Virus record (IMG/VR): IMGVR_UViG_3300032270_001329
Coordinates: 2,440-66,439 of that record
Strand: one strand, 5' to 3'
Source of the DNA: a virus
Taxonomy: Duplodnaviria; Caudoviricetes
DNA length: 64,000 nt
Made by a program: the position numbers and the translations under genes. This document shows, piece by piece, positions 1 to 64,000 of the stretch. Numbering within the stretch: position 1 is the stretch's first letter; the number at the start of each line of letters is the position of its first letter. Below the pieces are notes generated by a model. It searched no databases and was not told where the DNA came from. It was given only the letters and a program-made list of their open reading frames with translations.

Positions 1-710
1 GTGTAATCGGCCAGCACGTCGGGATCCGTCAGGATGGTCTCGTAAGCGCGGTGCTCGTTGGAGAGTTCCTGCAGCAGAGCCACAGCTTCCTGCAGTTGCT
101 GATTGGTGGTGATCAGCGAATCTTCCAGACGGCAGGAGTAGTCGTTGAGAATGTTGGCAGCGTCAGGACCAAAGTGGTCAATGACGGCCAGGCTCTGCTC
201 ACTTACGCCGTTGGCGAGGAGCTGTTCCCGGCTGATTTCCTGCGAAGTTTGGGAAGAGTTGCTGGAGTAAGCCTGGCTGCTGTTGGTTCCAGGCTGCCAG
301 GTCTGCATCCCCTGGCTGCTGTACGGGGTTGCCGCTTGGGAACCGTAGTTGGCCTGGGCGGTTTGTTGTGTCGCCCCGGACTGTTGACCCTGGAACGGGA
401 ATTGGACGGGCGAACTCAGGAGCCCCACCACCCGGTTGAACGCCTCCTTGTAAGGGTTCTCCGCTTGGGGAGCCGAGGTTTCCGCCTGGGGGTAGTACGG
501 AGTAGGGCTGTAAGGGTTGGCTACCCCCATCTGGGCCTGCATTTGCGGGGCTGGGGCCACCGCTTGCTGGTAAGGAGCCACCCATTGGGGCGCTGTTGAA
601 ACCGCCGGGGCTTGTGCCGCCGTCTGCGCCACCGGAGCCCCGTAGCTGATCGGTTGGGTCGGGGATACTTGGGGTGCCGATTGGGTCGGCATTGCGGTAT
701 CGGCCTGCAT
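1..710 (-). CDS. Putative capsid scaffolding protein, partial (runs off left edge; not in ORF track)
   Basis: Manual translation from ATG at 710 (AAAGAGGT SD-like just upstream) is open to the window edge: Q/P/A-rich N-terminus (MQADTAMPTQSAPQVSP...) then helical EQSLAVIDHFGPDAANILNDYSCRLEDSL...; lies directly downstream of the portal. Confidence 0.7.
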   Translation of the reverse strand, partial: MQADTAMPTQSAPQVSPTQPISYGAPVAQTAAQAPAVSTAPQWVAPYQQAVAPAPQMQAQMGVANPYSPTPYYPQAETSAPQAENPYKEAFNRVVGLLSSPVQFPFQGQQSGATQQTAQANYGSQAATPYSSQGMQTWQPGTNSSQAYSSNSSQTSQEISREQLLANGVSEQSLAVIDHFGPDAANILNDYSCRLEDSLITTNQQLQEAVALLQELSNEHRAYETILTDPDVLADY

Positions 711-2439
711 AGGTTACCTCTTTTTGTAGGCTTTCGAGAGTTCGGTAAAGGAACGGAGTGAGATCAAGTCTCGGGTCCGCAGCCATCGGTAAGTCCGGTT
801 GCTGCGGATGAGGTGTCCGCATTTCTTGATTGACGAGATCAATAAATGTGGAGTAAGCCCTCTGTACTTGACCCACCATTCGGAAGGGAAAGCCGGAAAG
901 CATCCCGGCAATTTCGTCGTCCGTTTTTGAAGGGAACAAATACTTCAGTGCTTCAATGCTATCAACACCTAATTCTTGTAGGTTTCGGGTGAAGATGGAC
1001 TGGTTCAATTTATCCTGCGCAGTATCTTCGTACACAGGACCCATCCAGCGCCATGCCACTGTCCGATCACCATCAGGAGCAAGGCCAAGAACCCCAGGAG
1101 GAATCTCTTTTGTTTCAAGAGCTTTGTCGATAGCTTTTTGTAAACCCTTTTCGTACCTTGCTTTAGCGCGTTCATATTTCTGTACAGCTTCTGGTGTCTC
1201 TTCTGTAGGCGGCTCGGGAACTTTAAGTCCAGAAGCGTAGGCCAAGGTCTTGCGGAAGATTTGTTCTTCCTGGAAAATCATCAGCTCAAAACACTTGCAG
1301 ATGCCATAGGTGTAAAGCTGCAGACACTTTTTCTTTGCTGTAGCGCTGACCCGTCCGTAGGCAGACTTGATTTCAGTCGCCGTGACGTTTGTGATTGAAA
1401 GGTCATCGATGCCGCCCAGGGACAGGCGAATCTCAGAGCGAAGCTGATCAACGTACCGGGCCTGGTCTGTGCTGACGGCGTTTGGAGTGATGAAACCAAC
1501 GCGGTCCGTGGGCTCCAGGTTGGCAATCACTCGGGGAACACGCATGCCGCCACCAGGTTGTCCGATGTAGCCAGGGGCGTTGCGGGTGACAGGATCCTGC
1601 TTAAAGGTTGAGCTGGAGAGGCTGAACTCCGACTGGAAGCCAGAGGCGCTGGCGATGCTTGGACGTTGGACGGTGCCATCTTCCGAGCGGGTCTCAACAA
1701 TGTCCTGTTTGGGTCGGGACGAGAGCAGAGTCGGGTTGCCAAAGAACGAGAGGTTTGCCCGGATGTTTTTAACCATCTCATCGTGGGCAACAATCTGATT
1801 GGCAATCCACTCAAACTCACCGCTGCCATCGGTGCCAAAAGCATCCGGATTATTGAAGACTTCAACACACGGAATGAACTCCATGGTGTTGACAACAGTC
1901 TTTTTCTCCAGGGTGGCGAACTCCTGGGGCATGTCAAAGTTCAGTTCCTGCTCGCTGTGGAACTCTTCAATCTCAGCAGCAGTAATGCGCAGACGCATGT
2001 ACCGCTTATCCGTCGACAGGCCGACGCCGCCAAAGCCACGACTGGACTTGACCTTGTACGGATAAATGATGACGACTTCTTCTAATTCACCCTCTGGAGA
2101 GTAATAAGTTCTGTAGGCATCCTTATCAAACCAGTACAGGCGATATGTTTTTTTGGTGGGGCGAATATAAAACAGACCTTTGCCGTAGGCTAAAAAGCGA
2201 TCCCAGATCGAATCCAGGCGGGCGTCCAGCTTGTTGAACTTGATGACCTGCTGAACAAAATCAAACCGCTGCGTGCCGAAGTTATCTTGCTCTGGATAGA
2301 ATTCGACGCCCTGCCGAATCCCAAACATTTTCATTTGGGACAGGTGGGCGCTGATGAGCATGGTGTCAGCAGCCCCGGTTGCTTCCCGGTTAACGGCTGC
2401 TTTGAGCATCCCTTCAAGGATGGATTTGCTTTCGCTCAT
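199..2439 (-). CDS. Portal protein with ~170-aa low-complexity C-terminal tail
   Basis: 746 aa, mostly helical, adjacent to terminase in the usual order; the P/G/Q-rich tail overlaps the next gene. Confidence 0.72.
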   Translation of the reverse strand: MSESKSILEGMLKAAVNREATGAADTMLISAHLSQMKMFGIRQGVEFYPEQDNFGTQRFDFVQQVIKFNKLDARLDSIWDRFLAYGKGLFYIRPTKKTYRLYWFDKDAYRTYYSPEGELEEVVIIYPYKVKSSRGFGGVGLSTDKRYMRLRITAAEIEEFHSEQELNFDMPQEFATLEKKTVVNTMEFIPCVEVFNNPDAFGTDGSGEFEWIANQIVAHDEMVKNIRANLSFFGNPTLLSSRPKQDIVETRSEDGTVQRPSIASASGFQSEFSLSSSTFKQDPVTRNAPGYIGQPGGGMRVPRVIANLEPTDRVGFITPNAVSTDQARYVDQLRSEIRLSLGGIDDLSITNVTATEIKSAYGRVSATAKKKCLQLYTYGICKCFELMIFQEEQIFRKTLAYASGLKVPEPPTEETPEAVQKYERAKARYEKGLQKAIDKALETKEIPPGVLGLAPDGDRTVAWRWMGPVYEDTAQDKLNQSIFTRNLQELGVDSIEALKYLFPSKTDDEIAGMLSGFPFRMVGQVQRAYSTFIDLVNQEMRTPHPQQPDLPMAADPRLDLTPFLYRTLESLQKEVTYAGRYRNADPIGTPSIPDPTDQLRGSGGADGGTSPGGFNSAPMGGSLPASGGPSPANAGPDGGSQPLQPYSVLPPGGNLGSPSGEPLQGGVQPGGGAPEFARPIPVPGSTVRGDTTNRPGQLRFPSGNPVQQPGDADLAAWNQQQPGLLQQLFPNFAGNQPGTAPRQRRK

Positions 2440-2462
2440 CAGTTTTTAAATACCTATGTCTA

Positions 2463-2645
2463 TTATGACTCAATTTCGTAGCCAGCGGAAATACGACGTA
2501 GGGTAATGGTGTCGTCATCCACCTCAACATCAAAACGTTCGTTCGGTGTGAGGGCCATGTCGTGACACAGTTCATCCGGCAAAGGGATGATGACAGAACC
2601 GTAGGCGTCTTGTTCTAACTCAATGGCGTAGTAGCTGACGGACAT
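2463..2645 (-). CDS. AbrB/MazE/SpoVT-like small DNA-binding protein
   Basis: GSVIIPLPDELCHDMALTPNERFDVEV matches the swapped-hairpin pattern. Confidence 0.6.
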   Translation of the reverse strand: MSVSYYAIELEQDAYGSVIIPLPDELCHDMALTPNERFDVEVDDDTITLRRISAGYEIES

Positions 2646-2698
2646 TATTGAGCGTTAGTTCAAGTTTAAGTTGCGTCAATACTCTATGGTACCTAACT

Positions 2699-4222
2699 TC
2701 AGTATTCCAATTCCAGCTTGCCCCGCGACATCAGGCCATTGCAAAGCCAGATCAAGGAGTCCACGCAGTCATCGTGGCTGCTCACACCGAAGTTGATGAT
2801 CTCATCTGTCATGGCCTGGAACTTGCGGTATTTATTGAACCGGATCTTGCGCTGCTCAAACAGGCCCATGATGCCACGGAAGCGAGCAACCTTGTCACCA
2901 CGGAACCCTGTGACTGGGTGCCAAAGCAAATTGTACAGACCCTGCTCGCCAAGGCAGATGCGTTTGAAGTCAGCTTCCAGTGATGCCTGGTACGCAACAG
3001 CTTCTGACCAGATGTGAACGTTGCTGCCTGTGGGGTAGTACTGATCTCCATCTTTGTGTACAATGCCCCACTCGTAGCACATTTCCATCAAGGACTCCAG
3101 TTTCTCCAGGTTGCCCATGATGCGAATGCGCTTGGAATCGATGACGTAGATCTTGTCATCCAGTCTGCCGCCAAGGGTAAACACGGTGTAGTCGTTCCGC
3201 TCTTTGACGCCAGCGGATAGGTCAACGCCGATGCCCATGGAATCAAACTCCGTGGGGATCTGACCTTTAACAATCAGGTCAGGCGGGATCGAAAGCTCAC
3301 TGGTTTGAACAATCTGGTTTTGGTACTGGAAGCTAAATGAGATGGGAGCCTGGCGCCGACGCTCACTGAGGTACTCCAGGGACCACATCTCCGGCCAGTA
3401 GGACTTCTCTTCTCCTTCCTCATCAACCGTGATGGCGGATTGGATGAGCTGGACCCAGTCGTTGACCGGTACAAAGGTGGTGTTGTGGATGTCGTCGTGG
3501 CGGAAACGCGTACCTAAGCAGACAGCCCTGGCACCTTCAAACATGGTCGGAACGATAACAGAGTTCCAGTTATCCTCCATTTCTTTACGGATGTCACGGT
3601 TTTTGATATCGGCAGCACTCTTAATAGCATCATCGATGATACACAAATGAGAACGTTTCGATGTCACCGCCCCCTTAAGACCAGCACAACAAATGGTGAA
3701 TTCTTCTTCACCAGTTGATTTGATGCCTGCAAACTTCCAATCAATGCTCCAGTATTCATTACTACTTACACCCTTGGCAATCTTTACCATTGGGAAAATT
3801 TCTTTATACAGTTTGCTATCTTCAATGATTCGTTTAATGGCAGCACTCTTAGGACGTGCAACATCAACCGTGTACGAAATGTACAAAATCTTTAGCGGCT
3901 TTTTATGCAGGGCATGAACACCAATTGCCCAGGCAGTAAACAAACCTAAAACCGTTGATTTAGCTGAACCCCGTGGAGCAAGAATATCGATATTGGGTCC
4001 TCCGATCCCAATCAGACACTCTGTATCCTCTCCGGTACATAAGTATTTATGCCACTCCTTATGATGGGTTGCTGGCGGCTTATCGCCAACAACATCGCAA
4101 AAATAAGCAAAGTCGACCCTGGCCCTCTCGATATCAATATTGGAGGTCTTCTTAACAACTTGCTGCTTAGCGGCAGCTCTCGCAGTCCTCCTGTAAACCG
4201 AATATAAACTGGTGCCGGCCAT
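2699..4222 (-). CDS. terL: Terminase large subunit
   Basis: Walker A APRGSAKST, Walker B LCIIDDAI, nuclease motifs GVDLS and HDDCVDS. Confidence 0.93.
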   Translation of the reverse strand: MAGTSLYSVYRRTARAAAKQQVVKKTSNIDIERARVDFAYFCDVVGDKPPATHHKEWHKYLCTGEDTECLIGIGGPNIDILAPRGSAKSTVLGLFTAWAIGVHALHKKPLKILYISYTVDVARPKSAAIKRIIEDSKLYKEIFPMVKIAKGVSSNEYWSIDWKFAGIKSTGEEEFTICCAGLKGAVTSKRSHLCIIDDAIKSAADIKNRDIRKEMEDNWNSVIVPTMFEGARAVCLGTRFRHDDIHNTTFVPVNDWVQLIQSAITVDEEGEEKSYWPEMWSLEYLSERRRQAPISFSFQYQNQIVQTSELSIPPDLIVKGQIPTEFDSMGIGVDLSAGVKERNDYTVFTLGGRLDDKIYVIDSKRIRIMGNLEKLESLMEMCYEWGIVHKDGDQYYPTGSNVHIWSEAVAYQASLEADFKRICLGEQGLYNLLWHPVTGFRGDKVARFRGIMGLFEQRKIRFNKYRKFQAMTDEIINFGVSSHDDCVDSLIWLCNGLMSRGKLELEY

Positions 4223-4261
4223 GACTACAAAAGATCTGTACTAAGAGTACAGGACTGAATC

Positions 4262-4747
4262 TTAAGATTCTTCCTGCAAGATCTTTGTCCACACAGCCAT
4301 TGATGCTTCCTGAAGCGGGCCTTCAATCGGGTCGTCTCGGAAAATGGACAGCATCTCCCTGAGTGCACGGTCGGCGCCAGCAAGAATTAAACCTTGCTTG
4401 TCGGTCAGGTTCTTCTCATCATTCAGCTGCTTGATCGTGCCACGCAGCTCTTTTTGAAGCATGGCGATCCGCGACGTTCCCATGTCGGCCTTGATCATGC
4501 CCATGTCAATGCCGTCACGCAGCTTGGAGATGTCCATCGTCATGGAGTCGATCTCCATTTCGAGGATGGCATTGAAGTTGCGTTTCTTGAATTCTTTTTT
4601 GGCCCAGGCATCCATGTCCACGATGCTGCCTGCGTAGCCCAGGAAGCGAGCGTACAGGTACATCTGGATTGGGGAGGATATCTGTTTACAGAATGCTAGA
4701 AACGCTTCTCGGTCTTTCTCGGTCAGAGTTTCTAGCCATTCCGTCAT
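4262..4747 (-). CDS. Helical protein, possible terminase small subunit
   Basis: 161 aa immediately upstream of terL; positional inference only. Confidence 0.45.
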   Translation of the reverse strand: MTEWLETLTEKDREAFLAFCKQISSPIQMYLYARFLGYAGSIVDMDAWAKKEFKKRNFNAILEMEIDSMTMDISKLRDGIDMGMIKADMGTSRIAMLQKELRGTIKQLNDEKNLTDKQGLILAGADRALREMLSIFRDDPIEGPLQEASMAVWTKILQEES

Positions 4748-5142
4748 GATCGGTACGCCTGCTGAGATTGCTCGTAGTCCCTGTTCTCTTTATAGCGACG
4801 GAACACCTCTTGTTGCAAGTCTGTGGTCCGTTGTTCTTCTGCCTGCTTGCCGACGGTTGCTCTGGTTTCTTCACCAGTGGCACCGATGGTGAGGCGTTGC
4901 TCGGCGCCTGTAGCTTGGCCACGGCGGATGTCTTGACCAGCGAAGAATTCTTCGTTGATCCGGTCAAGCTCAGCACCTTTTTCCATGTTAAGCCGTTGCT
5001 GAGCAGCACTGGCCTCATCAAGGACCGTCTGTGTCTTTAGGGCCTGCGTTGGAACCTTTGTCGGCGGCGGCGGGGGAGGCGGCGGCGGAGCGTAAACAAT
5101 CGTTGGGGGCGGTGGCGGCGGAGATCCTCCCATGTCAAACAA
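4744..5142 (-). CDS. Poly-proline putative virion protein
   Basis: MGGS followed by P6 and P9 runs, then a Q/E/R-rich helix. Confidence 0.65.
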   Translation of the reverse strand: MFDMGGSPPPPPPTIVYAPPPPPPPPPTKVPTQALKTQTVLDEASAAQQRLNMEKGAELDRINEEFFAGQDIRRGQATGAEQRLTIGATGEETRATVGKQAEEQRTTDLQQEVFRRYKENRDYEQSQQAYRS

Positions 5143-5179
5143 TCCTCGATTTAACTACTATAACAAAAACAGGGTTAGA

Positions 5180-5776
5180 TCAACCCCGGCGCATTCCAGA
5201 ACGCAGGCCAGCGATATTGGCCATGGCATTGTTGTATGCGGCTTGGTTGACTGCATTCAGCATGACAGCTTCCGAGCCGGTGGCGGTTGCCATCTGCTGT
5301 TGGGCGGAAGCGGCGCGTTCCTGCTGACGTGTTGGGGACTGGATGTCAGCCATCAGGCCCAACTGGTAATCAGTCAGGCGAGTCGACTTGGCCAGGCGCT
5401 CCATTGCTGGGATGTAGCTCTGGAACATCTGCTGAGTTAAAAGTGCATCGTAAAGATTATCTTGTTTACGGCGCTGCGACTGGCGCTGCTGGAACGTTTC
5501 AAACTCAGGGCTCAGGAGCTCCCCAAACATTCCCTTGGTTGGGGTTGTTGTTTCAGACTTGAACTCACCTGGTTTTGGTTCAGCAAAGGGAGGCTCTGTG
5601 CCGATAGCAAAACCACCGGAGTATTTACCTAGGTCAACAGTCTTGCCTGTCGTGAAATCAATCCCTTTAAAACTGGGGGCAGGATTTTTAAACACGTCCT
5701 TAGCAACTGCACCAGGCTTATAAGAAGCATTCAATGCGTCTTTAAAGACGGAGAGGAAATCAGTTGCAGAAGCCAT
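5180..5776 (-). CDS. Hypothetical (putative internal virion) protein
   Basis: 198 aa in a tightly packed structural operon; A/Q-rich C-terminus. Confidence 0.65.
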   Translation of the reverse strand: MASATDFLSVFKDALNASYKPGAVAKDVFKNPAPSFKGIDFTTGKTVDLGKYSGGFAIGTEPPFAEPKPGEFKSETTTPTKGMFGELLSPEFETFQQRQSQRRKQDNLYDALLTQQMFQSYIPAMERLAKSTRLTDYQLGLMADIQSPTRQQERAASAQQQMATATGSEAVMLNAVNQAAYNNAMANIAGLRSGMRRG

Positions 5777-5778
5777 GA

Positions 5779-6558
5779 TCAGAGGTAACGGTATTGAGTG
5801 CGGAGGCCAGCGCCGACATCACCCAGAGCTTGAGCGCCCATGGCGCCAGCAATACGTTGGCCGCCCAGGGTCAGTCCTTGCTGCGTAGCCAGATCAGTAG
5901 CGAGACGAGCAGCAGCTGCGCTACGAGCAAGATCACGGGTCTTAGCTTCATCCAGGTAGGAGCGCTCCAGGTTCATAAACTTACCAGCACCTTCCAGACC
6001 CACATCTTGGGCGCGGCGCTGAAGTTCGAGAGCACCCATCTCGTAGCCCTGGGGGTTCAGCATCTCAGAGGCTGTACGCGGGCCACGGGGCATACCAGGG
6101 GCAGCCTCGGTTTCAAGAGGAGTGAACTCACCGGTGGCTGTATCAAACACGCCTTGAACCATGCGGCCAGCACCGATTGCCTCTGTCACAGGTGGAATAA
6201 CCTTTCCGGGAGCCTTTGCAACAGCTGGAATAGCCTTACCAGCTAACCCACCAATTAAAGGAGCTGCAAGCATACCGCCAGCAATAGGAATGGCGCCGGC
6301 TGCAACAGCTTTTGCCATTAAGGGGCTTCCTTTGATGCCAAGGGTGGACGCAACTCCTGGAGCTGCTGCAATACCACTTTTGGTAAGTGCTCGAATTGGA
6401 GCAGCGCCTAACTTACCGCCTAAAAATCCGAGTCCACCACCGGCTAATGCGCCTAAGGGGCCGCCTTCTTTTGCACCTTCTAAAGCACCATATCCAGCAG
6501 TGATGTAGGGCAGGGCTTGCATAGCCATGCGGCCAGCTCCCAGAAGTGCAGGTACCAT
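5779..6558 (-). CDS. Gly/Ala-rich putative internal virion (ejection-like) protein
   Basis: 259 aa with GxxG hydrophobic repeats; operon context. Confidence 0.65.
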   Translation of the reverse strand: MVPALLGAGRMAMQALPYITAGYGALEGAKEGGPLGALAGGGLGFLGGKLGAAPIRALTKSGIAAAPGVASTLGIKGSPLMAKAVAAGAIPIAGGMLAAPLIGGLAGKAIPAVAKAPGKVIPPVTEAIGAGRMVQGVFDTATGEFTPLETEAAPGMPRGPRTASEMLNPQGYEMGALELQRRAQDVGLEGAGKFMNLERSYLDEAKTRDLARSAAAARLATDLATQQGLTLGGQRIAGAMGAQALGDVGAGLRTQYRYL

Positions 6559-6603
6559 AATTTAAATCCTCTTAGTTGTTATTTTAGTTTGAGTAAGCCT
6601 TTA

Positions 6604-7047
6604 TCACTCAAAGAACGAGCCGGCTCCTTGAAGGCCGCCCATTGCTGCTCCGCCCCAGCCGCCGGTCAACGCTCCAACGCCCACACCAATGGCAAGTTTT
6701 CCTAACTTTGAACCAACACCTTCTTTGGGTGCTGAGCCTGGCATCATCATTGGGCCATAGCCAGCAGAGGGATGATGGACAATTGTAAGGTCATCATTCA
6801 TCCCACCTTTGGAAGTAGATCCAGCTGTCGGTTTCATTTCACCTTGTAAAAATGCCGACCCTTGATATTTATTGCGGCCAGATAAACCGGATACAAAGTC
6901 TTGTAAAAAAGGCGTTGCTTTTGCAGCACCTCCTTTCCAATCAATGCCTCCGCTGCTTCCTCCACCGCTTTTAAACGCGCCGGAATAATCTGGAAATTTG
7001 TAATCACCTTTTGGCGTATAAATATCGCCAGTTGTCCAGCCTGCCAT
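6604..7047 (-). CDS. Gly-rich putative virion protein
   Basis: 147 aa with a C-terminal glycine-zipper-like GALTGGWGGAAMGG. Confidence 0.65.
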   Translation of the reverse strand: MAGWTTGDIYTPKGDYKFPDYSGAFKSGGGSSGGIDWKGGAAKATPFLQDFVSGLSGRNKYQGSAFLQGEMKPTAGSTSKGGMNDDLTIVHHPSAGYGPMMMPGSAPKEGVGSKLGKLAIGVGVGALTGGWGGAAMGGLQGAGSFFE

Positions 7048-7048
7048 G

Positions 7049-8209
7049 TTACTTAACGTAGGGAGTAAGCTCTTGCCAGCTGCGGGCTTGTGGTTGGCCC
7101 AGGGCTTGTGCAGCTGTGGCGAGATCGCCGTGCTTGTACTTTAAGTATTCTACAGGATTCTCTTTTTTAACCCTTTCTTGTTCTGCCTTGGCAAATAACT
7201 TCTTGGTTGCAGCTCCAACCAGTGCAGCGGTTCCGAGGCCAGCAGCAACAACCCCGAGGCTGGTTCCTAATTGAGGGACGTATGTGGTCCGCTCACCAGG
7301 AACTTTGACGGGAACAGCTTCAACATCAAACGGTTTAATGAGCGATTTGATCTGAGCAGCTGTTTCAGGTTGATTCAGTTTTGTATATTTTTCAGCTGCA
7401 GAATGAAGTTCCATTCCACTACGGGGCAGGACTTTGTAGGCTGCTGCTGCGGTGCTAAGACCTGCAGCTGTTCCAAGCACACCGCTTGCAGTGATCGGGA
7501 AACCTTTGACTCGAATCTCTGGATCCGCCAGTCCACGGGCTGAGCCACGCACCAGGCCAGCAACAGTTGCAAAACTCTGGGTCTCCGGGTCAATGCTGAC
7601 CAGCTCACCCGGCTTGGACTTGGCGTATTCGTAGCGGCGGTAGGCGCGGTAGGTGGAGGGCGTCACCTCTGGCCTCTCTTTTTTAAACTCTTCGTAAGGA
7701 AGAATCTGACTGCGCTGTGTTCCGATGTAGCGGAGTGCGGCTTCTGCAGGAATGGAAACAGGTGTGCGGCCTGATGGGTCTTCTTCTTTAGATGCGGGTG
7801 CAACAGCTTTGTACCCTTTGGGACGCAGACCAGCCAGTGGAGATCCAAGCTGTCCGCTCAAGGACATCAAAATAGCGGGAGTTGCTGCAGTTAAGACGGC
7901 GCCAGTAACTGGGTCCATTCCAGCAGCTTTTGACAGCTGCCTCCCCATTTCACCTGCCATGCGCGGAGCGTTAGTCCACTTCCAGCCAACGCGGCGTGTT
8001 GCATCGGTTGCAATGTCTGCGCCAAGGGCACCAGCAATGAACGAAGGTGCAGTACTAAATTGAGCTGCTTCTGCGACGGGGCCGCTGCGAGAGGCGTAAC
8101 CGTAACGGGTTTTGTATAGATTTTGATTTAATTCAGTAACAGCATTGCGGCCAAATGTCTTGGCCATTTCAACTGCGTTATTGAGATAATTACCGACCTG
8201 GTGTTGCAT
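7049..8209 (-). CDS. Hypothetical (putative internal virion) protein
   Basis: 386 aa with several Gly/Ala hydrophobic segments; abuts its neighbours. Confidence 0.7.
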   Translation of the reverse strand: MQHQVGNYLNNAVEMAKTFGRNAVTELNQNLYKTRYGYASRSGPVAEAAQFSTAPSFIAGALGADIATDATRRVGWKWTNAPRMAGEMGRQLSKAAGMDPVTGAVLTAATPAILMSLSGQLGSPLAGLRPKGYKAVAPASKEEDPSGRTPVSIPAEAALRYIGTQRSQILPYEEFKKERPEVTPSTYRAYRRYEYAKSKPGELVSIDPETQSFATVAGLVRGSARGLADPEIRVKGFPITASGVLGTAAGLSTAAAAYKVLPRSGMELHSAAEKYTKLNQPETAAQIKSLIKPFDVEAVPVKVPGERTTYVPQLGTSLGVVAAGLGTAALVGAATKKLFAKAEQERVKKENPVEYLKYKHGDLATAAQALGQPQARSWQELTPYVK

Positions 8210-8775
8210 TACAGGTACCGATGAACTTGACCCATCTGAGATGCAACGCGGCCAGCTAATTCAGCTGCAGGGGCTGCACTAATTGTGTGGTGATAAACGT
8301 GTGATGGAGATGTGTAATTCCGTGCGTAGGCCAGAGCAATCTGTTTGTCGTAACGCTCACGCTCACTCAAGGCTTCTGTTTGCTGGGCGGCGGACAAATC
8401 ACCGTAAGAAGCCTGGGGTGCTTGATGCGGTTCAGGCTCAATGATCCGGCTGCTCAGCATTGCGGCTGGGCCAGCGGTAACAACAGAACTCAGAAGTTCA
8501 GATGCAACAGACGGCATACCGGTTCGAGCCAGGCCAGCAGAGATCGGTGCGTTCAGCGTGGATGCAATGCCGCTGCGGATCAGACTCTCTTTTAGCGGGG
8601 GCGCAGACCTACCCATGACGCGGGGAAGAATCTGCTCGGCACCAGTGCCAAAGGCAGTTCCAAGAAGCGCCTGCTTGCCGACTTCTTTACCAAACTGGCG
8701 TGCACCTTGAGAAGTAAAAAACTCTGCAAGAGCAGGACCAGCCATTCGCATTGCCTGGGTTGCTGCTTGGATCAT
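8209..8775 (-). CDS. Hypothetical Ala-rich protein
   Basis: 188 aa, stop/start-coupled to its neighbours. Confidence 0.65.
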   Translation of the reverse strand: MIQAATQAMRMAGPALAEFFTSQGARQFGKEVGKQALLGTAFGTGAEQILPRVMGRSAPPLKESLIRSGIASTLNAPISAGLARTGMPSVASELLSSVVTAGPAAMLSSRIIEPEPHQAPQASYGDLSAAQQTEALSERERYDKQIALAYARNYTSPSHVYHHTISAAPAAELAGRVASQMGQVHRYL

Positions 8776-9191
8776 GTTGTTGCTATCCCTTCGCTTGGGT
8801 ACTTGTTAGCAAGTCCTTGTTTTGGATCTTGTTCAACAAAAGCCCTTGCTGTTACTTGTGTAATTTTATCATCGGGATTTACAAGATTCGTCTGAAGGTA
8901 CTTGCTCAAAAATACGTTGCTCAAATTCTCATCAACAGGGCGAGAAAAATTTGGACGACCATCAAACAGATTTACGTTGCCAAGAACATTCTCGCGTTTC
9001 TCGTCGCCAAAGAAATCAACGTGAGGATTTTTATTGTTATCTGTTAACCTTGCAACAAACTGATCTTTCCAGCTGACAGCAGGATGATCTTTGTATTCCG
9101 GGTTGTAGCTGAGGGTGCCAGCATTAACCGGGCGCCCCTCTTCAACACTTCGTTGTCTTAGGTTACGACGAAAATCGAATGGAGCGTCCAT
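8772..9191 (-). CDS. Hypothetical protein
   Basis: 139 aa, 4-nt overlap with the next gene. Confidence 0.65.
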   Translation of the reverse strand: MDAPFDFRRNLRQRSVEEGRPVNAGTLSYNPEYKDHPAVSWKDQFVARLTDNNKNPHVDFFGDEKRENVLGNVNLFDGRPNFSRPVDENLSNVFLSKYLQTNLVNPDDKITQVTARAFVEQDPKQGLANKYPSEGIATT

Positions 9192-9193
9192 TG

Positions 9194-9397
9194 TTACTTG
9201 CTTGCTTTCTTCTTGCGAAGTTTACTTAATGTGCGGGCCAGGTTGGCTTGACGGCGGGTGCGCTCATCATACTCTTCTGGATTGGCCTTTACTTTAGCTG
9301 TGTATTCCTTGACGGTCATACCAGCTTTCTCAGCTTTTTCTGTTAGGGCACCAGGGCGTTTGATCGCGCCTTGGATCCACTTCTCATCTTTTGCCAT
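9194..9397 (-). CDS. Small basic protein
   Basis: MAKDEKWIQGAIKRPGALT..., K/R-rich, a common phage small-protein pattern. Confidence 0.7.
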   Translation of the reverse strand: MAKDEKWIQGAIKRPGALTEKAEKAGMTVKEYTAKVKANPEEYDERTRRQANLARTLSKLRKKKASK

Positions 9398-9400
9398 GAT

Positions 9401-9838
9401 TTACTTTTTAAAGAGATGTCGAACTTGGCCAACTGCGTCGCGTGCATCAGATGTGTTGTTGACTGCATTGGCCAGGATTGCAGCAGCCTGCAGTTCTTTG
9501 GGCTGATCAATCAGTTTCTCGTACTGACGAACTTTGTTTGCTGCGACAGAAGGCAGCCAACGTTTGCCCGCTTCCGTCACGACTTCTTTTAACTCATCCG
9601 GAGTAAGTTCGTTATCTGCAACAGATTTAATTGCCAGCTCAATAGCAAACTCAACGTTAGATCCACTCCAGCCTTTCATGTTGCGTTCAAGGAGTGGATC
9701 GATGATGTTGTACGCCCGCTCCAGAATTTGACCGTACTTAAGTGCCCGCTTTTTGGCAATTGCTTTTGCAGCCCAGTTGGCACCAATGGTTAGGCCAGCG
9801 CCAATCAGCAAGGCAATGATAGGTTCAATGGCTCCCAC
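9401..9838 (-). CDS. Protein with N-terminal transmembrane helix
   Basis: IIALLIGAGLTIGANWAA followed by a basic patch. Confidence 0.7.
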   Translation of the reverse strand: MGAIEPIIALLIGAGLTIGANWAAKAIAKKRALKYGQILERAYNIIDPLLERNMKGWSGSNVEFAIELAIKSVADNELTPDELKEVVTEAGKRWLPSVAANKVRQYEKLIDQPKELQAAAILANAVNNTSDARDAVGQVRHLFKK

Positions 9839-9880
9839 GATTTACCTCTAATTAATTTTCAATCTAACACTGGCAATTAA

Positions 9881-11464
9881 TTAAGACCAGCTTTCGTATT
9901 CGTAGCGTTGCTGCGGACCTTGTGCACGGGGAATTGTAACTTCACCACGCAGAACACGTTGCGCCAGCTTCAAGGACTCAACTTTCCGGGCGCGGCTTTC
10001 AAGTTCCTGTTGAGCAGCAGCAAGTTGCCCTTTGCTCGTGATCTTGCCAGCCTCAAGCATGGATTGGATTGCACCACTGGACACATTGCTAAACGGAGTG
10101 CGCTCCTGTGCTTCAACAAACTTGGGAACTTCAGTCGGGCGGCGCATGGCAGCGGACGTGTACTCTCCGGTTTCCCGATTGATGGCGCCAGCGGCATAGG
10201 CTTTTTCTTGGCCGTAAATACCTAAGCCTGCGCCTCTGCCAGTGCGTTCGGCATACTCGTCAATCCGTTCAATTGGAAGCGGACGTTGCTTCTCCCTACC
10301 GGGGATGTCTTGGGACATTTCGATTGGAGCATCAACAAAAATGTCCGGACCACTGACTTGGCGGCGGCGCTCAACTGCTTCAGGAACATCAGCAATGCGG
10401 GAGACGCCACGGATGCCGGTGCCGCTAGCAGCTTTAGAAACTTCTGCGAGCGGACCAACGTTGACAACTGTTGCCTCACGAAGCGGATCAACATCAATGT
10501 CTTTTGGTGCAACTTCCGCCAGTGCCTCATAAACCGACTGACGAACAGGGCGTGTCATCTCGACGCGCATTGGAGAGCGTCTGCGACCAGCACGAGCAGC
10601 AATGTCAGCTTCTGCTTCTGCGCGGGCGATGTCTGCTTTGCTCAGCCAGGGGTCAACGGCAGGTGTCTCGGCAAACTGGGAAACAAAGCGCGAAACCTTC
10701 TCACTTAACGGAGTTTCCCTGGTCCCCTGGAGAACAGTTTTTTCACCCGTCCAGGGATCAGCGACCGGCGCGAAACTCTGCGTACTCGTAATGACTTCGC
10801 TTTCGGTAACCGGCTTAACTCGGACTGACTCCGTTGTAGTCGGATCCATTGCCTTGAGTGGCGTGCCAGGTGCAGCACCACGGGCGGCTTGCTGGATTTG
10901 GGTTTGTGGAGAGATGACTTCTTGGTGATAGTTCTGCGCTGTGGTTTGAGGTGTGATGTCACCACTGGCAGCAACCATGTCCACCACTCCTTCCCTAGGA
11001 GTACCGAATTGGGACAAAAATTCTGAAACGCGACCGCGAACAGCAGGCGAACGGGCTGCAGCAACCCCTCCTGCGACTACGCCAGCAGCAAGAGCTAATT
11101 TTGCAGCGGTCCGCGCAAAGTTGGTGCTATCTGCCTTATCTTCCTCGTTTTCAAGGATCTGCGCTTCGTAATGGTCGGATGTCATTGTATTTCCGACGGT
11201 GCCAGCAACTTTGGGCACATGGTTGTCCGGAGTTACAGGTGAAGCGAACACCGAATTGTCATCTTCATGCCGTACAGCAACCGGCTCTTCATAAACAACA
11301 CGCTCTACAACAACCCCTGGCGCCCCTTGCAGACCTGTTTTTGGGAGATTGCGAACAAAATTGAACACTTCAGGGGTCAATTGTGCCTTCTCGCCTGCGT
11401 TTTGAGGATATTTCCGACCGGTTGCTGATGCCCACAGCGCAAAATCCTGGGGAGAAACGGGCAT
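9881..11464 (-). CDS. Large low-complexity putative virion protein
   Basis: 527 aa; first gene of the leftward block. Confidence 0.7.
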   Translation of the reverse strand: MPVSPQDFALWASATGRKYPQNAGEKAQLTPEVFNFVRNLPKTGLQGAPGVVVERVVYEEPVAVRHEDDNSVFASPVTPDNHVPKVAGTVGNTMTSDHYEAQILENEEDKADSTNFARTAAKLALAAGVVAGGVAAARSPAVRGRVSEFLSQFGTPREGVVDMVAASGDITPQTTAQNYHQEVISPQTQIQQAARGAAPGTPLKAMDPTTTESVRVKPVTESEVITSTQSFAPVADPWTGEKTVLQGTRETPLSEKVSRFVSQFAETPAVDPWLSKADIARAEAEADIAARAGRRRSPMRVEMTRPVRQSVYEALAEVAPKDIDVDPLREATVVNVGPLAEVSKAASGTGIRGVSRIADVPEAVERRRQVSGPDIFVDAPIEMSQDIPGREKQRPLPIERIDEYAERTGRGAGLGIYGQEKAYAAGAINRETGEYTSAAMRRPTEVPKFVEAQERTPFSNVSSGAIQSMLEAGKITSKGQLAAAQQELESRARKVESLKLAQRVLRGEVTIPRAQGPQQRYEYESWS

Positions 11465-12223
11465 TTTCCTACAAATACTTAGATATCTCTGATTTTAAGT
11501 TCTCTAAACGCTCTTTTCTAGTTCAAAATCCCCTGCAAGGCCATATTTAGGCCAATTTGGGGTAAAAATCCGGGTAGACATCAAGCTCCCTACGGTCGCA
11601 GGGGGGTCTGAGAGGAAAAAAAGAAAGGTATGTGGAGACTGAAGACCCTCGCTGCGCTCGAAGAGAAGAGATAACCGATGAAGTGGTTTAATTCGTATCT
11701 TTCCCATGTTTAATGTTAACGAAGACTACCTCGAAGCTCTGTACATCTCTGAAGATGAGCAGGCTGCCGAAGAGTGGTGGTCTACGCAATGGGAAGACAT
11801 CGATCTTCCTGCTGACTGATCTGATCGGGGGAGCTTACCGCTCCCTTCGGTCGCTTTATACGCGTACATCCACACTGTCAACCCTAAATGTACGCTGGGA
11901 TACGCATTTAACAATGTCTTTATTGTACATGACCCCTGTATCCCCCTTATAATCCCTTCCAACGCAATCGTTCTCACCGATTCGACCAGGAGTTGCGTCG
12001 CGGGTTGAAAATTTTTTCGGCAAGACCTGTGGAAACTTTAGGTTTTATTGAGTGAGAATTTAAACACTTTTATTCAGGAAGTGGTCTTTGCAACTAATAG
12101 CCGCAAGCTGATTATTGCCTCCAGGACTGAACTCTTGGATGCAGCATTCACACGCTGCGCTAACCATAAGAACGGAACAGAAAGAAGTTCTTGTGGATTT
12201 TGTCCTTCTGTTTATCGCACACC

Positions 12224-12487
12224 ATGTCCAAGAAACTGATCGTTGCAACAGTTGCTGCAGGTGCTGGTCTTGCCTGGTACTGCAGAACTCCCTCCGGTCG
12301 CCAACAGGCGGCGGCAAAGGTTAATTTGGCTCGACACAAACTTGCTGCTTGGATTACGCCAGCAGAAGAAGTTTTGGTAGAGGAGGAGATTGATGAGGCT
12401 GCTATGGCTGCCAACATTGCTGACTTCCTTGATGACAGTGATGTACCGGTTGAATTCCTCTACAGCACTCAACCTCCGCAGGATTGA
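12224..12487 (+). CDS. Early membrane-anchored protein with acidic tail
   Basis: MSKKLIVATVAAGAGLAWY... TM helix; ATG preceded by TCGCACACC. Confidence 0.65.
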   Translation: MSKKLIVATVAAGAGLAWYCRTPSGRQQAAAKVNLARHKLAAWITPAEEVLVEEEIDEAAMAANIADFLDDSDVPVEFLYSTQPPQD

Positions 12488-12489
12488 AG

Positions 12490-12530
12490 TCTGCACTAAG
12501 CCTCTTCGGAGGTTTTCTGCAGAACTCACC
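12490..12530 (+). promoter_or_regulatory. Conserved intergenic hairpin, copy 1
   Basis: TCTGCA-CT-AAGCCTC-TTCG-GAGGTTT-TC-TGCAGA-ACTCACC, 2 nt after a stop codon. Confidence 0.7.
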
Positions 12531-12559
12531 TGGGTTCTGTGTTCTTTGCGTTGCACACC

Positions 12560-12799
12560 ATGTCTGAAGAGTTGAGCTTCCTGTACTGCAACCTCAATGG
12601 ATCTGACGGTTGGTTCGTTATCACGCATAACGACTTTGCCGAGATGGTTCATGTTGACGTACAGAACATGAAGTCCTTCTATCGCCGCTACGAGGCGCCT
12701 ATCGAAGACATTCGACGGGCAATCTCGAAGATGCAGTCCAAAGGCTACAAACTTGCCACCAGCCTCGATGTAGGTTGGAAGCGGTTTGTGGAAGTGTAG
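12560..12799 (+). CDS. Hypothetical early protein
   Basis: MSEELSFLYC..., ATG preceded by TTGCACACC. Confidence 0.65.
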   Translation: MSEELSFLYCNLNGSDGWFVITHNDFAEMVHVDVQNMKSFYRRYEAPIEDIRRAISKMQSKGYKLATSLDVGWKRFVEV

Positions 12800-12880
12800 G
12801 ACGAAACCGTAGGGAGCTAACCACTCCCTGCGGTCGCTCTCTGTATGGAGAGCCTGATGAGTCCCTTTGCTTTGCTCACC

Positions 12881-13138
12881 ATGTCTGTTTCTCAGCGCAT
12901 TGTCAGAATCATTGATGAACAGCGCTATTCATTTCCCGCCTACCTTGCCATCATCATGGGAATGGGTATCGGCGGTCTTGGCTGCATTGCTTTGAACAAA
13001 GCGATCAATGACCGTGTTCTTAAGACGTGTAATCGTAACTTGAATCAGATCGTTTATATGAAGACTGCAGTAGGTGACAGCTACGGCTGTATCAGCAAGA
13101 TGGTACTTAACGGTCCTCCTGCTCCGATCAAGCCATGA
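12881..13138 (+). CDS. Small membrane protein
   Basis: TM segment AYLAIIMGMGIGGLGCIAL and two further Cys; start may be 12845. Confidence 0.6.
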   Translation: MSVSQRIVRIIDEQRYSFPAYLAIIMGMGIGGLGCIALNKAINDRVLKTCNRNLNQIVYMKTAVGDSYGCISKMVLNGPPAPIKP

Positions 13139-13198
13139 GATCGGTTTTGATCAATTCAACGATCTTGACAATCATCATGTTGTTTCTTTGTCTCTGAC

Positions 13199-13474
13199 AT
13201 GAACGACGTTTCTTACAGCCATGAACTGGTCTGGCAAATGGTTCATTTCTTTCCGGAGATGGATTACGCCAGGCAGAATGAACCGCTGAAATGGCGACTG
13301 TTTACAACAACAGTCGGCAATGAAACGGCTAACGCCTACTTCAGTGAGATGCAAACATCGGATGTCATTAATCAAATGGCAGATGATCTTGGATCTTATC
13401 AACTTCTCATGGACTTCTGGTTCAGTGTAGAAGAAGTCTTTGATCAAACTTGTACCTCTGATTCTGCATCATGA
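13199..13474 (+). CDS. Hypothetical early protein
   Basis: 91 aa, coupled to the next gene (ATGA). Confidence 0.6.
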   Translation: MNDVSYSHELVWQMVHFFPEMDYARQNEPLKWRLFTTTVGNETANAYFSEMQTSDVINQMADDLGSYQLLMDFWFSVEEVFDQTCTSDSAS

Positions 13475-13713
13475 ATTACACGTTTTACCTTCCAGGAATT
13501 GACAAGCTGACTGGTATCAGCCAGGAGGATTGGCAGTTTCTCTCGGAACAAGCTGAAGAGAATGGCGTCCTACCCGCTACGCTCGCAGCTCGAATCATTG
13601 CCAACGAATTGGCCATGTGGCGTGATCAAATCCATTACGCCAACATGAAAGAAGCAGAACAAGCGAATCAAGAAATGAATCTTGAGAAGCTTGTAGAAGA
13701 GTCCTTGACTTGA
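13471..13713 (+). CDS. Hypothetical early protein
   Basis: 80 aa, acidic and helical. Confidence 0.6.
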   Translation: MNYTFYLPGIDKLTGISQEDWQFLSEQAEENGVLPATLAARIIANELAMWRDQIHYANMKEAEQANQEMNLEKLVEESLT

Positions 13714-13715
13714 TT

Positions 13716-13767
13716 TCTGCACTCAGGGATTCCCGCCACCGGTGGGTTCCCTTTCTGCAGGATTCAC
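13716..13767 (+). promoter_or_regulatory. Conserved intergenic hairpin, copy 2
   Basis: TCTGCA-CTC-AGGGA-TT-CCCGCC-ACC-GGTGGG-T-TCCCT-TTC-TGCAGG-ATTCAC. Confidence 0.7.
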
Positions 13768-13797
13768 TCCTGCTTTGTACACTCACTGACACTAACC

Positions 13798-14220
13798 ATG
13801 TCCAGCATCAACACCGGTTCCATCGTCGGCAACATCGTTTCTGACATCGTCGTTAAGGTCGTCAATGATGACCTCAGCCTGGTGCAGTTCCGTATTGCGC
13901 CGACCAACAACCGTGAAACCGATTCCCCGATCCCTGTCGTTGCTTACAACGGCATGGGTGAGCGAGTCACGCAACAGTTCAACAAAGGTGATCTCGTTGC
14001 CCTGCAGTATCGTCTGCGCTACACCACCTGGCAAGATCAAGAGGGTAATCCTCGTGGTCGCCATGAAGTGGTTGTGGATTTCATCGACATGCTGCGTCTC
14101 GGCAAGATCTCTACGGCACAACGTGCTGAGCAAGCTGCTGGTATGTCTGACAAATCTGCAGCAAAACAGCCGCAACTCGCCTTCGCTGGTGAGCCTACCG
14201 TAGAAGAAGTGATCTTCTGA
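13798..14220 (+). CDS. ssb: Single-stranded DNA-binding protein
   Basis: OB-fold pattern (GNIVSD, FRIA, KGDLVALQYRLRYTTWQDQEG..R..EVVVD) and acidic tail EEVIF. Confidence 0.8.
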   Translation: MSSINTGSIVGNIVSDIVVKVVNDDLSLVQFRIAPTNNRETDSPIPVVAYNGMGERVTQQFNKGDLVALQYRLRYTTWQDQEGNPRGRHEVVVDFIDMLRLGKISTAQRAEQAAGMSDKSAAKQPQLAFAGEPTVEEVIF

Positions 14221-14228
14221 TCTTGACT

Positions 14229-14294
14229 TCTGCACTTAACCCTTCTGGTGGCATGCATCTGTGTGTCGCCAGTGGGTTTTCTGCAGGACTCAAC
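14229..14294 (+). promoter_or_regulatory. Conserved intergenic hairpin, copy 3
   Basis: TCTGCA-CTT-AACCC-TT-CTGGTGGCATGC-ATCT-GTGTGTCGCCAG-T-GGGTT-TTC-TGCAGG-ACTCAAC. Confidence 0.7.
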
Positions 14295-14327
14295 GTTCTG
14301 CACAATTTTTCCTTTCTGTTATGAATC

Positions 14328-14711
14328 ATGAAAGACTCAAATCTCGACCTCCACCCGGTTGAGGTGGTGCTTATCCTGTTTTTGATTCCCTTTTGGCTCT
14401 TTCAAAACATCTTTCAATGCACACCTACCGACCGTGGCACCAAGAAACTCCTATCCAACGGACTGAACGCTTCGGTGAGTGGTACGACCGCTACACCGAC
14501 GAGTTCGAAGGAGAGCCCACAACCGTCACCGTCCACGAAATCTGGGAGCAATATGGCGGCCCAGAAGAAGGTGGATGGACCTACCAATGTGGTTACCCCA
14601 TCGAAACCGTCTGCGTCTTCTCCAGGCCGCAAGCGCTCAGGGTTCTCCACGAACTCCACGAAAAGTACAACGCGGAAGAGTACGAAGAACAGACGTTTGA
14701 CATCTGCTTGA
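14328..14711 (+). CDS. Putative overlapping membrane protein with S/T/K-rich tail
   Basis: TM segment VEVVLILFLIPFWLF is encoded in the non-overlapped part; the rest overlaps 14417..14761 in another frame. Confidence 0.45.
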   Translation: MKDSNLDLHPVEVVLILFLIPFWLFQNIFQCTPTDRGTKKLLSNGLNASVSGTTATPTSSKESPQPSPSTKSGSNMAAQKKVDGPTNVVTPSKPSASSPGRKRSGFSTNSTKSTTRKSTKNRRLTSA

Positions 14712-14761
14712 GCAATAAGATCGCCAAGTGGTATCCTGATCACCGGCCACACTACGAATAA
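14417..14761 (+). CDS. Conserved phage protein (YGGPEEGGW motif)
   Basis: QYGGPEEGGWTY and terminal RPHYE; globular composition. Confidence 0.7.
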   Translation: MHTYRPWHQETPIQRTERFGEWYDRYTDEFEGEPTTVTVHEIWEQYGGPEEGGWTYQCGYPIETVCVFSRPQALRVLHELHEKYNAEEYEEQTFDICLSNKIAKWYPDHRPHYE

Positions 14762-14804
14762 ACAGCACTAAACTGCTTAGCTTTGCACTCTACCGACCAA
14801 AACC

Positions 14805-16538
14805 ATGCAATTTCGTTTGCCTCAGCAACTGCAAAATGAGCTGGTTGCTTATGATCCCACACTCAAAGCTTTAGCCAAGCAGACAACGCGTAAAACTCCC
14901 GCCAGGAAATCAAAGTCTCCGCTCGGTCAACCCGCAGACTTGATTCCAAATGATGTTGTCCGCCAGGCTGATCTCAAAGGTGCTATTGACCTCATCAACG
15001 CTGAATATGCACCCAATCGCTATCACTCTTTCAAGCGACTGAAGAATGTCGCCACGGAAGAGGCAGCATCTGTCACGCACGCAATCATCTACCACTACGA
15101 AAGGGTTTGGTACGCTGCGTGGCTCCCACCAGAAGGTAAAGAAGATGAGTATCTGTACGGCTTCAGCTTTGCCTACAAAGATACAGCTACCTACCGTAAA
15201 TCTCTACCTTCCGTTATTCTCAAACACGCAGAAAATACAGAGTCGGTTCAGTATGGCCGCTCGTACTTCCGCTTCTTCCGAAAGTATGTAACCAAGCAAG
15301 ACATCATCAACGGCTTCGATGCTCGTGGATGGAATCTTCCCATGGTTGCTTCGTATCATGAGAAGTCCCGTGACATGCGGAAGGTTATCCAGGCTTTCGA
15401 GGAAGACTTCAAAGCAACCATCCCCGTCTGGGAAGACTCACACGGTCTGTTTGATCGTATCCGTGCTGCCAACCTGGGAGTAGCTTTGTTTGAACGATCC
15501 GATCTGGAAGCTGATGTCTGCGCAAAGATCTTAGCGACACCTGATTGGACGCCCTCCTATCAATCCTTCCAGCAACTTGTACTGGATCACATCCATGCCA
15601 CGGGGTATGCAGGTGAGCCATTCAAGTACTACAACAGAATCTTGCACATCATTGATAAACCGTTCTTCCGCAAGTGGATTCAAGAACGTTGCAATGATTG
15701 CATCGAACAATTCAATGATCCTGAGACTAAAACGCTCCGCTCTGTTAAACGGCCATGGAGACTGATCCATGAGTTCCTGCACAGGATCTATCAAGTCAAT
15801 GAAATCTGGCCTGATTGTCCAATTGATTATTACCAAAGTCACATCAACGTTTTGCTTGGCACCAGGTGGAATCTGATGAACCGTCACGGTGCTGTTGATT
15901 GGCTTAAAGAACACATGCCTGTTGCATCTTTCTTCAGCAACTTGACCAAGTTCTACGAGAAGAAGATGGAAGAGTCACTAACAAGAAGTCACTCTTATTA
16001 CTACTCAACCAACCTTGCACTTTCTCAGTTCTCATTTAGCGACTGGGATGACACCTGCTCGATGATCAATTCACTTCTTGAGCATGGCAAAGAGGTTCCG
16101 ATTCCCAAGCGTTGGCGTATGGAAGAGTTCCACGACACCATCCAGGCAGAAGCGTGGAAGATACGCAACCCCAATGAAAAGCTGCCTCAGGATCTCTTCC
16201 CGAATCCCATCAAAGTTACGCAGGAAGGGAACACTTGGACCTTCTTTCAACCCTCCGACACCCACCAGCTCGCTTTGTGGGGGCAGGCGGTACGAAACTG
16301 TGTCGGTAGCGCCAGTGGTTATGCGGAAGGTGTGCGTAAGAAGAAGCACTTCCTTGTTCTCTGCATGGTTGACAACAGACCGCACTTTACCGTTCAACTT
16401 GACGTTGACATGGGAATGATGAGCGTCAAGCAAATTGCTGGTCTGTCTAACTCTCACCTAGGAGAACAGGAGAAAGATGTGTACACCAAGGTCTTTGGTG
16501 AAGCACTGAAACTCAGGGAGGCAGAACTAAGCAACTAA
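14805..16538 (+). CDS. PcfJ-like domain protein
   Basis: 577 aa; C-terminal LALWGQAVRNCVGS...Y resembles the PcfJ ExxxLxHCV.sY motif. Confidence 0.65.
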   Translation: MQFRLPQQLQNELVAYDPTLKALAKQTTRKTPARKSKSPLGQPADLIPNDVVRQADLKGAIDLINAEYAPNRYHSFKRLKNVATEEAASVTHAIIYHYERVWYAAWLPPEGKEDEYLYGFSFAYKDTATYRKSLPSVILKHAENTESVQYGRSYFRFFRKYVTKQDIINGFDARGWNLPMVASYHEKSRDMRKVIQAFEEDFKATIPVWEDSHGLFDRIRAANLGVALFERSDLEADVCAKILATPDWTPSYQSFQQLVLDHIHATGYAGEPFKYYNRILHIIDKPFFRKWIQERCNDCIEQFNDPETKTLRSVKRPWRLIHEFLHRIYQVNEIWPDCPIDYYQSHINVLLGTRWNLMNRHGAVDWLKEHMPVASFFSNLTKFYEKKMEESLTRSHSYYYSTNLALSQFSFSDWDDTCSMINSLLEHGKEVPIPKRWRMEEFHDTIQAEAWKIRNPNEKLPQDLFPNPIKVTQEGNTWTFFQPSDTHQLALWGQAVRNCVGSASGYAEGVRKKKHFLVLCMVDNRPHFTVQLDVDMGMMSVKQIAGLSNSHLGEQEKDVYTKVFGEALKLREAELSN

Positions 16539-16540
16539 AT

Positions 16541-16584
16541 GTACTCACAAAGGGGGTACTTCCTTCTACCCCCAACTTGAGTAC
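16541..16584. terminator. Bulged hairpin between convergent genes
   Basis: GTACTCA/TGAGTAC plus GGGGGTA/TACCCCC, between stops at 16538 (+) and 16585 (-). Confidence 0.55.
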
Positions 16585-16728
16585 TTAATAGTTCTTATGT
16601 ACTAGCGCCGTACGGTTTTCTTGCTGTGCGTCCTTGACATCTTGACGAATTGCATACCAAGCCTGCTTTTGGCTGCGTTCTGCAGTAGCCTTCGTCTTCT
16701 TGATGTAGGTGATGAATGCAGCTTGCAT
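16585..16728 (-). CDS. 47-aa counter-oriented protein
   Basis: Manual translation MQAAFITYIKKTKATAERSQKQAWYAIRQDVKDAQQENRTALVHKNY. Confidence 0.5.
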   Translation of the reverse strand: MQAAFITYIKKTKATAERSQKQAWYAIRQDVKDAQQENRTALVHKNY

Positions 16729-16745
16729 GACTTCTCCCTGGTTTT

Positions 16746-16761
16746 TGTAGTAATTACTACA
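16746..16761. promoter_or_regulatory. NtcA-type box (perfect 16-bp palindrome)
   Basis: TGTAGTAATTACTACA = TGTA-N8-TACA, between divergent starts at 16728 and 16808. Confidence 0.65.
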
Positions 16762-16807
16762 TTATCAGGGTGTCCAGGGTGTGCGTAGTTCACCAAGTTA
16801 CACAACC

Positions 16808-16936
16808 ATGGATCCCGAACAACTTGAACAAGAGGCTGCCCTCTTCCCCTGGCTTGACAGTGGCATCCTCTCTGATCAAAGCCAGGACTTCTTCGATGAA
16901 CTATCGATCTTTGAGGACTGTGAGGACTTCGAGTAA
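16808..16936 (+). CDS. 42-aa acidic micro-protein
   Basis: MDPEQLEQEAALFPWLDSGILSDQSQDFFDELSIFEDCEDFE; ACC-ATG start context. Confidence 0.6.
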   Translation: MDPEQLEQEAALFPWLDSGILSDQSQDFFDELSIFEDCEDFE

Positions 16937-16942
16937 CGAATC

Positions 16943-17083
16943 ATGACTCAGTACGACTCACCTTTCATGGGTTGGATTGTTCCTTACCAGTGGCAAGAAC
17001 CTGACTACGAAGAAGATCTAGAAGAGGAGGAGGAAATTGATGATGATGTTGATGATGAAGGTTACTTGATCACCGGCAACTAA
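16943..17083 (+). CDS. 46-aa acidic micro-protein
   Basis: MTQYDSPFMGWIVPYQWQEPDYEEDLEEEEEIDDDVDDEGYLITGN. Confidence 0.6.
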   Translation: MTQYDSPFMGWIVPYQWQEPDYEEDLEEEEEIDDDVDDEGYLITGN

Positions 17084-17099
17084 TCAACAATCCTCAACC

Positions 17100-17261
17100 A
17101 TGAAACCTTCTTCTACTCAGTGTGAGTTAGCTGACCTCCTCCTGATGTTGACAACAGCTTCCGTCTTTCCAAATGAATACGGAGACAAAATCAACAACGA
17201 ATTGATCGTCAGGGTATTTAAAGCCCTGGATGAACACCACGGTCAGGTGATTGACGGCTGA
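17100..17261 (+). CDS. 53-aa hypothetical protein
   Basis: MKPSSTQCELADLLLML..., fills the gap between neighbours. Confidence 0.5.
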   Translation: MKPSSTQCELADLLLMLTTASVFPNEYGDKINNELIVRVFKALDEHHGQVIDG

Positions 17262-17292
17262 TCACTTTGTACTTTGCACACAAATCACATCC

Positions 17293-17586
17293 ATGTACAA
17301 CATCTACGAGATCAAAGATCTTCACAGCCTGATCTATCACATGGAGAAGCGTGTCAAGCAACTTCTCCTTGAAGATGCCAGGCGCCACCAAATGGATGCA
17401 GAGCCAGGAGAAGTCATCGATCTTATTGAGGATGACCTTCTGCCTTCCATCGAGAAGCTGATGGAGATCTGGGATTACGATCCAACTCCTCAGTATCTCT
17501 ACGACAACACCGGAGGTGAACCTCCCATGACAGCCGATGAGTTCTACTCGGCAGCATGGAAACAACACCAGGAGCTGCACTCTTAA
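17293..17586 (+). CDS. Conserved cyanophage-type acidic protein
   Basis: MYNIYEIKDL...YDPTPQYLYDNTGGEPPMTADE. Confidence 0.65.
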   Translation: MYNIYEIKDLHSLIYHMEKRVKQLLLEDARRHQMDAEPGEVIDLIEDDLLPSIEKLMEIWDYDPTPQYLYDNTGGEPPMTADEFYSAAWKQHQELHS

Positions 17587-17636
17587 TCTTCAAACCTTGC
17601 TTATTGCGAACACTTCTCAACAAACATGAGGGAATT

Positions 17637-17885
17637 ATGGACGCTAAGTATCTCCGCCTTTGGTTCCGAACTGAAGGTAACTGGTTCCATGAAGAATACG
17701 CTACGGACGATCACCAGTGGCGTGAAGCTTTTCTACTTCTCAAATCTGCGGGTGCCAACGTCCGTATCGAGTATGTGGATAAGAATAATCTTCTCCACCT
17801 TGAAAAGAACATTTCAGGTTACTTCAAGGACCAACAAGATGCAGAACAATCAGCAGGAGCCGACTCCTCAACTCTTTCTGTATAG
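17637..17885 (+). CDS. Hypothetical protein
   Basis: MDAKYLRLWF..., 82 aa. Confidence 0.55.
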   Translation: MDAKYLRLWFRTEGNWFHEEYATDDHQWREAFLLLKSAGANVRIEYVDKNNLLHLEKNISGYFKDQQDAEQSAGADSSTLSV

Positions 17886-18204
17886 GCACAAAGACCGCAA
17901 CTTTATCATCAACAAAATGAACAACCTCGATTGGGAACCCAACGACGCCAGCAAAGATCTCAGCAATCAAGATAAGTACAGTCTTGAGCAGCTGCGGGCA
18001 ATGCAACTCGTCGCCAAGATGAAAGAGTCTGCAGACAGAGTTGGAGCTGGCTTCGTTGGTGGTTTCATCTCACCAACTGGAGAGCGCTTCATGATGTCCA
18101 ACGTTGATGCTGATGACATTCAGCACCAGGCGATCATGATGCGTCTCGATGCCCTCCAGGCTGAACGTCAAGGTGAATTGGACACCCAAGAATACTGGGA
18201 TTAA
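17839..18204 (+). CDS. Hypothetical protein
   Basis: GAGFVGGFISPTGERFMM motif; start uncertain. Confidence 0.6.
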   Translation: MQNNQQEPTPQLFLYRHKDRNFIINKMNNLDWEPNDASKDLSNQDKYSLEQLRAMQLVAKMKESADRVGAGFVGGFISPTGERFMMSNVDADDIQHQAIMMRLDALQAERQGELDTQEYWD

Positions 18205-18305
18205 CAGAATCAATGATCTTCTCAGTAGCGAAGTGGTGTCTCATCGGCATCGCCGTCTTCATCTATGCTCAGGTTCTCAAACGCGTTTAGGTCTAGTACA
18301 CTGCA

Positions 18306-18584
18306 GTGAATCTGTACACGTACACGCTTCACGTCATGAAAAAGACCGACCCGGCAGAGAAACGTTTCCTACGTTTTCAGCACAAACTGCTGTCCATGAT
18401 TCAAACCATTGACGAACTCCTAGAAGACCCACTCTTCATGGATTCGATCAGCGGTACAGAAGAGGTCGGACTTGATCAGACCAAAGAGTTTCTTAACAAC
18501 ATCCTCGCTGACCTTGAGGATCCAGGTAAGAACATCATGACTGTGGATGAGATCATCGCCAGTCGCTTGCCTGAGGAAACTTAA
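18306..18584 (+). CDS. Hypothetical protein
   Basis: 92 aa helical, GTG start after a TACACT -10-like element. Confidence 0.55.
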   Translation: MNLYTYTLHVMKKTDPAEKRFLRFQHKLLSMIQTIDELLEDPLFMDSISGTEEVGLDQTKEFLNNILADLEDPGKNIMTVDEIIASRLPEET

Positions 18585-18607
18585 ATCCATCTACAAAACT
18601 TAAAACC

Positions 18608-18850
18608 ATGTTCGGTTTTGGTTCTCTCTGCGGACTCGCAGGGTCTGCTCTTTTGTGCGGATCAGCAACTGTTCCTCCTCCTAACTTAGGTTATGGCCCA
18701 GCGGCTTATGCCCCTTACGCCGGTCTCGCAGCTGGTTACGCAGCACAACCGGGCTTCGTTTCTCAACCCGTTACTGGGTGTGTCAACGTCGCCCCTTACG
18801 GCGGTTACGCTCCCTACGGAAACTACGGAATGTGTGCAACTGTATGGTGA
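18608..18850 (+). CDS. Putative secreted Y/A/P/G-rich peptide
   Basis: Hydrophobic N-terminus with Cys; YAPY twice plus VAPY. Confidence 0.6.
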   Translation: MFGFGSLCGLAGSALLCGSATVPPPNLGYGPAAYAPYAGLAAGYAAQPGFVSQPVTGCVNVAPYGGYAPYGNYGMCATVW

Positions 18851-19070
18851 CATCTGGAGAATTGTCTACAGGTTCAGCGCCAGGGTCAATCAAGTAGCTG
18901 TTGTCTTTGTTGCTGCAACCCTAATGGCGGCACTAGTACAACAGTACGGTCCAAATGCCCTGGTCTGGATCCGAAAGAACATGTCCAAGTTTCTGTACCA
19001 GGTGGCCTATCGCCTTCAAATCAAAGAACCTCTCAAGCTAAGTTCACCTGTCATTGACATCAAGATGTGA
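18834..19070 (+). CDS. Small membrane protein
   Basis: TM segment VAVVFVAATLMAALV; GTG start inferred. Confidence 0.45.
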   Translation: MQLYGDIWRIVYRFSARVNQVAVVFVAATLMAALVQQYGPNALVWIRKNMSKFLYQVAYRLQIKEPLKLSSPVIDIKM

Positions 19071-19255
19071 TGACCTACCAAGAACTTCTAGAAGAGCTAC
19101 AAAACTTCAATGAAGAACAACTCAAATCAGAGGTGTCCATTTACATCCGAGATTTGAGCCAGTCTTTCCCTGTTTGTGATGCAATCTATTTGGCAACAAC
19201 AGAAGACGAAGAAGGTCGCATCACACAAACAAATCAACCTTACTTGATGCTTTGA
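19067..19255 (+). CDS. Hypothetical protein
   Basis: MTYQELLEELQNFNEEQL, a common phage N-terminus. Confidence 0.6.
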   Translation: MMTYQELLEELQNFNEEQLKSEVSIYIRDLSQSFPVCDAIYLATTEDEEGRITQTNQPYLML

Positions 19256-19521
19256 TGTATCGAACCAAATCGCATCAGTTCTACAAACCCAACCCACAGC
19301 ACGCCAGGGTTAGGCAGTTCTGGAAGGTCTACCGAAAGGTCAAGATGGTCATTGGCATCATCTATGACGCCAGTGCTGTCCTGGTGGTGCTGCTCAGCTT
19401 TGATCGCATCTACAAGTTCAGGAGCTGGAGAGTCCTCAAGCCTTGGCAGGTCGCCACGCTGATCGAGAAAGTGCCCAAACTGTTCCGTACACTACGGCAC
19501 AATCTGAGCTACGGACTCTAA
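19255..19521 (+). CDS. Basic hypothetical protein
   Basis: 88 aa, coupled to the upstream stop. Confidence 0.5.
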   Translation: MYRTKSHQFYKPNPQHARVRQFWKVYRKVKMVIGIIYDASAVLVVLLSFDRIYKFRSWRVLKPWQVATLIEKVPKLFRTLRHNLSYGL

Positions 19522-19680
19522 TAAATTTTTAAGATTTCAGCCATGATTCGATAAGTAAAATTTAATGGTCTCTTCAGCTCTCCTAGGAACCTGTCAGCTA
19601 CCTTGGTTTGTCCCAAATCCCTGTGCTGACAGGCTTTCTCATGAATACAAACCCCTGCTCATGTGAAGGTTTATTCCCCG

Positions 19681-19693
19681 CATAATTAAGTAC
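19681..19693 (+). promoter_or_regulatory. Putative promoter motif CATAATTAAGTAC, copy 1
   Basis: Identical 13-mer at 36590-36602; CATAAT is -10-like. Confidence 0.55.
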
Positions 19694-19709
19694 GCGGTGA
19701 AAGAAAAAC

Positions 19710-19880
19710 ATGAGCACGATCAATCCGGAGAGCTCTATCAAGCTGGCGTGGGCGATACTTGCACAACGTCCTGATGGGAAGAGCGAAGTCATCAAAATCA
19801 CAAACCATGAAGAAGCGGACCAGGCTGTCCATGACAATCCAGGTCTGTTCTACAAATCAGGACCCTTCACGTTAAACTGA
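19710..19880 (+). CDS. 56-aa hypothetical protein
   Basis: MSTINPESSIKLAWAILAQRPDGKSEVIKITNHEEADQAVHDNPGLFYKSGPFTLN. Confidence 0.55.
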   Translation: MSTINPESSIKLAWAILAQRPDGKSEVIKITNHEEADQAVHDNPGLFYKSGPFTLN

Positions 19881-19892
19881 CTTTTTTCCTGA

Positions 19893-20087
19893 ATGGATCT
19901 CGTCGCCACGGGCTACCTTGTCCTGATGCATCACAATGAGGGAGGTACCTTTGCACCTGCCTTTCAGACACTTGATGATGCAGAAGAGTTTGCCAACGCC
20001 ATGAGGCTCTTCACAGATGACATTGCCATCAGTGAGCCAGTGCCTATGGTTCAGACTGTGCACAAGAAAGCTCGCCAGGGTTCTTAA
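19893..20087 (+). CDS. Hypothetical protein
   Basis: 64 aa, FQTLDDAEEFAN motif. Confidence 0.6.
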   Translation: MDLVATGYLVLMHHNEGGTFAPAFQTLDDAEEFANAMRLFTDDIAISEPVPMVQTVHKKARQGS

Positions 20088-20115
20088 GCCCTGTCAAAGC
20101 AAGCAAAATAAAAGG

Positions 20116-20151
20116 AGCTGTGTTATCTTTCATGGATAGCACAGCTTTTTT
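20116..20151 (+). terminator. Rho-independent terminator-like hairpin
   Basis: AGCTGTGTTATC-TTTCATG-GATAGCACAGCT followed by a T run. Confidence 0.6.
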
Positions 20152-20153
20152 GT

Positions 20154-20411
20154 ATGGCAACGGTTGTAAGTGTCAGCGTACCTGATGAGTTATACGCCAG
20201 GTGGAAAGATTCCAAACTTGATCTCAGTCCATCTGCTCTCTTCCAGACTGCGCTGGAGACTGAACTGAACAAAACAAATCAACACCTCACCTATTGGAGC
20301 AACCGTGCATTAAATGCTGAAAAGAAACTAAAGACTATTCAGAATCTGATCAACACTCCGGACAAAGACATCAAGAAGTTTCTCCTTCTAGAAGACATCT
20401 CAAGTCGATAG
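20154..20411 (+). CDS. Ribbon-helix-helix (CcdA/CopG-like) protein
   Basis: VVSVSVPDELYARWK...SPSALFQTALETEL. Confidence 0.65.
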   Translation: MATVVSVSVPDELYARWKDSKLDLSPSALFQTALETELNKTNQHLTYWSNRALNAEKKLKTIQNLINTPDKDIKKFLLLEDISSR

Positions 20412-20440
20412 TCTTCTGGGATACAGTAACTTTCAGTCTT

Positions 20441-20456
20441 TGTACCTATTGATACA
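20441..20456. promoter_or_regulatory. NtcA-type box
   Basis: TGTACCTATTGATACA (arms extend to TTTGTA/TACAAA), intergenic, 39 nt upstream of ATG 20496. Confidence 0.55.
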
Positions 20457-20495
20457 AACACTTACCTCTAGAATAAGTAGAAATGGGTTATATCA

Positions 20496-20690
20496 ATGTA
20501 CCCAAGCTACTGTTTAGCCTTGTCCGAGAGCATGAAGTTGGAATTGAATGATCACTTTAAGCGAATGAAGGAGATGGGCATGTTCAGTAAAGAGATGACC
20601 TTCCTTGATTTCGTTGACGAATGTTTCGCTCGTGGGTACAACGACTACCTCAAAGAGCTGTCCGTCATCGAAGGACTGAACGACATCTAG
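20496..20690 (+). CDS. Hypothetical protein
   Basis: 64 aa helical. Confidence 0.55.
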   Translation: MYPSYCLALSESMKLELNDHFKRMKEMGMFSKEMTFLDFVDECFARGYNDYLKELSVIEGLNDI

Positions 20691-20827
20691 CGAATCATTA
20701 AGACAACATAAATATTCAGAATAATTAAAGATTCTATTTGTCAGTCTGTAGCACAGTTCAAATACAGACACATTTTAAATTGCAAAAAATTTAATAAATG
20801 GGGCGTCCCGACAAGTTCCCCGCCACG

Positions 20828-20892
20828 AAAGAATATATACATATAAATAAGTATATATAAATAGATAAGTATATAGATATAGAGAATAAAAA
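20828..20892. other. Extremely AT-rich tract with direct repeats (candidate origin/unwinding element)
   Basis: One C in 65 nt; ATAAGTATATA at 20847 and 20865; within a ~350-nt gene-free gap. Confidence 0.5.
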
Positions 20893-21048
20893 GCGCCAGC
20901 CCCTTGCTGCAAACTCATGCGCCTAATAAAAAAGGCCAGGGAACCACCCCCGGCCTTGTCATGCTTTGCACACTCTTGCAATCTAGCGAATTTTCACTAC
21001 ACTGGTCAAGCAATCGACCCATCCCGCTTGCACACTACGTTTTCAACC

Positions 21049-21477
21049 ATGAACCCTTTCGACTTCAAGACTGTCCAGCACCTGGACATCACCGCTGCTG
21101 ACGCGCCCTCGATGGATGTCAAGGACGGTCAGATCATCCTGATGGCCGAGCGCAACGGTGCTCGCATCATGATCACCGCTCCTCTTAATGGCATCATGCC
21201 TCGTGTGGCGAAGACCACCGTGCGTAAGCCTGCTCGGAGCGTGGCTGTCTCGACGACAACCAGCAAGCCTCGTCCTTCTATGCAGGGTGCGAACAACTCT
21301 CTGTCCAAGCTCAATGAAGCTCAGGTCAAAGAGATCCGCGCCATTGCCGCAGATCGAGACCAGCGTCGTAAGTATGGAACCAAAGTCGCCATGTACCGCG
21401 ATCTGGCCTCCCGTTACGGCGTCCACACGCTGACCGTCAAGAACATCATTGATCGCGTTAGCTGGAAGCACATCTGA
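21049..21477 (+). CDS. DNA-binding protein with C-terminal HTH
   Basis: SKLNEAQVKEIR...DLASRYGVHTLTVKNII. Confidence 0.65.
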   Translation: MNPFDFKTVQHLDITAADAPSMDVKDGQIILMAERNGARIMITAPLNGIMPRVAKTTVRKPARSVAVSTTTSKPRPSMQGANNSLSKLNEAQVKEIRAIAADRDQRRKYGTKVAMYRDLASRYGVHTLTVKNIIDRVSWKHI

Positions 21478-21890
21478 TGGTAATTAAGACCTACAAAATT
21501 CTCGTCTCTTTCGGAGACGGTAAGCCTGTAGAGTCAACCATCGAAGCTCAGAATGGAATTCTGGCCCAGGACAAAGCACTCGCTGCTAATCCTGGTGCCA
21601 GGTCCATTCGGATCTTGGGTGTTGTCTCTGAGCGGGTTGAGCGTCCCCGCGTTCAGATCCCAAGCCTGCGCCCTGATCTTGTTGTCAAACCAAAGGAAGA
21701 TCCGGTTCACCCGTTGTTCATGGATGTGACGGTTTCAACTGTCAAGAAGCTTGAGCATCAAGACAGGGAGCAGAAGATAAAGGAATGCAGACGCCTGCAT
21801 CAACGCGGTCTGTCCCACAAAGCCATTGCCGCTGAGCTTGGCGTTGGTAAGACCACAGTTGGTAGCTGGCTTAAATTCACGCAATCTTGA
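21477..21890 (+). CDS. HTH protein
   Basis: C-terminal GLSHKAIAAELGVGKTTVGSW. Confidence 0.7.
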   Translation: MVIKTYKILVSFGDGKPVESTIEAQNGILAQDKALAANPGARSIRILGVVSERVERPRVQIPSLRPDLVVKPKEDPVHPLFMDVTVSTVKKLEHQDREQKIKECRRLHQRGLSHKAIAAELGVGKTTVGSWLKFTQS

Positions 21891-21896
21891 ACTGCC

Positions 21897-22088
21897 ATGG
21901 AATCCTCCAGTGATGACGGCCTTACGATCATTTATGACGAAGACACCAGCTCTCTGACCTTTGAGTGGGACAACGAAACTCACCCTGAGTACAACTTTCT
22001 CAATCTTCTGACTCCAGAAGAGTTGAACAAAGTACTCATGGATTACCTCCACCGACTTGAGGCTGAAGATGAAGAACCAACCGTTTAA
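21897..22088 (+). CDS. Small acidic protein
   Basis: 63 aa, D/E-rich, FEWDNETHPEYNFL. Confidence 0.6.
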   Translation: MESSSDDGLTIIYDEDTSSLTFEWDNETHPEYNFLNLLTPEELNKVLMDYLHRLEAEDEEPTV

Positions 22089-22347
22089 GCCAGGTGATCG
22101 GGTTGCTGAGCGGCCCAAGTCTTCTGTCATCCCAGGGCTCCGCAAGGAGTCCCAAGAGATCGTTAGCAAGTACCGGAGCCAACGGTTCGGCACTGTGGTG
22201 GATGTCTTTAAGAAAGGCAACCACACTTATGTCAACGTGCTTTGGGACGGTCTACAGACACCTTCTTCTCACGCACAGATGCGTCTCATCTTGGAGGAGA
22301 AGTTTCCTGAATTGATGAAGGATTACTGCTCAGCCATTGGAGGCTAA
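22069..22347 (+). CDS. SH3/KOW-like small protein
   Basis: FKPGDRV...RFGTVVDV...YVNVLWD. Confidence 0.6.
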   Translation: MKNQPFKPGDRVAERPKSSVIPGLRKESQEIVSKYRSQRFGTVVDVFKKGNHTYVNVLWDGLQTPSSHAQMRLILEEKFPELMKDYCSAIGG

Positions 22348-22349
22348 TC

Positions 22350-22517
22350 ATGAAAGCAAAAACCAGAACAATCCTTGAGATTGCAATCTCTCAAGGCATC
22401 CTTCTCGGCTATGGTCGTGCATTCAAGCATGATCCCAATCCCAGTGAAGAGCGGATTCAACAGTCGATTATGGATCAGATCATGAACTCCATCGATGAGT
22501 ACTTTGATTTCGAATGA
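22350..22517 (+). CDS. 55-aa conserved phage protein
   Basis: MKAKTRTILEIAISQGILLGYGRAFKHDPNPS...IDEYFDFE. Confidence 0.6.
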   Translation: MKAKTRTILEIAISQGILLGYGRAFKHDPNPSEERIQQSIMDQIMNSIDEYFDFE

Positions 22518-22843
22518 AGTGCCGTAGCTGCTCAAGTTCAAATACCAGGGTTACTTGTACAGAGCACCACGAAACTCACACAAAACGTTACTGCAGATGT
22601 CTTGACTGCGGCGAAAAGTTTCGCACAGTTGAGAGATATGAAGTAGCAAAACCAATTCCTTTAGAACCTAAAGTTTTGCAGGGTTGCAACAACCCCAACT
22701 CAAAACTAACTCCACACCAGGTGAAGTTGATCCGTCATCTAAACCAGCAAGGCCGCAGCAATGCACAGATTGCCTTGAAACTTGGTGTGAACAGGTCTAC
22801 AATCTGTCGCATAGTTAACTACAAAACTTACAAAACAGTATGA
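22514..22843 (+). CDS. Zinc-ribbon (NrdR-N-like) plus HTH regulator
   Basis: CRSC...RYCRCLDCGEKFRTVE and a C-terminal HTH. Confidence 0.7.
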   Translation: MKCRSCSSSNTRVTCTEHHETHTKRYCRCLDCGEKFRTVERYEVAKPIPLEPKVLQGCNNPNSKLTPHQVKLIRHLNQQGRSNAQIALKLGVNRSTICRIVNYKTYKTV

Positions 22844-23019
22844 AGACCGAACCGATTCAGGCCTGTGGTAGCTTTGATCCACTGGCTGACGAATACTCAT
22901 TGACAGTCTGCTCTGGCTCGCTGGTCGTCAGCATCGATTTCTTAAAACGAGAGGACATCAAGCACCTGATGTCATGTTTGGAGTGTATGCTTGTTGACGA
23001 GAATACAGAAGCGCAATGA
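22840..23019 (+). CDS. 59-aa hypothetical protein
   Basis: ATGA-coupled at both ends. Confidence 0.5.
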   Translation: MKTEPIQACGSFDPLADEYSLTVCSGSLVVSIDFLKREDIKHLMSCLECMLVDENTEAQ

Positions 23020-23669
23020 GTAGCGTCAAATTGATTTGGGTCACTCCCAACGCAGAGGAGATGATCACGCACATGGCCAGGGTCAGTGCTCCAAAGAATC
23101 AAGACAACATGGAGACTGCACCCAAGCTGCTGCGTTATCTAATTAAGCACAAGCATCTCAGTCCCTTTGAGATGGCAAACATGTGCGTTGAAATTAATAC
23201 AACCAGGGCAATCTCAGCTCAGATCATTCGACATCGGTCGTTCTCATTCCAGGAATTTAGTCAGAGATATGCCGATACAGGTGAGCTTGGCTCAGCTATT
23301 GTTCCTCACCTGCGTCGTCAGGATCAAAAGAACCGTCAAAATAGCATTGATGATCTTGATGCTGATGCAGTCAGTGGTTATTACCGCCGCATTAGCCAGT
23401 TGTTTGAGGACGCCGAACATCTCTACCGTGAGATGGTTAGTAATGGAGTTGCAAAAGAATGCGCCAGGTCCATCCTGCCGCTTTCAACTCCAACCCGGAT
23501 CTACATGAACGGCACGCTCCGATCATGGCTGACTTATCTGGCGCTGCGAGAGAAGCACGGCACTCAGATGGAGCACATGGTCCTCGCCAAGGACATCAAA
23601 ACCATCTTCTGCGGACAGTTTCCTGTCATTGCTGAGGCCATGGGCAATGAAGAAGACTGGGAAGTCTAA
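23016..23669 (+). CDS. thyX: Flavin-dependent thymidylate synthase
   Basis: RHRSFSFQEFSQRY motif, HLSPFE, ECARSILP. Confidence 0.95.
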   Translation: MSSVKLIWVTPNAEEMITHMARVSAPKNQDNMETAPKLLRYLIKHKHLSPFEMANMCVEINTTRAISAQIIRHRSFSFQEFSQRYADTGELGSAIVPHLRRQDQKNRQNSIDDLDADAVSGYYRRISQLFEDAEHLYREMVSNGVAKECARSILPLSTPTRIYMNGTLRSWLTYLALREKHGTQMEHMVLAKDIKTIFCGQFPVIAEAMGNEEDWEV

Positions 23670-23749
23670 TTGAAAATAGACAATTGAATCGATTGCCTGG
23701 GCATCCTCTGGAGTAAGTCCCAGGCTTCGTTGTATTTGCACACACCACG

Positions 23750-24679
23750 ATGGACAACGTCGAAACCAAACCCAAACTGCCCAAGGTTCCTGAGAAGGCA
23801 CTTGAGGCGCTCAAAGAAGGTATCCAATCAGTTCTTGATTCCAAAGACTGGGCTGGATTCCTCTCGGCAATTCGCCAAATCCATGACTACAGCTTCAACA
23901 ACAGGCTGCTGATCATGCTTGGACAAACCAAGCGTGGCTGGCCGTTCAGTCCGCTGGTTGCTGGTAAAACCAAGTGGCAGACCAAGTTCAACCGCAACAT
24001 CAAGAAGGATGAATTTGTTAAGCCCATCTGGATTATTGCGCCAGTCCTGATTAACAAGTCAGATGAGAACGGCAATCCCATTGTCAAGGCTGATGGCACC
24101 ACTGAAAAGATACCGATCCGCTTCCGTGGTGTTCGCGTCTACGACCATCACCAGACGGAGGGAGAAGAGATTCCCACTCCTGACACCTCGGCAATGATGG
24201 ATCAGTTGGACTGCGAAGTCTCTGATCAGGTTCTTGATGGGATGATCTCTGTTGCCAGGCGTCGTCAGGTTCAAGTCCTGCAAGACGTTCCAGAGGTTGA
24301 GATGGGCGCCGCCCTTGGCCGTTGCTGGTTCCAGAACAACGGTCGAGCCGACAAGATCGAGATCAAATCTGGACTAAACTTGGCCACCACAGTCAGCGTT
24401 CTGGCCCATGAGTTGGGTCACGCCATCCTTCACAATCGTGATGAGTACCAGGAACACGACTCCAGCTCCATCAAAGAACTTGAGGCCGAGTCGGTGGCGT
24501 ATCTGGTTTGTTCTTATTACGGTGTGGATCTTGGTGGTCGCAGCTTCCAGTACATTGTTCATCATGGCACTGCGTCTGATGATGTTGTCGCAGACCTCCT
24601 GAAGTCAGGCGACCGCATCTTTCGCGCCTATGACGAAATTGTCACAACGGTCGACCAGGTCTTAAAATCTTCTTTATAA
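23750..24679 (+). CDS. ArdC-like ssDNA-binding protein with zincin-like domain
   Basis: YSFNNRLLI N-domain; LAHELGH and ELEAESVAY. Confidence 0.75.
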   Translation: MDNVETKPKLPKVPEKALEALKEGIQSVLDSKDWAGFLSAIRQIHDYSFNNRLLIMLGQTKRGWPFSPLVAGKTKWQTKFNRNIKKDEFVKPIWIIAPVLINKSDENGNPIVKADGTTEKIPIRFRGVRVYDHHQTEGEEIPTPDTSAMMDQLDCEVSDQVLDGMISVARRRQVQVLQDVPEVEMGAALGRCWFQNNGRADKIEIKSGLNLATTVSVLAHELGHAILHNRDEYQEHDSSSIKELEAESVAYLVCSYYGVDLGGRSFQYIVHHGTASDDVVADLLKSGDRIFRAYDEIVTTVDQVLKSSL

Positions 24680-24682
24680 TTG

Positions 24683-24846
24683 TCCTGGTTCTGCAGACCT
24701 CTGTAGCTACAGACCGGCAGCCAATACTCGTCCCTTGGCTGCCTTCAGGGATTCCGTTGAGTTGAAGCAACGGACATCACGATGAAGCAAGCAGGCTCCG
24801 GGCCGCACCCGGTTGAGTTCCTAATGCGGAACGCCTGCCTTGCTTT
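24683..24846 (+). ncRNA. Candidate structured RNA
   Basis: Several consecutive stems and a three-way junction fill the intergenic gap; TATAAT at 24674-24679. Confidence 0.5.
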
Positions 24847-24892
24847 ATTGGTTAAGGTGCTTACACTATGAAGCAATCAACCGCTTCATTTG

Positions 24893-25441
24893 ATGAAGTA
24901 CCCTTTCCTCAAGATTCTGGAAGAAAACTGGAAGGATGTCCTCGAAGAGCTGGACAACCTCCTTTACAACGAAGTGGTGTCGGGTAAGTCTTACTTCTCC
25001 CCCTGGCACGAGACCGACATCTATGACGGCGGTTGGGATGTCTTTGGTCTCTACGCGTTTGGAGAAAAACTGGAGAGCAACTGCAGTTACTGCCCCAAAA
25101 CAACAGCTCTTGTTGAGCAGGTGCCAGGTCTTGTGACCGCTGGCTTCTCAGCCCTGGAGCCAGAAACCTACATCAAACCCCATGTCGGCTACACCGGTGA
25201 GGTGTTGCGCTGCCATCTCGGATTGATTTCGCCTAAGCGTTCGTCCAATGGACTGAGCCGTGAGCACCCTGTTCCGCTAATCAACTGCGGAATGCGGGTT
25301 GGTGACATCATCTACACCTGGACGCCAGGCAAAGCCTTCGTGTTTGACGACACAGAAGAGCATGAGGCGTTCAACTACGGTGATCGCACCAGGTTTATCT
25401 TGCTGCTTGACTTCAAGCGTGAGGAAAACCCGTCAGACTAA
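24893..25441 (+). CDS. Aspartyl/asparaginyl beta-hydroxylase family (2OG-Fe(II)) protein
   Basis: IKPHVG, LRCHLGL, FVFDDTEEHEAFN..RFILLLD. Confidence 0.88.
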   Translation: MKYPFLKILEENWKDVLEELDNLLYNEVVSGKSYFSPWHETDIYDGGWDVFGLYAFGEKLESNCSYCPKTTALVEQVPGLVTAGFSALEPETYIKPHVGYTGEVLRCHLGLISPKRSSNGLSREHPVPLINCGMRVGDIIYTWTPGKAFVFDDTEEHEAFNYGDRTRFILLLDFKREENPSD

Positions 25442-25585
25442 GCCGCCGACCTGGCAAGGACGGTATTTCTTTCCCCTATACTTCAGCCAGATGTGGGCCG
25501 CATGGACCATGTTCCACCACTGACGGTTGGTTGCAGCTTCTTCTTCCTTGAAGTATTTGCAACCCCGGTAGGTTAGTTGGGTCAT
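25433..25585 (-). CDS. DUF4278-like 50-aa protein
   Basis: Manual translation MTQLTYRGCKY...WLKYRGKKY: two YRGxxY motifs typical of cyanobacterial DUF4278. Confidence 0.7.
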   Translation of the reverse strand: MTQLTYRGCKYFKEEEAATNRQWWNMVHAAHIWLKYRGKKYRPCQVGGLV

Positions 25586-25619
25586 TTTAATAACCACATA
25601 CACATAACTGTATGAGGTT

Positions 25620-25635
25620 TGTATAAATTACTACC
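25620..25635. promoter_or_regulatory. NtcA-type box
   Basis: TGTATAAATTACTACC (GTA-N8-TAC), 34 nt upstream of the DUF4278-like ATG; shares AATTACTAC with the 16746 box. Confidence 0.55.
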
Positions 25636-25672
25636 GTTTAGTGTGTAACACTAACTGTTAAATGATTATTAA

Positions 25673-25790
25673 TATGGGGGTGCAGCCGTACCTTAGCTAC
25701 TCGGCGCGGCTGTTCAGTTACCAGGCGTTGGAAACAGCAAAAACAACGCCTCCCCCGTAATAAGGCCCTACCGCTGTTCTTCTTCGGGCC
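25673..25790 (+). ncRNA. Candidate structured RNA with three-way junction and kissing loops
   Basis: Four stems of 5-8 bp and 6-nt loop-loop complementarity. Confidence 0.55.
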
Positions 25791-25830
25791 ACTCGTATAA
25801 TAGGTCTTATGTGCTTAGTTTCGATGCCCT

Positions 25831-26061
25831 GTGACCACTTTAATCAAACCCAAAATCATTGGGTGTGTTGCCTGTGATTCCGGCACACTCGCTGTTGTTG
25901 ACCCGAGCCATCTCGGTGTCACTAAAAATGGGGCTGTGTCTATGCCTCCTTGGAATCTCTTTACTACCATCAATACTGAGATAGGAGACGGTGAGTTCAC
26001 TGTCCATGAACAAAGAGATTCAAATGGTAGACTCCGTCGTATCGTTATCGAGCTGGAATGA
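25831..26061 (+). CDS. Hypothetical protein
   Basis: IGCVACDSGTLAVVDP motif; TATAAT at 25796. Confidence 0.65.
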   Translation: MTTLIKPKIIGCVACDSGTLAVVDPSHLGVTKNGAVSMPPWNLFTTINTEIGDGEFTVHEQRDSNGRLRRIVIELE

Positions 26062-26342
26062 AGATCCTCAACCCAGAGCGTGAACCTAATCTCTGGTTGG
26101 AAGCAGTGCTCATGGAACTACTGCAGAATCCAGAGGAGGATTCTCGGGAAGCTCTGGAACAAGCAATCCATTGCCTGTGTTCTTGGATTGAACCAGGGGT
26201 GATTGACAGTCTGTTTGCTCCTTGGATTGAAGATTACATGAAGGTTTTGTCAGCAAATCAAAACAATCAAAGTATCGATCCTCTGCCGTATTTGCTAAAG
26301 GGTCAGAAGGAACCTTCTCCGCAATCTGGTACAGCTGCCTGA
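26058..26342 (+). CDS. Hypothetical protein
   Basis: ATGA-coupled; acidic helical. Confidence 0.55.
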   Translation: MKILNPEREPNLWLEAVLMELLQNPEEDSREALEQAIHCLCSWIEPGVIDSLFAPWIEDYMKVLSANQNNQSIDPLPYLLKGQKEPSPQSGTAA

Positions 26343-26778
26343 CAGGATCATCTGAGTAAGGAGGTCTGAACCAGTAGAACTTCTTCTCATCATGATCAAT
26401 GACCCACTCCGGATGGTACCGGTGCCACCTGGACCACGCGTGGAATTGACGCTCTGGATCCTTGGACGTGCAGTCCAGGACAATGGCGTCGCCACTGGGT
26501 ATGGTCCAGCGGAGTTTTAAGACGTGCTCAAATCCCATGCGGATGGAGCGCATACCGTTTTTACCAACCAGCTGGTGGTGAAGTGAGCGCCAACGCTTGT
26601 TCTTCCGTTTCCAAAACCAATCGTTCAGCTGGCGGTTGGAGTTGCCAATCGCAAAGCCAACATTCCACGTCCAAAATCCTTTGGAGTACTCAAACCACGG
26701 CTCAAAGAAAACTTTACAAAGCTGATCGTTGACTTTAAATGTATGGCTTGTAAACTTACGCCGTACTCGGTAAGTCAT
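26110..26778 (-). CDS. Trp-rich hypothetical protein
   Basis: MTYRVRRK..., 222 aa; tail overlaps 26058..26342 antisense. Confidence 0.6.
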   Translation of the reverse strand: MTYRVRRKFTSHTFKVNDQLCKVFFEPWFEYSKGFWTWNVGFAIGNSNRQLNDWFWKRKNKRWRSLHHQLVGKNGMRSIRMGFEHVLKLRWTIPSGDAIVLDCTSKDPERQFHAWSRWHRYHPEWVIDHDEKKFYWFRPPYSDDPVRQLYQIAEKVPSDPLANTAEDRYFDCFDLLTKPSCNLQSKEQTDCQSPLVQSKNTGNGLLVPELPENPPLDSAVVP

Positions 26779-26780
26779 GT

Positions 26781-27065
26781 GTGGAAGAACTAATTTCACT
26801 CATCCAACAGGACCCAGAACTCTGGGCCATTGTGGATCAGCTAAAAAACCAGGATGAAGACCTGGGGGATTTCATCTTGAGCATAGCTCAGATGTTGTCA
26901 GTTGAGTTCGAAGAGCTGCATCGCACGGATCTCAGCGACAAGCTCAGCGCCCTCTTTGGTGGACTGCCTCCATCGGCATTCAAGATGGCGCCTCTGATGC
27001 TCCACGTTGCTCTCGACATCTTCCTGATGCGGTCCATCCCGGATCACAACGCTGTGAGGGACTGA
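26781..27065 (+). CDS. Hypothetical protein
   Basis: 94 aa helical, GTG start. Confidence 0.6.
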   Translation: MEELISLIQQDPELWAIVDQLKNQDEDLGDFILSIAQMLSVEFEELHRTDLSDKLSALFGGLPPSAFKMAPLMLHVALDIFLMRSIPDHNAVRD

Positions 27066-27066
27066 G

Positions 27067-27300
27067 ATGCAACGCGGTTTTGTTTTCTGTAATCTGGATC
27101 AGAGCCAGGTGCTGTGCATCAACAAGGAAAAAACAGAATTTCTTTGGAAAGATGTAGAGAACACAAAGATCCTGAACCAGGCGGTCTGCTTGTCTGACGT
27201 GACAGAGGCCAAGAACATTCACAACAGAATTGTTGAGAAGGGGTTGGCAAAAAACCTTGAGATCATTAACGTGGCTCGGCTCTACAAAAAGTTCTTTTGA
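27067..27300 (+). CDS. Hypothetical protein
   Basis: 77 aa directly upstream of the polymerase. Confidence 0.6.
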   Translation: MQRGFVFCNLDQSQVLCINKEKTEFLWKDVENTKILNQAVCLSDVTEAKNIHNRIVEKGLAKNLEIINVARLYKKFF

Positions 27301-27309
27301 TTTCTAACA

Positions 27310-29157
27310 ATGAGACTTGTTCTCGACTGTGAGACAAACGGATTGTTGCCAGAATTGGATACAGTTCATTGTCTTGTTCTCCATGATTTAGATACAAATA
27401 AGACTTACAGTTGTGCAGATCAAGAAGGATATTTAAGTATTGAATCCGGGTTGGATTTGATGCAAGAAGCAGACCTATTGATCGGTCATAACATTATCAA
27501 ATTTGACTTACCTGCCCTAAAAAAAGTATATCCTCATCTTGATATCTCAAAACAAACTAATTATTTTGATACGTTAATTGCCAGTCGTTTGTTCTGGCCA
27601 GAGCTTGAACCTGTTGATCACGCCAAGTGGTCACACATTGAACCCAAATACCGTGGTCGCCACAGCCTTGCAGCCTGGGGTGAGCGACTCGGCGTGGCCA
27701 AAATTAAGTTCACAGAAGAAGCTAAGAAAGCCAATGAAGAACTGGAAAATGTGTGGGATAAATGGTCACAATCAATGCAAACCTACTGCATACGCGACGT
27801 ACTTGTGTCGACTAAACTATATGAATATATGTCCTGCCAGGATGCTGACCCGCGTTCGCTGGAGCTAGAGCATCAGTTCGCCATGGTCATGGCCAGGCAA
27901 GAGGCTTTTGGGTTTCCCTTCAATGAGAAAGCAGCCTTTGCCCTTGTCAACACGCTTAAAGCTCGTCGAGCTGAGCTTGAAGATCAACTCCAATCAACCT
28001 TCCCGCCGGTTGAGGAAGAGCGTTGGTCGGAAAAAACTGGCAAGAAACTTAAGACAAAGGTTACGGTATTCAACCCTGCTTCCAGACAGCAAACAGCTGA
28101 GCGACTGCAGGGTCGCTATCCAGAAATTCAGTTTGAATCTACGGAAAAAGGTTCTCCAAAAGTTGATGATGATGTTCTGGAAGCCCTTGGTCAAACTTAT
28201 CCAGAGGCAAAGCTTTTAGCTGAGTACCAGCTTCTGAACAAACGTCTCGGACAAATTGCTGAGGGCAAAGAGGCGTGGTTGAAACATTGCAGGGTTTATG
28301 GTGATGGCCGTATTCATGGCGAAGTTATTACTAATGCTTGCATCAGTGGAAGGTGTAGTCACAAGCGACCCAACATGGCGCAAGTTCCCAGTGTTGGCCA
28401 TGCTTTTGGAGCTGAGTGCAGGGCTCTCTTTTATGCTCCTGACGGTTGGCGTCTGGTTGGTGCTGACGCTTCCGGACTAGAACTCCGCGCCCTCGGTGCT
28501 TGGCTTGCCTACTTCGATGGAGGTGAGTACGCCAACCTGGTCAGCACCGAAGGGTTTGATATCCACACCTACAACGCAAAGCTATTTGGAATCTATGATG
28601 GACAAAATGAAATCAGCAAAGCGACCCGTGATCTTTCGAAGCGCCTTATTTATTGCATACTTTACGGTGGAGGCGCTAAAAAGACTGGGTCAATTATTAT
28701 CCCGGAAGCAACGGAAGACCAACAATACCGGCAAGGTAAAAGAACCATCGATACGTTTTATGCTAATTTGCCAGCAATTAAAAAACTTAAGGATCTCATC
28801 GAGCAGCGTATCAATGAACGCGGCCATCTTAGAGGAATTGACGGCAGACGGTTACAAATTCGTTCTAAGCACTCGGCACTCAACCAACTACTGCAGAGTA
28901 CTGGAGCTGTAGCCGTTAAGAAAGCTACCTGTATTCTCTATGATGACTTAGAAAATGCAGGACTAAAGTTTGGTCGTGACTGGGGATTCGTCGCCCACGT
29001 CCACGATGAATACCAGGCACTTGTACGTCCTCAACATGTAGAGGTTTACAAGCAATTGGCTATTGATTCTTTCCGTAAATCAGGTGAGTACTTCCAACTG
29101 AAATGTCCTTTCACTGGTGAGGCCAGGGATGGACAGAACTGGATGGAGACTCACTGA
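27310..29157 (+). CDS. polA: Family A (T7-like) DNA polymerase with 3'-5' exonuclease
   Basis: Exo LDCET/GHNIIKFD; motif A GADASGLELR, motif B RDLSKRLIYCILYGGG, motif C HVHDE. Confidence 0.96.
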   Translation: MRLVLDCETNGLLPELDTVHCLVLHDLDTNKTYSCADQEGYLSIESGLDLMQEADLLIGHNIIKFDLPALKKVYPHLDISKQTNYFDTLIASRLFWPELEPVDHAKWSHIEPKYRGRHSLAAWGERLGVAKIKFTEEAKKANEELENVWDKWSQSMQTYCIRDVLVSTKLYEYMSCQDADPRSLELEHQFAMVMARQEAFGFPFNEKAAFALVNTLKARRAELEDQLQSTFPPVEEERWSEKTGKKLKTKVTVFNPASRQQTAERLQGRYPEIQFESTEKGSPKVDDDVLEALGQTYPEAKLLAEYQLLNKRLGQIAEGKEAWLKHCRVYGDGRIHGEVITNACISGRCSHKRPNMAQVPSVGHAFGAECRALFYAPDGWRLVGADASGLELRALGAWLAYFDGGEYANLVSTEGFDIHTYNAKLFGIYDGQNEISKATRDLSKRLIYCILYGGGAKKTGSIIIPEATEDQQYRQGKRTIDTFYANLPAIKKLKDLIEQRINERGHLRGIDGRRLQIRSKHSALNQLLQSTGAVAVKKATCILYDDLENAGLKFGRDWGFVAHVHDEYQALVRPQHVEVYKQLAIDSFRKSGEYFQLKCPFTGEARDGQNWMETH

Positions 29158-29159
29158 GT

Positions 29160-29273
29160 TTATTTCTTTTTGCCGCCGTTCTTGGCTTTGTTGGCCATCG
29201 CGTTGCCTGCATTCTGCTTGGCATTTTGCTTGCCGGCGGCAGACTTACCTTTCTTGTTCTTAGGCTTGGACAC
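29160..29273 (-). CDS. 37-aa Lys-rich peptide
   Basis: GTG start; MSKPKNKKGKSAAGKQNAKQNAGNAMANKAKNGGKKK. Confidence 0.5.
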   Translation of the reverse strand: MSKPKNKKGKSAAGKQNAKQNAGNAMANKAKNGGKKK

Positions 29274-29275
29274 AA

Positions 29276-29464
29276 TTAAACTCCGCGAAGGCGAACGCCA
29301 TTGATGCGATTGATCAGCTCATCAATCTGTTTTTGCGGGACAGGACCAAGCTCACCGCGTTGAATAGAACGCAGCAGCATTTGATCTTCTTTCTTCTCTT
29401 GAGGAGAATAAGCAACCGCCTCCTGTGGTTCAGCAGGTTGCATCACATCGCCAGCAAAACGCAC
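29276..29464 (-). CDS. Hypothetical protein
   Basis: 62 aa in the minus-strand block; start uncertain. Confidence 0.45.
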   Translation of the reverse strand: MRFAGDVMQPAEPQEAVAYSPQEKKEDQMLLRSIQRGELGPVPQKQIDELINRINGVRLRGV

Positions 29465-29510
29465 GATGATTACTAACGCCTGATCTATTTTAACTGATGG
29501 TGGACTTTAT

Positions 29511-30815
29511 TTAGCGGCTTATTTCCTCCCAATCTAACGAAGCGTAGATATCGGCTCCGTTGGTGTCCGCTGCTACTGCTAACGTCAACTCAAAGGGTGT
29601 GGAGGTAAAAGCATTTCTTTCAAGCTGGAACGAGAATAAAGCCTCTTTCAAGATGTCAACCGGCGTTGATCCTTGGTTGGAGCCATTAAGAAAACCAGAT
29701 GCCAATATCCGTCCACCCGTAAAACTTGTGCCAGTAATGTTATATTCAACGGAGGAATCAGCTGAAGCACTTGTCCATGTGCCACCAGTAGTCGTTCCAG
29801 ACGCTACAACCCGCCAAGAATAGTTAGCGTTGTTGGTAATACCTAAAATAGACAAGGCTGTCAAAATAATAATTGCGTCTAAACGATTCGGTGACGCTTT
29901 TAGCCGAATAGATGCCACGGGATAATAAGTAATTGCTGTAGTTAAATCGCGTGGACTACCAATAGGCGTTTGAATTGACTGCTGAGCACCACGAAGTTCA
30001 TACCCACCTTCAGAAAGAACAGACGAACAAACTTGCTTCAGGGTACTGTTACTGGCTGTTGTTCCAGTGTTTTCAATTTCATACCTAAGGGGAAGCGAAG
30101 CAGTACTGATATAAGTAGAAGAAATTAAATTAGCGTGATGAAAAACATGACACGGAATAAATTTCCCATCAATCACGAATCCCATGCGGACAGAACCAAG
30201 CCCAAGCCACTCAACATCCATCCAGAGAATTTGGGCTTTGGTAATATTTAAAACAATCTCAGATGGACCAGTTCCATCCATCTTGTCGATATTCCAGTTT
30301 GCTTGAGCGACTCGTGTTTCTGAAAAACTACCAGAAGAAATACTGCGCTCAACAAATGATAAGGTTGAATTATTCAGCTCAATGTACATACCATTGTCGG
30401 CACCAAAATAACCGACACGTTGTCGTAATCCGGTCTTGGCCGGTGCCATGACAAAGGTGTTAAGAACTAATAAAGATTTTCCAGGTTGATAAGAAAATAC
30501 CTTGGTTGTTTCACGGTAAACCAGGGAACCGGATGTCGTTGTAACAGCAAGATCAACTAAGCCCTCACTGGCTTGGAACGTAACAGTACCTCCAGTAGCG
30601 GTACTACTGTTCCACAGACCATTGTCCCTGTAACGGTGGCTGGAATCAAAAAGAGTAAATGGATTCGAGACACGTAGACGACCAAAAGCATCAACTGCTG
30701 CCGTTGGGTTCCCGATCAGAGGAGCAGTAATAGCGACGTTTAGAACCTGGTTGTCCGGGTTTAAAACCTTGACAACTTCATATCTACAGTTGTCGTTTTC
30801 AATTACAGTTGCCAT
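29511..30815 (-). CDS. Beta-rich virion/tail-associated protein (lectin-like)
   Basis: DAFGRLRVSNPFTLFDSS...YQPGKS...LGVGSVR-like pattern common in phage structural proteins; S/T-rich. Confidence 0.7.
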   Translation of the reverse strand: MATVIENDNCRYEVVKVLNPDNQVLNVAITAPLIGNPTAAVDAFGRLRVSNPFTLFDSSHRYRDNGLWNSSTATGGTVTFQASEGLVDLAVTTTSGSLVYRETTKVFSYQPGKSLLVLNTFVMAPAKTGLRQRVGYFGADNGMYIELNNSTLSFVERSISSGSFSETRVAQANWNIDKMDGTGPSEIVLNITKAQILWMDVEWLGLGSVRMGFVIDGKFIPCHVFHHANLISSTYISTASLPLRYEIENTGTTASNSTLKQVCSSVLSEGGYELRGAQQSIQTPIGSPRDLTTAITYYPVASIRLKASPNRLDAIIILTALSILGITNNANYSWRVVASGTTTGGTWTSASADSSVEYNITGTSFTGGRILASGFLNGSNQGSTPVDILKEALFSFQLERNAFTSTPFELTLAVAADTNGADIYASLDWEEISR

Positions 30816-30820
30816 GTCAA

Positions 30821-31165
30821 TCAGCGAGCAGCAAAGCTAAGGCGGACAACAGCATCGGTGCCACCAGTCTCAGAGAAGAATCTACCTCGAAGATACTTCA
30901 CTGGACTACCGGTGATGTTGTAGACGTAGGTTCCATTCTTATGGATACAGTTTGAGATTAGCGGTCCGTAGTAAGTGCCATCGATGCTTCCCTCCAGGCG
31001 AACAACAACTTGCGTGTTGATATTGGTTACAGTTGCTACCAGAGTGTAGTCGCTCGTTGAGAAATAATTGTTCTCGTAGACCAGGACCTCTGTGGTTATG
31101 CCAGGTTGCGTCAGCTCACCCGCATTAAAAAACAGGGTGTCCTGGAAATTGGTTGAGCGACCCAC
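30821..31165 (-). CDS. Small beta-sandwich virion-associated protein
   Basis: VVRLEGSIDG...KYLRGRF. Confidence 0.6.
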   Translation of the reverse strand: MGRSTNFQDTLFFNAGELTQPGITTEVLVYENNYFSTSDYTLVATVTNINTQVVVRLEGSIDGTYYGPLISNCIHKNGTYVYNITGSPVKYLRGRFFSETGGTDAVVRLSFAAR

Positions 31166-31233
31166 TCTTAATACTCTTTTCCTCTTGCAATTTTAGCTCC
31201 AGTCAGTACACTACCCTTGCTTTTGCACTTCCC

Positions 31234-31407
31234 ATGGAACCCCAGCGCCTCCGCGACATCAAAAAGTCCCTCAATGAGATGACCCTAGAAGAGCTTCAGG
31301 AGATGAGTGACGATCTCAGCAGGCTCATTTCTGTCTTAATGACGCGCCAGGTGGCGATTGAAGATACAATCCTGGACATGTTGGAAGCTGCGTTCGCTAA
31401 GAAGTGA
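31234..31407 (+). CDS. 57-aa coiled-coil protein
   Basis: MEPQRLRDIKKSL..., TTGCAC leader. Confidence 0.55.
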   Translation: MEPQRLRDIKKSLNEMTLEELQEMSDDLSRLISVLMTRQVAIEDTILDMLEAAFAKK

Positions 31408-31859
31408 TGACGGTTGATGAGGAGAAGTGGCACATCCGCTTCATGAAGTTGGCGCTTGAAGTTGCGTCCTGGAGTAAAGATCCAAGTACACAAGTTGGTT
31501 GCGTGCTGGTAAGAAACAAAAAAGTTCTCAGCACTGGCTACAACGGTCTGCCCAAAAACCTGAGTGACAGTCTTGACATCCTCCACGACAGGGAAAAGAA
31601 GTATGAACTCACAGTCCATGCTGAAGTCAACGCTGTTACAACCGCTGCGCTTCATGGGATCAGTACTGAAGGGGCTACTGCTTACGTCACTTTCAATCCA
31701 TGCAGTCGCTGCGCTGCTGTACTCATTAACGCTGGTGTTACTTCCGTCTATAGCTATGGCGGATCCACCATTCCCACCCGCTGGTTAGAAAACTTCATCT
31801 TGGCTTCCAGAATTCTTGCTGAAGCCGGTGTAGATTACAGCACAATCAACGTTTTCTAA
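31407..31859 (+). CDS. dCMP deaminase
   Basis: SKDPSTQVG, GYNG, HAEVNA, PCSRC. Confidence 0.92.
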   Translation: MTVDEEKWHIRFMKLALEVASWSKDPSTQVGCVLVRNKKVLSTGYNGLPKNLSDSLDILHDREKKYELTVHAEVNAVTTAALHGISTEGATAYVTFNPCSRCAAVLINAGVTSVYSYGGSTIPTRWLENFILASRILAEAGVDYSTINVF

Positions 31860-31863
31860 CGCC

Positions 31864-32601
31864 ATGAACTCGTTCATCGCCACCGGGGTCTACGCCGGGG
31901 AGAAGTTTACAGACAGTGGACTGCGCTTCATGCACCTCAACATCCCCAAGATCGGGAAGAAAGGTGATGAGGCTCCGGTCCTGGTGGTTCCCAACCGAGC
32001 TGCGGGTGAAACTTTTGATGTGTTCCAGCCAGGGGCCAAGCTTCTGGTGGGTGGTCGCTTGTATCCGAATCGCAAGGATTACAAGATGTATTTGATTCCA
32101 AATATGCCCATTCAGTTGGCGGGTGATGTAAACATTAACCGCATCAATCTGTCTGGCGGTGTTGGATTTATTGCTGATACTTCCATTGAGGATTTGTTCA
32201 GCTTTACGCTAATGTGTTCGGCTCCTAATCAAGCAGTTCTTGGACACAATTGGCAAGACAGCCTCAGCTTTAAGATGGAAGCTTGGGGTGAAGATGCTAC
32301 GCGTCTGCGGCAGATGTGCTCTGTTGGTAGACAAATTAGTGTTGAAGGTGTTCTTCGTTATCAAACATGGGCTGCAGAAGATGGTAGCCGTCGCGGTGCT
32401 TACCAGGTTCGCGTTCGCTCCTCGTTGTATGCAGCTTTTGGTAAGAACAAGAAGAAAGAAGAGGAAACAAATGAAGGAAATGTGACAATTAATGGGACTG
32501 CTCCCACGTTGAATGTTGTCCAAGCCAGTCAGCCAGCGGTTTCCCTGCCTCTTCAGCAGACAATCGCTCCAACCTACCGGGAAGATGAAATCCCAATGTG
32601 A
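31864..32601 (+). CDS. SSB-like protein with two tandem OB folds
   Basis: Two repeats (PGAKLLVGGRL; VGRQISVEGVLRYQTW) and acidic tail EDEIPM. Confidence 0.65.
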   Translation: MNSFIATGVYAGEKFTDSGLRFMHLNIPKIGKKGDEAPVLVVPNRAAGETFDVFQPGAKLLVGGRLYPNRKDYKMYLIPNMPIQLAGDVNINRINLSGGVGFIADTSIEDLFSFTLMCSAPNQAVLGHNWQDSLSFKMEAWGEDATRLRQMCSVGRQISVEGVLRYQTWAAEDGSRRGAYQVRVRSSLYAAFGKNKKKEEETNEGNVTINGTAPTLNVVQASQPAVSLPLQQTIAPTYREDEIPM

Positions 32602-32701
32602 TAAGCAAAGTTAATGTATCTGTTTTGTGCAAGACCCTTGCACTTTGACTAAGCTCACGTCGTGGGATCCGGGCTGCAACTAGTCACTGCAGTCTTTTCT
32701 T

Positions 32702-32763
32702 CCTCAGGTCAGTACCAGCGGTGCCAACCCGCTGTGTGGGTGCAACTCCCGCTCTGGGGACCG
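32702..32763 (+). ncRNA. D-armless tRNA-like element
   Basis: 7-bp acceptor-like stem, 6-bp stem with 7-nt loop, 5-bp T-arm with loop TGCAACT, then ACC(G). Confidence 0.45.
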
Positions 32764-32782
32764 TCCCAACGTTTTGACTGTA

Positions 32783-33706
32783 ATGTCTGTACTGAATCGC
32801 TACCTCAACACTGAGAAGTACCAGGGTGTCCTGCGTGACTTCTGCAACTGCCAAATCCTCAACGACAAGACCAAGTGCGGTCTGTTCCTGAAGGATTCGG
32901 TGCTTTCCCGTATTGGCTGGAACGGTACTCCCGATCAGTTCCCTGATGCTGAGGAGTACGACCACACCTACAACAACGGCGATAGCAACAAAGGAATCTT
33001 CTTCAAGACTCCTCGCATGGTTGTGTTGCACTGCGGTTTCAGAAAGGATGTCACCTTCATCGAGAACTCTGAGAAGGGTGGTATCGAGGGAATCTATCCT
33101 CGCGATTCTTACCTTTACGATGATTGGCAAGAGAAGAATCCTGGCAAGCCCTCTCCTTACAAGCGGCGTCGCCTTGTCCTGATCTTCCTTGTTAGCGACA
33201 AAGGCACTCCGGTTCACAAGAAACCGCTGCTCCTCTCGATCCACGGTGGTGCATCCAATCTGTTCACCGATGCTTATGGCACGTTCATCGAACAACTGGA
33301 AGCAGCCTTCGCTGAGCATGCCGGCCTTAAAGGAGGCGCTGGCTTCGATCCCAAGCAGGCTGCTGCTGCAATCTTCACGCCTACGTTCGGTTCTCAACTC
33401 TATGGAGAGAACAACAAGAGCTGGATTGCGTTCCCCAAGAGCTGGATTACTCCCACTGCCAAGAACATCGAGAGCTTCTTCCCGAAGGCTGACGATGACA
33501 TCGACTTCCTTGAAGAGGTTTGGGAGAGCTGCCCGCCTGAGGTTTATGCCAAGTCTTTCTTCCAGCAATGCGAGAAGGAGATTGGTTTCCACGCCATTCG
33601 TCCGGGTCTTGATTTCACTCTCCCGCCAGTTCAAAGCCAGAGTTCCACTGGGATGAAGGTTCTGAGCGGTGCCCGTGATCCTGAAACCGGCGAGATTGAG
33701 ATCTGA
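32783..33706 (+). CDS. Replication/recombination-associated protein (possible ssDNA annealing protein)
   Basis: 307 aa, strongly biased codon usage, acidic C-terminus DPETGEIEI, follows the SSB. Confidence 0.6.
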   Translation: MSVLNRYLNTEKYQGVLRDFCNCQILNDKTKCGLFLKDSVLSRIGWNGTPDQFPDAEEYDHTYNNGDSNKGIFFKTPRMVVLHCGFRKDVTFIENSEKGGIEGIYPRDSYLYDDWQEKNPGKPSPYKRRRLVLIFLVSDKGTPVHKKPLLLSIHGGASNLFTDAYGTFIEQLEAAFAEHAGLKGGAGFDPKQAAAAIFTPTFGSQLYGENNKSWIAFPKSWITPTAKNIESFFPKADDDIDFLEEVWESCPPEVYAKSFFQQCEKEIGFHAIRPGLDFTLPPVQSQSSTGMKVLSGARDPETGEIEI

Positions 33707-33726
33707 TCTCTGCTTACACGTTCCAT

Positions 33727-33751
33727 GCCGGGCCTTCGGGTCCGGCTTTTT
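33727..33751 (+). terminator. Rho-independent terminator
   Basis: GCCGGGCC-TTCG-GGTCCGGC-TTTTT. Confidence 0.85.
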
Positions 33752-33776
33752 CATGCTTTTTAATAAAGGTATCTGC

Positions 33777-34469
33777 ATGGACAGCGTCAACAGTGCCCTG
33801 ACACTCAAGTCAAGCAACAAAAAGACAGGCGAAATCGTGGTCAGCACCACCTCCAGATCCAGCTGCCCAACCACCTGCCCACTGATCGGGGAGAACGGCT
33901 GCTACAACGAAGCCGGTTTCCATACGCGTCTACATTGGGACTACATAACAGCAGGTAAGCGCGGCCTGCCTGAGCTTGAATTTATCGATGCTGTTGCCAG
34001 GCTCGAGGCTGACAGCCTGTTCCGCCACAACATCGGTGGTGACCTCTGGCACCAGGGTGGTGAGATTCGCTCAGACCTGCTGCAAAAACTGGCGGCAGCA
34101 ACCCGACATCTCAAAGCGGCCTGGACTTATACCCATCACCTCAGAAACAAACCCAACCTGCGTGCCGTCAAGATGGCAACCAACATGGGTTTTACGATCA
34201 ACCTTTCAACTGAGGTCAAATCAGAGGCAGCTTCCTTTGCCAAAAAGGGTTACCCCGTGGTCTGCGTCGTGCCTGAAGATGCGCCGGCAAAATTTGAGGT
34301 TGATGGGGTCGTGTTTCGCCAGTGTCCTGCAACCTTTGATGGTTCTCCCACCCAATGCAAAACCTGTGGTGGCGGAACTCCGCTCTGCGCCAGGGGTGAT
34401 CGTGAGTTTGTTGTGACGTTCCCTGTCCATGGCGGTCATGCCAAGGCAGCTGCTAAAGCCTGCGGCTAA
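33777..34469 (+). CDS. Cys-rich radical-SAM-like / Gp88-like protein
   Basis: SSNKKTG..SCPTTCPLIGENGCY (CX3CX7C), RHNIGGD, WTYTH, C-terminal CPA..CKTC..LC..HG. Confidence 0.65.
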   Translation: MDSVNSALTLKSSNKKTGEIVVSTTSRSSCPTTCPLIGENGCYNEAGFHTRLHWDYITAGKRGLPELEFIDAVARLEADSLFRHNIGGDLWHQGGEIRSDLLQKLAAATRHLKAAWTYTHHLRNKPNLRAVKMATNMGFTINLSTEVKSEAASFAKKGYPVVCVVPEDAPAKFEVDGVVFRQCPATFDGSPTQCKTCGGGTPLCARGDREFVVTFPVHGGHAKAAAKACG

Positions 34470-34715
34470 TTATTCTTCGTAAATTCTGGAGATGGCGCCA
34501 GCTTCTACATTGGCTAGGCGCCTGATCAAACCTCGGATTACGGCTTGCCTATGAACAGCCAAGCCAAGTAGCTTCAATGCTGCTTGCTTTAGCGTTTCAG
34601 CATCACTTACAGATTCGATATCTTTTGTTAACTTTGCTATTAAGAACTCGTCTTCTAAAGACAGACTAAAATCGTCCGGATCGAATTGAAATTCAATCAG
34701 CTCAAACTTTGACAT
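34470..34715 (-). CDS. NblA-like protein (copy A)
   Basis: LSLEDEFLIAKLTKDIESVSDAETLKQAALKLLGLAVHRQAVIRGLI follows the NblA LSLEQxF two-helix pattern. Confidence 0.55.
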   Translation of the reverse strand: MSKFELIEFQFDPDDFSLSLEDEFLIAKLTKDIESVSDAETLKQAALKLLGLAVHRQAVIRGLIRRLANVEAGAISRIYEE

Positions 34716-34837
34716 TGAGGCTGAGCATAATGACCAGTTTAGGCATGAAACATTTATTGTCAATTTTGTTATCTGTGAACACTTGACACCAGGGGAGAAG
34801 AACCTAGACTGCACCTGCGTTTTTAGCCTGCTTCCCA

Positions 34838-34975
34838 GTGTCTAAGAAATCCTTAAGTGACAACATCCACAAAGAGGCCGCGCCTAAACGTACCTCTGTG
34901 GGTCATGGCCGCCGCAAGCGTGGTTCGTTCTCCGTAAAAGGAGAAAAGAAATACAGGGGGCAGGGAAAAGGATGA
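34838..34975 (+). CDS. 45-aa basic peptide
   Basis: HKEAAPKRTSVGHGRRK...KYRGQGK, a cyanophage-type motif. Confidence 0.55.
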   Translation: MSKKSLSDNIHKEAAPKRTSVGHGRRKRGSFSVKGEKKYRGQGKG

Positions 34976-34991
34976 GTGATGGACCTGGAGG

Positions 34992-35900
34992 ATGTCCCTA
35001 AAAGCCTCACGCACACACACCACTTTGACCGTAATGAACGTTGTTGAACAGGAGCTCTCTGCAGCTCAACGCTTGATTTATGGTAGGCGTCGCATTGTTG
35101 ATGCCCTGTATCAAGATCAGCCTGACAAATTCAAAAGCCTTCAGGCCACTGACATTCAAAGCATTTCTTTAGAAGGTGATTTGATCTGTTGTGATCTTGG
35201 TGAATGCCTACTGTATGTAGAACGGTCTAAAGTAATTAGTAACTTCTGGCAGCATCGGACCAGAACGCCTTCTTACTTCGACTACAAGATCTGGCGCAAT
35301 GGCCTGGTTTCTGGTAATTGGAAAGGAACTCCAATTGCTGCTCTTGATTACAGTCCTTCTCCTGTTCGAACTGCGCTGGAACCCCACCTTGGCCGTCCAC
35401 CTCGCATCGCAACTGATAAAGAAGGGGTTCAAAAACTTTATTTCATCCGTGAAGACGACCATGCATGCAGCTGTCAGTCGTGGTCGCAGCAGGATGAAAA
35501 CAAAGAAGAACTAAAATCTGAATTTGATCGGTTCTCTGACATCGAGTTCAAGCCAGTCTGCAAGCACATGCAGTGGGCAATGGCAAACATCCGTCTGCAG
35601 TCCCTGTCATTTTCTTCTCGGAAATCCAACGACAGCTATAACCCCAGGATTTGCGTGTACCGCTTTGATCATCAGCGCGGTCTGCTTTTTTATCGTCTTA
35701 CTTATGACGGGATAAAAGCTGATGCCCGCTGGTTGCCAGAAGAAACCTGGAAAGAACGCCAAGTTTATGACTCCCGTGGTACAGCAACAGGTGAATGCTG
35801 GGATCTGTTTGAGACAGCCCTCAGTCAGGATCCGCCATTCCGTATGGCTGCTTACTCACAAAGCGTAGCTACAGTCTTGTCTGGCTCGCGTTCCCGGTAA
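34992..35900 (+). CDS. SWIM zinc-finger protein
   Basis: ACSCQSW...CKHMQWA. Confidence 0.7.
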   Translation: MSLKASRTHTTLTVMNVVEQELSAAQRLIYGRRRIVDALYQDQPDKFKSLQATDIQSISLEGDLICCDLGECLLYVERSKVISNFWQHRTRTPSYFDYKIWRNGLVSGNWKGTPIAALDYSPSPVRTALEPHLGRPPRIATDKEGVQKLYFIREDDHACSCQSWSQQDENKEELKSEFDRFSDIEFKPVCKHMQWAMANIRLQSLSFSSRKSNDSYNPRICVYRFDHQRGLLFYRLTYDGIKADARWLPEETWKERQVYDSRGTATGECWDLFETALSQDPPFRMAAYSQSVATVLSGSRSR

Positions 35901-35990
35901 ATGGATTACTACAGCACAGCACTCATCTGGTTTGTTGTTGGTTTGTGCTTTGGGGTCATCCTCTACGAATTTTTCCATCCTCCGTTCTAA
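35901..35990 (+). CDS. 29-aa single-TM peptide
   Basis: MDYYSTALIWFVVGLCFGVILYEFFHPPF, exactly fills the gap. Confidence 0.45.
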   Translation: MDYYSTALIWFVVGLCFGVILYEFFHPPF

Positions 35991-35992
35991 CC

Positions 35993-36589
35993 ATGGCTGA
36001 CAAACTTTCCCTGATTCAAATCTCAGAATCCATCCAGCACATTGGGTTTCTGAAGGATCTGCCTGACATCCCAGAGGATGAGCGGGCCATGCTGGAGCAG
36101 CACCTTCTTGATTTGGCTTCCCGCCAGGAGTCCAAGTTCGATTCCATCATCGGCATGGTCAAGAAGTGCGATGCCTACATCGAGGCATTGGAAGATGAGA
36201 TGGCGGAAATCAAAGCAAATCTTGAGGCTTGGAAAAAGAATCGAGAGAAGATGATTTCCATCATCAAGTTCGCGTACCAGCAGGATCTCATTGGCAACAA
36301 GCCAACGGGCATCAAGTATCAGGCAACGATCCGTAAGGTCAAGCCTCGTCTGGTGGACAACTTTGACCACTGGGAGGACGAGGATCGCGTTGAGTTTGGT
36401 CTACGCAAGACCACAACCATCACGCGCATCAAAGATGAGTCCGTTGTCGAAGTCAAGCAGGAGGAACTGCCTGACAAAGATCGGGTCCGTGATGCCCTCA
36501 CTGCTGATGATGGTTCGGCTCCAATGCAAGCACAACTTGTTCCTGGGTTCTCGTTTGTTTATGAACGCCGCAAGAGGTTGACAACCTGA
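35993..36589 (+). CDS. Siphovirus Gp157-like protein
   Basis: Coiled-coil KFDSIIGMVK..IEALEDEM; PDKDRVRDAL..AQL pattern. Confidence 0.6.
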   Translation: MADKLSLIQISESIQHIGFLKDLPDIPEDERAMLEQHLLDLASRQESKFDSIIGMVKKCDAYIEALEDEMAEIKANLEAWKKNREKMISIIKFAYQQDLIGNKPTGIKYQATIRKVKPRLVDNFDHWEDEDRVEFGLRKTTTITRIKDESVVEVKQEELPDKDRVRDALTADDGSAPMQAQLVPGFSFVYERRKRLTT

Positions 36590-36602
36590 CATAATTAAGT
36601 AC
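36590..36602 (+). promoter_or_regulatory. Putative promoter motif CATAATTAAGTAC, copy 2
   Basis: Identical to 19681-19693; immediately precedes a structured RNA candidate. Confidence 0.55.
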
Positions 36603-36744
36603 AGGGTGCAACAAGGAACGTTGCATTAAACGAAGAGTCCCCTAAGCCGCAACGTAGATCACCGTAGGCGGACACTCTCGCCCTATCCCAAATCTTAATG
36701 TCTTGCTTCCCTGATCCCCCCTAGCCAATCCGGTTCGGGGGGAT
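36603..36744 (+). ncRNA. Candidate small RNA plus downstream hairpin
   Basis: AGGG/CCCT closes two hairpins (36603-36684); ATCCCCCC/GGGGGGAT stem at 36714-36744. Confidence 0.5.
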
Positions 36745-36790
36745 TAATTTTGGATGCACCATTATCGCCATCACCGAGCGATTTCAACCC

Positions 36791-37114
36791 ATGGCTGAGT
36801 ATTACTTTGAGAACTTTGAGTCTTACTCTGATCTTTTTAAGCAGCACGCTTTGTCACTCTCTGAGCTGATGAAGATACTTGATGACGAAATCATTGGTAT
36901 GGGCTTGCCGCCAGTGGGGAGGACCAAGGATCTGTTCCGCATGACCATGGATCTGTCCTTTGCGGTAGACCGCAGCTACCGCGAAAAGCATGAGATTGAA
37001 GATGAGTTCAAGTTCACCACTTACTTGGGCAAAGAAGACACCGTTGAAGCAATGAAGACGGTTCTACGGGAAGAGTTTCAACGCTTTATGGAAACCCAAG
37101 ATGCAGACCAATGA
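36791..37114 (+). CDS. Hypothetical protein
   Basis: 107 aa acidic helical. Confidence 0.65.
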   Translation: MAEYYFENFESYSDLFKQHALSLSELMKILDDEIIGMGLPPVGRTKDLFRMTMDLSFAVDRSYREKHEIEDEFKFTTYLGKEDTVEAMKTVLREEFQRFMETQDADQ

Positions 37115-37313
37115 ATTCGAGGTCAACGGCAACACCGAGCGCTGGACAATTCCTATTGATGAGGAGGGTGTTCTCACTCTCCCCGATGAACTCCTCGAAA
37201 AACTGGGGTGGCAAGAGGATGACGTTTTGGAGTTCATTGATAAAGAAGATGGTTCCTTTTACATCGTGAAAGTCAATGGCACTGCAGAACCTGAGGGAGA
37301 AGCTGATTCGTAG
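37101..37313 (+). CDS. AbrB/MazE/SpoVT-like protein
   Basis: GVLTLPDELLEKLGWQEDDVLEF. Confidence 0.75.
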   Translation: MQTNEFEVNGNTERWTIPIDEEGVLTLPDELLEKLGWQEDDVLEFIDKEDGSFYIVKVNGTAEPEGEADS

Positions 37314-37458
37314 GCTCGGCGTTAATTACGTCGCCTACATGGGTCAAGAAGGCCGCAGCAAGGATTGGCTGGAGGGTTACTTCCAAGCCAAAAAAGATGC
37401 TGAGAACTTCATGGATCAACTCAGAATCTACGAGCCTTATTTTGATGAAACTCTCTGA
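37276..37458 (+). CDS. Hypothetical protein
   Basis: 60 aa, overlapping its neighbours. Confidence 0.5.
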   Translation: MALQNLREKLIRRLGVNYVAYMGQEGRSKDWLEGYFQAKKDAENFMDQLRIYEPYFDETL

Positions 37459-37855
37459 GTTCATGCACCTGCTGCAGCGGTATCACGATCTCTATCCAGG
37501 CATTGACCCGGAGGTGATCATGACCGCTGTTGATTACTGTCCCAGTGACAAGAACAAGGCGAATCCTGAGTACAGCTGTCACACCTGTGACATCAAGCTG
37601 TTTGAAACCAGGGCTCTTGTTCACATCCCGTCAGATTCCTTGTTCTCTGAAAGGGGTCCCTATCTTAATATCTTCTATGAGAAAGAATTTATTGACAAGA
37701 TAGAGGATTTCTGGAAAAACAACTACTTCCAACAACATGGACAAAAGCAAACTGGATCTGCTCATTCAGGAAGCTGCCCGCCAGCAGCAACAGGAACTGA
37801 GCTGGGTGGGCAACCTGTACCGCCAGAGGCTCAAGGAGCTCCAGAAGTCCAATGA
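37445..37855 (+). CDS. Hypothetical protein
   Basis: MKLSEFMHLL...IDPEV; tail overlaps the next ORF. Confidence 0.55.
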   Translation: MKLSEFMHLLQRYHDLYPGIDPEVIMTAVDYCPSDKNKANPEYSCHTCDIKLFETRALVHIPSDSLFSERGPYLNIFYEKEFIDKIEDFWKNNYFQQHGQKQTGSAHSGSCPPAATGTELGGQPVPPEAQGAPEVQ

Positions 37856-37919
37856 GAAGTACACGCAATGGTTGAACAACAGTGAAGCTCAGGGCACACG
37901 CGGATCAGAAACAACCTGA
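37737..37919 (+). CDS. Coiled-coil small protein
   Basis: 60 aa. Confidence 0.5.
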   Translation: MDKSKLDLLIQEAARQQQQELSWVGNLYRQRLKELQKSNEKYTQWLNNSEAQGTRGSETT

Positions 37920-38172
37920 TTGGGTCTGCCGCGATTGCGGTGGTAAGTGGGGACTTTGGTGGGACGGTGGTCGCTACTACGGTCCCCCAGCCCACTGCTC
38001 CACTTATCACTACGGGACCTGTGGTGTTTGTGGTGCAAAAACAGGTGTGACAGAAGCCCGTGATTATGGTTACTTGAGAGAAGGGTGGCAGAAATATTTA
38101 GAGTCTGTACATTTGGAGGGTTCTAATCAACCTCCCAATGAAGGATCCACGCAAACTGAGGTACAAGGGTAA
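37882..38172 (+). CDS. Zinc-finger small protein
   Basis: CRDCG...GTCGVCG..VTEARDYG. Confidence 0.6.
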   Translation: MKLRAHADQKQPDWVCRDCGGKWGLWWDGGRYYGPPAHCSTYHYGTCGVCGAKTGVTEARDYGYLREGWQKYLESVHLEGSNQPPNEGSTQTEVQG

Positions 38173-38398
38173 ACCGTCGGAGATCCTGCCTTCCATCGAG
38201 TACCAGGGGTATGAGATCAAGGTGCTCAAGCACGGGAACACCGGTCACACCTTGTACCGTGCCCCGCGTTCTGAGGACCTTGAACCCTGTTGGTTCATGG
38301 ACTTGGAGACCGCTAAGAAAGGGGTCCACAAGCTGCTGCAAACCGAAACAGTACAAGAGTTAAGCACTTTAGAATCAATTCTGGAGTCTTCTAAATAA
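38138..38398 (+). CDS. Hypothetical protein
   Basis: 86 aa. Confidence 0.55.
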   Translation: MKDPRKLRYKGKPSEILPSIEYQGYEIKVLKHGNTGHTLYRAPRSEDLEPCWFMDLETAKKGVHKLLQTETVQELSTLESILESSK

Positions 38399-38411
38399 GG
38401 AACATAACCAG

Positions 38412-38672
38412 GTGGCACGCCCAGTCATGACAGATTTGATGGATGATCTTGCTTGGAACATCCACGAGTACCTCATGAATGAAGCCACCCCATTCAAAGG
38501 GGGTCACCTGGTTCTTATTCCCATCACAGCAATCGTTAAAAAGTTCCAAAGGAACCACAGGACCATTGCCCGTCGGCTAACAGCCCTGAAGGATGAGGGG
38601 TTGCTCGTTCCTCTTATTAAGAAGGATTACACCACCTTGTATTGGATCAAGGAACAAGAGGACGACCAATGA
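38412..38672 (+). CDS. Winged-HTH protein
   Basis: ITAIVKKFQRNHRTIARRLTALKDEGLL. Confidence 0.65.
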   Translation: MARPVMTDLMDDLAWNIHEYLMNEATPFKGGHLVLIPITAIVKKFQRNHRTIARRLTALKDEGLLVPLIKKDYTTLYWIKEQEDDQ

Positions 38673-38974
38673 CAGACGGACCCAAGGACTCAGCTTCTGT
38701 GCAGGACCTGGTGTGGTTGCTCAGCTCCTTCACGGACAACGGCAGGTCTCTGCGTTCCTTCATCAACCACCCGCAAGAGCTGGGGATCTGCGTGCTGACC
38801 GCTGGTTTGCTGGCAAACAGCAAGCTGATGATCAGCCCAGAGGATGCCGTCAAGAGTTCGTTTGACATCTACAAGCGGATTCAAGAGCATGTGGCCAAGT
38901 ACCAGTCGATGACCTTTGCCTCGAACATCGAGAACATTTTCTCGGATCGGGCGCCAGAGGTCGACGGGGACTGA
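38669..38974 (+). CDS. Hypothetical protein
   Basis: ATGA-coupled, 101 aa. Confidence 0.6.
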   Translation: MTDGPKDSASVQDLVWLLSSFTDNGRSLRSFINHPQELGICVLTAGLLANSKLMISPEDAVKSSFDIYKRIQEHVAKYQSMTFASNIENIFSDRAPEVDGD

Positions 38975-39028
38975 TTTGTTGCGCTTCTGTAGATAGCCGC
39001 TAAGTTGCGGCATCTTGTGGCGCCATCC

Positions 39029-39949
39029 ATGCCTGCAGTTCTGGATGAAATTCCGGCAGTTGTTCTGCTGAAAGAAGAGCTGGAGCGCAAAATTTATACG
39101 CCGTACTCTAAAACTGCATCGCACTTGCAGTTTTTGGATTACCGCAGCGACGGCGACACGCGCTTAACCATTAACGGAAGTCGGCATTACAAGACTCCCT
39201 ATGGTGCGCTCCCTTCTGTCACCACCATTCTTTCTGCAACCAGCGGCAACAAGGCTGCACTTGAACGGTGGGCTAAGAAGAATCCAGGTGGAAGGGAGGC
39301 CGCAGCTGCACGCGGTACCAGGGTTCACTCCTTGATGGAGGAGTACCTGCTTGGCATCAACAAAAATCCTGTCATTGATGATGAGGAGATTGCCGAGTTC
39401 TGGAGTGGTCTTCCTGAAAAGCTCGACAAGTTGGATCGGATTGTGTGGGCTGAGAACCCCGCCAACCCCGATGACTTTGCCTGGACCATGGGTGGTGATG
39501 GCATCAGCCGCGTCTGGCATCCTGGGACCCATGAGACTGAGACGTGGGGCTGGGCCGGCGCCCCAGACATCGTGGCGGAATACAAAGGCAAGGTTGTGCT
39601 CGGGGATCTAAAAACCAGTAACGGGCTTTACTACAGCCGCTGGCCTGGTCCTGAGACACTGAAGTCGGAGTACGGGATGAAGCGGGCTGGCTTCATGAAA
39701 TACCAAAAATGCATGATGCAGATGGGCGCTTACGCCATGGCCCTGGAGCACACAGTCGGCATCGTCCCAGAAATCTTAATGATTTTTGTGGCTACCAGGG
39801 AGCGGTCCCAGGTGTTCGCGGTGCAGAGCGGCACCATCGAGAAGTACAAAAACAAGTGGCTGGATGCCGTCAGCAAGTATTACTCCGAGATTCTTCCGTC
39901 TCTCAATAAGACTGAAATTGACATGGAAGTTATTGATGGGGACGGTTGA
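39029..39949 (+). CDS. PD-(D/E)XK exonuclease
   Basis: PSVTTIL, RGTRVH, GAPD..DLKTS, QMGAYAMAL. Confidence 0.85.
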   Translation: MPAVLDEIPAVVLLKEELERKIYTPYSKTASHLQFLDYRSDGDTRLTINGSRHYKTPYGALPSVTTILSATSGNKAALERWAKKNPGGREAAAARGTRVHSLMEEYLLGINKNPVIDDEEIAEFWSGLPEKLDKLDRIVWAENPANPDDFAWTMGGDGISRVWHPGTHETETWGWAGAPDIVAEYKGKVVLGDLKTSNGLYYSRWPGPETLKSEYGMKRAGFMKYQKCMMQMGAYAMALEHTVGIVPEILMIFVATRERSQVFAVQSGTIEKYKNKWLDAVSKYYSEILPSLNKTEIDMEVIDGDG

Positions 39950-40069
39950 GTACAGGGTTCTTCCCCGTACATTGGAAGAAATGGAAACGACAGGTTTTCT
40001 TCCGGGTCCGCCCCAAATTTGGTGGCTACCTTAGCCCTGTCCTTGCCCTGCTGACGACCATAACTGAAC

Positions 40070-42712
40070 GTGACGACTGCTGCTCCAACCCCACCCCGTA
40101 AATCACTTGCGCCAGGTGAGATCCGTCTGGATTACCTGCCCGTTGATTTCCCCTTAACCCCCTTAAAGGGTAAAAAAGCGTACCTCCCAGGTTGGACCAG
40201 TAATTCTCAAACTGTTAGTCAGGTCAAAAAGGAGCTTGATGAGGGTCGGGCCACGGGTGTTGGCCTGCTGTGCGGCCAGTGGAGCAATGAACTGGCGCTC
40301 ATCTTTGTTGACATTGATGGGGCAGACGCCATCCCCGAGATCGAGAAGCTCGGTGGCGGTCCCCTCAGTGAAATCTTCCCCCGCACCCTGACCATCTCCA
40401 GTGGCAAGGAGGGGAAGCTGCGGATGCTCTTCCGTGTTCCGCCGGAGAAGGTGGACAGCCTGCCCGACAAGGCAACCCTCAAAGTTGACAAGCATCCATG
40501 GGAGATTCTCTGGAGGTCCCGTCAAGGTGCCCTGATGGGTGCTCACCCTGATACAGAGGGTTACAGGACAACCGATCACGGCGGCTTTGAGTACGCCAAA
40601 GATCTGCCCGAGATGCCGCAATGGTTGTATGACGCCATTGAAAAGGCTTATCCCCACAGCCGTTACCGCCGTAAGTCGAGGAGCACCGGCCCCCTGATCA
40701 CCCAAAGCATCACCATCAACTACGACGAGGATTCGCAGTTTGCCCTCGAATCGTCGATGCATGAGGCGGTCCAGTACCTGGAGGCGCTCAATCCCTCCCG
40801 CGCTGACAGCTATGAGGACTGGATTGCAGTGGGCATGTCCCTGCACCAGATTGCCGACGAGATGCTGCCAGCCTGGGTTGACTGGTCCTCTCAATCCTCT
40901 GCATTTGAGCAAGGCGTCTGCGAAGACAAGTGGGCCAATTTTGAGCGGCTGCCAGGTGGTCCCAACCCTGATGAAGGTCGAGGGCTTAAAACCCTGCGTG
41001 CCATGGCCAGGGAGGATGGTTACGTCGACTTTGGCGGCTTCACGGTTCCAACCGCTGATTCGGTAGCGAAACGAATCGGTGATGAGCAGGGCGGATTCTC
41101 TGTTGCCGCAGATGGTCTGAAGGAATTCTTTGAGCAGTTTGGTCGTCCCGTCGGCATTGATGACGGTGACGATGATGAAGAGGATACCAGCGATGTTGAG
41201 GGCGCCATTGGGATGCTGCTCAACCCGTTCGGTAAAAAGCGTGATCGGGATCGCGCCAGGAGTCAAGGTGATGACAAGGGCAAAGGGCGAACCCCTCCCG
41301 CGTCGGAGGTTTGTCTGGCGATCCAGGATGAATGCCTGGAGCTGTGGCGTTACGATGCCCGCTATGACAGCTTCCTTTTCTATGAGGCCAGCATCGGGAT
41401 CTGGCGGATGGAGAATCACCGCAAGGAGTTTCACCATTACGTCCAGTGCCTGATCAATGACCTCAGCAGCGTCAATGGCTACAGCAACAACTACGTTTCT
41501 GATGTCTGCTCACTGCTGGAAGGGCACCTCATTGAGCTGAAGTGGAAGGATACGGACCACCTCCTGGCCTTTAGGAATGGTGTTCTGGACCTGCGCCACG
41601 GGGACTTTTTTGATCACAGCAAAGACCACTACATCACCTGGGGACTGGACTTTGACTACAATCAGGACTGCGCTGCTAGCCCTATTACTGAGTGGCTGTA
41701 CCGCACCCAATATGGAGACGAAGCCCGAGTTAATGTGCTCCGGGCATGGCTGCGGGCCTGTCTGGTCGGGCGTGGAAACGAGATCCAGCGATTCCTGGAG
41801 GTTATTGGGCCTGGTGGACGCGGTAAATCCACCTTTGCCAACCTCTGCTGTGCTCTCGTTGGCATCGGTAATTACGCAAGCACTACCCTGAACCAGCTGG
41901 AGCAGAGCCGCTTTGAGCTGGCCTCCATCAAGGGCAAGCGTTTGACGCTGATCAACGACTCGGAACGTTATGGCGGCTCCGCTCAGGTCTTTAAGGCATT
42001 GACCGGTGGTGACAACCTCCGCTATGAAGAAAAAATGAAGAGCATTGGTGACCCCTTTGTCTACAACGGCATGGTCATGGTGGTCGCTAACGAGCCAATT
42101 CAGACCACGGATAACACCAGTGGCCTGAGCCGTCGTCGCCTCACGGTTGAATTCAACCGCAAGCTGTACGAGAAGAATTCGGAAGCAAAAGATATGATTA
42201 AAATCGACAAAGGCCACATAAGTGGTTTATGGAAGGATTATTTACCCGGCTTGGTGAACTGGGTCCTTGCCATGACGGAAGAAGAAATGCGCCAATACCT
42301 GCTGGATACCAATGAAATGGTGCCGGCGCTGCGTAAGGTGCGTAACAACATCCTCCTCAACAGCAACAACCTGGTGGAGTGGCTGCAGTCTGAAATCGTG
42401 GTAGCCGATGAGTCTGTTGTTGGTGTCGGCAAAAAAATTCCAGCTGCCAAGGACAGCGGCGAGCGGTACAACAACAGCAAATACCACCTCTACCCCAGCT
42501 ACTGCTCCTACTGTGAAGACACAGGTTCAAAGCCAGTGGGGCAGAAGCGGTTTATTGCACTGCTGCTTGATTGCTGCAAGAACCAACTGGATCTTCCCAG
42601 CATCCGGACCTTCACGAAAGGTGGTAAACCTTTCATCAAGGGCTTAGCAATCCGCAGTTCTGATGCTAAGTATGAGAAGTATCAGACGATCCTGCCGGAG
42701 GGGAACGACTAG
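40070..42712 (+). CDS. Primase-polymerase / PriCT-2 / D5-like SF3 helicase
   Basis: Prim-Pol FVDIDG and GAHP; YEDWIAVGMSLH; Walker A GPGGRGKST; FKALTGGD. Confidence 0.92.
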   Translation: MTTAAPTPPRKSLAPGEIRLDYLPVDFPLTPLKGKKAYLPGWTSNSQTVSQVKKELDEGRATGVGLLCGQWSNELALIFVDIDGADAIPEIEKLGGGPLSEIFPRTLTISSGKEGKLRMLFRVPPEKVDSLPDKATLKVDKHPWEILWRSRQGALMGAHPDTEGYRTTDHGGFEYAKDLPEMPQWLYDAIEKAYPHSRYRRKSRSTGPLITQSITINYDEDSQFALESSMHEAVQYLEALNPSRADSYEDWIAVGMSLHQIADEMLPAWVDWSSQSSAFEQGVCEDKWANFERLPGGPNPDEGRGLKTLRAMAREDGYVDFGGFTVPTADSVAKRIGDEQGGFSVAADGLKEFFEQFGRPVGIDDGDDDEEDTSDVEGAIGMLLNPFGKKRDRDRARSQGDDKGKGRTPPASEVCLAIQDECLELWRYDARYDSFLFYEASIGIWRMENHRKEFHHYVQCLINDLSSVNGYSNNYVSDVCSLLEGHLIELKWKDTDHLLAFRNGVLDLRHGDFFDHSKDHYITWGLDFDYNQDCAASPITEWLYRTQYGDEARVNVLRAWLRACLVGRGNEIQRFLEVIGPGGRGKSTFANLCCALVGIGNYASTTLNQLEQSRFELASIKGKRLTLINDSERYGGSAQVFKALTGGDNLRYEEKMKSIGDPFVYNGMVMVVANEPIQTTDNTSGLSRRRLTVEFNRKLYEKNSEAKDMIKIDKGHISGLWKDYLPGLVNWVLAMTEEEMRQYLLDTNEMVPALRKVRNNILLNSNNLVEWLQSEIVVADESVVGVGKKIPAAKDSGERYNNSKYHLYPSYCSYCEDTGSKPVGQKRFIALLLDCCKNQLDLPSIRTFTKGGKPFIKGLAIRSSDAKYEKYQTILPEGND

Positions 42713-42758
42713 ACAACTTCAAATCTGAATCAAATTAGAAGTTGTCTAGAGAGTAGGA

Positions 42759-43169
42759 CTACGCTGCGTCGAGAGCAGACTTGATCTCCTCAGGAGTTGT
42801 TGCGCCTTCAATCACATCCTGAATCAAGGCGTATTTGTTGCGGATCAACTGACGACCTGCCTCTGCTGCAACCATGTCCATGCCAGGCAGTTGCAGGGAG
42901 ATGACCCGATCAAGTGGGGCAAACTCCTCAGCGCGTTGTTGGCGGCGAATCTGATGGCCGATCTCTTTGCATTTATCGAGGTCGTGCTCCACGCAGCAAT
43001 CGCCCATCACCCACGCATTGCGGAAGTAGCGGTCGCTGGGGATGGCGTCAACGTCCACGATCTCGTAGGGCACGCCTTCGGGCACATCCTTGAGAGCCAG
43101 TTCGACGGACTCGGTTGGGATGATGATGGAGACTCCGCCGGTCTCGTTTTGGTAGATGATTCGTTTCAT
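42759..43169 (-). CDS. Tail fibre assembly-like protein
   Basis: KDVPEGVPYEIVD..PSDRYFRNAW pattern; follows a fibre gene. Confidence 0.65.
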   Translation of the reverse strand: MKRIIYQNETGGVSIIIPTESVELALKDVPEGVPYEIVDVDAIPSDRYFRNAWVMGDCCVEHDLDKCKEIGHQIRRQQRAEEFAPLDRVISLQLPGMDMVAAEAGRQLIRNKYALIQDVIEGATTPEEIKSALDAA

Positions 43170-43175
43170 GATGGG

Positions 43176-43811
43176 TTAGCGGAAGACAGCGACGTTAACT
43201 TGGGGAGCGTCTGCGCCTGTGTAAAAACGAACCGCGCTGGTTGTTCTTGCTGTTAAATCTTCAGCGGTTCTATTGAATCCCGCGTTTGCAGCGCCACCAG
43301 CGGTTGCTGCTACTGCATAGTTTGCATCTGCCATCGCCGTCGTGAAGTTCACAGTGTAATCTGTCGCCCCGTTATCCGTAATGCTGCTCACGTTATAACT
43401 GGCGCGGATCGCCACGGTGCTAGTGCCGTTGAAGTTCACCCACGCCTTACAAAGTTGACCGCCAATAACCGCAGGGGTGACGATCTTACTGGCGCTGTAG
43501 AAGGTAACCGGATCGCTGCTCAGTGTGGCGTTGGCGTTGGCGCTGAGTGTGACGGTTGTGCTGACAATGCTGCTGACTGTGGTGCCAGGTGTGATGCCTT
43601 CACCGACCACATACATTCCCGATGTAATTCCTGAGGCAGAAGCCACTGTCAAGCTTGTGGTTCCAGAAGTAATTGTTCCAGTGGTCGTAGTTCCGTTAAC
43701 TTCACTAGTAGAAGCTAAAACACCTCCAGCAACAGTAGAAGCTGTTAACTGTCCAAAGGTAACATCTTGCGCAGATGTACCAGAAATTAATTGGGCCTTT
43801 GTCTGACTCAT
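43176..43811 (-). CDS. Short tail fibre / receptor-binding-like protein
   Basis: T/S-rich; KAWVNFNGT..IRASYNVSSITDNGATDYTVNFTTAMADANYAV. Confidence 0.7.
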   Translation of the reverse strand: MSQTKAQLISGTSAQDVTFGQLTASTVAGGVLASTSEVNGTTTTGTITSGTTSLTVASASGITSGMYVVGEGITPGTTVSSIVSTTVTLSANANATLSSDPVTFYSASKIVTPAVIGGQLCKAWVNFNGTSTVAIRASYNVSSITDNGATDYTVNFTTAMADANYAVAATAGGAANAGFNRTAEDLTARTTSAVRFYTGADAPQVNVAVFR

Positions 43812-43993
43812 TGTTTTACATCCTTATCACTCATTTTACAAGAGCAAGACTCACACTGAATACAAGATTTCTTTGTCCACGTTCTATCGCCAGGGATAAC
43901 TTCAGTTCCGTATTCGAAGTCATCGTAGTCTTGTTGATTTCTTAACCAACTTGCAAACTCTTCAAGGTACTTTTTGATGAGTTGCGTTGGCAT
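43808..43993 (-). CDS. Hypothetical protein
   Basis: 61 aa, terminal CIQCESCSC. Confidence 0.5.
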   Translation of the reverse strand: MPTQLIKKYLEEFASWLRNQQDYDDFEYGTEVIPGDRTWTKKSCIQCESCSCKMSDKDVKQ

Positions 43994-43995
43994 GA

Positions 43996-44346
43996 TCAGA
44001 CGGAACCAAATCCGTACTTGGCTCGAACACCCTCTATTCTACGCATGATGTCAGCAGGAACAGGGCGGTTGGGTGGATTCCTTTGATCAAGGCGGCCACG
44101 GACATAGTCGCTGAACTCCTCTTGGCTCATGGGGAAGATTGGATCTTCTCCGACAGGGATGCCACGGGCAATGTATTGATTTAAGAATTGAGCTGTCTCC
44201 GCTTGTTTGGCGGGAGTAGGACGCTGGAAACCTTCCGGCGGCGGTCCATACTTCTCTTTGCTTTCATCTGGACGCTTGTACACGTCTCGAGGGCCAGCTG
44301 GATTGGAGGTCTCAATCGCAACTGGGAAGTCGTTGTCCATCATCAT
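43996..44346 (-). CDS. Hypothetical protein
   Basis: 116 aa Pro-rich, coupled to neighbours. Confidence 0.55.
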   Translation of the reverse strand: MMMDNDFPVAIETSNPAGPRDVYKRPDESKEKYGPPPEGFQRPTPAKQAETAQFLNQYIARGIPVGEDPIFPMSQEEFSDYVRGRLDQRNPPNRPVPADIMRRIEGVRAKYGFGSV

Positions 44347-45269
44347 TTGCCAAACCTCTTCAAGAAATCTTCTGCTTTGCTAAGGGTGGTCTGGAACTGA
44401 GGCATCCCCTCTCCTGTTGTCTTGGACATCTGATAAGGCGTAACCTCGGCAAAGTCGGCGGATACCTTGGCACCTTGTTGGCTCCAGGGGGCGGGGACAG
44501 CATTAGCGGCGATTGAAAAATCCTGGCCAGCGACAGGCTCTGGGGCGGTGCCTGCATAAGTGGTCATTGCGGTGGGGCGACCAACAGCCTCTTCTTTTGA
44601 TTGCCGCTTAACAAGCTCACGCTGGGCCAGCATCGGGTTAGCGGCTGCCCACTTCTGCAGGTCAGGACGATCTGCATACATCTTTTGAATCTCAGCTTGA
44701 TTCACGCGGCCCATTGCACTTTGAGACCGGTAATAATCAGAAAGAGATTCGGTGGTCGGTGCCTTGCTCTGGGCTGCCAGGGCTGCCATCTCTTCTGGGC
44801 TCTTGGGTCCTTGGCCAGTCTGTGCACCAAAGGCGTAATCAAACTCCGGGGTCTTGAAGTAACGCTCGAACTGACCCGGAGCGGTCATTGCATACTGTTT
44901 ATAGGTATCGGATTGGCGGCGATCTGGAGTTACGCCATCACGGGTTCCGTATTGGATGTAGCCAGCAGGACGGATACCCCGCTCAAGTGGGTCGTACTCA
45001 CGGACACCAAAACCATATCCTTCCGCACGCAGTTGAGCATCCGTTGGAGCAGCAGCAGAAGATCTAGATGGTGCTGCTTGTGCCCCACGGCCAATGCCAG
45101 GTGCTGTCAGCGCTCGCAGCTGTTCAGCATTCAGTTTTGGACGAAAACCTTTAAGGAGACCGCTTAAACCACGGCCAACATCAGACAGGCTGTAGCGATT
45201 TAGTTGGTCGTATAAGTTGTCGGCCACTTGATTACAACAATCCTTTCTTACAATAGTAACATCGGCCAA
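44343..45269 (-). CDS. Putative virion protein, low complexity
   Basis: 308 aa; WAAANPMLA motif. Confidence 0.6.
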   Translation of the reverse strand: MADVTIVRKDCCNQVADNLYDQLNRYSLSDVGRGLSGLLKGFRPKLNAEQLRALTAPGIGRGAQAAPSRSSAAAPTDAQLRAEGYGFGVREYDPLERGIRPAGYIQYGTRDGVTPDRRQSDTYKQYAMTAPGQFERYFKTPEFDYAFGAQTGQGPKSPEEMAALAAQSKAPTTESLSDYYRSQSAMGRVNQAEIQKMYADRPDLQKWAAANPMLAQRELVKRQSKEEAVGRPTAMTTYAGTAPEPVAGQDFSIAANAVPAPWSQQGAKVSADFAEVTPYQMSKTTGEGMPQFQTTLSKAEDFLKRFGK

Positions 45270-45277
45270 CAGGATTA

Positions 45278-45475
45278 ATGGACGTTGTTACCACCTACCC
45301 AAACGGGACCACCATTGAATTTGGTTTTGACAGCCATAACAACCAGGTTTACAGGGTTTGTAATCCTTCCAAATCCATATGTAGGTACACAGAGCCATGG
45401 CACTGTGCTCAAACATATGCAGAAACGTATGAGGAATACTTCAAACCAGTTTCTGATGCTTGCAGGGGGACGTGA
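45278..45475 (+). CDS. Hypothetical protein
   Basis: 65 aa. Confidence 0.5.
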   Translation: MDVVTTYPNGTTIEFGFDSHNNQVYRVCNPSKSICRYTEPWHCAQTYAETYEEYFKPVSDACRGT

Positions 45476-45672
45476 GTCGCAGCTGGACTTGATTTAAGAG
45501 TCGTTGCCAGGCAGGCGTTTTGTTTGGGCTGCGTTTGGCCTACCAAATTCTCCAAAATAATGGACTTTTCTCTTAGGGGAAAGCAGTTGTGGTTATTAGG
45601 TGGGCGGACACTGATACAACGGTACTAAGTCCGGACACACAATAACCCCAATTATTCTCTATAGAAATAAAT

Positions 45673-46266
45673 ATGGCTTTTTTTGTCGAATTTGGATGGC
45701 CGTGTCAGCCCTTGACACGACTGGGTTTTCAAGGTAGCGTGAAAGTTCCCTGCAAGATCCGCATGGATTATCAGACCGTTTTTCGGGACGAGTACCTCAC
45801 TCCCGTTGACCTGGTCGCCTTTGCCTACGCCTTGAACGCATTCCAGGAACTGGTCGGCAGCACTGACTGCTGGTGCGTAAAGAAAGCGAACCACCCCGTC
45901 CTCAAGCACTTCACCTTTTCAAACAGGCACAGGGCTTCATTCAAAGGTCGAGATGCAAGAGTCTTATGTTTGGCACTGGTAGATCAGTTCCGGACTGATG
46001 AGAAACCAATTGTCGTCAGGAAGTCTTGCTGCACTTCCAAATACTGCATCAACCCAAACCACTACTTCTATGGGACTAGGGTTGATGTCGGATTACAAAA
46101 CCAACTCAGGGCCGGTATCAATTTGAGTCTCAATTTGATTGATGAGATCAGGGCCAAGCGTCATTCAGACGCCAGGTATTGGTCATACCGCCGCCTGTCG
46201 TGGCACTTCAAAGTCCCAGAAAAAATTGTTGCTCGCATCTGCCGGAGAGAAAGCTATGACATTTGA
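45673..46266 (+). CDS. HNH-like (His-Me finger) protein with C-terminal HTH
   Basis: VRKSCCTSKYCINPNHYFYGT; YRRLSWHFKVPEKIVARI. Confidence 0.6.
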   Translation: MAFFVEFGWPCQPLTRLGFQGSVKVPCKIRMDYQTVFRDEYLTPVDLVAFAYALNAFQELVGSTDCWCVKKANHPVLKHFTFSNRHRASFKGRDARVLCLALVDQFRTDEKPIVVRKSCCTSKYCINPNHYFYGTRVDVGLQNQLRAGINLSLNLIDEIRAKRHSDARYWSYRRLSWHFKVPEKIVARICRRESYDI

Positions 46267-46843
46267 TGTCGGCAAAAAAGTTAAAGCAATCCTCACTGAC
46301 AACTCAGAACTCACTGCTGAGCTGGAGAAAGAAATGGACGGTCACAAAGATCTGTGCTGCCCCTGGCACCGAAGAGGACACCCAGAGCACAAGGGCAACT
46401 TTGGACTCATGGGAGAATGTTTGGACTGCATGGAAGAAATCAACAAAGGCAGCTGCACCATTGATGTCTGCAACTTTGATTTCGACATGTACTGGACCGT
46501 TCGCAGCTTCTGGCTGAAGGTGGACATCAAAGGTCCAGATGAATGCTGGCTATGGACTGGGGCCACGAAGAAAAACAACACAGAGACCGCTGCTTACATG
46601 CCAAGCCCATTCCATAAGGGCAACATGCAGTCGGCAGCTCGGGTGGCGTTCTGGACTGCCCGTGGTTATGTCGGCAAATACAGAATCCAACATAAAAAAG
46701 GTTGCGACATGCTGTGCTGCAACCCGCTCCATCTGCGTTTGAGCCAGCTAATATCAATACCTGAGCCAACAAAAGTCGAAAAAGTTCAGCTGAATTATGC
46801 CCGCTTCAAAGCCAACGCAGAAGACAAGTCAGATCCTGCCTAG
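46256..46843 (+). CDS. HNH-like (His-Me finger) protein
   Basis: ECWLWTGA..AARVAF..QHKKGCDMLCCNPLHL. Confidence 0.7.
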   Translation: MTFDVGKKVKAILTDNSELTAELEKEMDGHKDLCCPWHRRGHPEHKGNFGLMGECLDCMEEINKGSCTIDVCNFDFDMYWTVRSFWLKVDIKGPDECWLWTGATKKNNTETAAYMPSPFHKGNMQSAARVAFWTARGYVGKYRIQHKKGCDMLCCNPLHLRLSQLISIPEPTKVEKVQLNYARFKANAEDKSDPA

Positions 46844-47126
46844 CTGCTACCACCTGAAAGATCCTCAGTACACTGGATCAATTTACGTCGGTGGTGAGAT
46901 TTATCAGACTCCTTATTTCCCTGATAAGGATTCTGCTGAGCTGGAATTGCGCTGCCTTGAGAAGAGTATTAGTTACGAGTTAATTGAAACTCTTGAGATG
47001 GAGGGCATGTATCCTGAACGCGCTACAATAATGGAAGAAAAGTATCAAGCCAGTGGGCGTACCGACGGTTTGTACACTGGTTTAAATATGCGCGATGTCT
47101 CGGTTTCTAACGACGCTACCGACTAA
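46797..47126 (+). CDS. Hypothetical protein
   Basis: C-terminal GRTDGLYTGL; start uncertain. Confidence 0.55.
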   Translation: MPASKPTQKTSQILPSCYHLKDPQYTGSIYVGGEIYQTPYFPDKDSAELELRCLEKSISYELIETLEMEGMYPERATIMEEKYQASGRTDGLYTGLNMRDVSVSNDATD

Positions 47127-47769
47127 CTTAGGTTATTACAATTTAGGTACCATTGAATCGTATCCTACCGGTGGTACAGGGCCGACAGCCTACGGCCCTA
47201 CCAGCTATTACGGTAGTGATCCGCTGCCAGCGCAGCCTGGAGACTCAATCAATACACCAATTGATTTGGGTGATTTCAGCAACGTCTTCCGATCACTCAC
47301 CATCAGCAACACCCATGGTGGTCTGAGCCGTAAGCAGTCAACATTTTATAAGTTACGCCTACTGCGGCCACGGGCCATTCAGTTTACGCAGAATTACAGC
47401 CAGTTCTCCCTTACTTCAAATACCAACAAAAACACTTTATTAGCTTTTTACGTTGTTGAAAACGGTACTCACAGGCGTGAGCTGCCGATTAATGATCAAG
47501 GCTACGTCTACAAAGAAACAGGGATTGACTACGATTCAGAAGAAGGCATCAACGGAGATTATCCGTCTCAGGTCCTTGACCCTGGTAATTACATCATCTT
47601 AATTACCAACGATATCCGCTATTTAGAAACAACGTACTCCATCACCCTGGAAGCGTTCTTAATTGATTGGCGATTTGTCAATGAGGACATTGAAGAATCA
47701 CTGGACTTCCGTTTTGTCTCTGAAGGCGCTGAAACCCTAATTGACTTTGGTTCGATTGTGACCGCTTAA
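47095..47769 (+). CDS. Beta-sandwich putative virion protein
   Basis: 224 aa; LDPGNYIILIT PPC-like motif. Confidence 0.6.
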   Translation: MSRFLTTLPTNLGYYNLGTIESYPTGGTGPTAYGPTSYYGSDPLPAQPGDSINTPIDLGDFSNVFRSLTISNTHGGLSRKQSTFYKLRLLRPRAIQFTQNYSQFSLTSNTNKNTLLAFYVVENGTHRRELPINDQGYVYKETGIDYDSEEGINGDYPSQVLDPGNYIILITNDIRYLETTYSITLEAFLIDWRFVNEDIEESLDFRFVSEGAETLIDFGSIVTA

Positions 47770-47804
47770 AAACCTGCTAAGCTAAAAACAGCTTTATCGG
47801 ATTA

Positions 47805-48065
47805 ATGAAGGTCATCACCGTTAGCGACTTCGAAGCTCGGTTCGAGGAAATCGTTGATGATTGCGCCGATAATCATGTTCACTACAAGATCCAGCTGGAG
47901 AGCGGCGAAGCCCTCATGCTGATTCCAGCTGATGATTACTGCGTTTTTCAAGACGTGTACGAAGATTGGGTGGGCCATCCTGAAAACACAGAAATAGAGG
48001 GGTTCGATCACAAACCCCTCCCCGTTTCTTATCTTGGTGAAGCCGAGCCTGAGGTCCTCAGTTAG
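47805..48065 (+). CDS. Phd/YefM-like antitoxin-fold protein
   Basis: MKVITVSDFEARFEEIVD..I....ALMLIPADDY. Confidence 0.65.
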   Translation: MKVITVSDFEARFEEIVDDCADNHVHYKIQLESGEALMLIPADDYCVFQDVYEDWVGHPENTEIEGFDHKPLPVSYLGEAEPEVLS

Positions 48066-48427
48066 GTCGACTGCATCGGCAGCTGCTTCTCTGTTTCTTC
48101 CTTACGGGCTTTGGCCAGCTCCAGGGCCTGGGCAGCGGCTGCTTTTACCGGATCGTACTTTCCAGTTCCTTCACCTGTAGGTACAGCTGACTGGTACGCA
48201 GCAGCAGTGAGCACATCACGAGCAGCAGCACGTTGAGCAATATCAGTAGGGGTGCCGACCATGGCATCTCGACGGGCCAAAGCTTGTTTGGTTTGATCAT
48301 CGAGTCGCTTGATGCGTTCTGCAACACGCTGGTAGTCCTCTTCCGGAATTACGGATTGGTAGAGGGTTGGAGGTGGCGTCGGTGCCGGCATCATCATTGT
48401 GGGTGCCGTGCCTGGAGATCCGCCCAT
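48062..48427 (-). CDS. Pro-rich MGGS-type putative virion protein
   Basis: MGGSPGTAPTMMMPAPTPPPTLYQS. Confidence 0.6.
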   Translation of the reverse strand: MGGSPGTAPTMMMPAPTPPPTLYQSVIPEEDYQRVAERIKRLDDQTKQALARRDAMVGTPTDIAQRAAARDVLTAAAYQSAVPTGEGTGKYDPVKAAAAQALELAKARKEETEKQLPMQST

Positions 48428-48444
48428 ATGGTTTACTTTTTAAC

Positions 48445-48891
48445 ATGAATCTCTATAGTGATTCTATCGCTGATGAACCCCACCAAATGCTGAACCCCAA
48501 TGAAGCCCAGGGGTCCGAGGACAAGGAGCAGGAGGAGCTCGGCGTAAGTGATCGGCCTTCTCATTGTTCGTTTAGTCCTTATATTGAGGAGTTTAGCCAA
48601 CTTCTTGGCAAAGTGTCCACAGAAGTTCTTAAGTTTACCCTAATGACTCAGCAGCAACGTCTGTTTGCTGAGGCCATGTGGGAAGCACAGAATTATGGCG
48701 GATCAGAAAGCAAGTGCGTAAAACGTTTACAAGAACTTTACGGAAGCCAGTGGCGATCCATGACGAAGCTTTCGGATCACATGGAGCCGGTTCGGACATA
48801 TTACGAGCTTGTTTTAATGCTTGACCACGAAAGGCAGTGGGCCGAAGCCTCAAAAAACGTTAAACTGCACGAACAACAAGGTACAAAATAA
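48445..48891 (+). CDS. Hypothetical protein
   Basis: 148 aa helical. Confidence 0.6.
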   Translation: MNLYSDSIADEPHQMLNPNEAQGSEDKEQEELGVSDRPSHCSFSPYIEEFSQLLGKVSTEVLKFTLMTQQQRLFAEAMWEAQNYGGSESKCVKRLQELYGSQWRSMTKLSDHMEPVRTYYELVLMLDHERQWAEASKNVKLHEQQGTK

Positions 48892-48898
48892 GGTCCGA

Positions 48899-49504
48899 AT
48901 GGAACCTGACGTGTGGCTCGAACCAGTCGAGGAGCTCGATCTTGAGGAGTACATCCCCCAAGAGAGCAACAAGTATCTGAGCTACCGCTTCAGTAGCCTG
49001 GTGATCGAGGATGTGACCGTTGAAAATTATAAAGACTTCCTTACCCCGAGCCTTTCGCGCCAGGTGGAGATGTTTCTTCCTCCCTCTGGCAGTTTCGAGA
49101 CGCCAGATCTGAGGCGGTACCTGGAGTTGGTCAGGAGCTACGAGACTTCAACCAATGATTTGATTTTGGGGCTCTCATTGGCCGATCAAATCCGGATTAC
49201 GTTCAGCGACATGAAGCCTGCCACGATCTGTGAGCGGTTTCCCGACATCGATTTAGCAACAAAAAGGCGCTATCGTTGTGTTGCTGAATATTTAATCCGC
49301 CAGGGTGAGCTGACCAAGCTGAAAGATGAGCGCGGAAAGCTCATCAAGAAGGTTGGTAATATGCAGAAGATGGTTGTGATCTATCAACCTCTTGATAAGA
49401 TTCGCACAACCCTCCAACGCTCTGGTTTAGGGCAATTTATTAAGACAAATGACAGACCGACGCCAGAAACTGCTGAAGCATCTGAGCAAAGCGAATCCGA
49501 CTGA
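48899..49504 (+). CDS. Hypothetical, possible winged-helix DNA-binding protein
   Basis: TKRRYRCVAEYLIRQGEL followed by a beta-wing. Confidence 0.6.
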   Translation: MEPDVWLEPVEELDLEEYIPQESNKYLSYRFSSLVIEDVTVENYKDFLTPSLSRQVEMFLPPSGSFETPDLRRYLELVRSYETSTNDLILGLSLADQIRITFSDMKPATICERFPDIDLATKRRYRCVAEYLIRQGELTKLKDERGKLIKKVGNMQKMVVIYQPLDKIRTTLQRSGLGQFIKTNDRPTPETAEASEQSESD

Positions 49505-49853
49505 GTCCGAGCAGCGCATGACGCAGCTGGTCATCGAGCGGATCTGCTCGGACATGTGTGACTTCTACGATAAGTTCTATGCCCAGGAGGGGCCTGGTGC
49601 GATCATCTATGTGCCACGGGCGGACAATGATGAAGACACCATGTTCTACCTGACGGTCCCCGCCTTGATGACCGCCCTGAAGGACTTCCGTGATCGCGAC
49701 ATGGAGGGTCCAGCTGATGTGATGCAGAAGGCCATTGCCAGGGCGGAATCCCTTGACATCCAGAAGGAGGCTTTGTTTGTGCTCCAGGATGATCAGTACA
49801 TGTCCTTGATCCACTACAAGCGCGAACTCTCCGCACAACCGTTCCTTGATTAG
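49449..49853 (+). CDS. Hypothetical protein
   Basis: 134 aa; EGPGAIIYVP. Confidence 0.65.
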   Translation: MTDRRQKLLKHLSKANPTESEQRMTQLVIERICSDMCDFYDKFYAQEGPGAIIYVPRADNDEDTMFYLTVPALMTALKDFRDRDMEGPADVMQKAIARAESLDIQKEALFVLQDDQYMSLIHYKRELSAQPFLD

Positions 49854-50466
49854 ATCCGAGCAGTACAAGCGTTTTAAAAACGCTCAATTCATCAAGCGTC
49901 TGGAGGAAGATTGGTTGACGCCAGTCGATTATCTTCCTTACATTGATGCGCTCTTTGGTGACATCGATCTAGATCCTTGTACAACAGAACTTGCCAATGG
50001 TCAGTTCTTGCGTGCCAGGAACTTCTACACCAAAGAAGACGATGGATTGAACATTGAAATCCCCTGGACTGGCAAGGTTTATCTGTTCCCTCCCACCTAC
50101 GGACGTTGCTCCTGGAGCGCACCACGGGGCACCTGGAAGTGGGGCCTGAGGGGCGGCAGCAGCGGAACAAGTCCAACAGCCGCGTGGTTCAAAAGGCTGG
50201 TCAGGGAGTGGAAGCTGGGCAACGTGTCAGAAGGGTTGCTGTTCTCAACCAACCACGAGTGCTTCCGAACGATGCCTGAGATGTGGAATTATCCAGTTTG
50301 CATACCCAAGGACAGGGCAAACCTGATCCATGGCGATCGTTTGTTTACATTCCAGACCCCACTTACATGGGGTTATTTTGTATATCTTCCGCCAAAGAGT
50401 CTAGGTTTTGATCCGTCTGGCCGATTTCGTGAGATTTTTTCTCACATCGGTCATATTGTTGGCTAA
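49846..50466 (+). CDS. Phage Dam-like adenine methyltransferase, atypical motif IV
   Basis: DWLTP, IDLDPC, YTKEDDGL; motif reads LFPPTY instead of LNPPY. Confidence 0.75.
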   Translation: MIRSEQYKRFKNAQFIKRLEEDWLTPVDYLPYIDALFGDIDLDPCTTELANGQFLRARNFYTKEDDGLNIEIPWTGKVYLFPPTYGRCSWSAPRGTWKWGLRGGSSGTSPTAAWFKRLVREWKLGNVSEGLLFSTNHECFRTMPEMWNYPVCIPKDRANLIHGDRLFTFQTPLTWGYFVYLPPKSLGFDPSGRFREIFSHIGHIVG

Positions 50467-50759
50467 GACGGTTGAGTGCGAAAAAGATTACGGAAACCAA
50501 TCCGCCGGTCAGTATTGTCGATACTAGCAGCACCCCTTGGCTCATAGGGGAGTGCAGTGGTTGGAATGGTTCCGCCTTGTGCAACGAGCACAAAACGATC
50601 ATCGCCTTGTCGTTGAGCAGTGATGTCATCTTGGGCGCCTTTGCGGTCACGCTCCATGTATTGTGACAGAAACCTCAGGCCTGCTGCATTATCTTGTGCT
50701 CCTTCTAAGCCTCGATAACGGTTGTCAACGTTGTAGTTTTGGCTAAGCTGGTGTTTCAT
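50463..50759 (-). CDS. Hypothetical protein
   Basis: 98 aa; AGLRFLSQY. Confidence 0.55.
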   Translation of the reverse strand: MKHQLSQNYNVDNRYRGLEGAQDNAAGLRFLSQYMERDRKGAQDDITAQRQGDDRFVLVAQGGTIPTTALPYEPRGAASIDNTDRRIGFRNLFRTQPS

Positions 50760-50784
50760 AAGACCATTCTGTCAGATCTAAACC

Positions 50785-51114
50785 GTGGACCCAGACATCA
50801 ACTATGTTCTCAATCTGCACGATCAGATCTGGTTCGATACGCAGACTCATATTGGTCTCATTTGCGACGAAATTAAGACACTCCTCATTGAGAAGAACAA
50901 AAAATACGGTGACTCCGCTTTAAATCCAAGTCGGATTTTCAGCAAAGCTGATTCTGTCGAGCAAATCCTGGTCCGCATCGACGACAAATTAAACCGCATT
51001 CAAAAAGGTGCTGGCCTGATTGGATCCGATGAAGATGTTATCAACGACTTAATTGGTTACTTGATCTTGCTTAAAATAGCTTTAGCAAGACAACCAATCT
51101 ATGGACAGAGCTGA
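50785..51114 (+). CDS. Nucleotide-modification-associated domain 1 (DUF1599-like) protein
   Basis: KNKKYGDS..VRIDDKLNRI..D...DLIGY. Confidence 0.75.
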   Translation: MDPDINYVLNLHDQIWFDTQTHIGLICDEIKTLLIEKNKKYGDSALNPSRIFSKADSVEQILVRIDDKLNRIQKGAGLIGSDEDVINDLIGYLILLKIALARQPIYGQS

Positions 51115-51307
51115 TGAGATTTTATATAACTACTGCCCAGAGCTTCAGTTAATTGACATGCTGGATTGGATTAACGGGACCTCTAAACATTCTTTGGAGA
51201 TCCCAGCAATCCTGGCGCCTGATTCCAGTATCTCCAAAACCGTCTTAGGCTCTCACCTGTCGGATCCCACTCCAGAAACTTCCGCTCCAGATACTCAATC
51301 GCTTTGA
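51101..51307 (+). CDS. Hypothetical protein
   Basis: MDRADEILYNYCPELQLIDMLDW; tail overlaps the lysozyme-like gene antisense. Confidence 0.45.
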   Translation: MDRADEILYNYCPELQLIDMLDWINGTSKHSLEIPAILAPDSSISKTVLGSHLSDPTPETSAPDTQSL

Positions 51308-51905
51308 TCTGGTTCGGCGTGTGCTGCCAGGTTTCCGCCAGGTTAAGCAGGCACTGTTGCTTGGCTTCGCAGCGGTGGGGATAGAAGGTTGGAATCTCTT
51401 TATCTGGCGCCAGGTAGTAATTGAGTTCAACCCTTCTCCTTTCTTTTAAGAGCGAGGCAGCGTGGTAATACGCCTTGTTGATGTAAGGAGACCACTCCTT
51501 AATAATGGCATTTTTACTGGCGTTGGTATTAATGAGTTCACGTAAATAACACTCTTTAAATGTGCTAATTCCAACGCTGTGAGCATAACTAATGATGGCT
51601 GCCCGCTTCTTTTTGTTCATTGGCATGTAGACACAAGGAACAACAAGGTCCGCCAGCTTCTTGAGATCCTCAATGAACTGGGCTGTGATCTGGACTTCAG
51701 TTGCCTTATCTCCGCCGTGGACAAACCGCTTGCCGATCCGCAGGCTGCCATAACCGATGCGCCAGGTGGGATCACTGCGGTCCCTATACGCAGCGTACCG
51801 GCCAAAACCCAAGTGAGTCCTGGCCGGCGTATAAGCACAAATTAATCGAACCGTATCTTTATCTAAGAACGGGTGATCAATTTTAAATTGATCAAGGAAC
51901 GACAA
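51183..51905 (-). CDS. GH24 lysozyme-like protein, degenerate active site
   Basis: AYRD..TWRIGYGS, AAIISYAHSVG, ERRRVE; no FEG glutamate at the expected position. Confidence 0.65.
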   Translation of the reverse strand: MSFLDQFKIDHPFLDKDTVRLICAYTPARTHLGFGRYAAYRDRSDPTWRIGYGSLRIGKRFVHGGDKATEVQITAQFIEDLKKLADLVVPCVYMPMNKKKRAAIISYAHSVGISTFKECYLRELINTNASKNAIIKEWSPYINKAYYHAASLLKERRRVELNYYLAPDKEIPTFYPHRCEAKQQCLLNLAETWQHTPNQIKAIEYLERKFLEWDPTGESLRRFWRYWNQAPGLLGSPKNV

Positions 51906-52278
51906 CGGAGCCGGTGTAGCTCACCTCAGAATAACCGTCCAGGCGCAGCAGCACAACATAGTTCTTGGAGGCGTCCGACACGGTCACGCCCACAGCACCT
52001 TTGCCTTTACCAGACTTCACGATGTTGCTGAACTTGGTGTAACCAGTGGGGGCGCTGCCTGCAGTATAGGAATCTTCCTGGAAGATCTCCATGGTGTCGA
52101 TACCACTGGTGACCGTCAGGGTAACGGTGATGTCACCAGTGCTGCCGGGGTTGACGCGGAAGGCGCGGATGTTGAGGCCGCCGGTGGAGCCAGCAGAGGT
52201 ATTGCCCAGGTAGGTGATCTCAGAACCGGCATCAACCTGGAAGGTGTCCAGGGTTCCTTTGATTGTGCGTGTTGCCAT
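51892..52278 (-). CDS. Small beta-rich virion protein (decoration-like)
   Basis: 128 aa T/G/S-rich with strongly biased codons. Confidence 0.65.
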   Translation of the reverse strand: MATRTIKGTLDTFQVDAGSEITYLGNTSAGSTGGLNIRAFRVNPGSTGDITVTLTVTSGIDTMEIFQEDSYTAGSAPTGYTKFSNIVKSGKGKGAVGVTVSDASKNYVVLLRLDGYSEVSYTGSVVVP

Positions 52279-52283
52279 CTTGA

Positions 52284-52505
52284 TTAAGAAAGTTGACTTT
52301 CCGTTTGGTATTGGAAGGAGAAGTCGGCATCAATGCCGTGTTCTTTGAGGATGCTGAGGAACAACTGGCGGTCCACAAGCTTTTGGTGAAGCATGTCAAT
52401 GAAAGCTTCTTCCAGTTCATCGCGATCCAGCTCACGAATCGCCATGGCTGCAGCATGGATTGCAAATTCGCTATCCACGCTTAACCCTGAAGCGCCTGCA
52501 TCCAT
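52284..52505 (-). CDS. NblA-like protein (copy B)
   Basis: LSVDSEFAIHAAAMAIRELDRDELEEAFIDMLHQKLVDRQLFLSILKEHG parallels the NblA pattern. Confidence 0.6.
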   Translation of the reverse strand: MDAGASGLSVDSEFAIHAAAMAIRELDRDELEEAFIDMLHQKLVDRQLFLSILKEHGIDADFSFQYQTESQLS

Positions 52506-52633
52506 TGGTAACTACCAATCTGTGATTACATCCTAACAGCGGTGAACCATTTGGCAATTTTTAGGCTGCAACTGGCTTCTGAGGCGGAATGTAACGCTGA
52601 TCAACTGTGAAATCTGGGATGTCTGGAGCCCCG

Positions 52634-52795
52634 CTAAAAATGCCAGGGACCAGTTGAGGGAGCCTCTCGTCTTTGTACTGGGCGAGAAACTGCTGCGACG
52701 CGTTCATGGTGCTTTCCGTGTGGTTTGGTTAAGAACAGGCCCATGGCATAAGTCCCGCCAAAGACCAAACCAAAGACCAAAATTAAAGACTCCAC
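52634..52795 (-). CDS. 53-aa membrane peptide
   Basis: GTG start; MESLILVFGLVFGGTYAMGLFL TM segment. Confidence 0.35.
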   Translation of the reverse strand: MESLILVFGLVFGGTYAMGLFLTKPHGKHHERVAAVSRPVQRREAPSTGPWHF

Positions 52796-52846
52796 TTGCT
52801 TGTTCAGTCTTAAACCACTATATTTTAGGGAACCCCAGCATTCAAA

Positions 52847-53644
52847 ATGCTCAGCCAAACCGCAATTGAGAACATCACCGACTCTGCACTTGGTGGCGTC
52901 AGTAAAACTCAGTTGCGCTCACATTTGATGACGGCTTTTGAAGTCACTGAAAAAGAAGCGGACACAATATTAAACAACTTAGGCTTCGCCAAGAAACCTA
53001 ATTACATCAACTACTTCAAACATTACAACATTAATATTCCGCAAGGAGCAGAACAAATTTATTATCCTTGCACCAAAATCTACGAGTACAAAAACTTTTT
53101 GTGCCCATCAGATTGCTACGGCCTAATGGACATGGCTGATGCCAGGGTCAGGCGCAGCTGCATTGCTAACCCTAAGGATGAAGCATTGTCGACAGATTAT
53201 CGCACCAGCTGGACCGCTGATCTGGAGTGGAACAAAAGTGATTTTGTCAATCAGATTGATATCAAAATTGGTAAGGCTTTGAGCCTGAACCCATTTTTAG
53301 GTGAGACGCTGCAGATCCAGAGGTACAAACCGGGTCAATATTATAAAGAACACTGTGACTTTTTCTATCCCAACACCGAGGAATATAAGGTCTACACCGA
53401 GTGGATGGGCCAGCGCACTTGGACCTTTATGGTGTATTTAAATGATGTGGAAGAAGGTGGTGAAACGTATTTCAAACATCTCGACTTAACGATCAAGCCA
53501 GAGCAGGGCAAAGCTGTCTTCTGGAGCAACCTTTACCCCTTTGGTCTGCCCAACCCCAGGACCATGCACGAGGCGCTGCCACCTGTCAGTGGCGCCAAGT
53601 ATGTGATTACCAAGTGGTGGCGCAGCTGGAGCCTGATGCCTTAG
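52847..53644 (+). CDS. Prolyl 4-hydroxylase-like 2OG-Fe(II) oxygenase
   Basis: QRYKPGQYYKEHCD, YLNDVEEGGET, HEALPPVSGAKYVITKW. Confidence 0.9.
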   Translation: MLSQTAIENITDSALGGVSKTQLRSHLMTAFEVTEKEADTILNNLGFAKKPNYINYFKHYNINIPQGAEQIYYPCTKIYEYKNFLCPSDCYGLMDMADARVRRSCIANPKDEALSTDYRTSWTADLEWNKSDFVNQIDIKIGKALSLNPFLGETLQIQRYKPGQYYKEHCDFFYPNTEEYKVYTEWMGQRTWTFMVYLNDVEEGGETYFKHLDLTIKPEQGKAVFWSNLYPFGLPNPRTMHEALPPVSGAKYVITKWWRSWSLMP

Positions 53645-54108
53645 TGATCGCAGCCGCAGGGCAGGTTGGACTTGAGCAGCCACTGCGCTTTCTTGTGGGC
53701 GCGGCCACGCTCAACAGCCAGATCAAGGGTGAACTGATCACCGATGGCTTCTGCCTGCAGCGAGAGGGAGTGGAACTTCTCGGCAAGCAGATCGGTGTTG
53801 CTGGCCAACACGGAGATTAGGCCATCTTGATCAAAACAATCCTCAGGCAGCGCAGCCATGGTGGAGTAGTTAAGGTCCTCCACGCTCTTGGGGGCTGCAA
53901 TATCCATCGAGCGCAGGTGCTCAGCGATGGTGTCAAGACCGCCTTGAAGTTCTTCGTAGATCTCTTGGGTCAGCTTATGGATCGAGTAGAACTTGGTGCC
54001 CATCAGGTTCCAATGGACAATGTAGGTTTGATTGAGCAGATAAGAAGTATCACGCAGTGCCTGAACCAAGGCAACGTAACAAGCTCCTTTTTTGTCCATT
54101 TTTGCCAT
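53641..54108 (-). CDS. dps: Dps family ferritin-like protein
   Basis: HWNLMGTKFYSIHKLTQEIY..LDTIAEHLR..HKKAQWLL. Confidence 0.88.
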   Translation of the reverse strand: MAKMDKKGACYVALVQALRDTSYLLNQTYIVHWNLMGTKFYSIHKLTQEIYEELQGGLDTIAEHLRSMDIAAPKSVEDLNYSTMAALPEDCFDQDGLISVLASNTDLLAEKFHSLSLQAEAIGDQFTLDLAVERGRAHKKAQWLLKSNLPCGCDH

Positions 54109-54113
54109 TTAGA

Positions 54114-54386
54114 TCACCAGTTGTAGTTACATGCCCACCAGCCAGGTGTGAGCTTATCTTTTTTGTCAACGCAGTTATGTCGTGCTTTAAAGTTAGCACG
54201 GCGTTTTTCATCTTTGTGCTGCAGGTAATCTTCCATACCCCTCAAACCAAAGCGAACAATCTTCTCTTCTCTGTTATCGCACGCTTTGACAATATATTTT
54301 TGTTTAGCACCTGCTGGCGCACGTTGAGGCTTGTTGCACTTCATGTGCTCCTTGGCCAGACGCTTTGCCTTTGCTCGATCCGCCAT
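54114..54386 (-). CDS. Conserved basic viral protein (DUF5754-like)
   Basis: VRFG..GMEDY.QHKD..RR.NF.ARH..TPGWW. Confidence 0.65.
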   Translation of the reverse strand: MADRAKAKRLAKEHMKCNKPQRAPAGAKQKYIVKACDNREEKIVRFGLRGMEDYLQHKDEKRRANFKARHNCVDKKDKLTPGWWACNYNW

Positions 54387-54571
54387 CAGCCTTTGTAGTA
54401 TTCGGCGCGATCAGGAGAAATCGCCATCCCCTCTTCTCCCTTGAGGGCGCGATCACCGACAGCAGGATTGCGGTAACCCTTCATCTTCTCAATGATGTTA
54501 GCCACCGTGGCGGCGTAACCTTGAGCAAACTGTTGTGGATCAGGTCGCGATCCAGCCGATTGTTGCATCAT
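54386..54571 (-). CDS. Hypothetical protein
   Basis: 61 aa, coupled to the next gene. Confidence 0.45.
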   Translation of the reverse strand: MMQQSAGSRPDPQQFAQGYAATVANIIEKMKGYRNPAVGDRALKGEEGMAISPDRAEYYKG

Positions 54572-54950
54572 TGGCCAGGTAGGGGACTGCGTTATCTGTG
54601 CTGTTGATTTTGATTGAGCAGGGTTTCTGCTCTAACCATTTCTTCAGTTTATCAGCCCTAAGATCGGAATAATTCCGGTTGTCCTTATTGAACCAGGTAA
54701 ATGGCAACTCCGATGCTTTGGAGCGGTTGCAGCTGTTGCAGGAGCAGGCCAGGTTGTTTCGCGTGTTGTGTCCGCCTTTGTGTTTGGGAACAATGTGATC
54801 AATCGTTGCAGTATCTTTGCACAGCTGACGATCACAGTAAGCGCACTTCCATTCCCAAGCGTCAAAGATTGACTCTCGAAATTTTCGACGCGCAAGTTTA
54901 GGGGTTAAAACAATTAAGTTAGCTAAGAAATCTTCTTCGCTGTGAAACAT
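54540..54950 (-). CDS. HNH endonuclease
   Basis: CAYC..TIDHIVPKHKGGHNTRNNLACSCNSCN. Confidence 0.9.
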   Translation of the reverse strand: MFHSEEDFLANLIVLTPKLARRKFRESIFDAWEWKCAYCDRQLCKDTATIDHIVPKHKGGHNTRNNLACSCNSCNRSKASELPFTWFNKDNRNYSDLRADKLKKWLEQKPCSIKINSTDNAVPYLANDATIGWIAT

Positions 54951-55063
54951 TGAAGTTCACAAACCCTAACCAAAAGATATGGTGCATACACCTTCCCTTT
55001 GCGCTATGCTTGCAGTGCCCGCCGGTGACGCCAGGCAGATAGCCTGGAGGGTCCGGGGCTCAA

Positions 55064-55140
55064 GCCCGTGTAGCCCAATCGGCAGAGGCGACGGATTTAA
55101 GCTCCGTTCAGTGTTGGTTCAAGTCCGACCACGGGTACCA
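55064..55140 (+). tRNA. trnL-UAA: tRNA-Leu(UAA) with short variable loop, CCA encoded
   Basis: GCCCGTG/CACGGGT acceptor, anticodon arm ACGGA-TTTAAGC-TCCGT, T-loop TTCAAGT. Confidence 0.88.
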
Positions 55141-55144
55141 CGTT

Positions 55145-55221
55145 CGGGATGTAGCTCAGCTTGGTAGAGCGCTGTCTTTGGGAGGCAGATGCCGCAGGTT
55201 CGAATCCTGCCATCCCGACCA
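55145..55221 (+). tRNA. trnP-UGG: tRNA-Pro(UGG), CCA encoded
   Basis: CGGGATG/CATCCCG acceptor, anticodon loop TTTGGGA, T-loop TTCGAAT. Confidence 0.95.
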
Positions 55222-55222
55222 C

Positions 55223-55294
55223 GCTGGATTAGCTCAGTGGTAGAGCAGGGATTTTGTAAATCTCAGGCCACCCGTTCAAATCGGGTATCCAGCT
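55223..55294 (+). tRNA. trnT-UGU: tRNA-Thr(UGU), CCA not encoded
   Basis: GCTGGAT/ATCCAGC acceptor, anticodon loop TTTGTAA, T-loop TTCAAAT. Confidence 0.92.
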
Positions 55295-55524
55295 TAATCA
55301 GTTAAACCAATTAAAATTTCTTCTTCATCTTCTGCTGGATCGTATTCAGCTTCTTCTAATAAGCGCAGTAAATAATAATGAAGCTTGTCTGTGACCCAAC
55401 GCAAATCTTCATCGCTGACATCACAGACAATGGCATTAAGCCTGAGTTCTCGTGAAGGTTCACGAATAAAATCTGCGATCAACTCAAGAGCTTTATAACG
55501 TTCTTTCGTGAACTCGCCTAACAT
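55294..55524 (-). CDS. Hypothetical protein
   Basis: 76 aa, acidic tail. Confidence 0.6.
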   Translation of the reverse strand: MLGEFTKERYKALELIADFIREPSRELRLNAIVCDVSDEDLRWVTDKLHYYLLRLLEEAEYDPAEDEEEILIGLTD

Positions 55525-55742
55525 CACTCTGCAAGCGGATCAGTAATGGCATCGACCAGTTGGTTGTTCTCTTCAGCAGCCAGCTTCTGCTTGAGGATGC
55601 CAAGGATTTCAATGGCACCTTGAACTTTAAGGTAGCCCTCTTTGGTTCGGATCAGCGTTTCTTCTGAGCTGCGAATCTCATCAGCCAAGCTAGCAAGCTG
55701 GGCCTTGAGGCCACCATCAAGTTCGTCAATTGCGTTGTTCAT
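55524..55742 (-). CDS. Coiled-coil small protein
   Basis: KEGYLKVQGAIEIL pattern. Confidence 0.65.
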   Translation of the reverse strand: MNNAIDELDGGLKAQLASLADEIRSSEETLIRTKEGYLKVQGAIEILGILKQKLAAEENNQLVDAITDPLAE

Positions 55743-55780
55743 TGATCAGAGATTTTCTAAGCAAATAGTAACACCTTTGA

Positions 55781-56029
55781 TCATAGATTGCCAGACTTGG
55801 GCGGTCTGCCCGGCCCTGGTGGCTTGGGTTGATCAGATCGATCTTCTTCCTTTCTGCTGACGCCGTAGACGGCCAGAACGCTCGTCACCAAAGAAGAAAT
55901 GAAGGCTGCATCAACTTTGGCAAAGCCCATGTAACTAACCGTCAGCATGGCAAGTGCCCACGACAAAACGCCAACGGGTACGACCGTCGCAAAGAACTTT
56001 CGTAACCCGCTGTCGCTTCGTTTAATCAC
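55781..56029 (-). CDS. Putative holin (2 TM)
   Basis: Two hydrophobic helices and a basic tail, 4-nt overlap with the endolysin. Confidence 0.55.
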   Translation of the reverse strand: MIKRSDSGLRKFFATVVPVGVLSWALAMLTVSYMGFAKVDAAFISSLVTSVLAVYGVSRKEEDRSDQPKPPGPGRPPKSGNL

Positions 56030-57270
56030 AGCAGATCAATAAACCAACCCGTCCCTGGACCTTCCACAGTCCAACGGCTCTTTATTAAGTTATAGCTGTA
56101 TTCTTTGTTGTTGCCATCGGTGCTGATGTAGCTACCGCTGCTGTGGTCAATTTCGCCCCATGGGTCGTTGACGATGAAGGTACGGCGGCTGTCGTCATAA
56201 CCAATGATGCAGATCCAGTGACCGCCACCGGATGGGGCGCTGGCTGGCCCGTGGTGGAGGATGCCGACTGGGACCGGAACGCCAGCATCAATATTTGCTT
56301 TGAGCTTCTCCACCGTCCCGTTTTGTTTAAAAGATGGTTTAAAGCCAAGACCTTTTAAAACAGCAACTTGAACACTGCTGTCAGTGCTATCGCCAATGGC
56401 AAAAACTTTTCGAACGTACTCATCATCATTTTTGACGACGCCAGGCTTGAGGAACATTGCGGCCATGGCGCAGGAGCTGGAGAAACAGGTGCGGCTGGCG
56501 TCACGGTAGTTATCCCGCTGCGACTGGTAGGGAACGTTTAAGGTCTTGCGGTTGATGTGATCTTTAGAGACGTTCTCATTTTTACGTTCAATCACAAGGC
56601 CGCCGAGTCCTTCAAAGTGTTTGTCGTAGACCCACCAGGTACCAAGACCACCTGGCAGCTCCAGTTGCGTGTGGCCGTCCTGCTGCTTGAGGACCTTGCA
56701 GCCCTTGTAGTCCCTGCCCTGATGGACCTTTGCCAGCTTGTCATTGGGGAGGTCCGAACTGGAGATAGGTTCTTTTTTGAACCAGGTTTGTTGGCTTGAG
56801 CGAATGTCGATGATTTTAGATTCCATGGAACCAGAGCTACAGAACAGATCAGTTTCAGCTTTACGGCGCCGCACCAAACCAGCAAGACCGCCATTGGTCC
56901 ACCGCTTGAGTTCTTCTTTGGCAACTGTGTTGGGATCTTCCCCTGCATTCAGGCGTCGGCGCAGTGTGGATTCTTCCAGGGCGCCAGTGCCACAGTTAAA
57001 CGCAAAGGAAACCAGTGCATCAAATTGCGACTGGGTCAGTTGAATTTTAATTAAGCGGCTGACACCTTCTTCAAAGCGAGCGACATCTTTACGCAGCAGA
57101 TCTTCTGCCTCTTCTTTGGTAATTTTCATCCCCTCTTTGACGTGGGGACCGGTGCTGCCATAACCAATGGTGAGCACATGAGAGCTGCAGTAATAAGGTT
57201 CTAACCGCAGGCCTTCAAAAGATTTAATGAGATCTAAGCCTTTTTGCGAGATCTTCATGGTTTTATACAT
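56026..57270 (-). CDS. Endolysin: GH24 lysozyme plus C39-like peptidase
   Basis: FEGLRL..TIGYG, QFDALVSFAFNCG, GLVRRR; LNVPYQSQ..CFSSSCAM..GHW..NDPWG. Confidence 0.9.
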   Translation of the reverse strand: MYKTMKISQKGLDLIKSFEGLRLEPYYCSSHVLTIGYGSTGPHVKEGMKITKEEAEDLLRKDVARFEEGVSRLIKIQLTQSQFDALVSFAFNCGTGALEESTLRRRLNAGEDPNTVAKEELKRWTNGGLAGLVRRRKAETDLFCSSGSMESKIIDIRSSQQTWFKKEPISSSDLPNDKLAKVHQGRDYKGCKVLKQQDGHTQLELPGGLGTWWVYDKHFEGLGGLVIERKNENVSKDHINRKTLNVPYQSQRDNYRDASRTCFSSSCAMAAMFLKPGVVKNDDEYVRKVFAIGDSTDSSVQVAVLKGLGFKPSFKQNGTVEKLKANIDAGVPVPVGILHHGPASAPSGGGHWICIIGYDDSRRTFIVNDPWGEIDHSSGSYISTDGNNKEYSYNLIKSRWTVEGPGTGWFIDLL

Positions 57271-57324
57271 TTAGTTCTATCTTACCCCGATGATAGGATT
57301 AATTTATTGCACACCGATACCAAC

Positions 57325-57678
57325 ATGTGGAGATCATTTCTCGCTTTATTGCTGTTATCTTCTCCTGCATTAGCTCAGTCTGTGACTCCAAACTTCACGC
57401 AGGGAAGCATGACGAGCACCACCACAACCACCCAAACAATCAACGAGACCATTCAAGTTCAAGTGTTTGGCGGCGATTACCGCAATGTCAGCGGCAGCAA
57501 CGTCACACCGAGCGGCGACATCAACGCATCGGCAACAACGTTCTCCGTAACAGACACAACCAAGCCGTACAGCCTGGAGGTCGTTACACGGGCAGCTGGC
57601 GTGGTGGAGCAGACCGACATCACAAGAACAGTTACAACAAACGCTACGACCAATTCCTTATCGGTCTTCTCGCAATAA
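57325..57678 (+). CDS. Secreted cyanophage-type protein
   Basis: Signal peptide (SPALA), VTPNFTQGSMTSTT motif. Confidence 0.75.
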   Translation: MWRSFLALLLLSSPALAQSVTPNFTQGSMTSTTTTTQTINETIQVQVFGGDYRNVSGSNVTPSGDINASATTFSVTDTTKPYSLEVVTRAAGVVEQTDITRTVTTNATTNSLSVFSQ

Positions 57679-58133
57679 TTTGCTGCGCTCCAGTCAGGGC
57701 CGGTGAAGGTGGTACAACAGCAATTGCTAATCCTGTTGCCACTTCAACCGGCTCTGTTTCCAACCAAGCAGTACAAATTAACCAAGGTAGTTATAGCCAG
57801 CAGGGTTTTGGAGTCGGTCACACCTGTAACTCCAGTACCTTAGTGCTGACTCCGTTTTACCTTGGCAATGATGTCAACAATCCAGAAACACCTTATATCA
57901 GAAACCAAAACTTTGGCGCCCAAGTTAGTTTAAGTATGCCTCTTGATTTTGAAATGGTGAGGCTGTGCAAAGAATTAGCCAAGAGAAAAATTGAAAAGGA
58001 AAGATTAGATTATGAGCTTGTAAGAATTCTTAAGTGCATAGAAATTAAAAAGGCAGGTTATATGATCCACCCTTCTTCACCTTATGCAGGCGTTTGTGCC
58101 GACGTAATAGCAGTTTCTGGCGGCCAAAAGTAA
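57327..58133 (+). CDS. Secreted protein; true start unclear (signal peptide at about 57640-57700)
   Basis: FLIGLLAIICCAPVRA then AIANPVATSTGSVSNQAVQ..LCK..RLDYELVR..C; the first ~100 codons of the track ORF look like shadow. Confidence 0.65.
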   Translation: MEIISRFIAVIFSCISSVCDSKLHAGKHDEHHHNHPNNQRDHSSSSVWRRLPQCQRQQRHTERRHQRIGNNVLRNRHNQAVQPGGRYTGSWRGGADRHHKNSYNKRYDQFLIGLLAIICCAPVRAGEGGTTAIANPVATSTGSVSNQAVQINQGSYSQQGFGVGHTCNSSTLVLTPFYLGNDVNNPETPYIRNQNFGAQVSLSMPLDFEMVRLCKELAKRKIEKERLDYELVRILKCIEIKKAGYMIHPSSPYAGVCADVIAVSGGQK

Positions 58134-58671
58134 GCTGTTTTTTATTTAAAAGTTTATTAACGCGTTTAATTATGACGTTAATAACCGGTTTAAAGAGTGA
58201 AACAAGCCGTTTAAATAAGGAAGTGGCTGTCAATGTTGCTGCCACGCTGACAACAGATGTGACTGCGGCTGCGGTAACAATCTCTGCTTTTGGTACCGGG
58301 ATTTGTATATCCGTTCCCGGTAGAGTAATTGTAGTGGCTTCTGCAAGTTGTGGACGATTTTGTTGTTCAGGCTGTGAAGAAGGCGTGTATTCAGGTGTTT
58401 GGAATTGCGGTTCTGGGATTGTTAGCGCTGGTACCGGTATGGATGGCGCTAAAGGTGGCGCAGGTTTCTTCTCCTGCGGTTCGGCCTGAGGTTCTGAAGT
58501 ATCTACACCAAAGGAATCGTTAGGTCCTCCATTGGCGTAAGGGTAAACTAGTGGTGTATACGACGGAATCTCTGCCCTAGGCAACTCCAGAACAGGAGCT
58601 GGTAAGGACAGAGATTCAGGTAGATGCGGTTTAGGAACTTGCCTTGGATCTGGAATCCTCAGTGGTTCCAT
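58045..58671 (-). CDS. Pro-rich protein with C-proximal TM helix
   Basis: ITLPGTDIQIPVPKAEIVTAAAVTSVVSVAATL. Confidence 0.7.
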   Translation of the reverse strand: MEPLRIPDPRQVPKPHLPESLSLPAPVLELPRAEIPSYTPLVYPYANGGPNDSFGVDTSEPQAEPQEKKPAPPLAPSIPVPALTIPEPQFQTPEYTPSSQPEQQNRPQLAEATTITLPGTDIQIPVPKAEIVTAAAVTSVVSVAATLTATSLFKRLVSLFKPVINVIIKRVNKLLNKKQLTFGRQKLLLRRHKRLHKVKKGGSYNLPF

Positions 58672-58678
58672 TTAAATA

Positions 58679-58864
58679 TCAGTCGAGCCCCAGCAGCTCC
58701 TTTAGCTCATCAACGGTCAGTCCAGCAGCAGCCAGCTTCTCGGCAGCGGTGGGTTCAGGCGTAGGTTCAGGTTGCGGGCGGGATTCGATCTCCGCGATTT
58801 CTTCTGCGGTCAGTTCGACGATTTCTTGCTCGCCGGTTTGTACGTCAACAACGATGCGGTGCAT
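58679..58864 (-). CDS. Small tail-associated protein
   Basis: VDVQTGEQEIVELTAEEI..EKLAAAGLTVDELK. Confidence 0.7.
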   Translation of the reverse strand: MHRIVVDVQTGEQEIVELTAEEIAEIESRPQPEPTPEPTAAEKLAAAGLTVDELKELLGLD

Positions 58865-58867
58865 GGT

Positions 58868-59446
58868 TTAGCCCTCGTAAAGGATGTTGATGGAGCCAGC
58901 ATCGAACGTATCCGAGCCACCAACGGTGGTAATCCGTACGCGATCTAGGGTGGCAGAAGTAGCCTTAGATCCGCCGGCAGCAGTAATATTGTTAGCGCTA
59001 ATTTGACTTCCTGAGGAAAGAACCCAAGTATTTCCAGAAATGTTTGTCAAAATCGCATGACCCATTATTTGTGCCGCTGCTGTAGTACCCGAATTTATAT
59101 TCAAGCCGACAGTATTAGCAACGTAGCTAGGAGTTTGGTTTGTAGAACCACCGTTGTATCCGGTAGTTTCAATGCCGCCAGAATCACCAAGCTGGATGCA
59201 GATGGGGCTAGTTCCGTTTGTGCTAACTCCATCAAACATCACCGTAATTCGCTTGACCCAACTCGGGATGCTCGTGAAGTCAATCGACGTGCCACTTGTC
59301 GATGCAACTGCAGTACCTGATTTAATTGTTCCTTGAATCGTAGTTGCAGTCAGCGTCGAAATGGTTGTACTTCCATCTGCTGCCAGGACAATATTGTTCG
59401 TCGTCGAACTGGGATTAAGGATGTTTGTGGTTTTTAAACTACTCAT
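58868..59446 (-). CDS. Tail-fibre-associated paralog C
   Basis: SGTSIDFTSIPSWVKRITVMF..DTFDAGSINILYEG. Confidence 0.75.
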   Translation of the reverse strand: MSSLKTTNILNPSSTTNNIVLAADGSTTISTLTATTIQGTIKSGTAVASTSGTSIDFTSIPSWVKRITVMFDGVSTNGTSPICIQLGDSGGIETTGYNGGSTNQTPSYVANTVGLNINSGTTAAAQIMGHAILTNISGNTWVLSSGSQISANNITAAGGSKATSATLDRVRITTVGGSDTFDAGSINILYEG

Positions 59447-59448
59447 GA

Positions 59449-60084
59449 TCAGCCCTCGTAGAGAATGTTGATCGACCCGGCGTCAAAGGTGTCGGTGCCG
59501 TTGACGGTAGTAATGCGGACGCGATCCAAGGTGCCGGATAGGGATAAGGTCCCATTGACCAAGCAAGTGTCTCCGTTGCTTGCTGAATTAGTGTGTGACC
59601 CTGATAGGTTCCAGTTGTTAGAGGAGACGTTGACCAAATAGAAGACACCGTATCTTGTAGTTGTTGATGCCTGACCGTCAGAAGTGACAAACCCAGCCGA
59701 CATAGCTGTGTAGACGTTGCTCGGAGCAACGCCAAATCTAGTTGCGTAGCCAATGTATCCAGATGTTGTAAAACTACCCGAGCCAATCTGAATTTGAAGA
59801 GCAGAACTACCGTTGGTACTCACTCCGTTAAACATCACCGTCACCCGCTTCACCCAACTCGGAATCCCAGTGAAGTCAATACTGGTGCCGCTGGTGCTGT
59901 TCTGAGCGGTGGCAAGCGTCATCCGCCCGCGATCAGCAAAGCTCAACGTGCCGCTGCCGTTGGTGACCAGTGCCTGATCGGCGGAGCCGTTGCCAGTCGG
60001 AAGCACCAGCGTGTTCGACCCAGCCACCGCCGGAGCGTCGATCTCGGTGTAGCCGCTAGTTGATCCGTTAAGACGAAGTGTCAT
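59449..60084 (-). CDS. Tail-fibre-associated paralog B
   Basis: Same constant blocks as its neighbours. Confidence 0.75.
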   Translation of the reverse strand: MTLRLNGSTSGYTEIDAPAVAGSNTLVLPTGNGSADQALVTNGSGTLSFADRGRMTLATAQNSTSGTSIDFTGIPSWVKRVTVMFNGVSTNGSSALQIQIGSGSFTTSGYIGYATRFGVAPSNVYTAMSAGFVTSDGQASTTTRYGVFYLVNVSSNNWNLSGSHTNSASNGDTCLVNGTLSLSGTLDRVRITTVNGTDTFDAGSINILYEG

Positions 60085-60093
60085 TGTTCTGCC

Positions 60094-60705
60094 TCACTCG
60101 TACATGATGTTGATGGAACCGGCGTCAAAGGTGTCGGTGCCGTTGACGGTGGTGATGCGGACGGCTGTCACGACTGCACCGAGGCTAATGCTGCCGCCTG
60201 CCGCGTATTGAGCGAGAGACGAGTCTGATCTACCGCCAGATCCCGCAAAAGAATAAATAAAAGTGCTCGAATTGAGTAGCAGTATTTGCCCCGCCCCGTG
60301 CCTGACACCTGCTGCATTGCTGATGTCATCTAATTGAAAACCTGTGTTGAAATTGGTGGCCGCCACAATGCCCAGATAGCCGGACGCGGTATACGTTGGC
60401 GTAGCGCCCGTACCAAGCCGAATGACTACCACAGATGTTCCATTTGTACTGACGCCGCTGAACATCACCGTAATTCGCTTTGCCCAACTTGGGATCCCGG
60501 TGAAGTCGATGCTGGTGCCGCTGGTGCTAGCTTGAGCAGTGCTGCTGACCAACGGAACATTTCCAGATGTGCCGTTGAGACTTGCTGTGATTTGGCCTGC
60601 TGCAAAAACAAAACCGGTATCCGTATCTGAACCCCTGACGGCAGGGGTTGATGTGGAGCCGTCTGGCCCTGTAATTCCGCTTGTACCGTTAATAACTACT
60701 GGCAT
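60094..60705 (-). CDS. Tail-fibre-associated paralog A
   Basis: Same constant blocks as its neighbours. Confidence 0.75.
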   Translation of the reverse strand: MPVVINGTSGITGPDGSTSTPAVRGSDTDTGFVFAAGQITASLNGTSGNVPLVSSTAQASTSGTSIDFTGIPSWAKRITVMFSGVSTNGTSVVVIRLGTGATPTYTASGYLGIVAATNFNTGFQLDDISNAAGVRHGAGQILLLNSSTFIYSFAGSGGRSDSSLAQYAAGGSISLGAVVTAVRITTVNGTDTFDAGSINIMYE

Positions 60706-60719
60706 GGCTTTATTTTACC

Positions 60720-61223
60720 TCAAATAATGACCCAAGCGGAACCACTTGGTATCGTGACCGTGACGCCTGAATTCACTGTACACGGGCCAAATGTGCCGGC
60801 ATTGTAGTTTGTTGGAATTGTATAATTTGTCGTCACTGTCTGTTTGTTCAAGTAGAACACTTCATCATTGGAACCAGATGCACCGGTCGCACCAGTAAAA
60901 TCATTGGCCAGCTTGGAGCGGGTGATGGTTCCATCAGAGGGCGTACCAATATTTAAGGTGTCGCCCATCAACACCCCAAAGAAACTAAGGCCGGCGGCAG
61001 GCGCTGTTAAAAACGTGATGGTGTTGGTGCTGACAGTGTAATTCGTGTTTGGTTCCTGAATCACACCACCAACCGAGATCAGTAGCTGCTGAGCAGTGCC
61101 AGCAGTAACTGGAGCTGTACTGACGGTCAGGTTGAACGTGGTTGTCGAGCCGTTGAAGCTCCCTGAGATATTGTCCAGCTTTCGATACTGGCCAACAACT
61201 GGCTCAGTTCCTAAATACGCCAC
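60720..61223 (-). CDS. Tail-associated structural protein
   Basis: SFNGSTTTFNL..LLISVGGVIQEP..GVTVTIPSGS.WVI. Confidence 0.75.
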   Translation of the reverse strand: MAYLGTEPVVGQYRKLDNISGSFNGSTTTFNLTVSTAPVTAGTAQQLLISVGGVIQEPNTNYTVSTNTITFLTAPAAGLSFFGVLMGDTLNIGTPSDGTITRSKLANDFTGATGASGSNDEVFYLNKQTVTTNYTIPTNYNAGTFGPCTVNSGVTVTIPSGSAWVII

Positions 61224-61259
61224 AGGATTACGCTCTTAATAACGCTATTCTAAAACAGA

Positions 61260-61703
61260 TTATTCAGGCTGCTGCGGCCACTCTTCCAGGCCACCGTTTG
61301 TCACCAGCTCAGCCAGATCGCCAACAGATTTGCAGGCAGCAATTTGAACTTCCCGTTCACCTGAAACGCGGCGAACCTCTGCGCGGTAATCCAAGATCTC
61401 GGCTGGAACGTCCAGGGACGTTTCAAATTGACGGGTGATGTACCAATCGGTGGAAGCCAGGAGAGTGCCTGCAGTTTGTTTCTGCTGGGCAATCCACTGT
61501 TTCTTAAGATCTTCGAGGTTTTTGGGGATGCCGTGGTCCCAGTAGAACCTCTGATCGACTGGTTCGGGGTCGGGTTGCCAGGAGATGCCAGCAGCTTTTT
61601 TATCTTCTTCGCTGCTCAGACGAAGCCAATTGGCCGGATATTGAAGGTCGTTTAAAACAAAAGGTACATCAACGGGGATAACCTTCCCACCAGCGACAAA
61701 CAT
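61260..61703 (-). CDS. Tail fibre assembly chaperone-like protein
   Basis: YPANWL..LASTDWY..YRAEVR. Confidence 0.7.
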   Translation of the reverse strand: MFVAGGKVIPVDVPFVLNDLQYPANWLRLSSEEDKKAAGISWQPDPEPVDQRFYWDHGIPKNLEDLKKQWIAQQKQTAGTLLASTDWYITRQFETSLDVPAEILDYRAEVRRVSGEREVQIAACKSVGDLAELVTNGGLEEWPQQPE

Positions 61704-61765
61704 TTTAACTCTCTTTTTTTATCAGTTTAATCGACCTTACCACTGGCTTGTGCCCGTTTCATAGG

Positions 61766-64000
61766 TCAGCGGGCGAGGGAGAATTTCGCTGGGGTTTCAG
61801 CCCAAGCGCAGAAAACGTAAGTTGATCCGCTTCCGTTTATAGCTGAAGAAGTTCCTCTGATTTTTATACCATTACTGAGGAAATCCCAGTATTTATTTGC
61901 GCCGGAGTTTTCTGCAACACTGAGGTTTGGAAACAAGATACTGTTGTAAGCAGAGTTGTACGGATCTCTTCTGTTGTCAAGAATGACCCAATCATTTGAG
62001 CTATTGGTTTGCTTAACGATTACGACTGCCGGTGTGAAGCCAAGATGTATGTAAACGCCGTCGCTGGATCCGTTGCCCGTGTAGCTGCCGAACTTGCTGA
62101 AGCCCGCGACTTCGGACCACAGGTAGGCGACGTAGGTGCCGGTGTTGGCATTGACCACAGTGGAGGTGCCGACAGAAAACACGCTGCTGGTAGGAGTTGT
62201 GTTGTTCCACACGCTTCCAGAAGTAGACCCTTGGGTTCCGTTTAAGTACATATAATTGCCGTTGCCCATGCTGACGTGATACACCCCCCAGTCTTCAGCG
62301 GCATCACGCCTTTTAACGACCATCCAGCTTGGCGCAACACCAAGCGAGTGAGCGATGGTGCGTGCAGTGCCATTCCCCGTATAGGTCACAATGTCAAACC
62401 CCGGCGTGGCGCTTTCGTCCCAGCACCAGGCGACGTAACCGCTGCCGTTGTTGTTCCACTCACTGGTTGCCGTGCCTCCGGTAGTAGTTGCCGCGACTGT
62501 AAATCCGTCAGAGGTGAATGCTCTAAACCAGTTGTTCGCTGTATTGGTATTTTCGGCTGCAGTGCTGTTGCTTTGAAGATACGCCGTTGTTCCGCGCACT
62601 TGATCCTGCAACACATGGCCAGCACCAGCCACTTCGCGGTTCTTGATCCACACCAGATCAGGCGAAAACCCAAGGCCAGTGACGGTCAGAGTTCCGTTAT
62701 TGCCGGTGTAGAGTTTGGCGTCGAAGTACGTCCCCGGCTTCTTAATCGACGGCTCGGGCAGGTTTTGCGTGTTCAGCGCCACGAAGCCCGACGGCGGGGT
62801 GTACGCGAAGGGGCGTTGGCCGAAGTTGGCATAGCCCTGAGGGCTCCCAATGTCATCTGTTGCGACTGCAAATGTGCAATTACCTTGGGCAAAAAACGCA
62901 GATGATGTAATGACACCTTGGCTTGTGCCATTCTTAAAAAATTCAATTGTATTTGCAGTGGGATCAACAGCAACACCGATGATGTCATTTGCTGCCCATG
63001 AAGCTCCATAAGCTGACTCGGTCCCAAGCACTCGCTTGTTTCCACCAGCTCTATAACTAACATTTGTACTTTGTGAATGAAGCGCACCTGTTCCTGCCGT
63101 GTCGCTTACTGGAACAACTCCAATGGAAGCGGGTGAAGTGACAACATCAAAGAAAAACTCGGCATACGATTTGCCAAGAATTGCCATTGTGCCACGAGCG
63201 TATGTATTGGCCACACCGTTGACACCTTGTACTTGCAAATTTCCATTTTTAAGGGTTGCTCCACCAAAAAAAGCTGATGCAAGTATGGCGTTAAACGTGC
63301 AGTAATTCCCCCTGCCATTGCCGCCATCGGCGTAGGGCGTTGGGGTGTCGATCAGGCTGTCGTTGCCGGCGCCAGCGGTGACGCTGAAGTTGTTGGGCGT
63401 GAAGTTGTTGCCGTTACCGCTGCTGTCCTTGCCCAGCGTGGTGCTGGTGGTGCCGCTGTTGTCCGAGAAGTTGAGGTAGAAGGAGTTTACGTCATTTACG
63501 GTTACCGCATATGAACTGCTAGAAAAGAAATCGCCATTTGCAAATTGATAAACAGCGTATTGGCCTGTCGTCTGATGACCAGATCCTCCAAGCACACTAA
63601 ATGTCGTAGAGGCTTGAGATGTCCAAGTGACGCCATCGTCACTAGTCCAGACATTGATCGTGCGACTATCGCCAGAGCCAGCAGTAAAACGGAAAATCTT
63701 TGACTTAGCGCCAGCCGAATAAATGGCAACGCTTGGGTTTGACGTACCCGATGAACTGTTTCCGCCCAGCGCATTGCCAGATGACACCGAGGTCATAGAA
63801 GACCATGAACCCGGACTACCTGTTCCCGAATATGCTTTGTAATCCCATGAAGTTGCAGAAGAGGTTGTGTGGATGTACCGTTTGGGCTTCCAGACGCCGG
63901 TGATGGTGTCGGTCTCGCCAAATGACGAAGGAGTTAACTGCTGCCCATCAATACTGTGGAACTCAGTAATGTAACCATCAAAATAAGTCCCATCTCTCGG
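61766..64000 (-). CDS. Tail fibre with LamG/SPRY-like modules, partial (open to right edge)
   Basis: Frame stays open beyond track start 63796 (FDGYITEFHSIDGQQLTPSSFGETD); NFGQRPFAY, PDLVWIKNR, EVAGFSKFGSYTGNG. Confidence 0.85.
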   Translation of the reverse strand, partial: PRDGTYFDGYITEFHSIDGQQLTPSSFGETDTITGVWKPKRYIHTTSSATSWDYKAYSGTGSPGSWSSMTSVSSGNALGGNSSSGTSNPSVAIYSAGAKSKIFRFTAGSGDSRTINVWTSDDGVTWTSQASTTFSVLGGSGHQTTGQYAVYQFANGDFFSSSSYAVTVNDVNSFYLNFSDNSGTTSTTLGKDSSGNGNNFTPNNFSVTAGAGNDSLIDTPTPYADGGNGRGNYCTFNAILASAFFGGATLKNGNLQVQGVNGVANTYARGTMAILGKSYAEFFFDVVTSPASIGVVPVSDTAGTGALHSQSTNVSYRAGGNKRVLGTESAYGASWAANDIIGVAVDPTANTIEFFKNGTSQGVITSSAFFAQGNCTFAVATDDIGSPQGYANFGQRPFAYTPPSGFVALNTQNLPEPSIKKPGTYFDAKLYTGNNGTLTVTGLGFSPDLVWIKNREVAGAGHVLQDQVRGTTAYLQSNSTAAENTNTANNWFRAFTSDGFTVAATTTGGTATSEWNNNGSGYVAWCWDESATPGFDIVTYTGNGTARTIAHSLGVAPSWMVVKRRDAAEDWGVYHVSMGNGNYMYLNGTQGSTSGSVWNNTTPTSSVFSVGTSTVVNANTGTYVAYLWSEVAGFSKFGSYTGNGSSDGVYIHLGFTPAVVIVKQTNSSNDWVILDNRRDPYNSAYNSILFPNLSVAENSGANKYWDFLSNGIKIRGTSSAINGSGSTYVFCAWAETPAKFSLAR

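Follow-up and report, generated by a model that had tools for sequence, protein, structure and literature searches.

A kissing-loop RNA family from phage genomes and its possible relationship to the cyanobacterial CyVA-1 small RNA

Results

Genes and features at the locus

The DNA analysed here (the window) covers 64 kb of an IMG/VR virus record of 66.4 kb, and it looks like part of a cyanophage genome. It encodes ThyX, an ArdC-like protein, an Asp/Asn beta-hydroxylase, a family-A DNA polymerase (PolA), a primase, an endolysin and a large terminase (TerL; phrog_38, E 4e-79), together with a cluster of three tRNA genes (55064-55294, +), which were the only matches to Rfam over the whole window at gathering thresholds. 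A minus-strand gene at 25433..25585 encodes a 50-residue DUF4278 (IF17-like) protein (Pfam PF14105, E 3.6e-5, 24.5 bits, slightly below the 25.3-bit cutoff), and the plus strand carries the divergent p76-PolA operon; the gap separating the two is filled by the RNA that is the subject of this work. On the p76 side, a 229-residue minus-strand ORF (26110-26799), which belongs to no family and is conserved in relatives at 37-63% identity, overlaps a conserved 94-residue plus-strand ORF (26058-26342) antisense by 233 nt; one of these two ORF calls, which together span 26058-26799, may be partly spurious.

In plus-strand letters, the gap contains four stems: P1 (TATGGGGG, 25673-25680, with CCCCCGTA, 25752-25759), P2 (GCAGCCG, 25682-25688, with CGGCTGT, 25707-25713), P3 (AGGCGTTG, 25723-25730, with CAACGCCT, 25744-25751) and P4 (GGCCC, 25764-25768, with GGGCC, 25786-25790). 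All four had been proposed in a first-pass annotation, and RNAfold of the plus strand returned each of them (-48.3 kcal/mol, z = -3.29, with 1/200 shuffles as good). The same annotation had proposed pairing between AACAGC (25733-25738) in the P3 loop and GCTGTT (25773-25778) in the P4 loop; the two are exact complements, and the kissing helix that they form is 99.8-100% paired across relatives.

Relatives and covariation

With PolA and the DUF4278 protein as handles, about 50 related viral contigs were collected, across which the intergenic block is 70-75% identical; p76 and the hydroxylase proved to be poor handles. In an alignment of 27 distinct copies, 98.6% of 888 cells are paired and 27 of the 33 pairs, counting stems and kissing helix, show compensatory changes; none of 500 shuffles was as good and slid controls were 40-53% paired. 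RNAalifold independently re-predicted the nested stems P1-P4 (28 pairs, 23 with a compensatory change). A covariance model built without the pseudoknot matched the window at 25672-25793 with 119.8 bits, and confirmed 77/77 stretches found by IUPAC pattern in viral contigs and 80/80 of the metagenome stretches fetched (at least 80 exist). The independent metagenome set (n = 71 sequences) has 98.8% of cells paired and 28/33 pairs compensatory, and its kissing helix, which lay outside the search model, is 99.8% paired with 5/6 pairs covarying. Among 126 distinct RNAs the kissing helix occurs in 23 different 6-mer combinations, nearly all of them perfectly complementary. Given the covariation in both sets, together with the shuffles and the slid controls, we regard the stems and the kissing helix as confirmed beyond reasonable doubt. 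The collection of homologues for covariation, which had been suggested alongside the original proposal (a non-coding RNA in the gap between divergent genes, compact and tertiary-folded around a three-way junction), gave 27-28 of 33 compensatory pairs and about 99% of cells paired, and the covariation of the stems and of the kiss bears that proposal out.

At least about 128 distinct relatives are present in viral and metagenome contigs, and the matching stretches in metagenomes and viromes, both marine and freshwater, number at least 200. When the window region and three family members were compared by blastn with 50,697 isolate phage records, none produced a true match; the alignments obtained with one member (L106) were rejected because they fell on an upstream terminator. 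The model likewise gave no match in the replication region of S-EIV1, whose PolA, at 42% identity, is the closest among cyanophage isolates (isolates outside the cyanophages go up to 46%), and none in 151 cyanobacterial genomes. An IUPAC pattern scan of genome contigs gave mostly chance matches, with 2 of the 80 fetched being true, both on MAG contigs that are probably mis-binned; all model matches are on viral or metagenome contigs or on these two.

The strand that is read

The first-pass annotation had assigned the RNA to the plus strand on the basis of G-U pairs in P1 and P2, an assignment that the family reverses. Of the pairs cited, T25675.G25757 lies in an extension of P1 that is not conserved in most relatives, and the closing pair G25682.T25713 is itself not conserved (GT 16, GG 7, GA 3, TC 1; n = 27). 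Over the 27-copy alignment, non-Watson-Crick cells on the plus strand comprise 23 A.C versus 5 G.U, whereas the minus strand has 808 Watson-Crick cells, 68 G.U, 7 A.C and 8 others. Substitution paths run via wobble pairs on the minus strand only, e.g. from G-C through G.U to A-U at alignment columns 88/115. On the minus strand, the apparently conserved CA/CA internal loop of the plus strand reads as a tandem U.G/G.U (U.G in 24/27 and G.U in 21/27 sequences), so that on this strand only P2' (primes denote minus-strand elements) is a continuous 10-bp helix; the window itself has C.A and G.U at this tandem.

A promoter scan placed a -10 box, TATTAT, at 25797..25802 (-), 6 nt ahead of P4'. It overlaps a TATAAT at 25796-25801 (+) that faces the p76-PolA operon, the p76 start codon being about 38 nt from the 5' end of the RNA. 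Among the 65 family members with enough upstream DNA for the scan, 58 have a TAnnnT box that ends 3-10 nt (mode 6-7) ahead of the first minus-strand stem, and the remaining seven have the near-variants CATAAT or (A/C)TAAATA. The latter resemble the T4 late promoter, and TAAATA is present in three other contexts. In two contexts (L007 and L017) the minus-strand box is kept, though the plus strand is without a -10 there. The layout is that of the symmetric bidirectional -10 arrangement known in bacteria (10.1101/2020.01.31.928960), and from its sequence would give two divergent start sites about 18 bp apart.

A plus-strand product, i.e. a small RNA or a 5' leader of the p76-PolA operon, would fit the slightly better folding energy of the window's own sequence on that strand (z = -3.29 versus -1.29) and the perfect TATAAT that lies past P4 in about half of the family. 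However, this TATAAT cannot transcribe the structure because it is downstream of it, no consistent -10 precedes P1, and in L007 the RNA and p76 are kept apart by an inserted minus-strand gene. Further, the 23 A.C cells become G.U, and the CA/CA loop becomes UG/GU, on the minus strand, which is also the orientation of CyVA-1 (below), Rfam matches to which fall on the same strand as those of our model. We consider a plus-strand RNA to be hardly credible: wobble statistics, the position of the -10 box and the CyVA-1 orientation all point to a predicted transcript from the minus strand.

Minus-strand architecture

Read from the minus strand, the RNA begins with the hairpin P4' (25764..25790, GGCCC/GGGCC; 5/5 pairs covary), the loop of which in the window has GAAGAAG, then the kissing 6-mer AACAGC (25773..25778, partner 25733-25738), then GGUA; the family consensus for this loop is gaAGAAGa.C...G.CA. 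There follows the 5' strand of P1' (GGGGG, 25752..25756, partner 25676-25680), the outer pair of which exchanges G-C for A-U, and directly stacked on P1' is the hairpin P3' (25723..25751; 8/8 pairs covary), whose window loop reads UUUUU, the kissing 6-mer GCUGUU (25733..25738, covarying with that of P4') and UC. The strand that leads from P3' to P2', GGUAACUGAA (25713..25722), has near-invariant G, A and GA positions (n = 66 sequences). P2' (25683..25712) has a variable apex and 8-9 of its 10 pairs covary, and the 3' strand of P1' (CCCCC, 25676..25680) is the last structured element. P4' is linked to P1' by 1 nt in about half of the family, and P1' and P3' together make a 12-bp stack. About 30 unpaired nucleotides are invariant; they make up parts of the P4' loop (GAAGAAG and CGUCA) and of the P3' loop (UUUUU and UC) together with the junction strand.

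The apex of P2' (25693-25702) carries the palindrome UGAUCA in 42/128 RNAs, GAUC in 51 and AGCU in 11, with plain tetraloops in the others; the palindrome may be a lineage-specific dimerisation or methylation site. Two further features were considered and rejected, i.e. a pairing of GGUAAC in J3/2 with a downstream GUUAC box, for which covariation is absent, and a 10-codon ORF within the RNA, the stop codon of which is not conserved.

The fold invites comparison with phi29 pRNA (RF00044), which is likewise encoded by a phage, is about 120 nt long and combines a three-way junction with a complementary pair of loops that keep covarying as their sequence drifts (PMC4201828, PMC5066667). The RF00044 model gave no match to the RNA region at E<=10, and unlike in pRNA one of the two loops belongs to a hairpin appended at the 5' end and not to an arm of the junction. 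The kiss in the phage RNA is 6 bp, whereas that of pRNA is 4 bp. In the case of the manA RNA motif (RF01745), also a short structured cyanophage RNA with covarying loop-loop contacts, these contacts turned out to join separate molecules into pentamers and 60-mer cages (10.64898/2026.07.01.735769). Our RNA has no sequence or model similarity to manA RNA, which is described as a 5'-UTR element.

These precedents, pRNA multimerising via its covarying loops (PMC4201828) and cyanophage manA RNAs of <200 nt forming cages via kissing loops (10.64898/2026.07.01.735769), raise the question of whether the P4' loop of one molecule pairs with the P3' loop of another, giving dimers, rings or cages. Covariation is blind to the difference between intra- and intermolecular pairing; by a geometric estimate, the 1-nt link between P4' and P1' and the 12-bp stack mean that an intramolecular kiss needs a sharp fold-back; and the UGAUCA palindrome offers a further self-complementary site. 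On the other hand, a rough distance estimate, allowing for loop linkers of 7 and 5 nt, permits the intramolecular kiss, and many members have plain tetraloops on P2'. The TerL encoded in the window, a standard large terminase, argues against a pRNA-type motor and makes a phi29-type packaging role unlikely. Self-assembly thus seems rather unlikely, and the host relative described below points the same way.

A compact junction with invariant unpaired nucleotides and a loop-loop lock is also what is found in hammerhead or twister-sister ribozymes, which are common in phages, and the RNA might thus be a self-cleaving ribozyme of a new class. We consider this highly improbable, since there is no match to a Rfam ribozyme at E<=10, the junction is without the GAAA and CUGANGA pair of the hammerhead, and no candidate cleavage context is conserved.

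The DUF4278 gene and the question of a riboswitch

The first-pass annotation had raised the possibility of a riboswitch responding to glutamine or 2-oxoglutarate (2-OG), and the neighbouring gene makes a new nitrogen riboswitch an attractive reading, because DUF4278 is the IF17 domain and genes encoding it are those that glutamine riboswitches usually precede (PMC6212724). Under this reading the RNA would be the 5' part of the DUF4278 mRNA, and the about 30 invariant junction and loop nucleotides would fit a binding pocket. A DUF4278-like ORF lies downstream of the RNA and on its strand in 49/128 contexts (38%), in 43 of these within 130 nt, and the association, which is above random-neighbour expectation, recurs in three separate lineages (those of 40% and of 65-80% PolA identity, and L098).

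Against this, a DUF4278-like ORF is missing from 62% of copies, most of which face a convergent gene: within the next 700 nt the gene is convergent in 51 cases and on the same strand in 5. Several such copies have terminator-like hairpins 3' of the RNA. Where the DUF4278 gene is present, it has a promoter-like region of its own outside the RNA (25607..25649, -), which is conserved in 16 aligned leaders and comprises a GT-N10-AC box (25636-25649), a perfect GTA-N8-TAC box (25621-25634) and, 23 nt after the former, a -10 sequence TACAGT (25607-25612). The interval from RNA to ATG is 65-90 nt in the 16 leaders, with the boxes and the -10 at the spacing of an NtcA-type promoter, and from its sequence the block looks like a double NtcA site. 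In two contexts (L004 and L014) an additional gene sits precisely in the interval from the RNA to this block, which stays with the DUF4278 gene, and in two others (L008 and L010) the DUF4278 gene is absent. Nor is there a terminator or an alternative fold sequestering the Shine-Dalgarno sequence beside P1'.

The two glutamine riboswitch classes, glnA RNA (RF01739) and Glutamine-II/Downstream-peptide RNA (RF01704), occur in cyanobacteria and cyanophages, and are junction-plus-pseudoknot folds upstream of DUF4278/IF17-like genes (PMC6212724). The phage RNA is larger and has a different architecture; unlike these 5'-UTR elements, it is split from the gene by the NtcA-type boxes and -10, and neither model matches it. 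The search of Rfam that the first-pass annotation had proposed as a check, run with Rfam 15 at E<=10 over 25400-26100 on both strands, gave only a chance match to mir-883; relatives, as set out below, match CyVA-1 below threshold. As one family member (L112) has a true Glutamine-II riboswitch (RF01704, 44.1 bits) at 5736-5788 (-), 2.3 kb from its kissing-loop RNA, the Rfam models evidently work in these phages and the RNA is probably something else. With no Rfam match, an association of 38% and a separate promoter-like block, a DUF4278 riboswitch for glutamine or 2-OG is unlikely. The DUF4278 gene is a frequent but dispensable neighbour downstream of the RNA, and may be under read-through control.

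The GT-N10-AC/GTA-N8-TAC block is also conserved in the 40%-PolA lineage. Hairpins with a common loop, GCAAUA, and different stems occur 20-45 nt past the RNA in L068, L075, L074, L109 and L053, and may be shared bidirectional terminators.

Genomic contexts

In PolA lineages the RNA always has thyX on one side and the PolA operon on the other, at a distance of 1.1-1.7 kb from PolA, a placement kept even where PolA identity is about 40%, and it is often transcribed against the flanking genes. This constancy, the AT-rich DNA that comes next after the RNA and a local minimum of cumulative GC skew at 25976 would be in keeping with a replication-linked RNA, e.g. a primer, an origin transcript or a counter-transcript controlling the replication module. 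However, the skew trough is broad (24-36 kb) with its global minimum at 36040, gene orientation is unchanged around 25-26 kb, and as an origin marker at this locus the skew is ambiguous. The RNA is also present in unrelated contexts, beside HLIP/UvsW, tail-fibre, 2OG-oxygenase and LAGLIDADG endonuclease genes, and its host relative (below) is a chromosomal small RNA. A role in replication is therefore very unlikely.

The DNA on either side of the RNA is a hot spot for insertions, with inserted genes all on the strand of the RNA; they include a cupin-like gene of 179-182 codons (on either side), a 90-codon gene and a 36-residue HLIP (L004, 809-1348; L007 context, 1603-2151; L014 context, 1198-1470; L106, about 400-511).

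Comparison with CyVA-1

The CyVA-1 RNA motif is Rfam RF02965 (Weinberg et al. 2017, PMC5737381) and is among the RNAs seen in a metatranscriptome (10.1101/761684). When 14 diverse family members were scanned permissively against Rfam, matches to RF02965 were obtained on the strand of the RNA, with 25.1 bits in one (L065) and 20.9 bits in another (L104), the gathering threshold of 41.4 bits not being reached by any member scanned; the window's own sequence gave no match to this model even at E<=10. In the cmscan alignment, P4' and its loop match a CyVA-1 hairpin (hairpin B) column by column, the phage loop GAAGAAGAACNNNCGUCA corresponding to the host loop GAAGGAGAaCGACGUCA, and P4' has the 17-nt loop pattern of CyVA-1, GAAGGAGAnCGNCGUCA. 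The phage RNA does not have the CyVA-1 arrangement of an outer stem enclosing two hairpins, the first with a U-rich and the second with a GAAGGAG loop: the alignment has a deletion in place of the first hairpin and sets the outer stem against promoter DNA and P1'/P3', and the position of the -10 box puts the 5' end of the phage RNA at hairpin B. Although RF02965 exceeds its cut-off in 15/151 sampled cyanobacterial genomes, the phage RNA, with its 0/151, does not share the cyanobacterial chromosome as a location.

Host CyVA-1 loci have a second hairpin, 25-100 nt downstream and outside the 77-nt Rfam model, with a UUUYU-N6-UC loop whose 6-mer complements that of hairpin B (AGCGAU/AUCGCU, AGCGAC/GUCGCU, AACGGU/ACCGUU, AACGGC/GCCGUU, AACGAC/GUCGUU). 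The loop of the first CyVA-1 hairpin is likewise U-rich and pairs with a CAGA-N6-like segment in the second domain. Across ten type-I host RNAs, 98.3% of cells are paired in one kissing helix and 90% in the other, with 2 and 3 covarying pairs respectively, and type I and type II host RNAs differ in their kissing 6-mers; a guessed closing stem for domain 2 was only 40% paired and was rejected. With filters off, the phage model found the A-type hairpin, the type to which P3' belongs (P4' being B-type), by every host CyVA-1 core (13-18 bits), and gave a full-length alignment in L376 (21.9 bits, E 4e-4). Host copies end in Rho-independent terminators and, in most of the 16 loci listed, are not directly upstream of a same-strand ORF of at least 90 codons, which argues against the riboswitch reading of their phage relative.

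As observed in L373-L391, where it occupies about 200 nt from locus position 1501, host CyVA-1 has two domains, two covarying kissing helices and a terminator. It occurs in two subtypes by linker length and in tandem copies in two genomes (G001 and G147). A gene for a multi-pass membrane protein of about 232 residues (MTFFN..., no Pfam family) is directly upstream on the same strand in 11/16 host loci (L376-L379, L382-L387), and a NADAR-domain gene is often downstream on the opposite strand. The product of the 229-residue phage ORF was considered as a homologue of the membrane protein and rejected, the two not being homologous.

The phage and host RNAs are thus alike in that a B-type loop kisses a downstream UUUYU-N6-UC hairpin loop, as P4' kisses P3', in three identical 6-mer pairs (AGCGAU/AUCGCU, AGCGAC/GUCGCU and AACAGC/GCUGUU), and in that the phage RNA also appears as a free-standing gene of small-RNA type. 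They differ in that the phage RNA is without the outer stem and first hairpin and begins at hairpin B, has one three-way junction where the host RNA has two domains and two kissing pairs, and has a junction strand (GGUAACUGAA) and a P2' that do not align with the second host domain. The first-pass annotation had found no known class for the RNA; in fact both of its kissing loops are loop types of the CyVA-1 small RNA. Since the best members score below 41.4 bits, the tie rests on these two loop modules, and because of the score and the missing outer stem and first hairpin we do not count the phage RNA as a member of CyVA-1. It is probably a minimised CyVA-1 relative, although the two modules could be convergent.

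Discussion

The covariation results establish a new and well-supported structured RNA family for cyanophages, with 128 distinct sequences and no Rfam entry of its own, and the genomic and host comparisons inform on what it may be. The reading we favour, to which we give a probability of about 0.6, is that of an independently transcribed, trans-acting folded RNA from the minus strand of the phage, related to CyVA-1, and not that of a cis-acting riboswitch of the DUF4278 gene. Under this reading, the minus strand at 25673-25791 would encode an independent structured RNA of about 118 nt, transcription of which would start about 6 nt downstream of the TATTAT box, in mirror image of the TATAAT that faces p76. 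The transcript would fold as a 5' hairpin, P4', followed by the three-way junction, with P1' stacked on P3' and P2' branching off beyond the conserved 10-nt strand, and the 6-bp helix between the P4' and P3' loops would lock the fold. The P4' loop (GAAGRAG, 6-mer, CGUCA) and the P3' loop (UUUYU, 6-mer, UC) would correspond to the two mutually pairing loop types of the host. We infer that the RNA is independent of its neighbouring genes, and that it descends from, or shares these modules with, CyVA-1.

The about 30 invariant unpaired nucleotides, the rigid lock and the spread across phage lineages suggest a particle that binds something in trans, and the RNA would thus probably act as a folded particle. 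Because both host interaction loops are present, it may take the place of host CyVA-1 or of a binding partner of CyVA-1, or compete with either. That the two orthogonal kissing pairs of the host RNA join two domains of one transcript suggests that the design is intramolecular in the phage RNA also. A search for trans targets with the complement of GAAGAAGAAC was uninformative, the enrichment obtained being that of GAA-rich codons read antisense.

A related but more tentative possibility is that the phage RNA is a mimic or interloper that docks onto host CyVA-1, or onto itself, and so hijacks or replaces the host role, with CyVA-1 being a doubly kissing, two-domain RNA. Such docking, onto the host RNA or onto copies of its own, is conceivable because the phage RNA has exactly one B-type and one A-type loop, sometimes with host 6-mers. 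If this were so, the real two-domain, doubly kissing architecture of CyVA-1 would be missing from Rfam; the current model, as the host loci show, covers only the first of the two interacting domains.

Whether as a substitute or as an interloper, the phage RNA suggests that phages have taken up a trimmed form of a host small RNA. The phage version would indicate a minimal conserved module, i.e. two kissing loops and one junction, and may thus provide a handle on the role of CyVA-1. The results also speak against the attractive but probably wrong reading of a new nitrogen riboswitch for an IF17-like gene. As its loop-loop design resembles those of pRNA and of the manA cages, the RNA is a natural candidate for structural work. 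We found no description in the literature of the phage RNA or of the second CyVA-1 domain; the 10,006 unnamed IMG/VR candidates of PMC10690425 may include the former.
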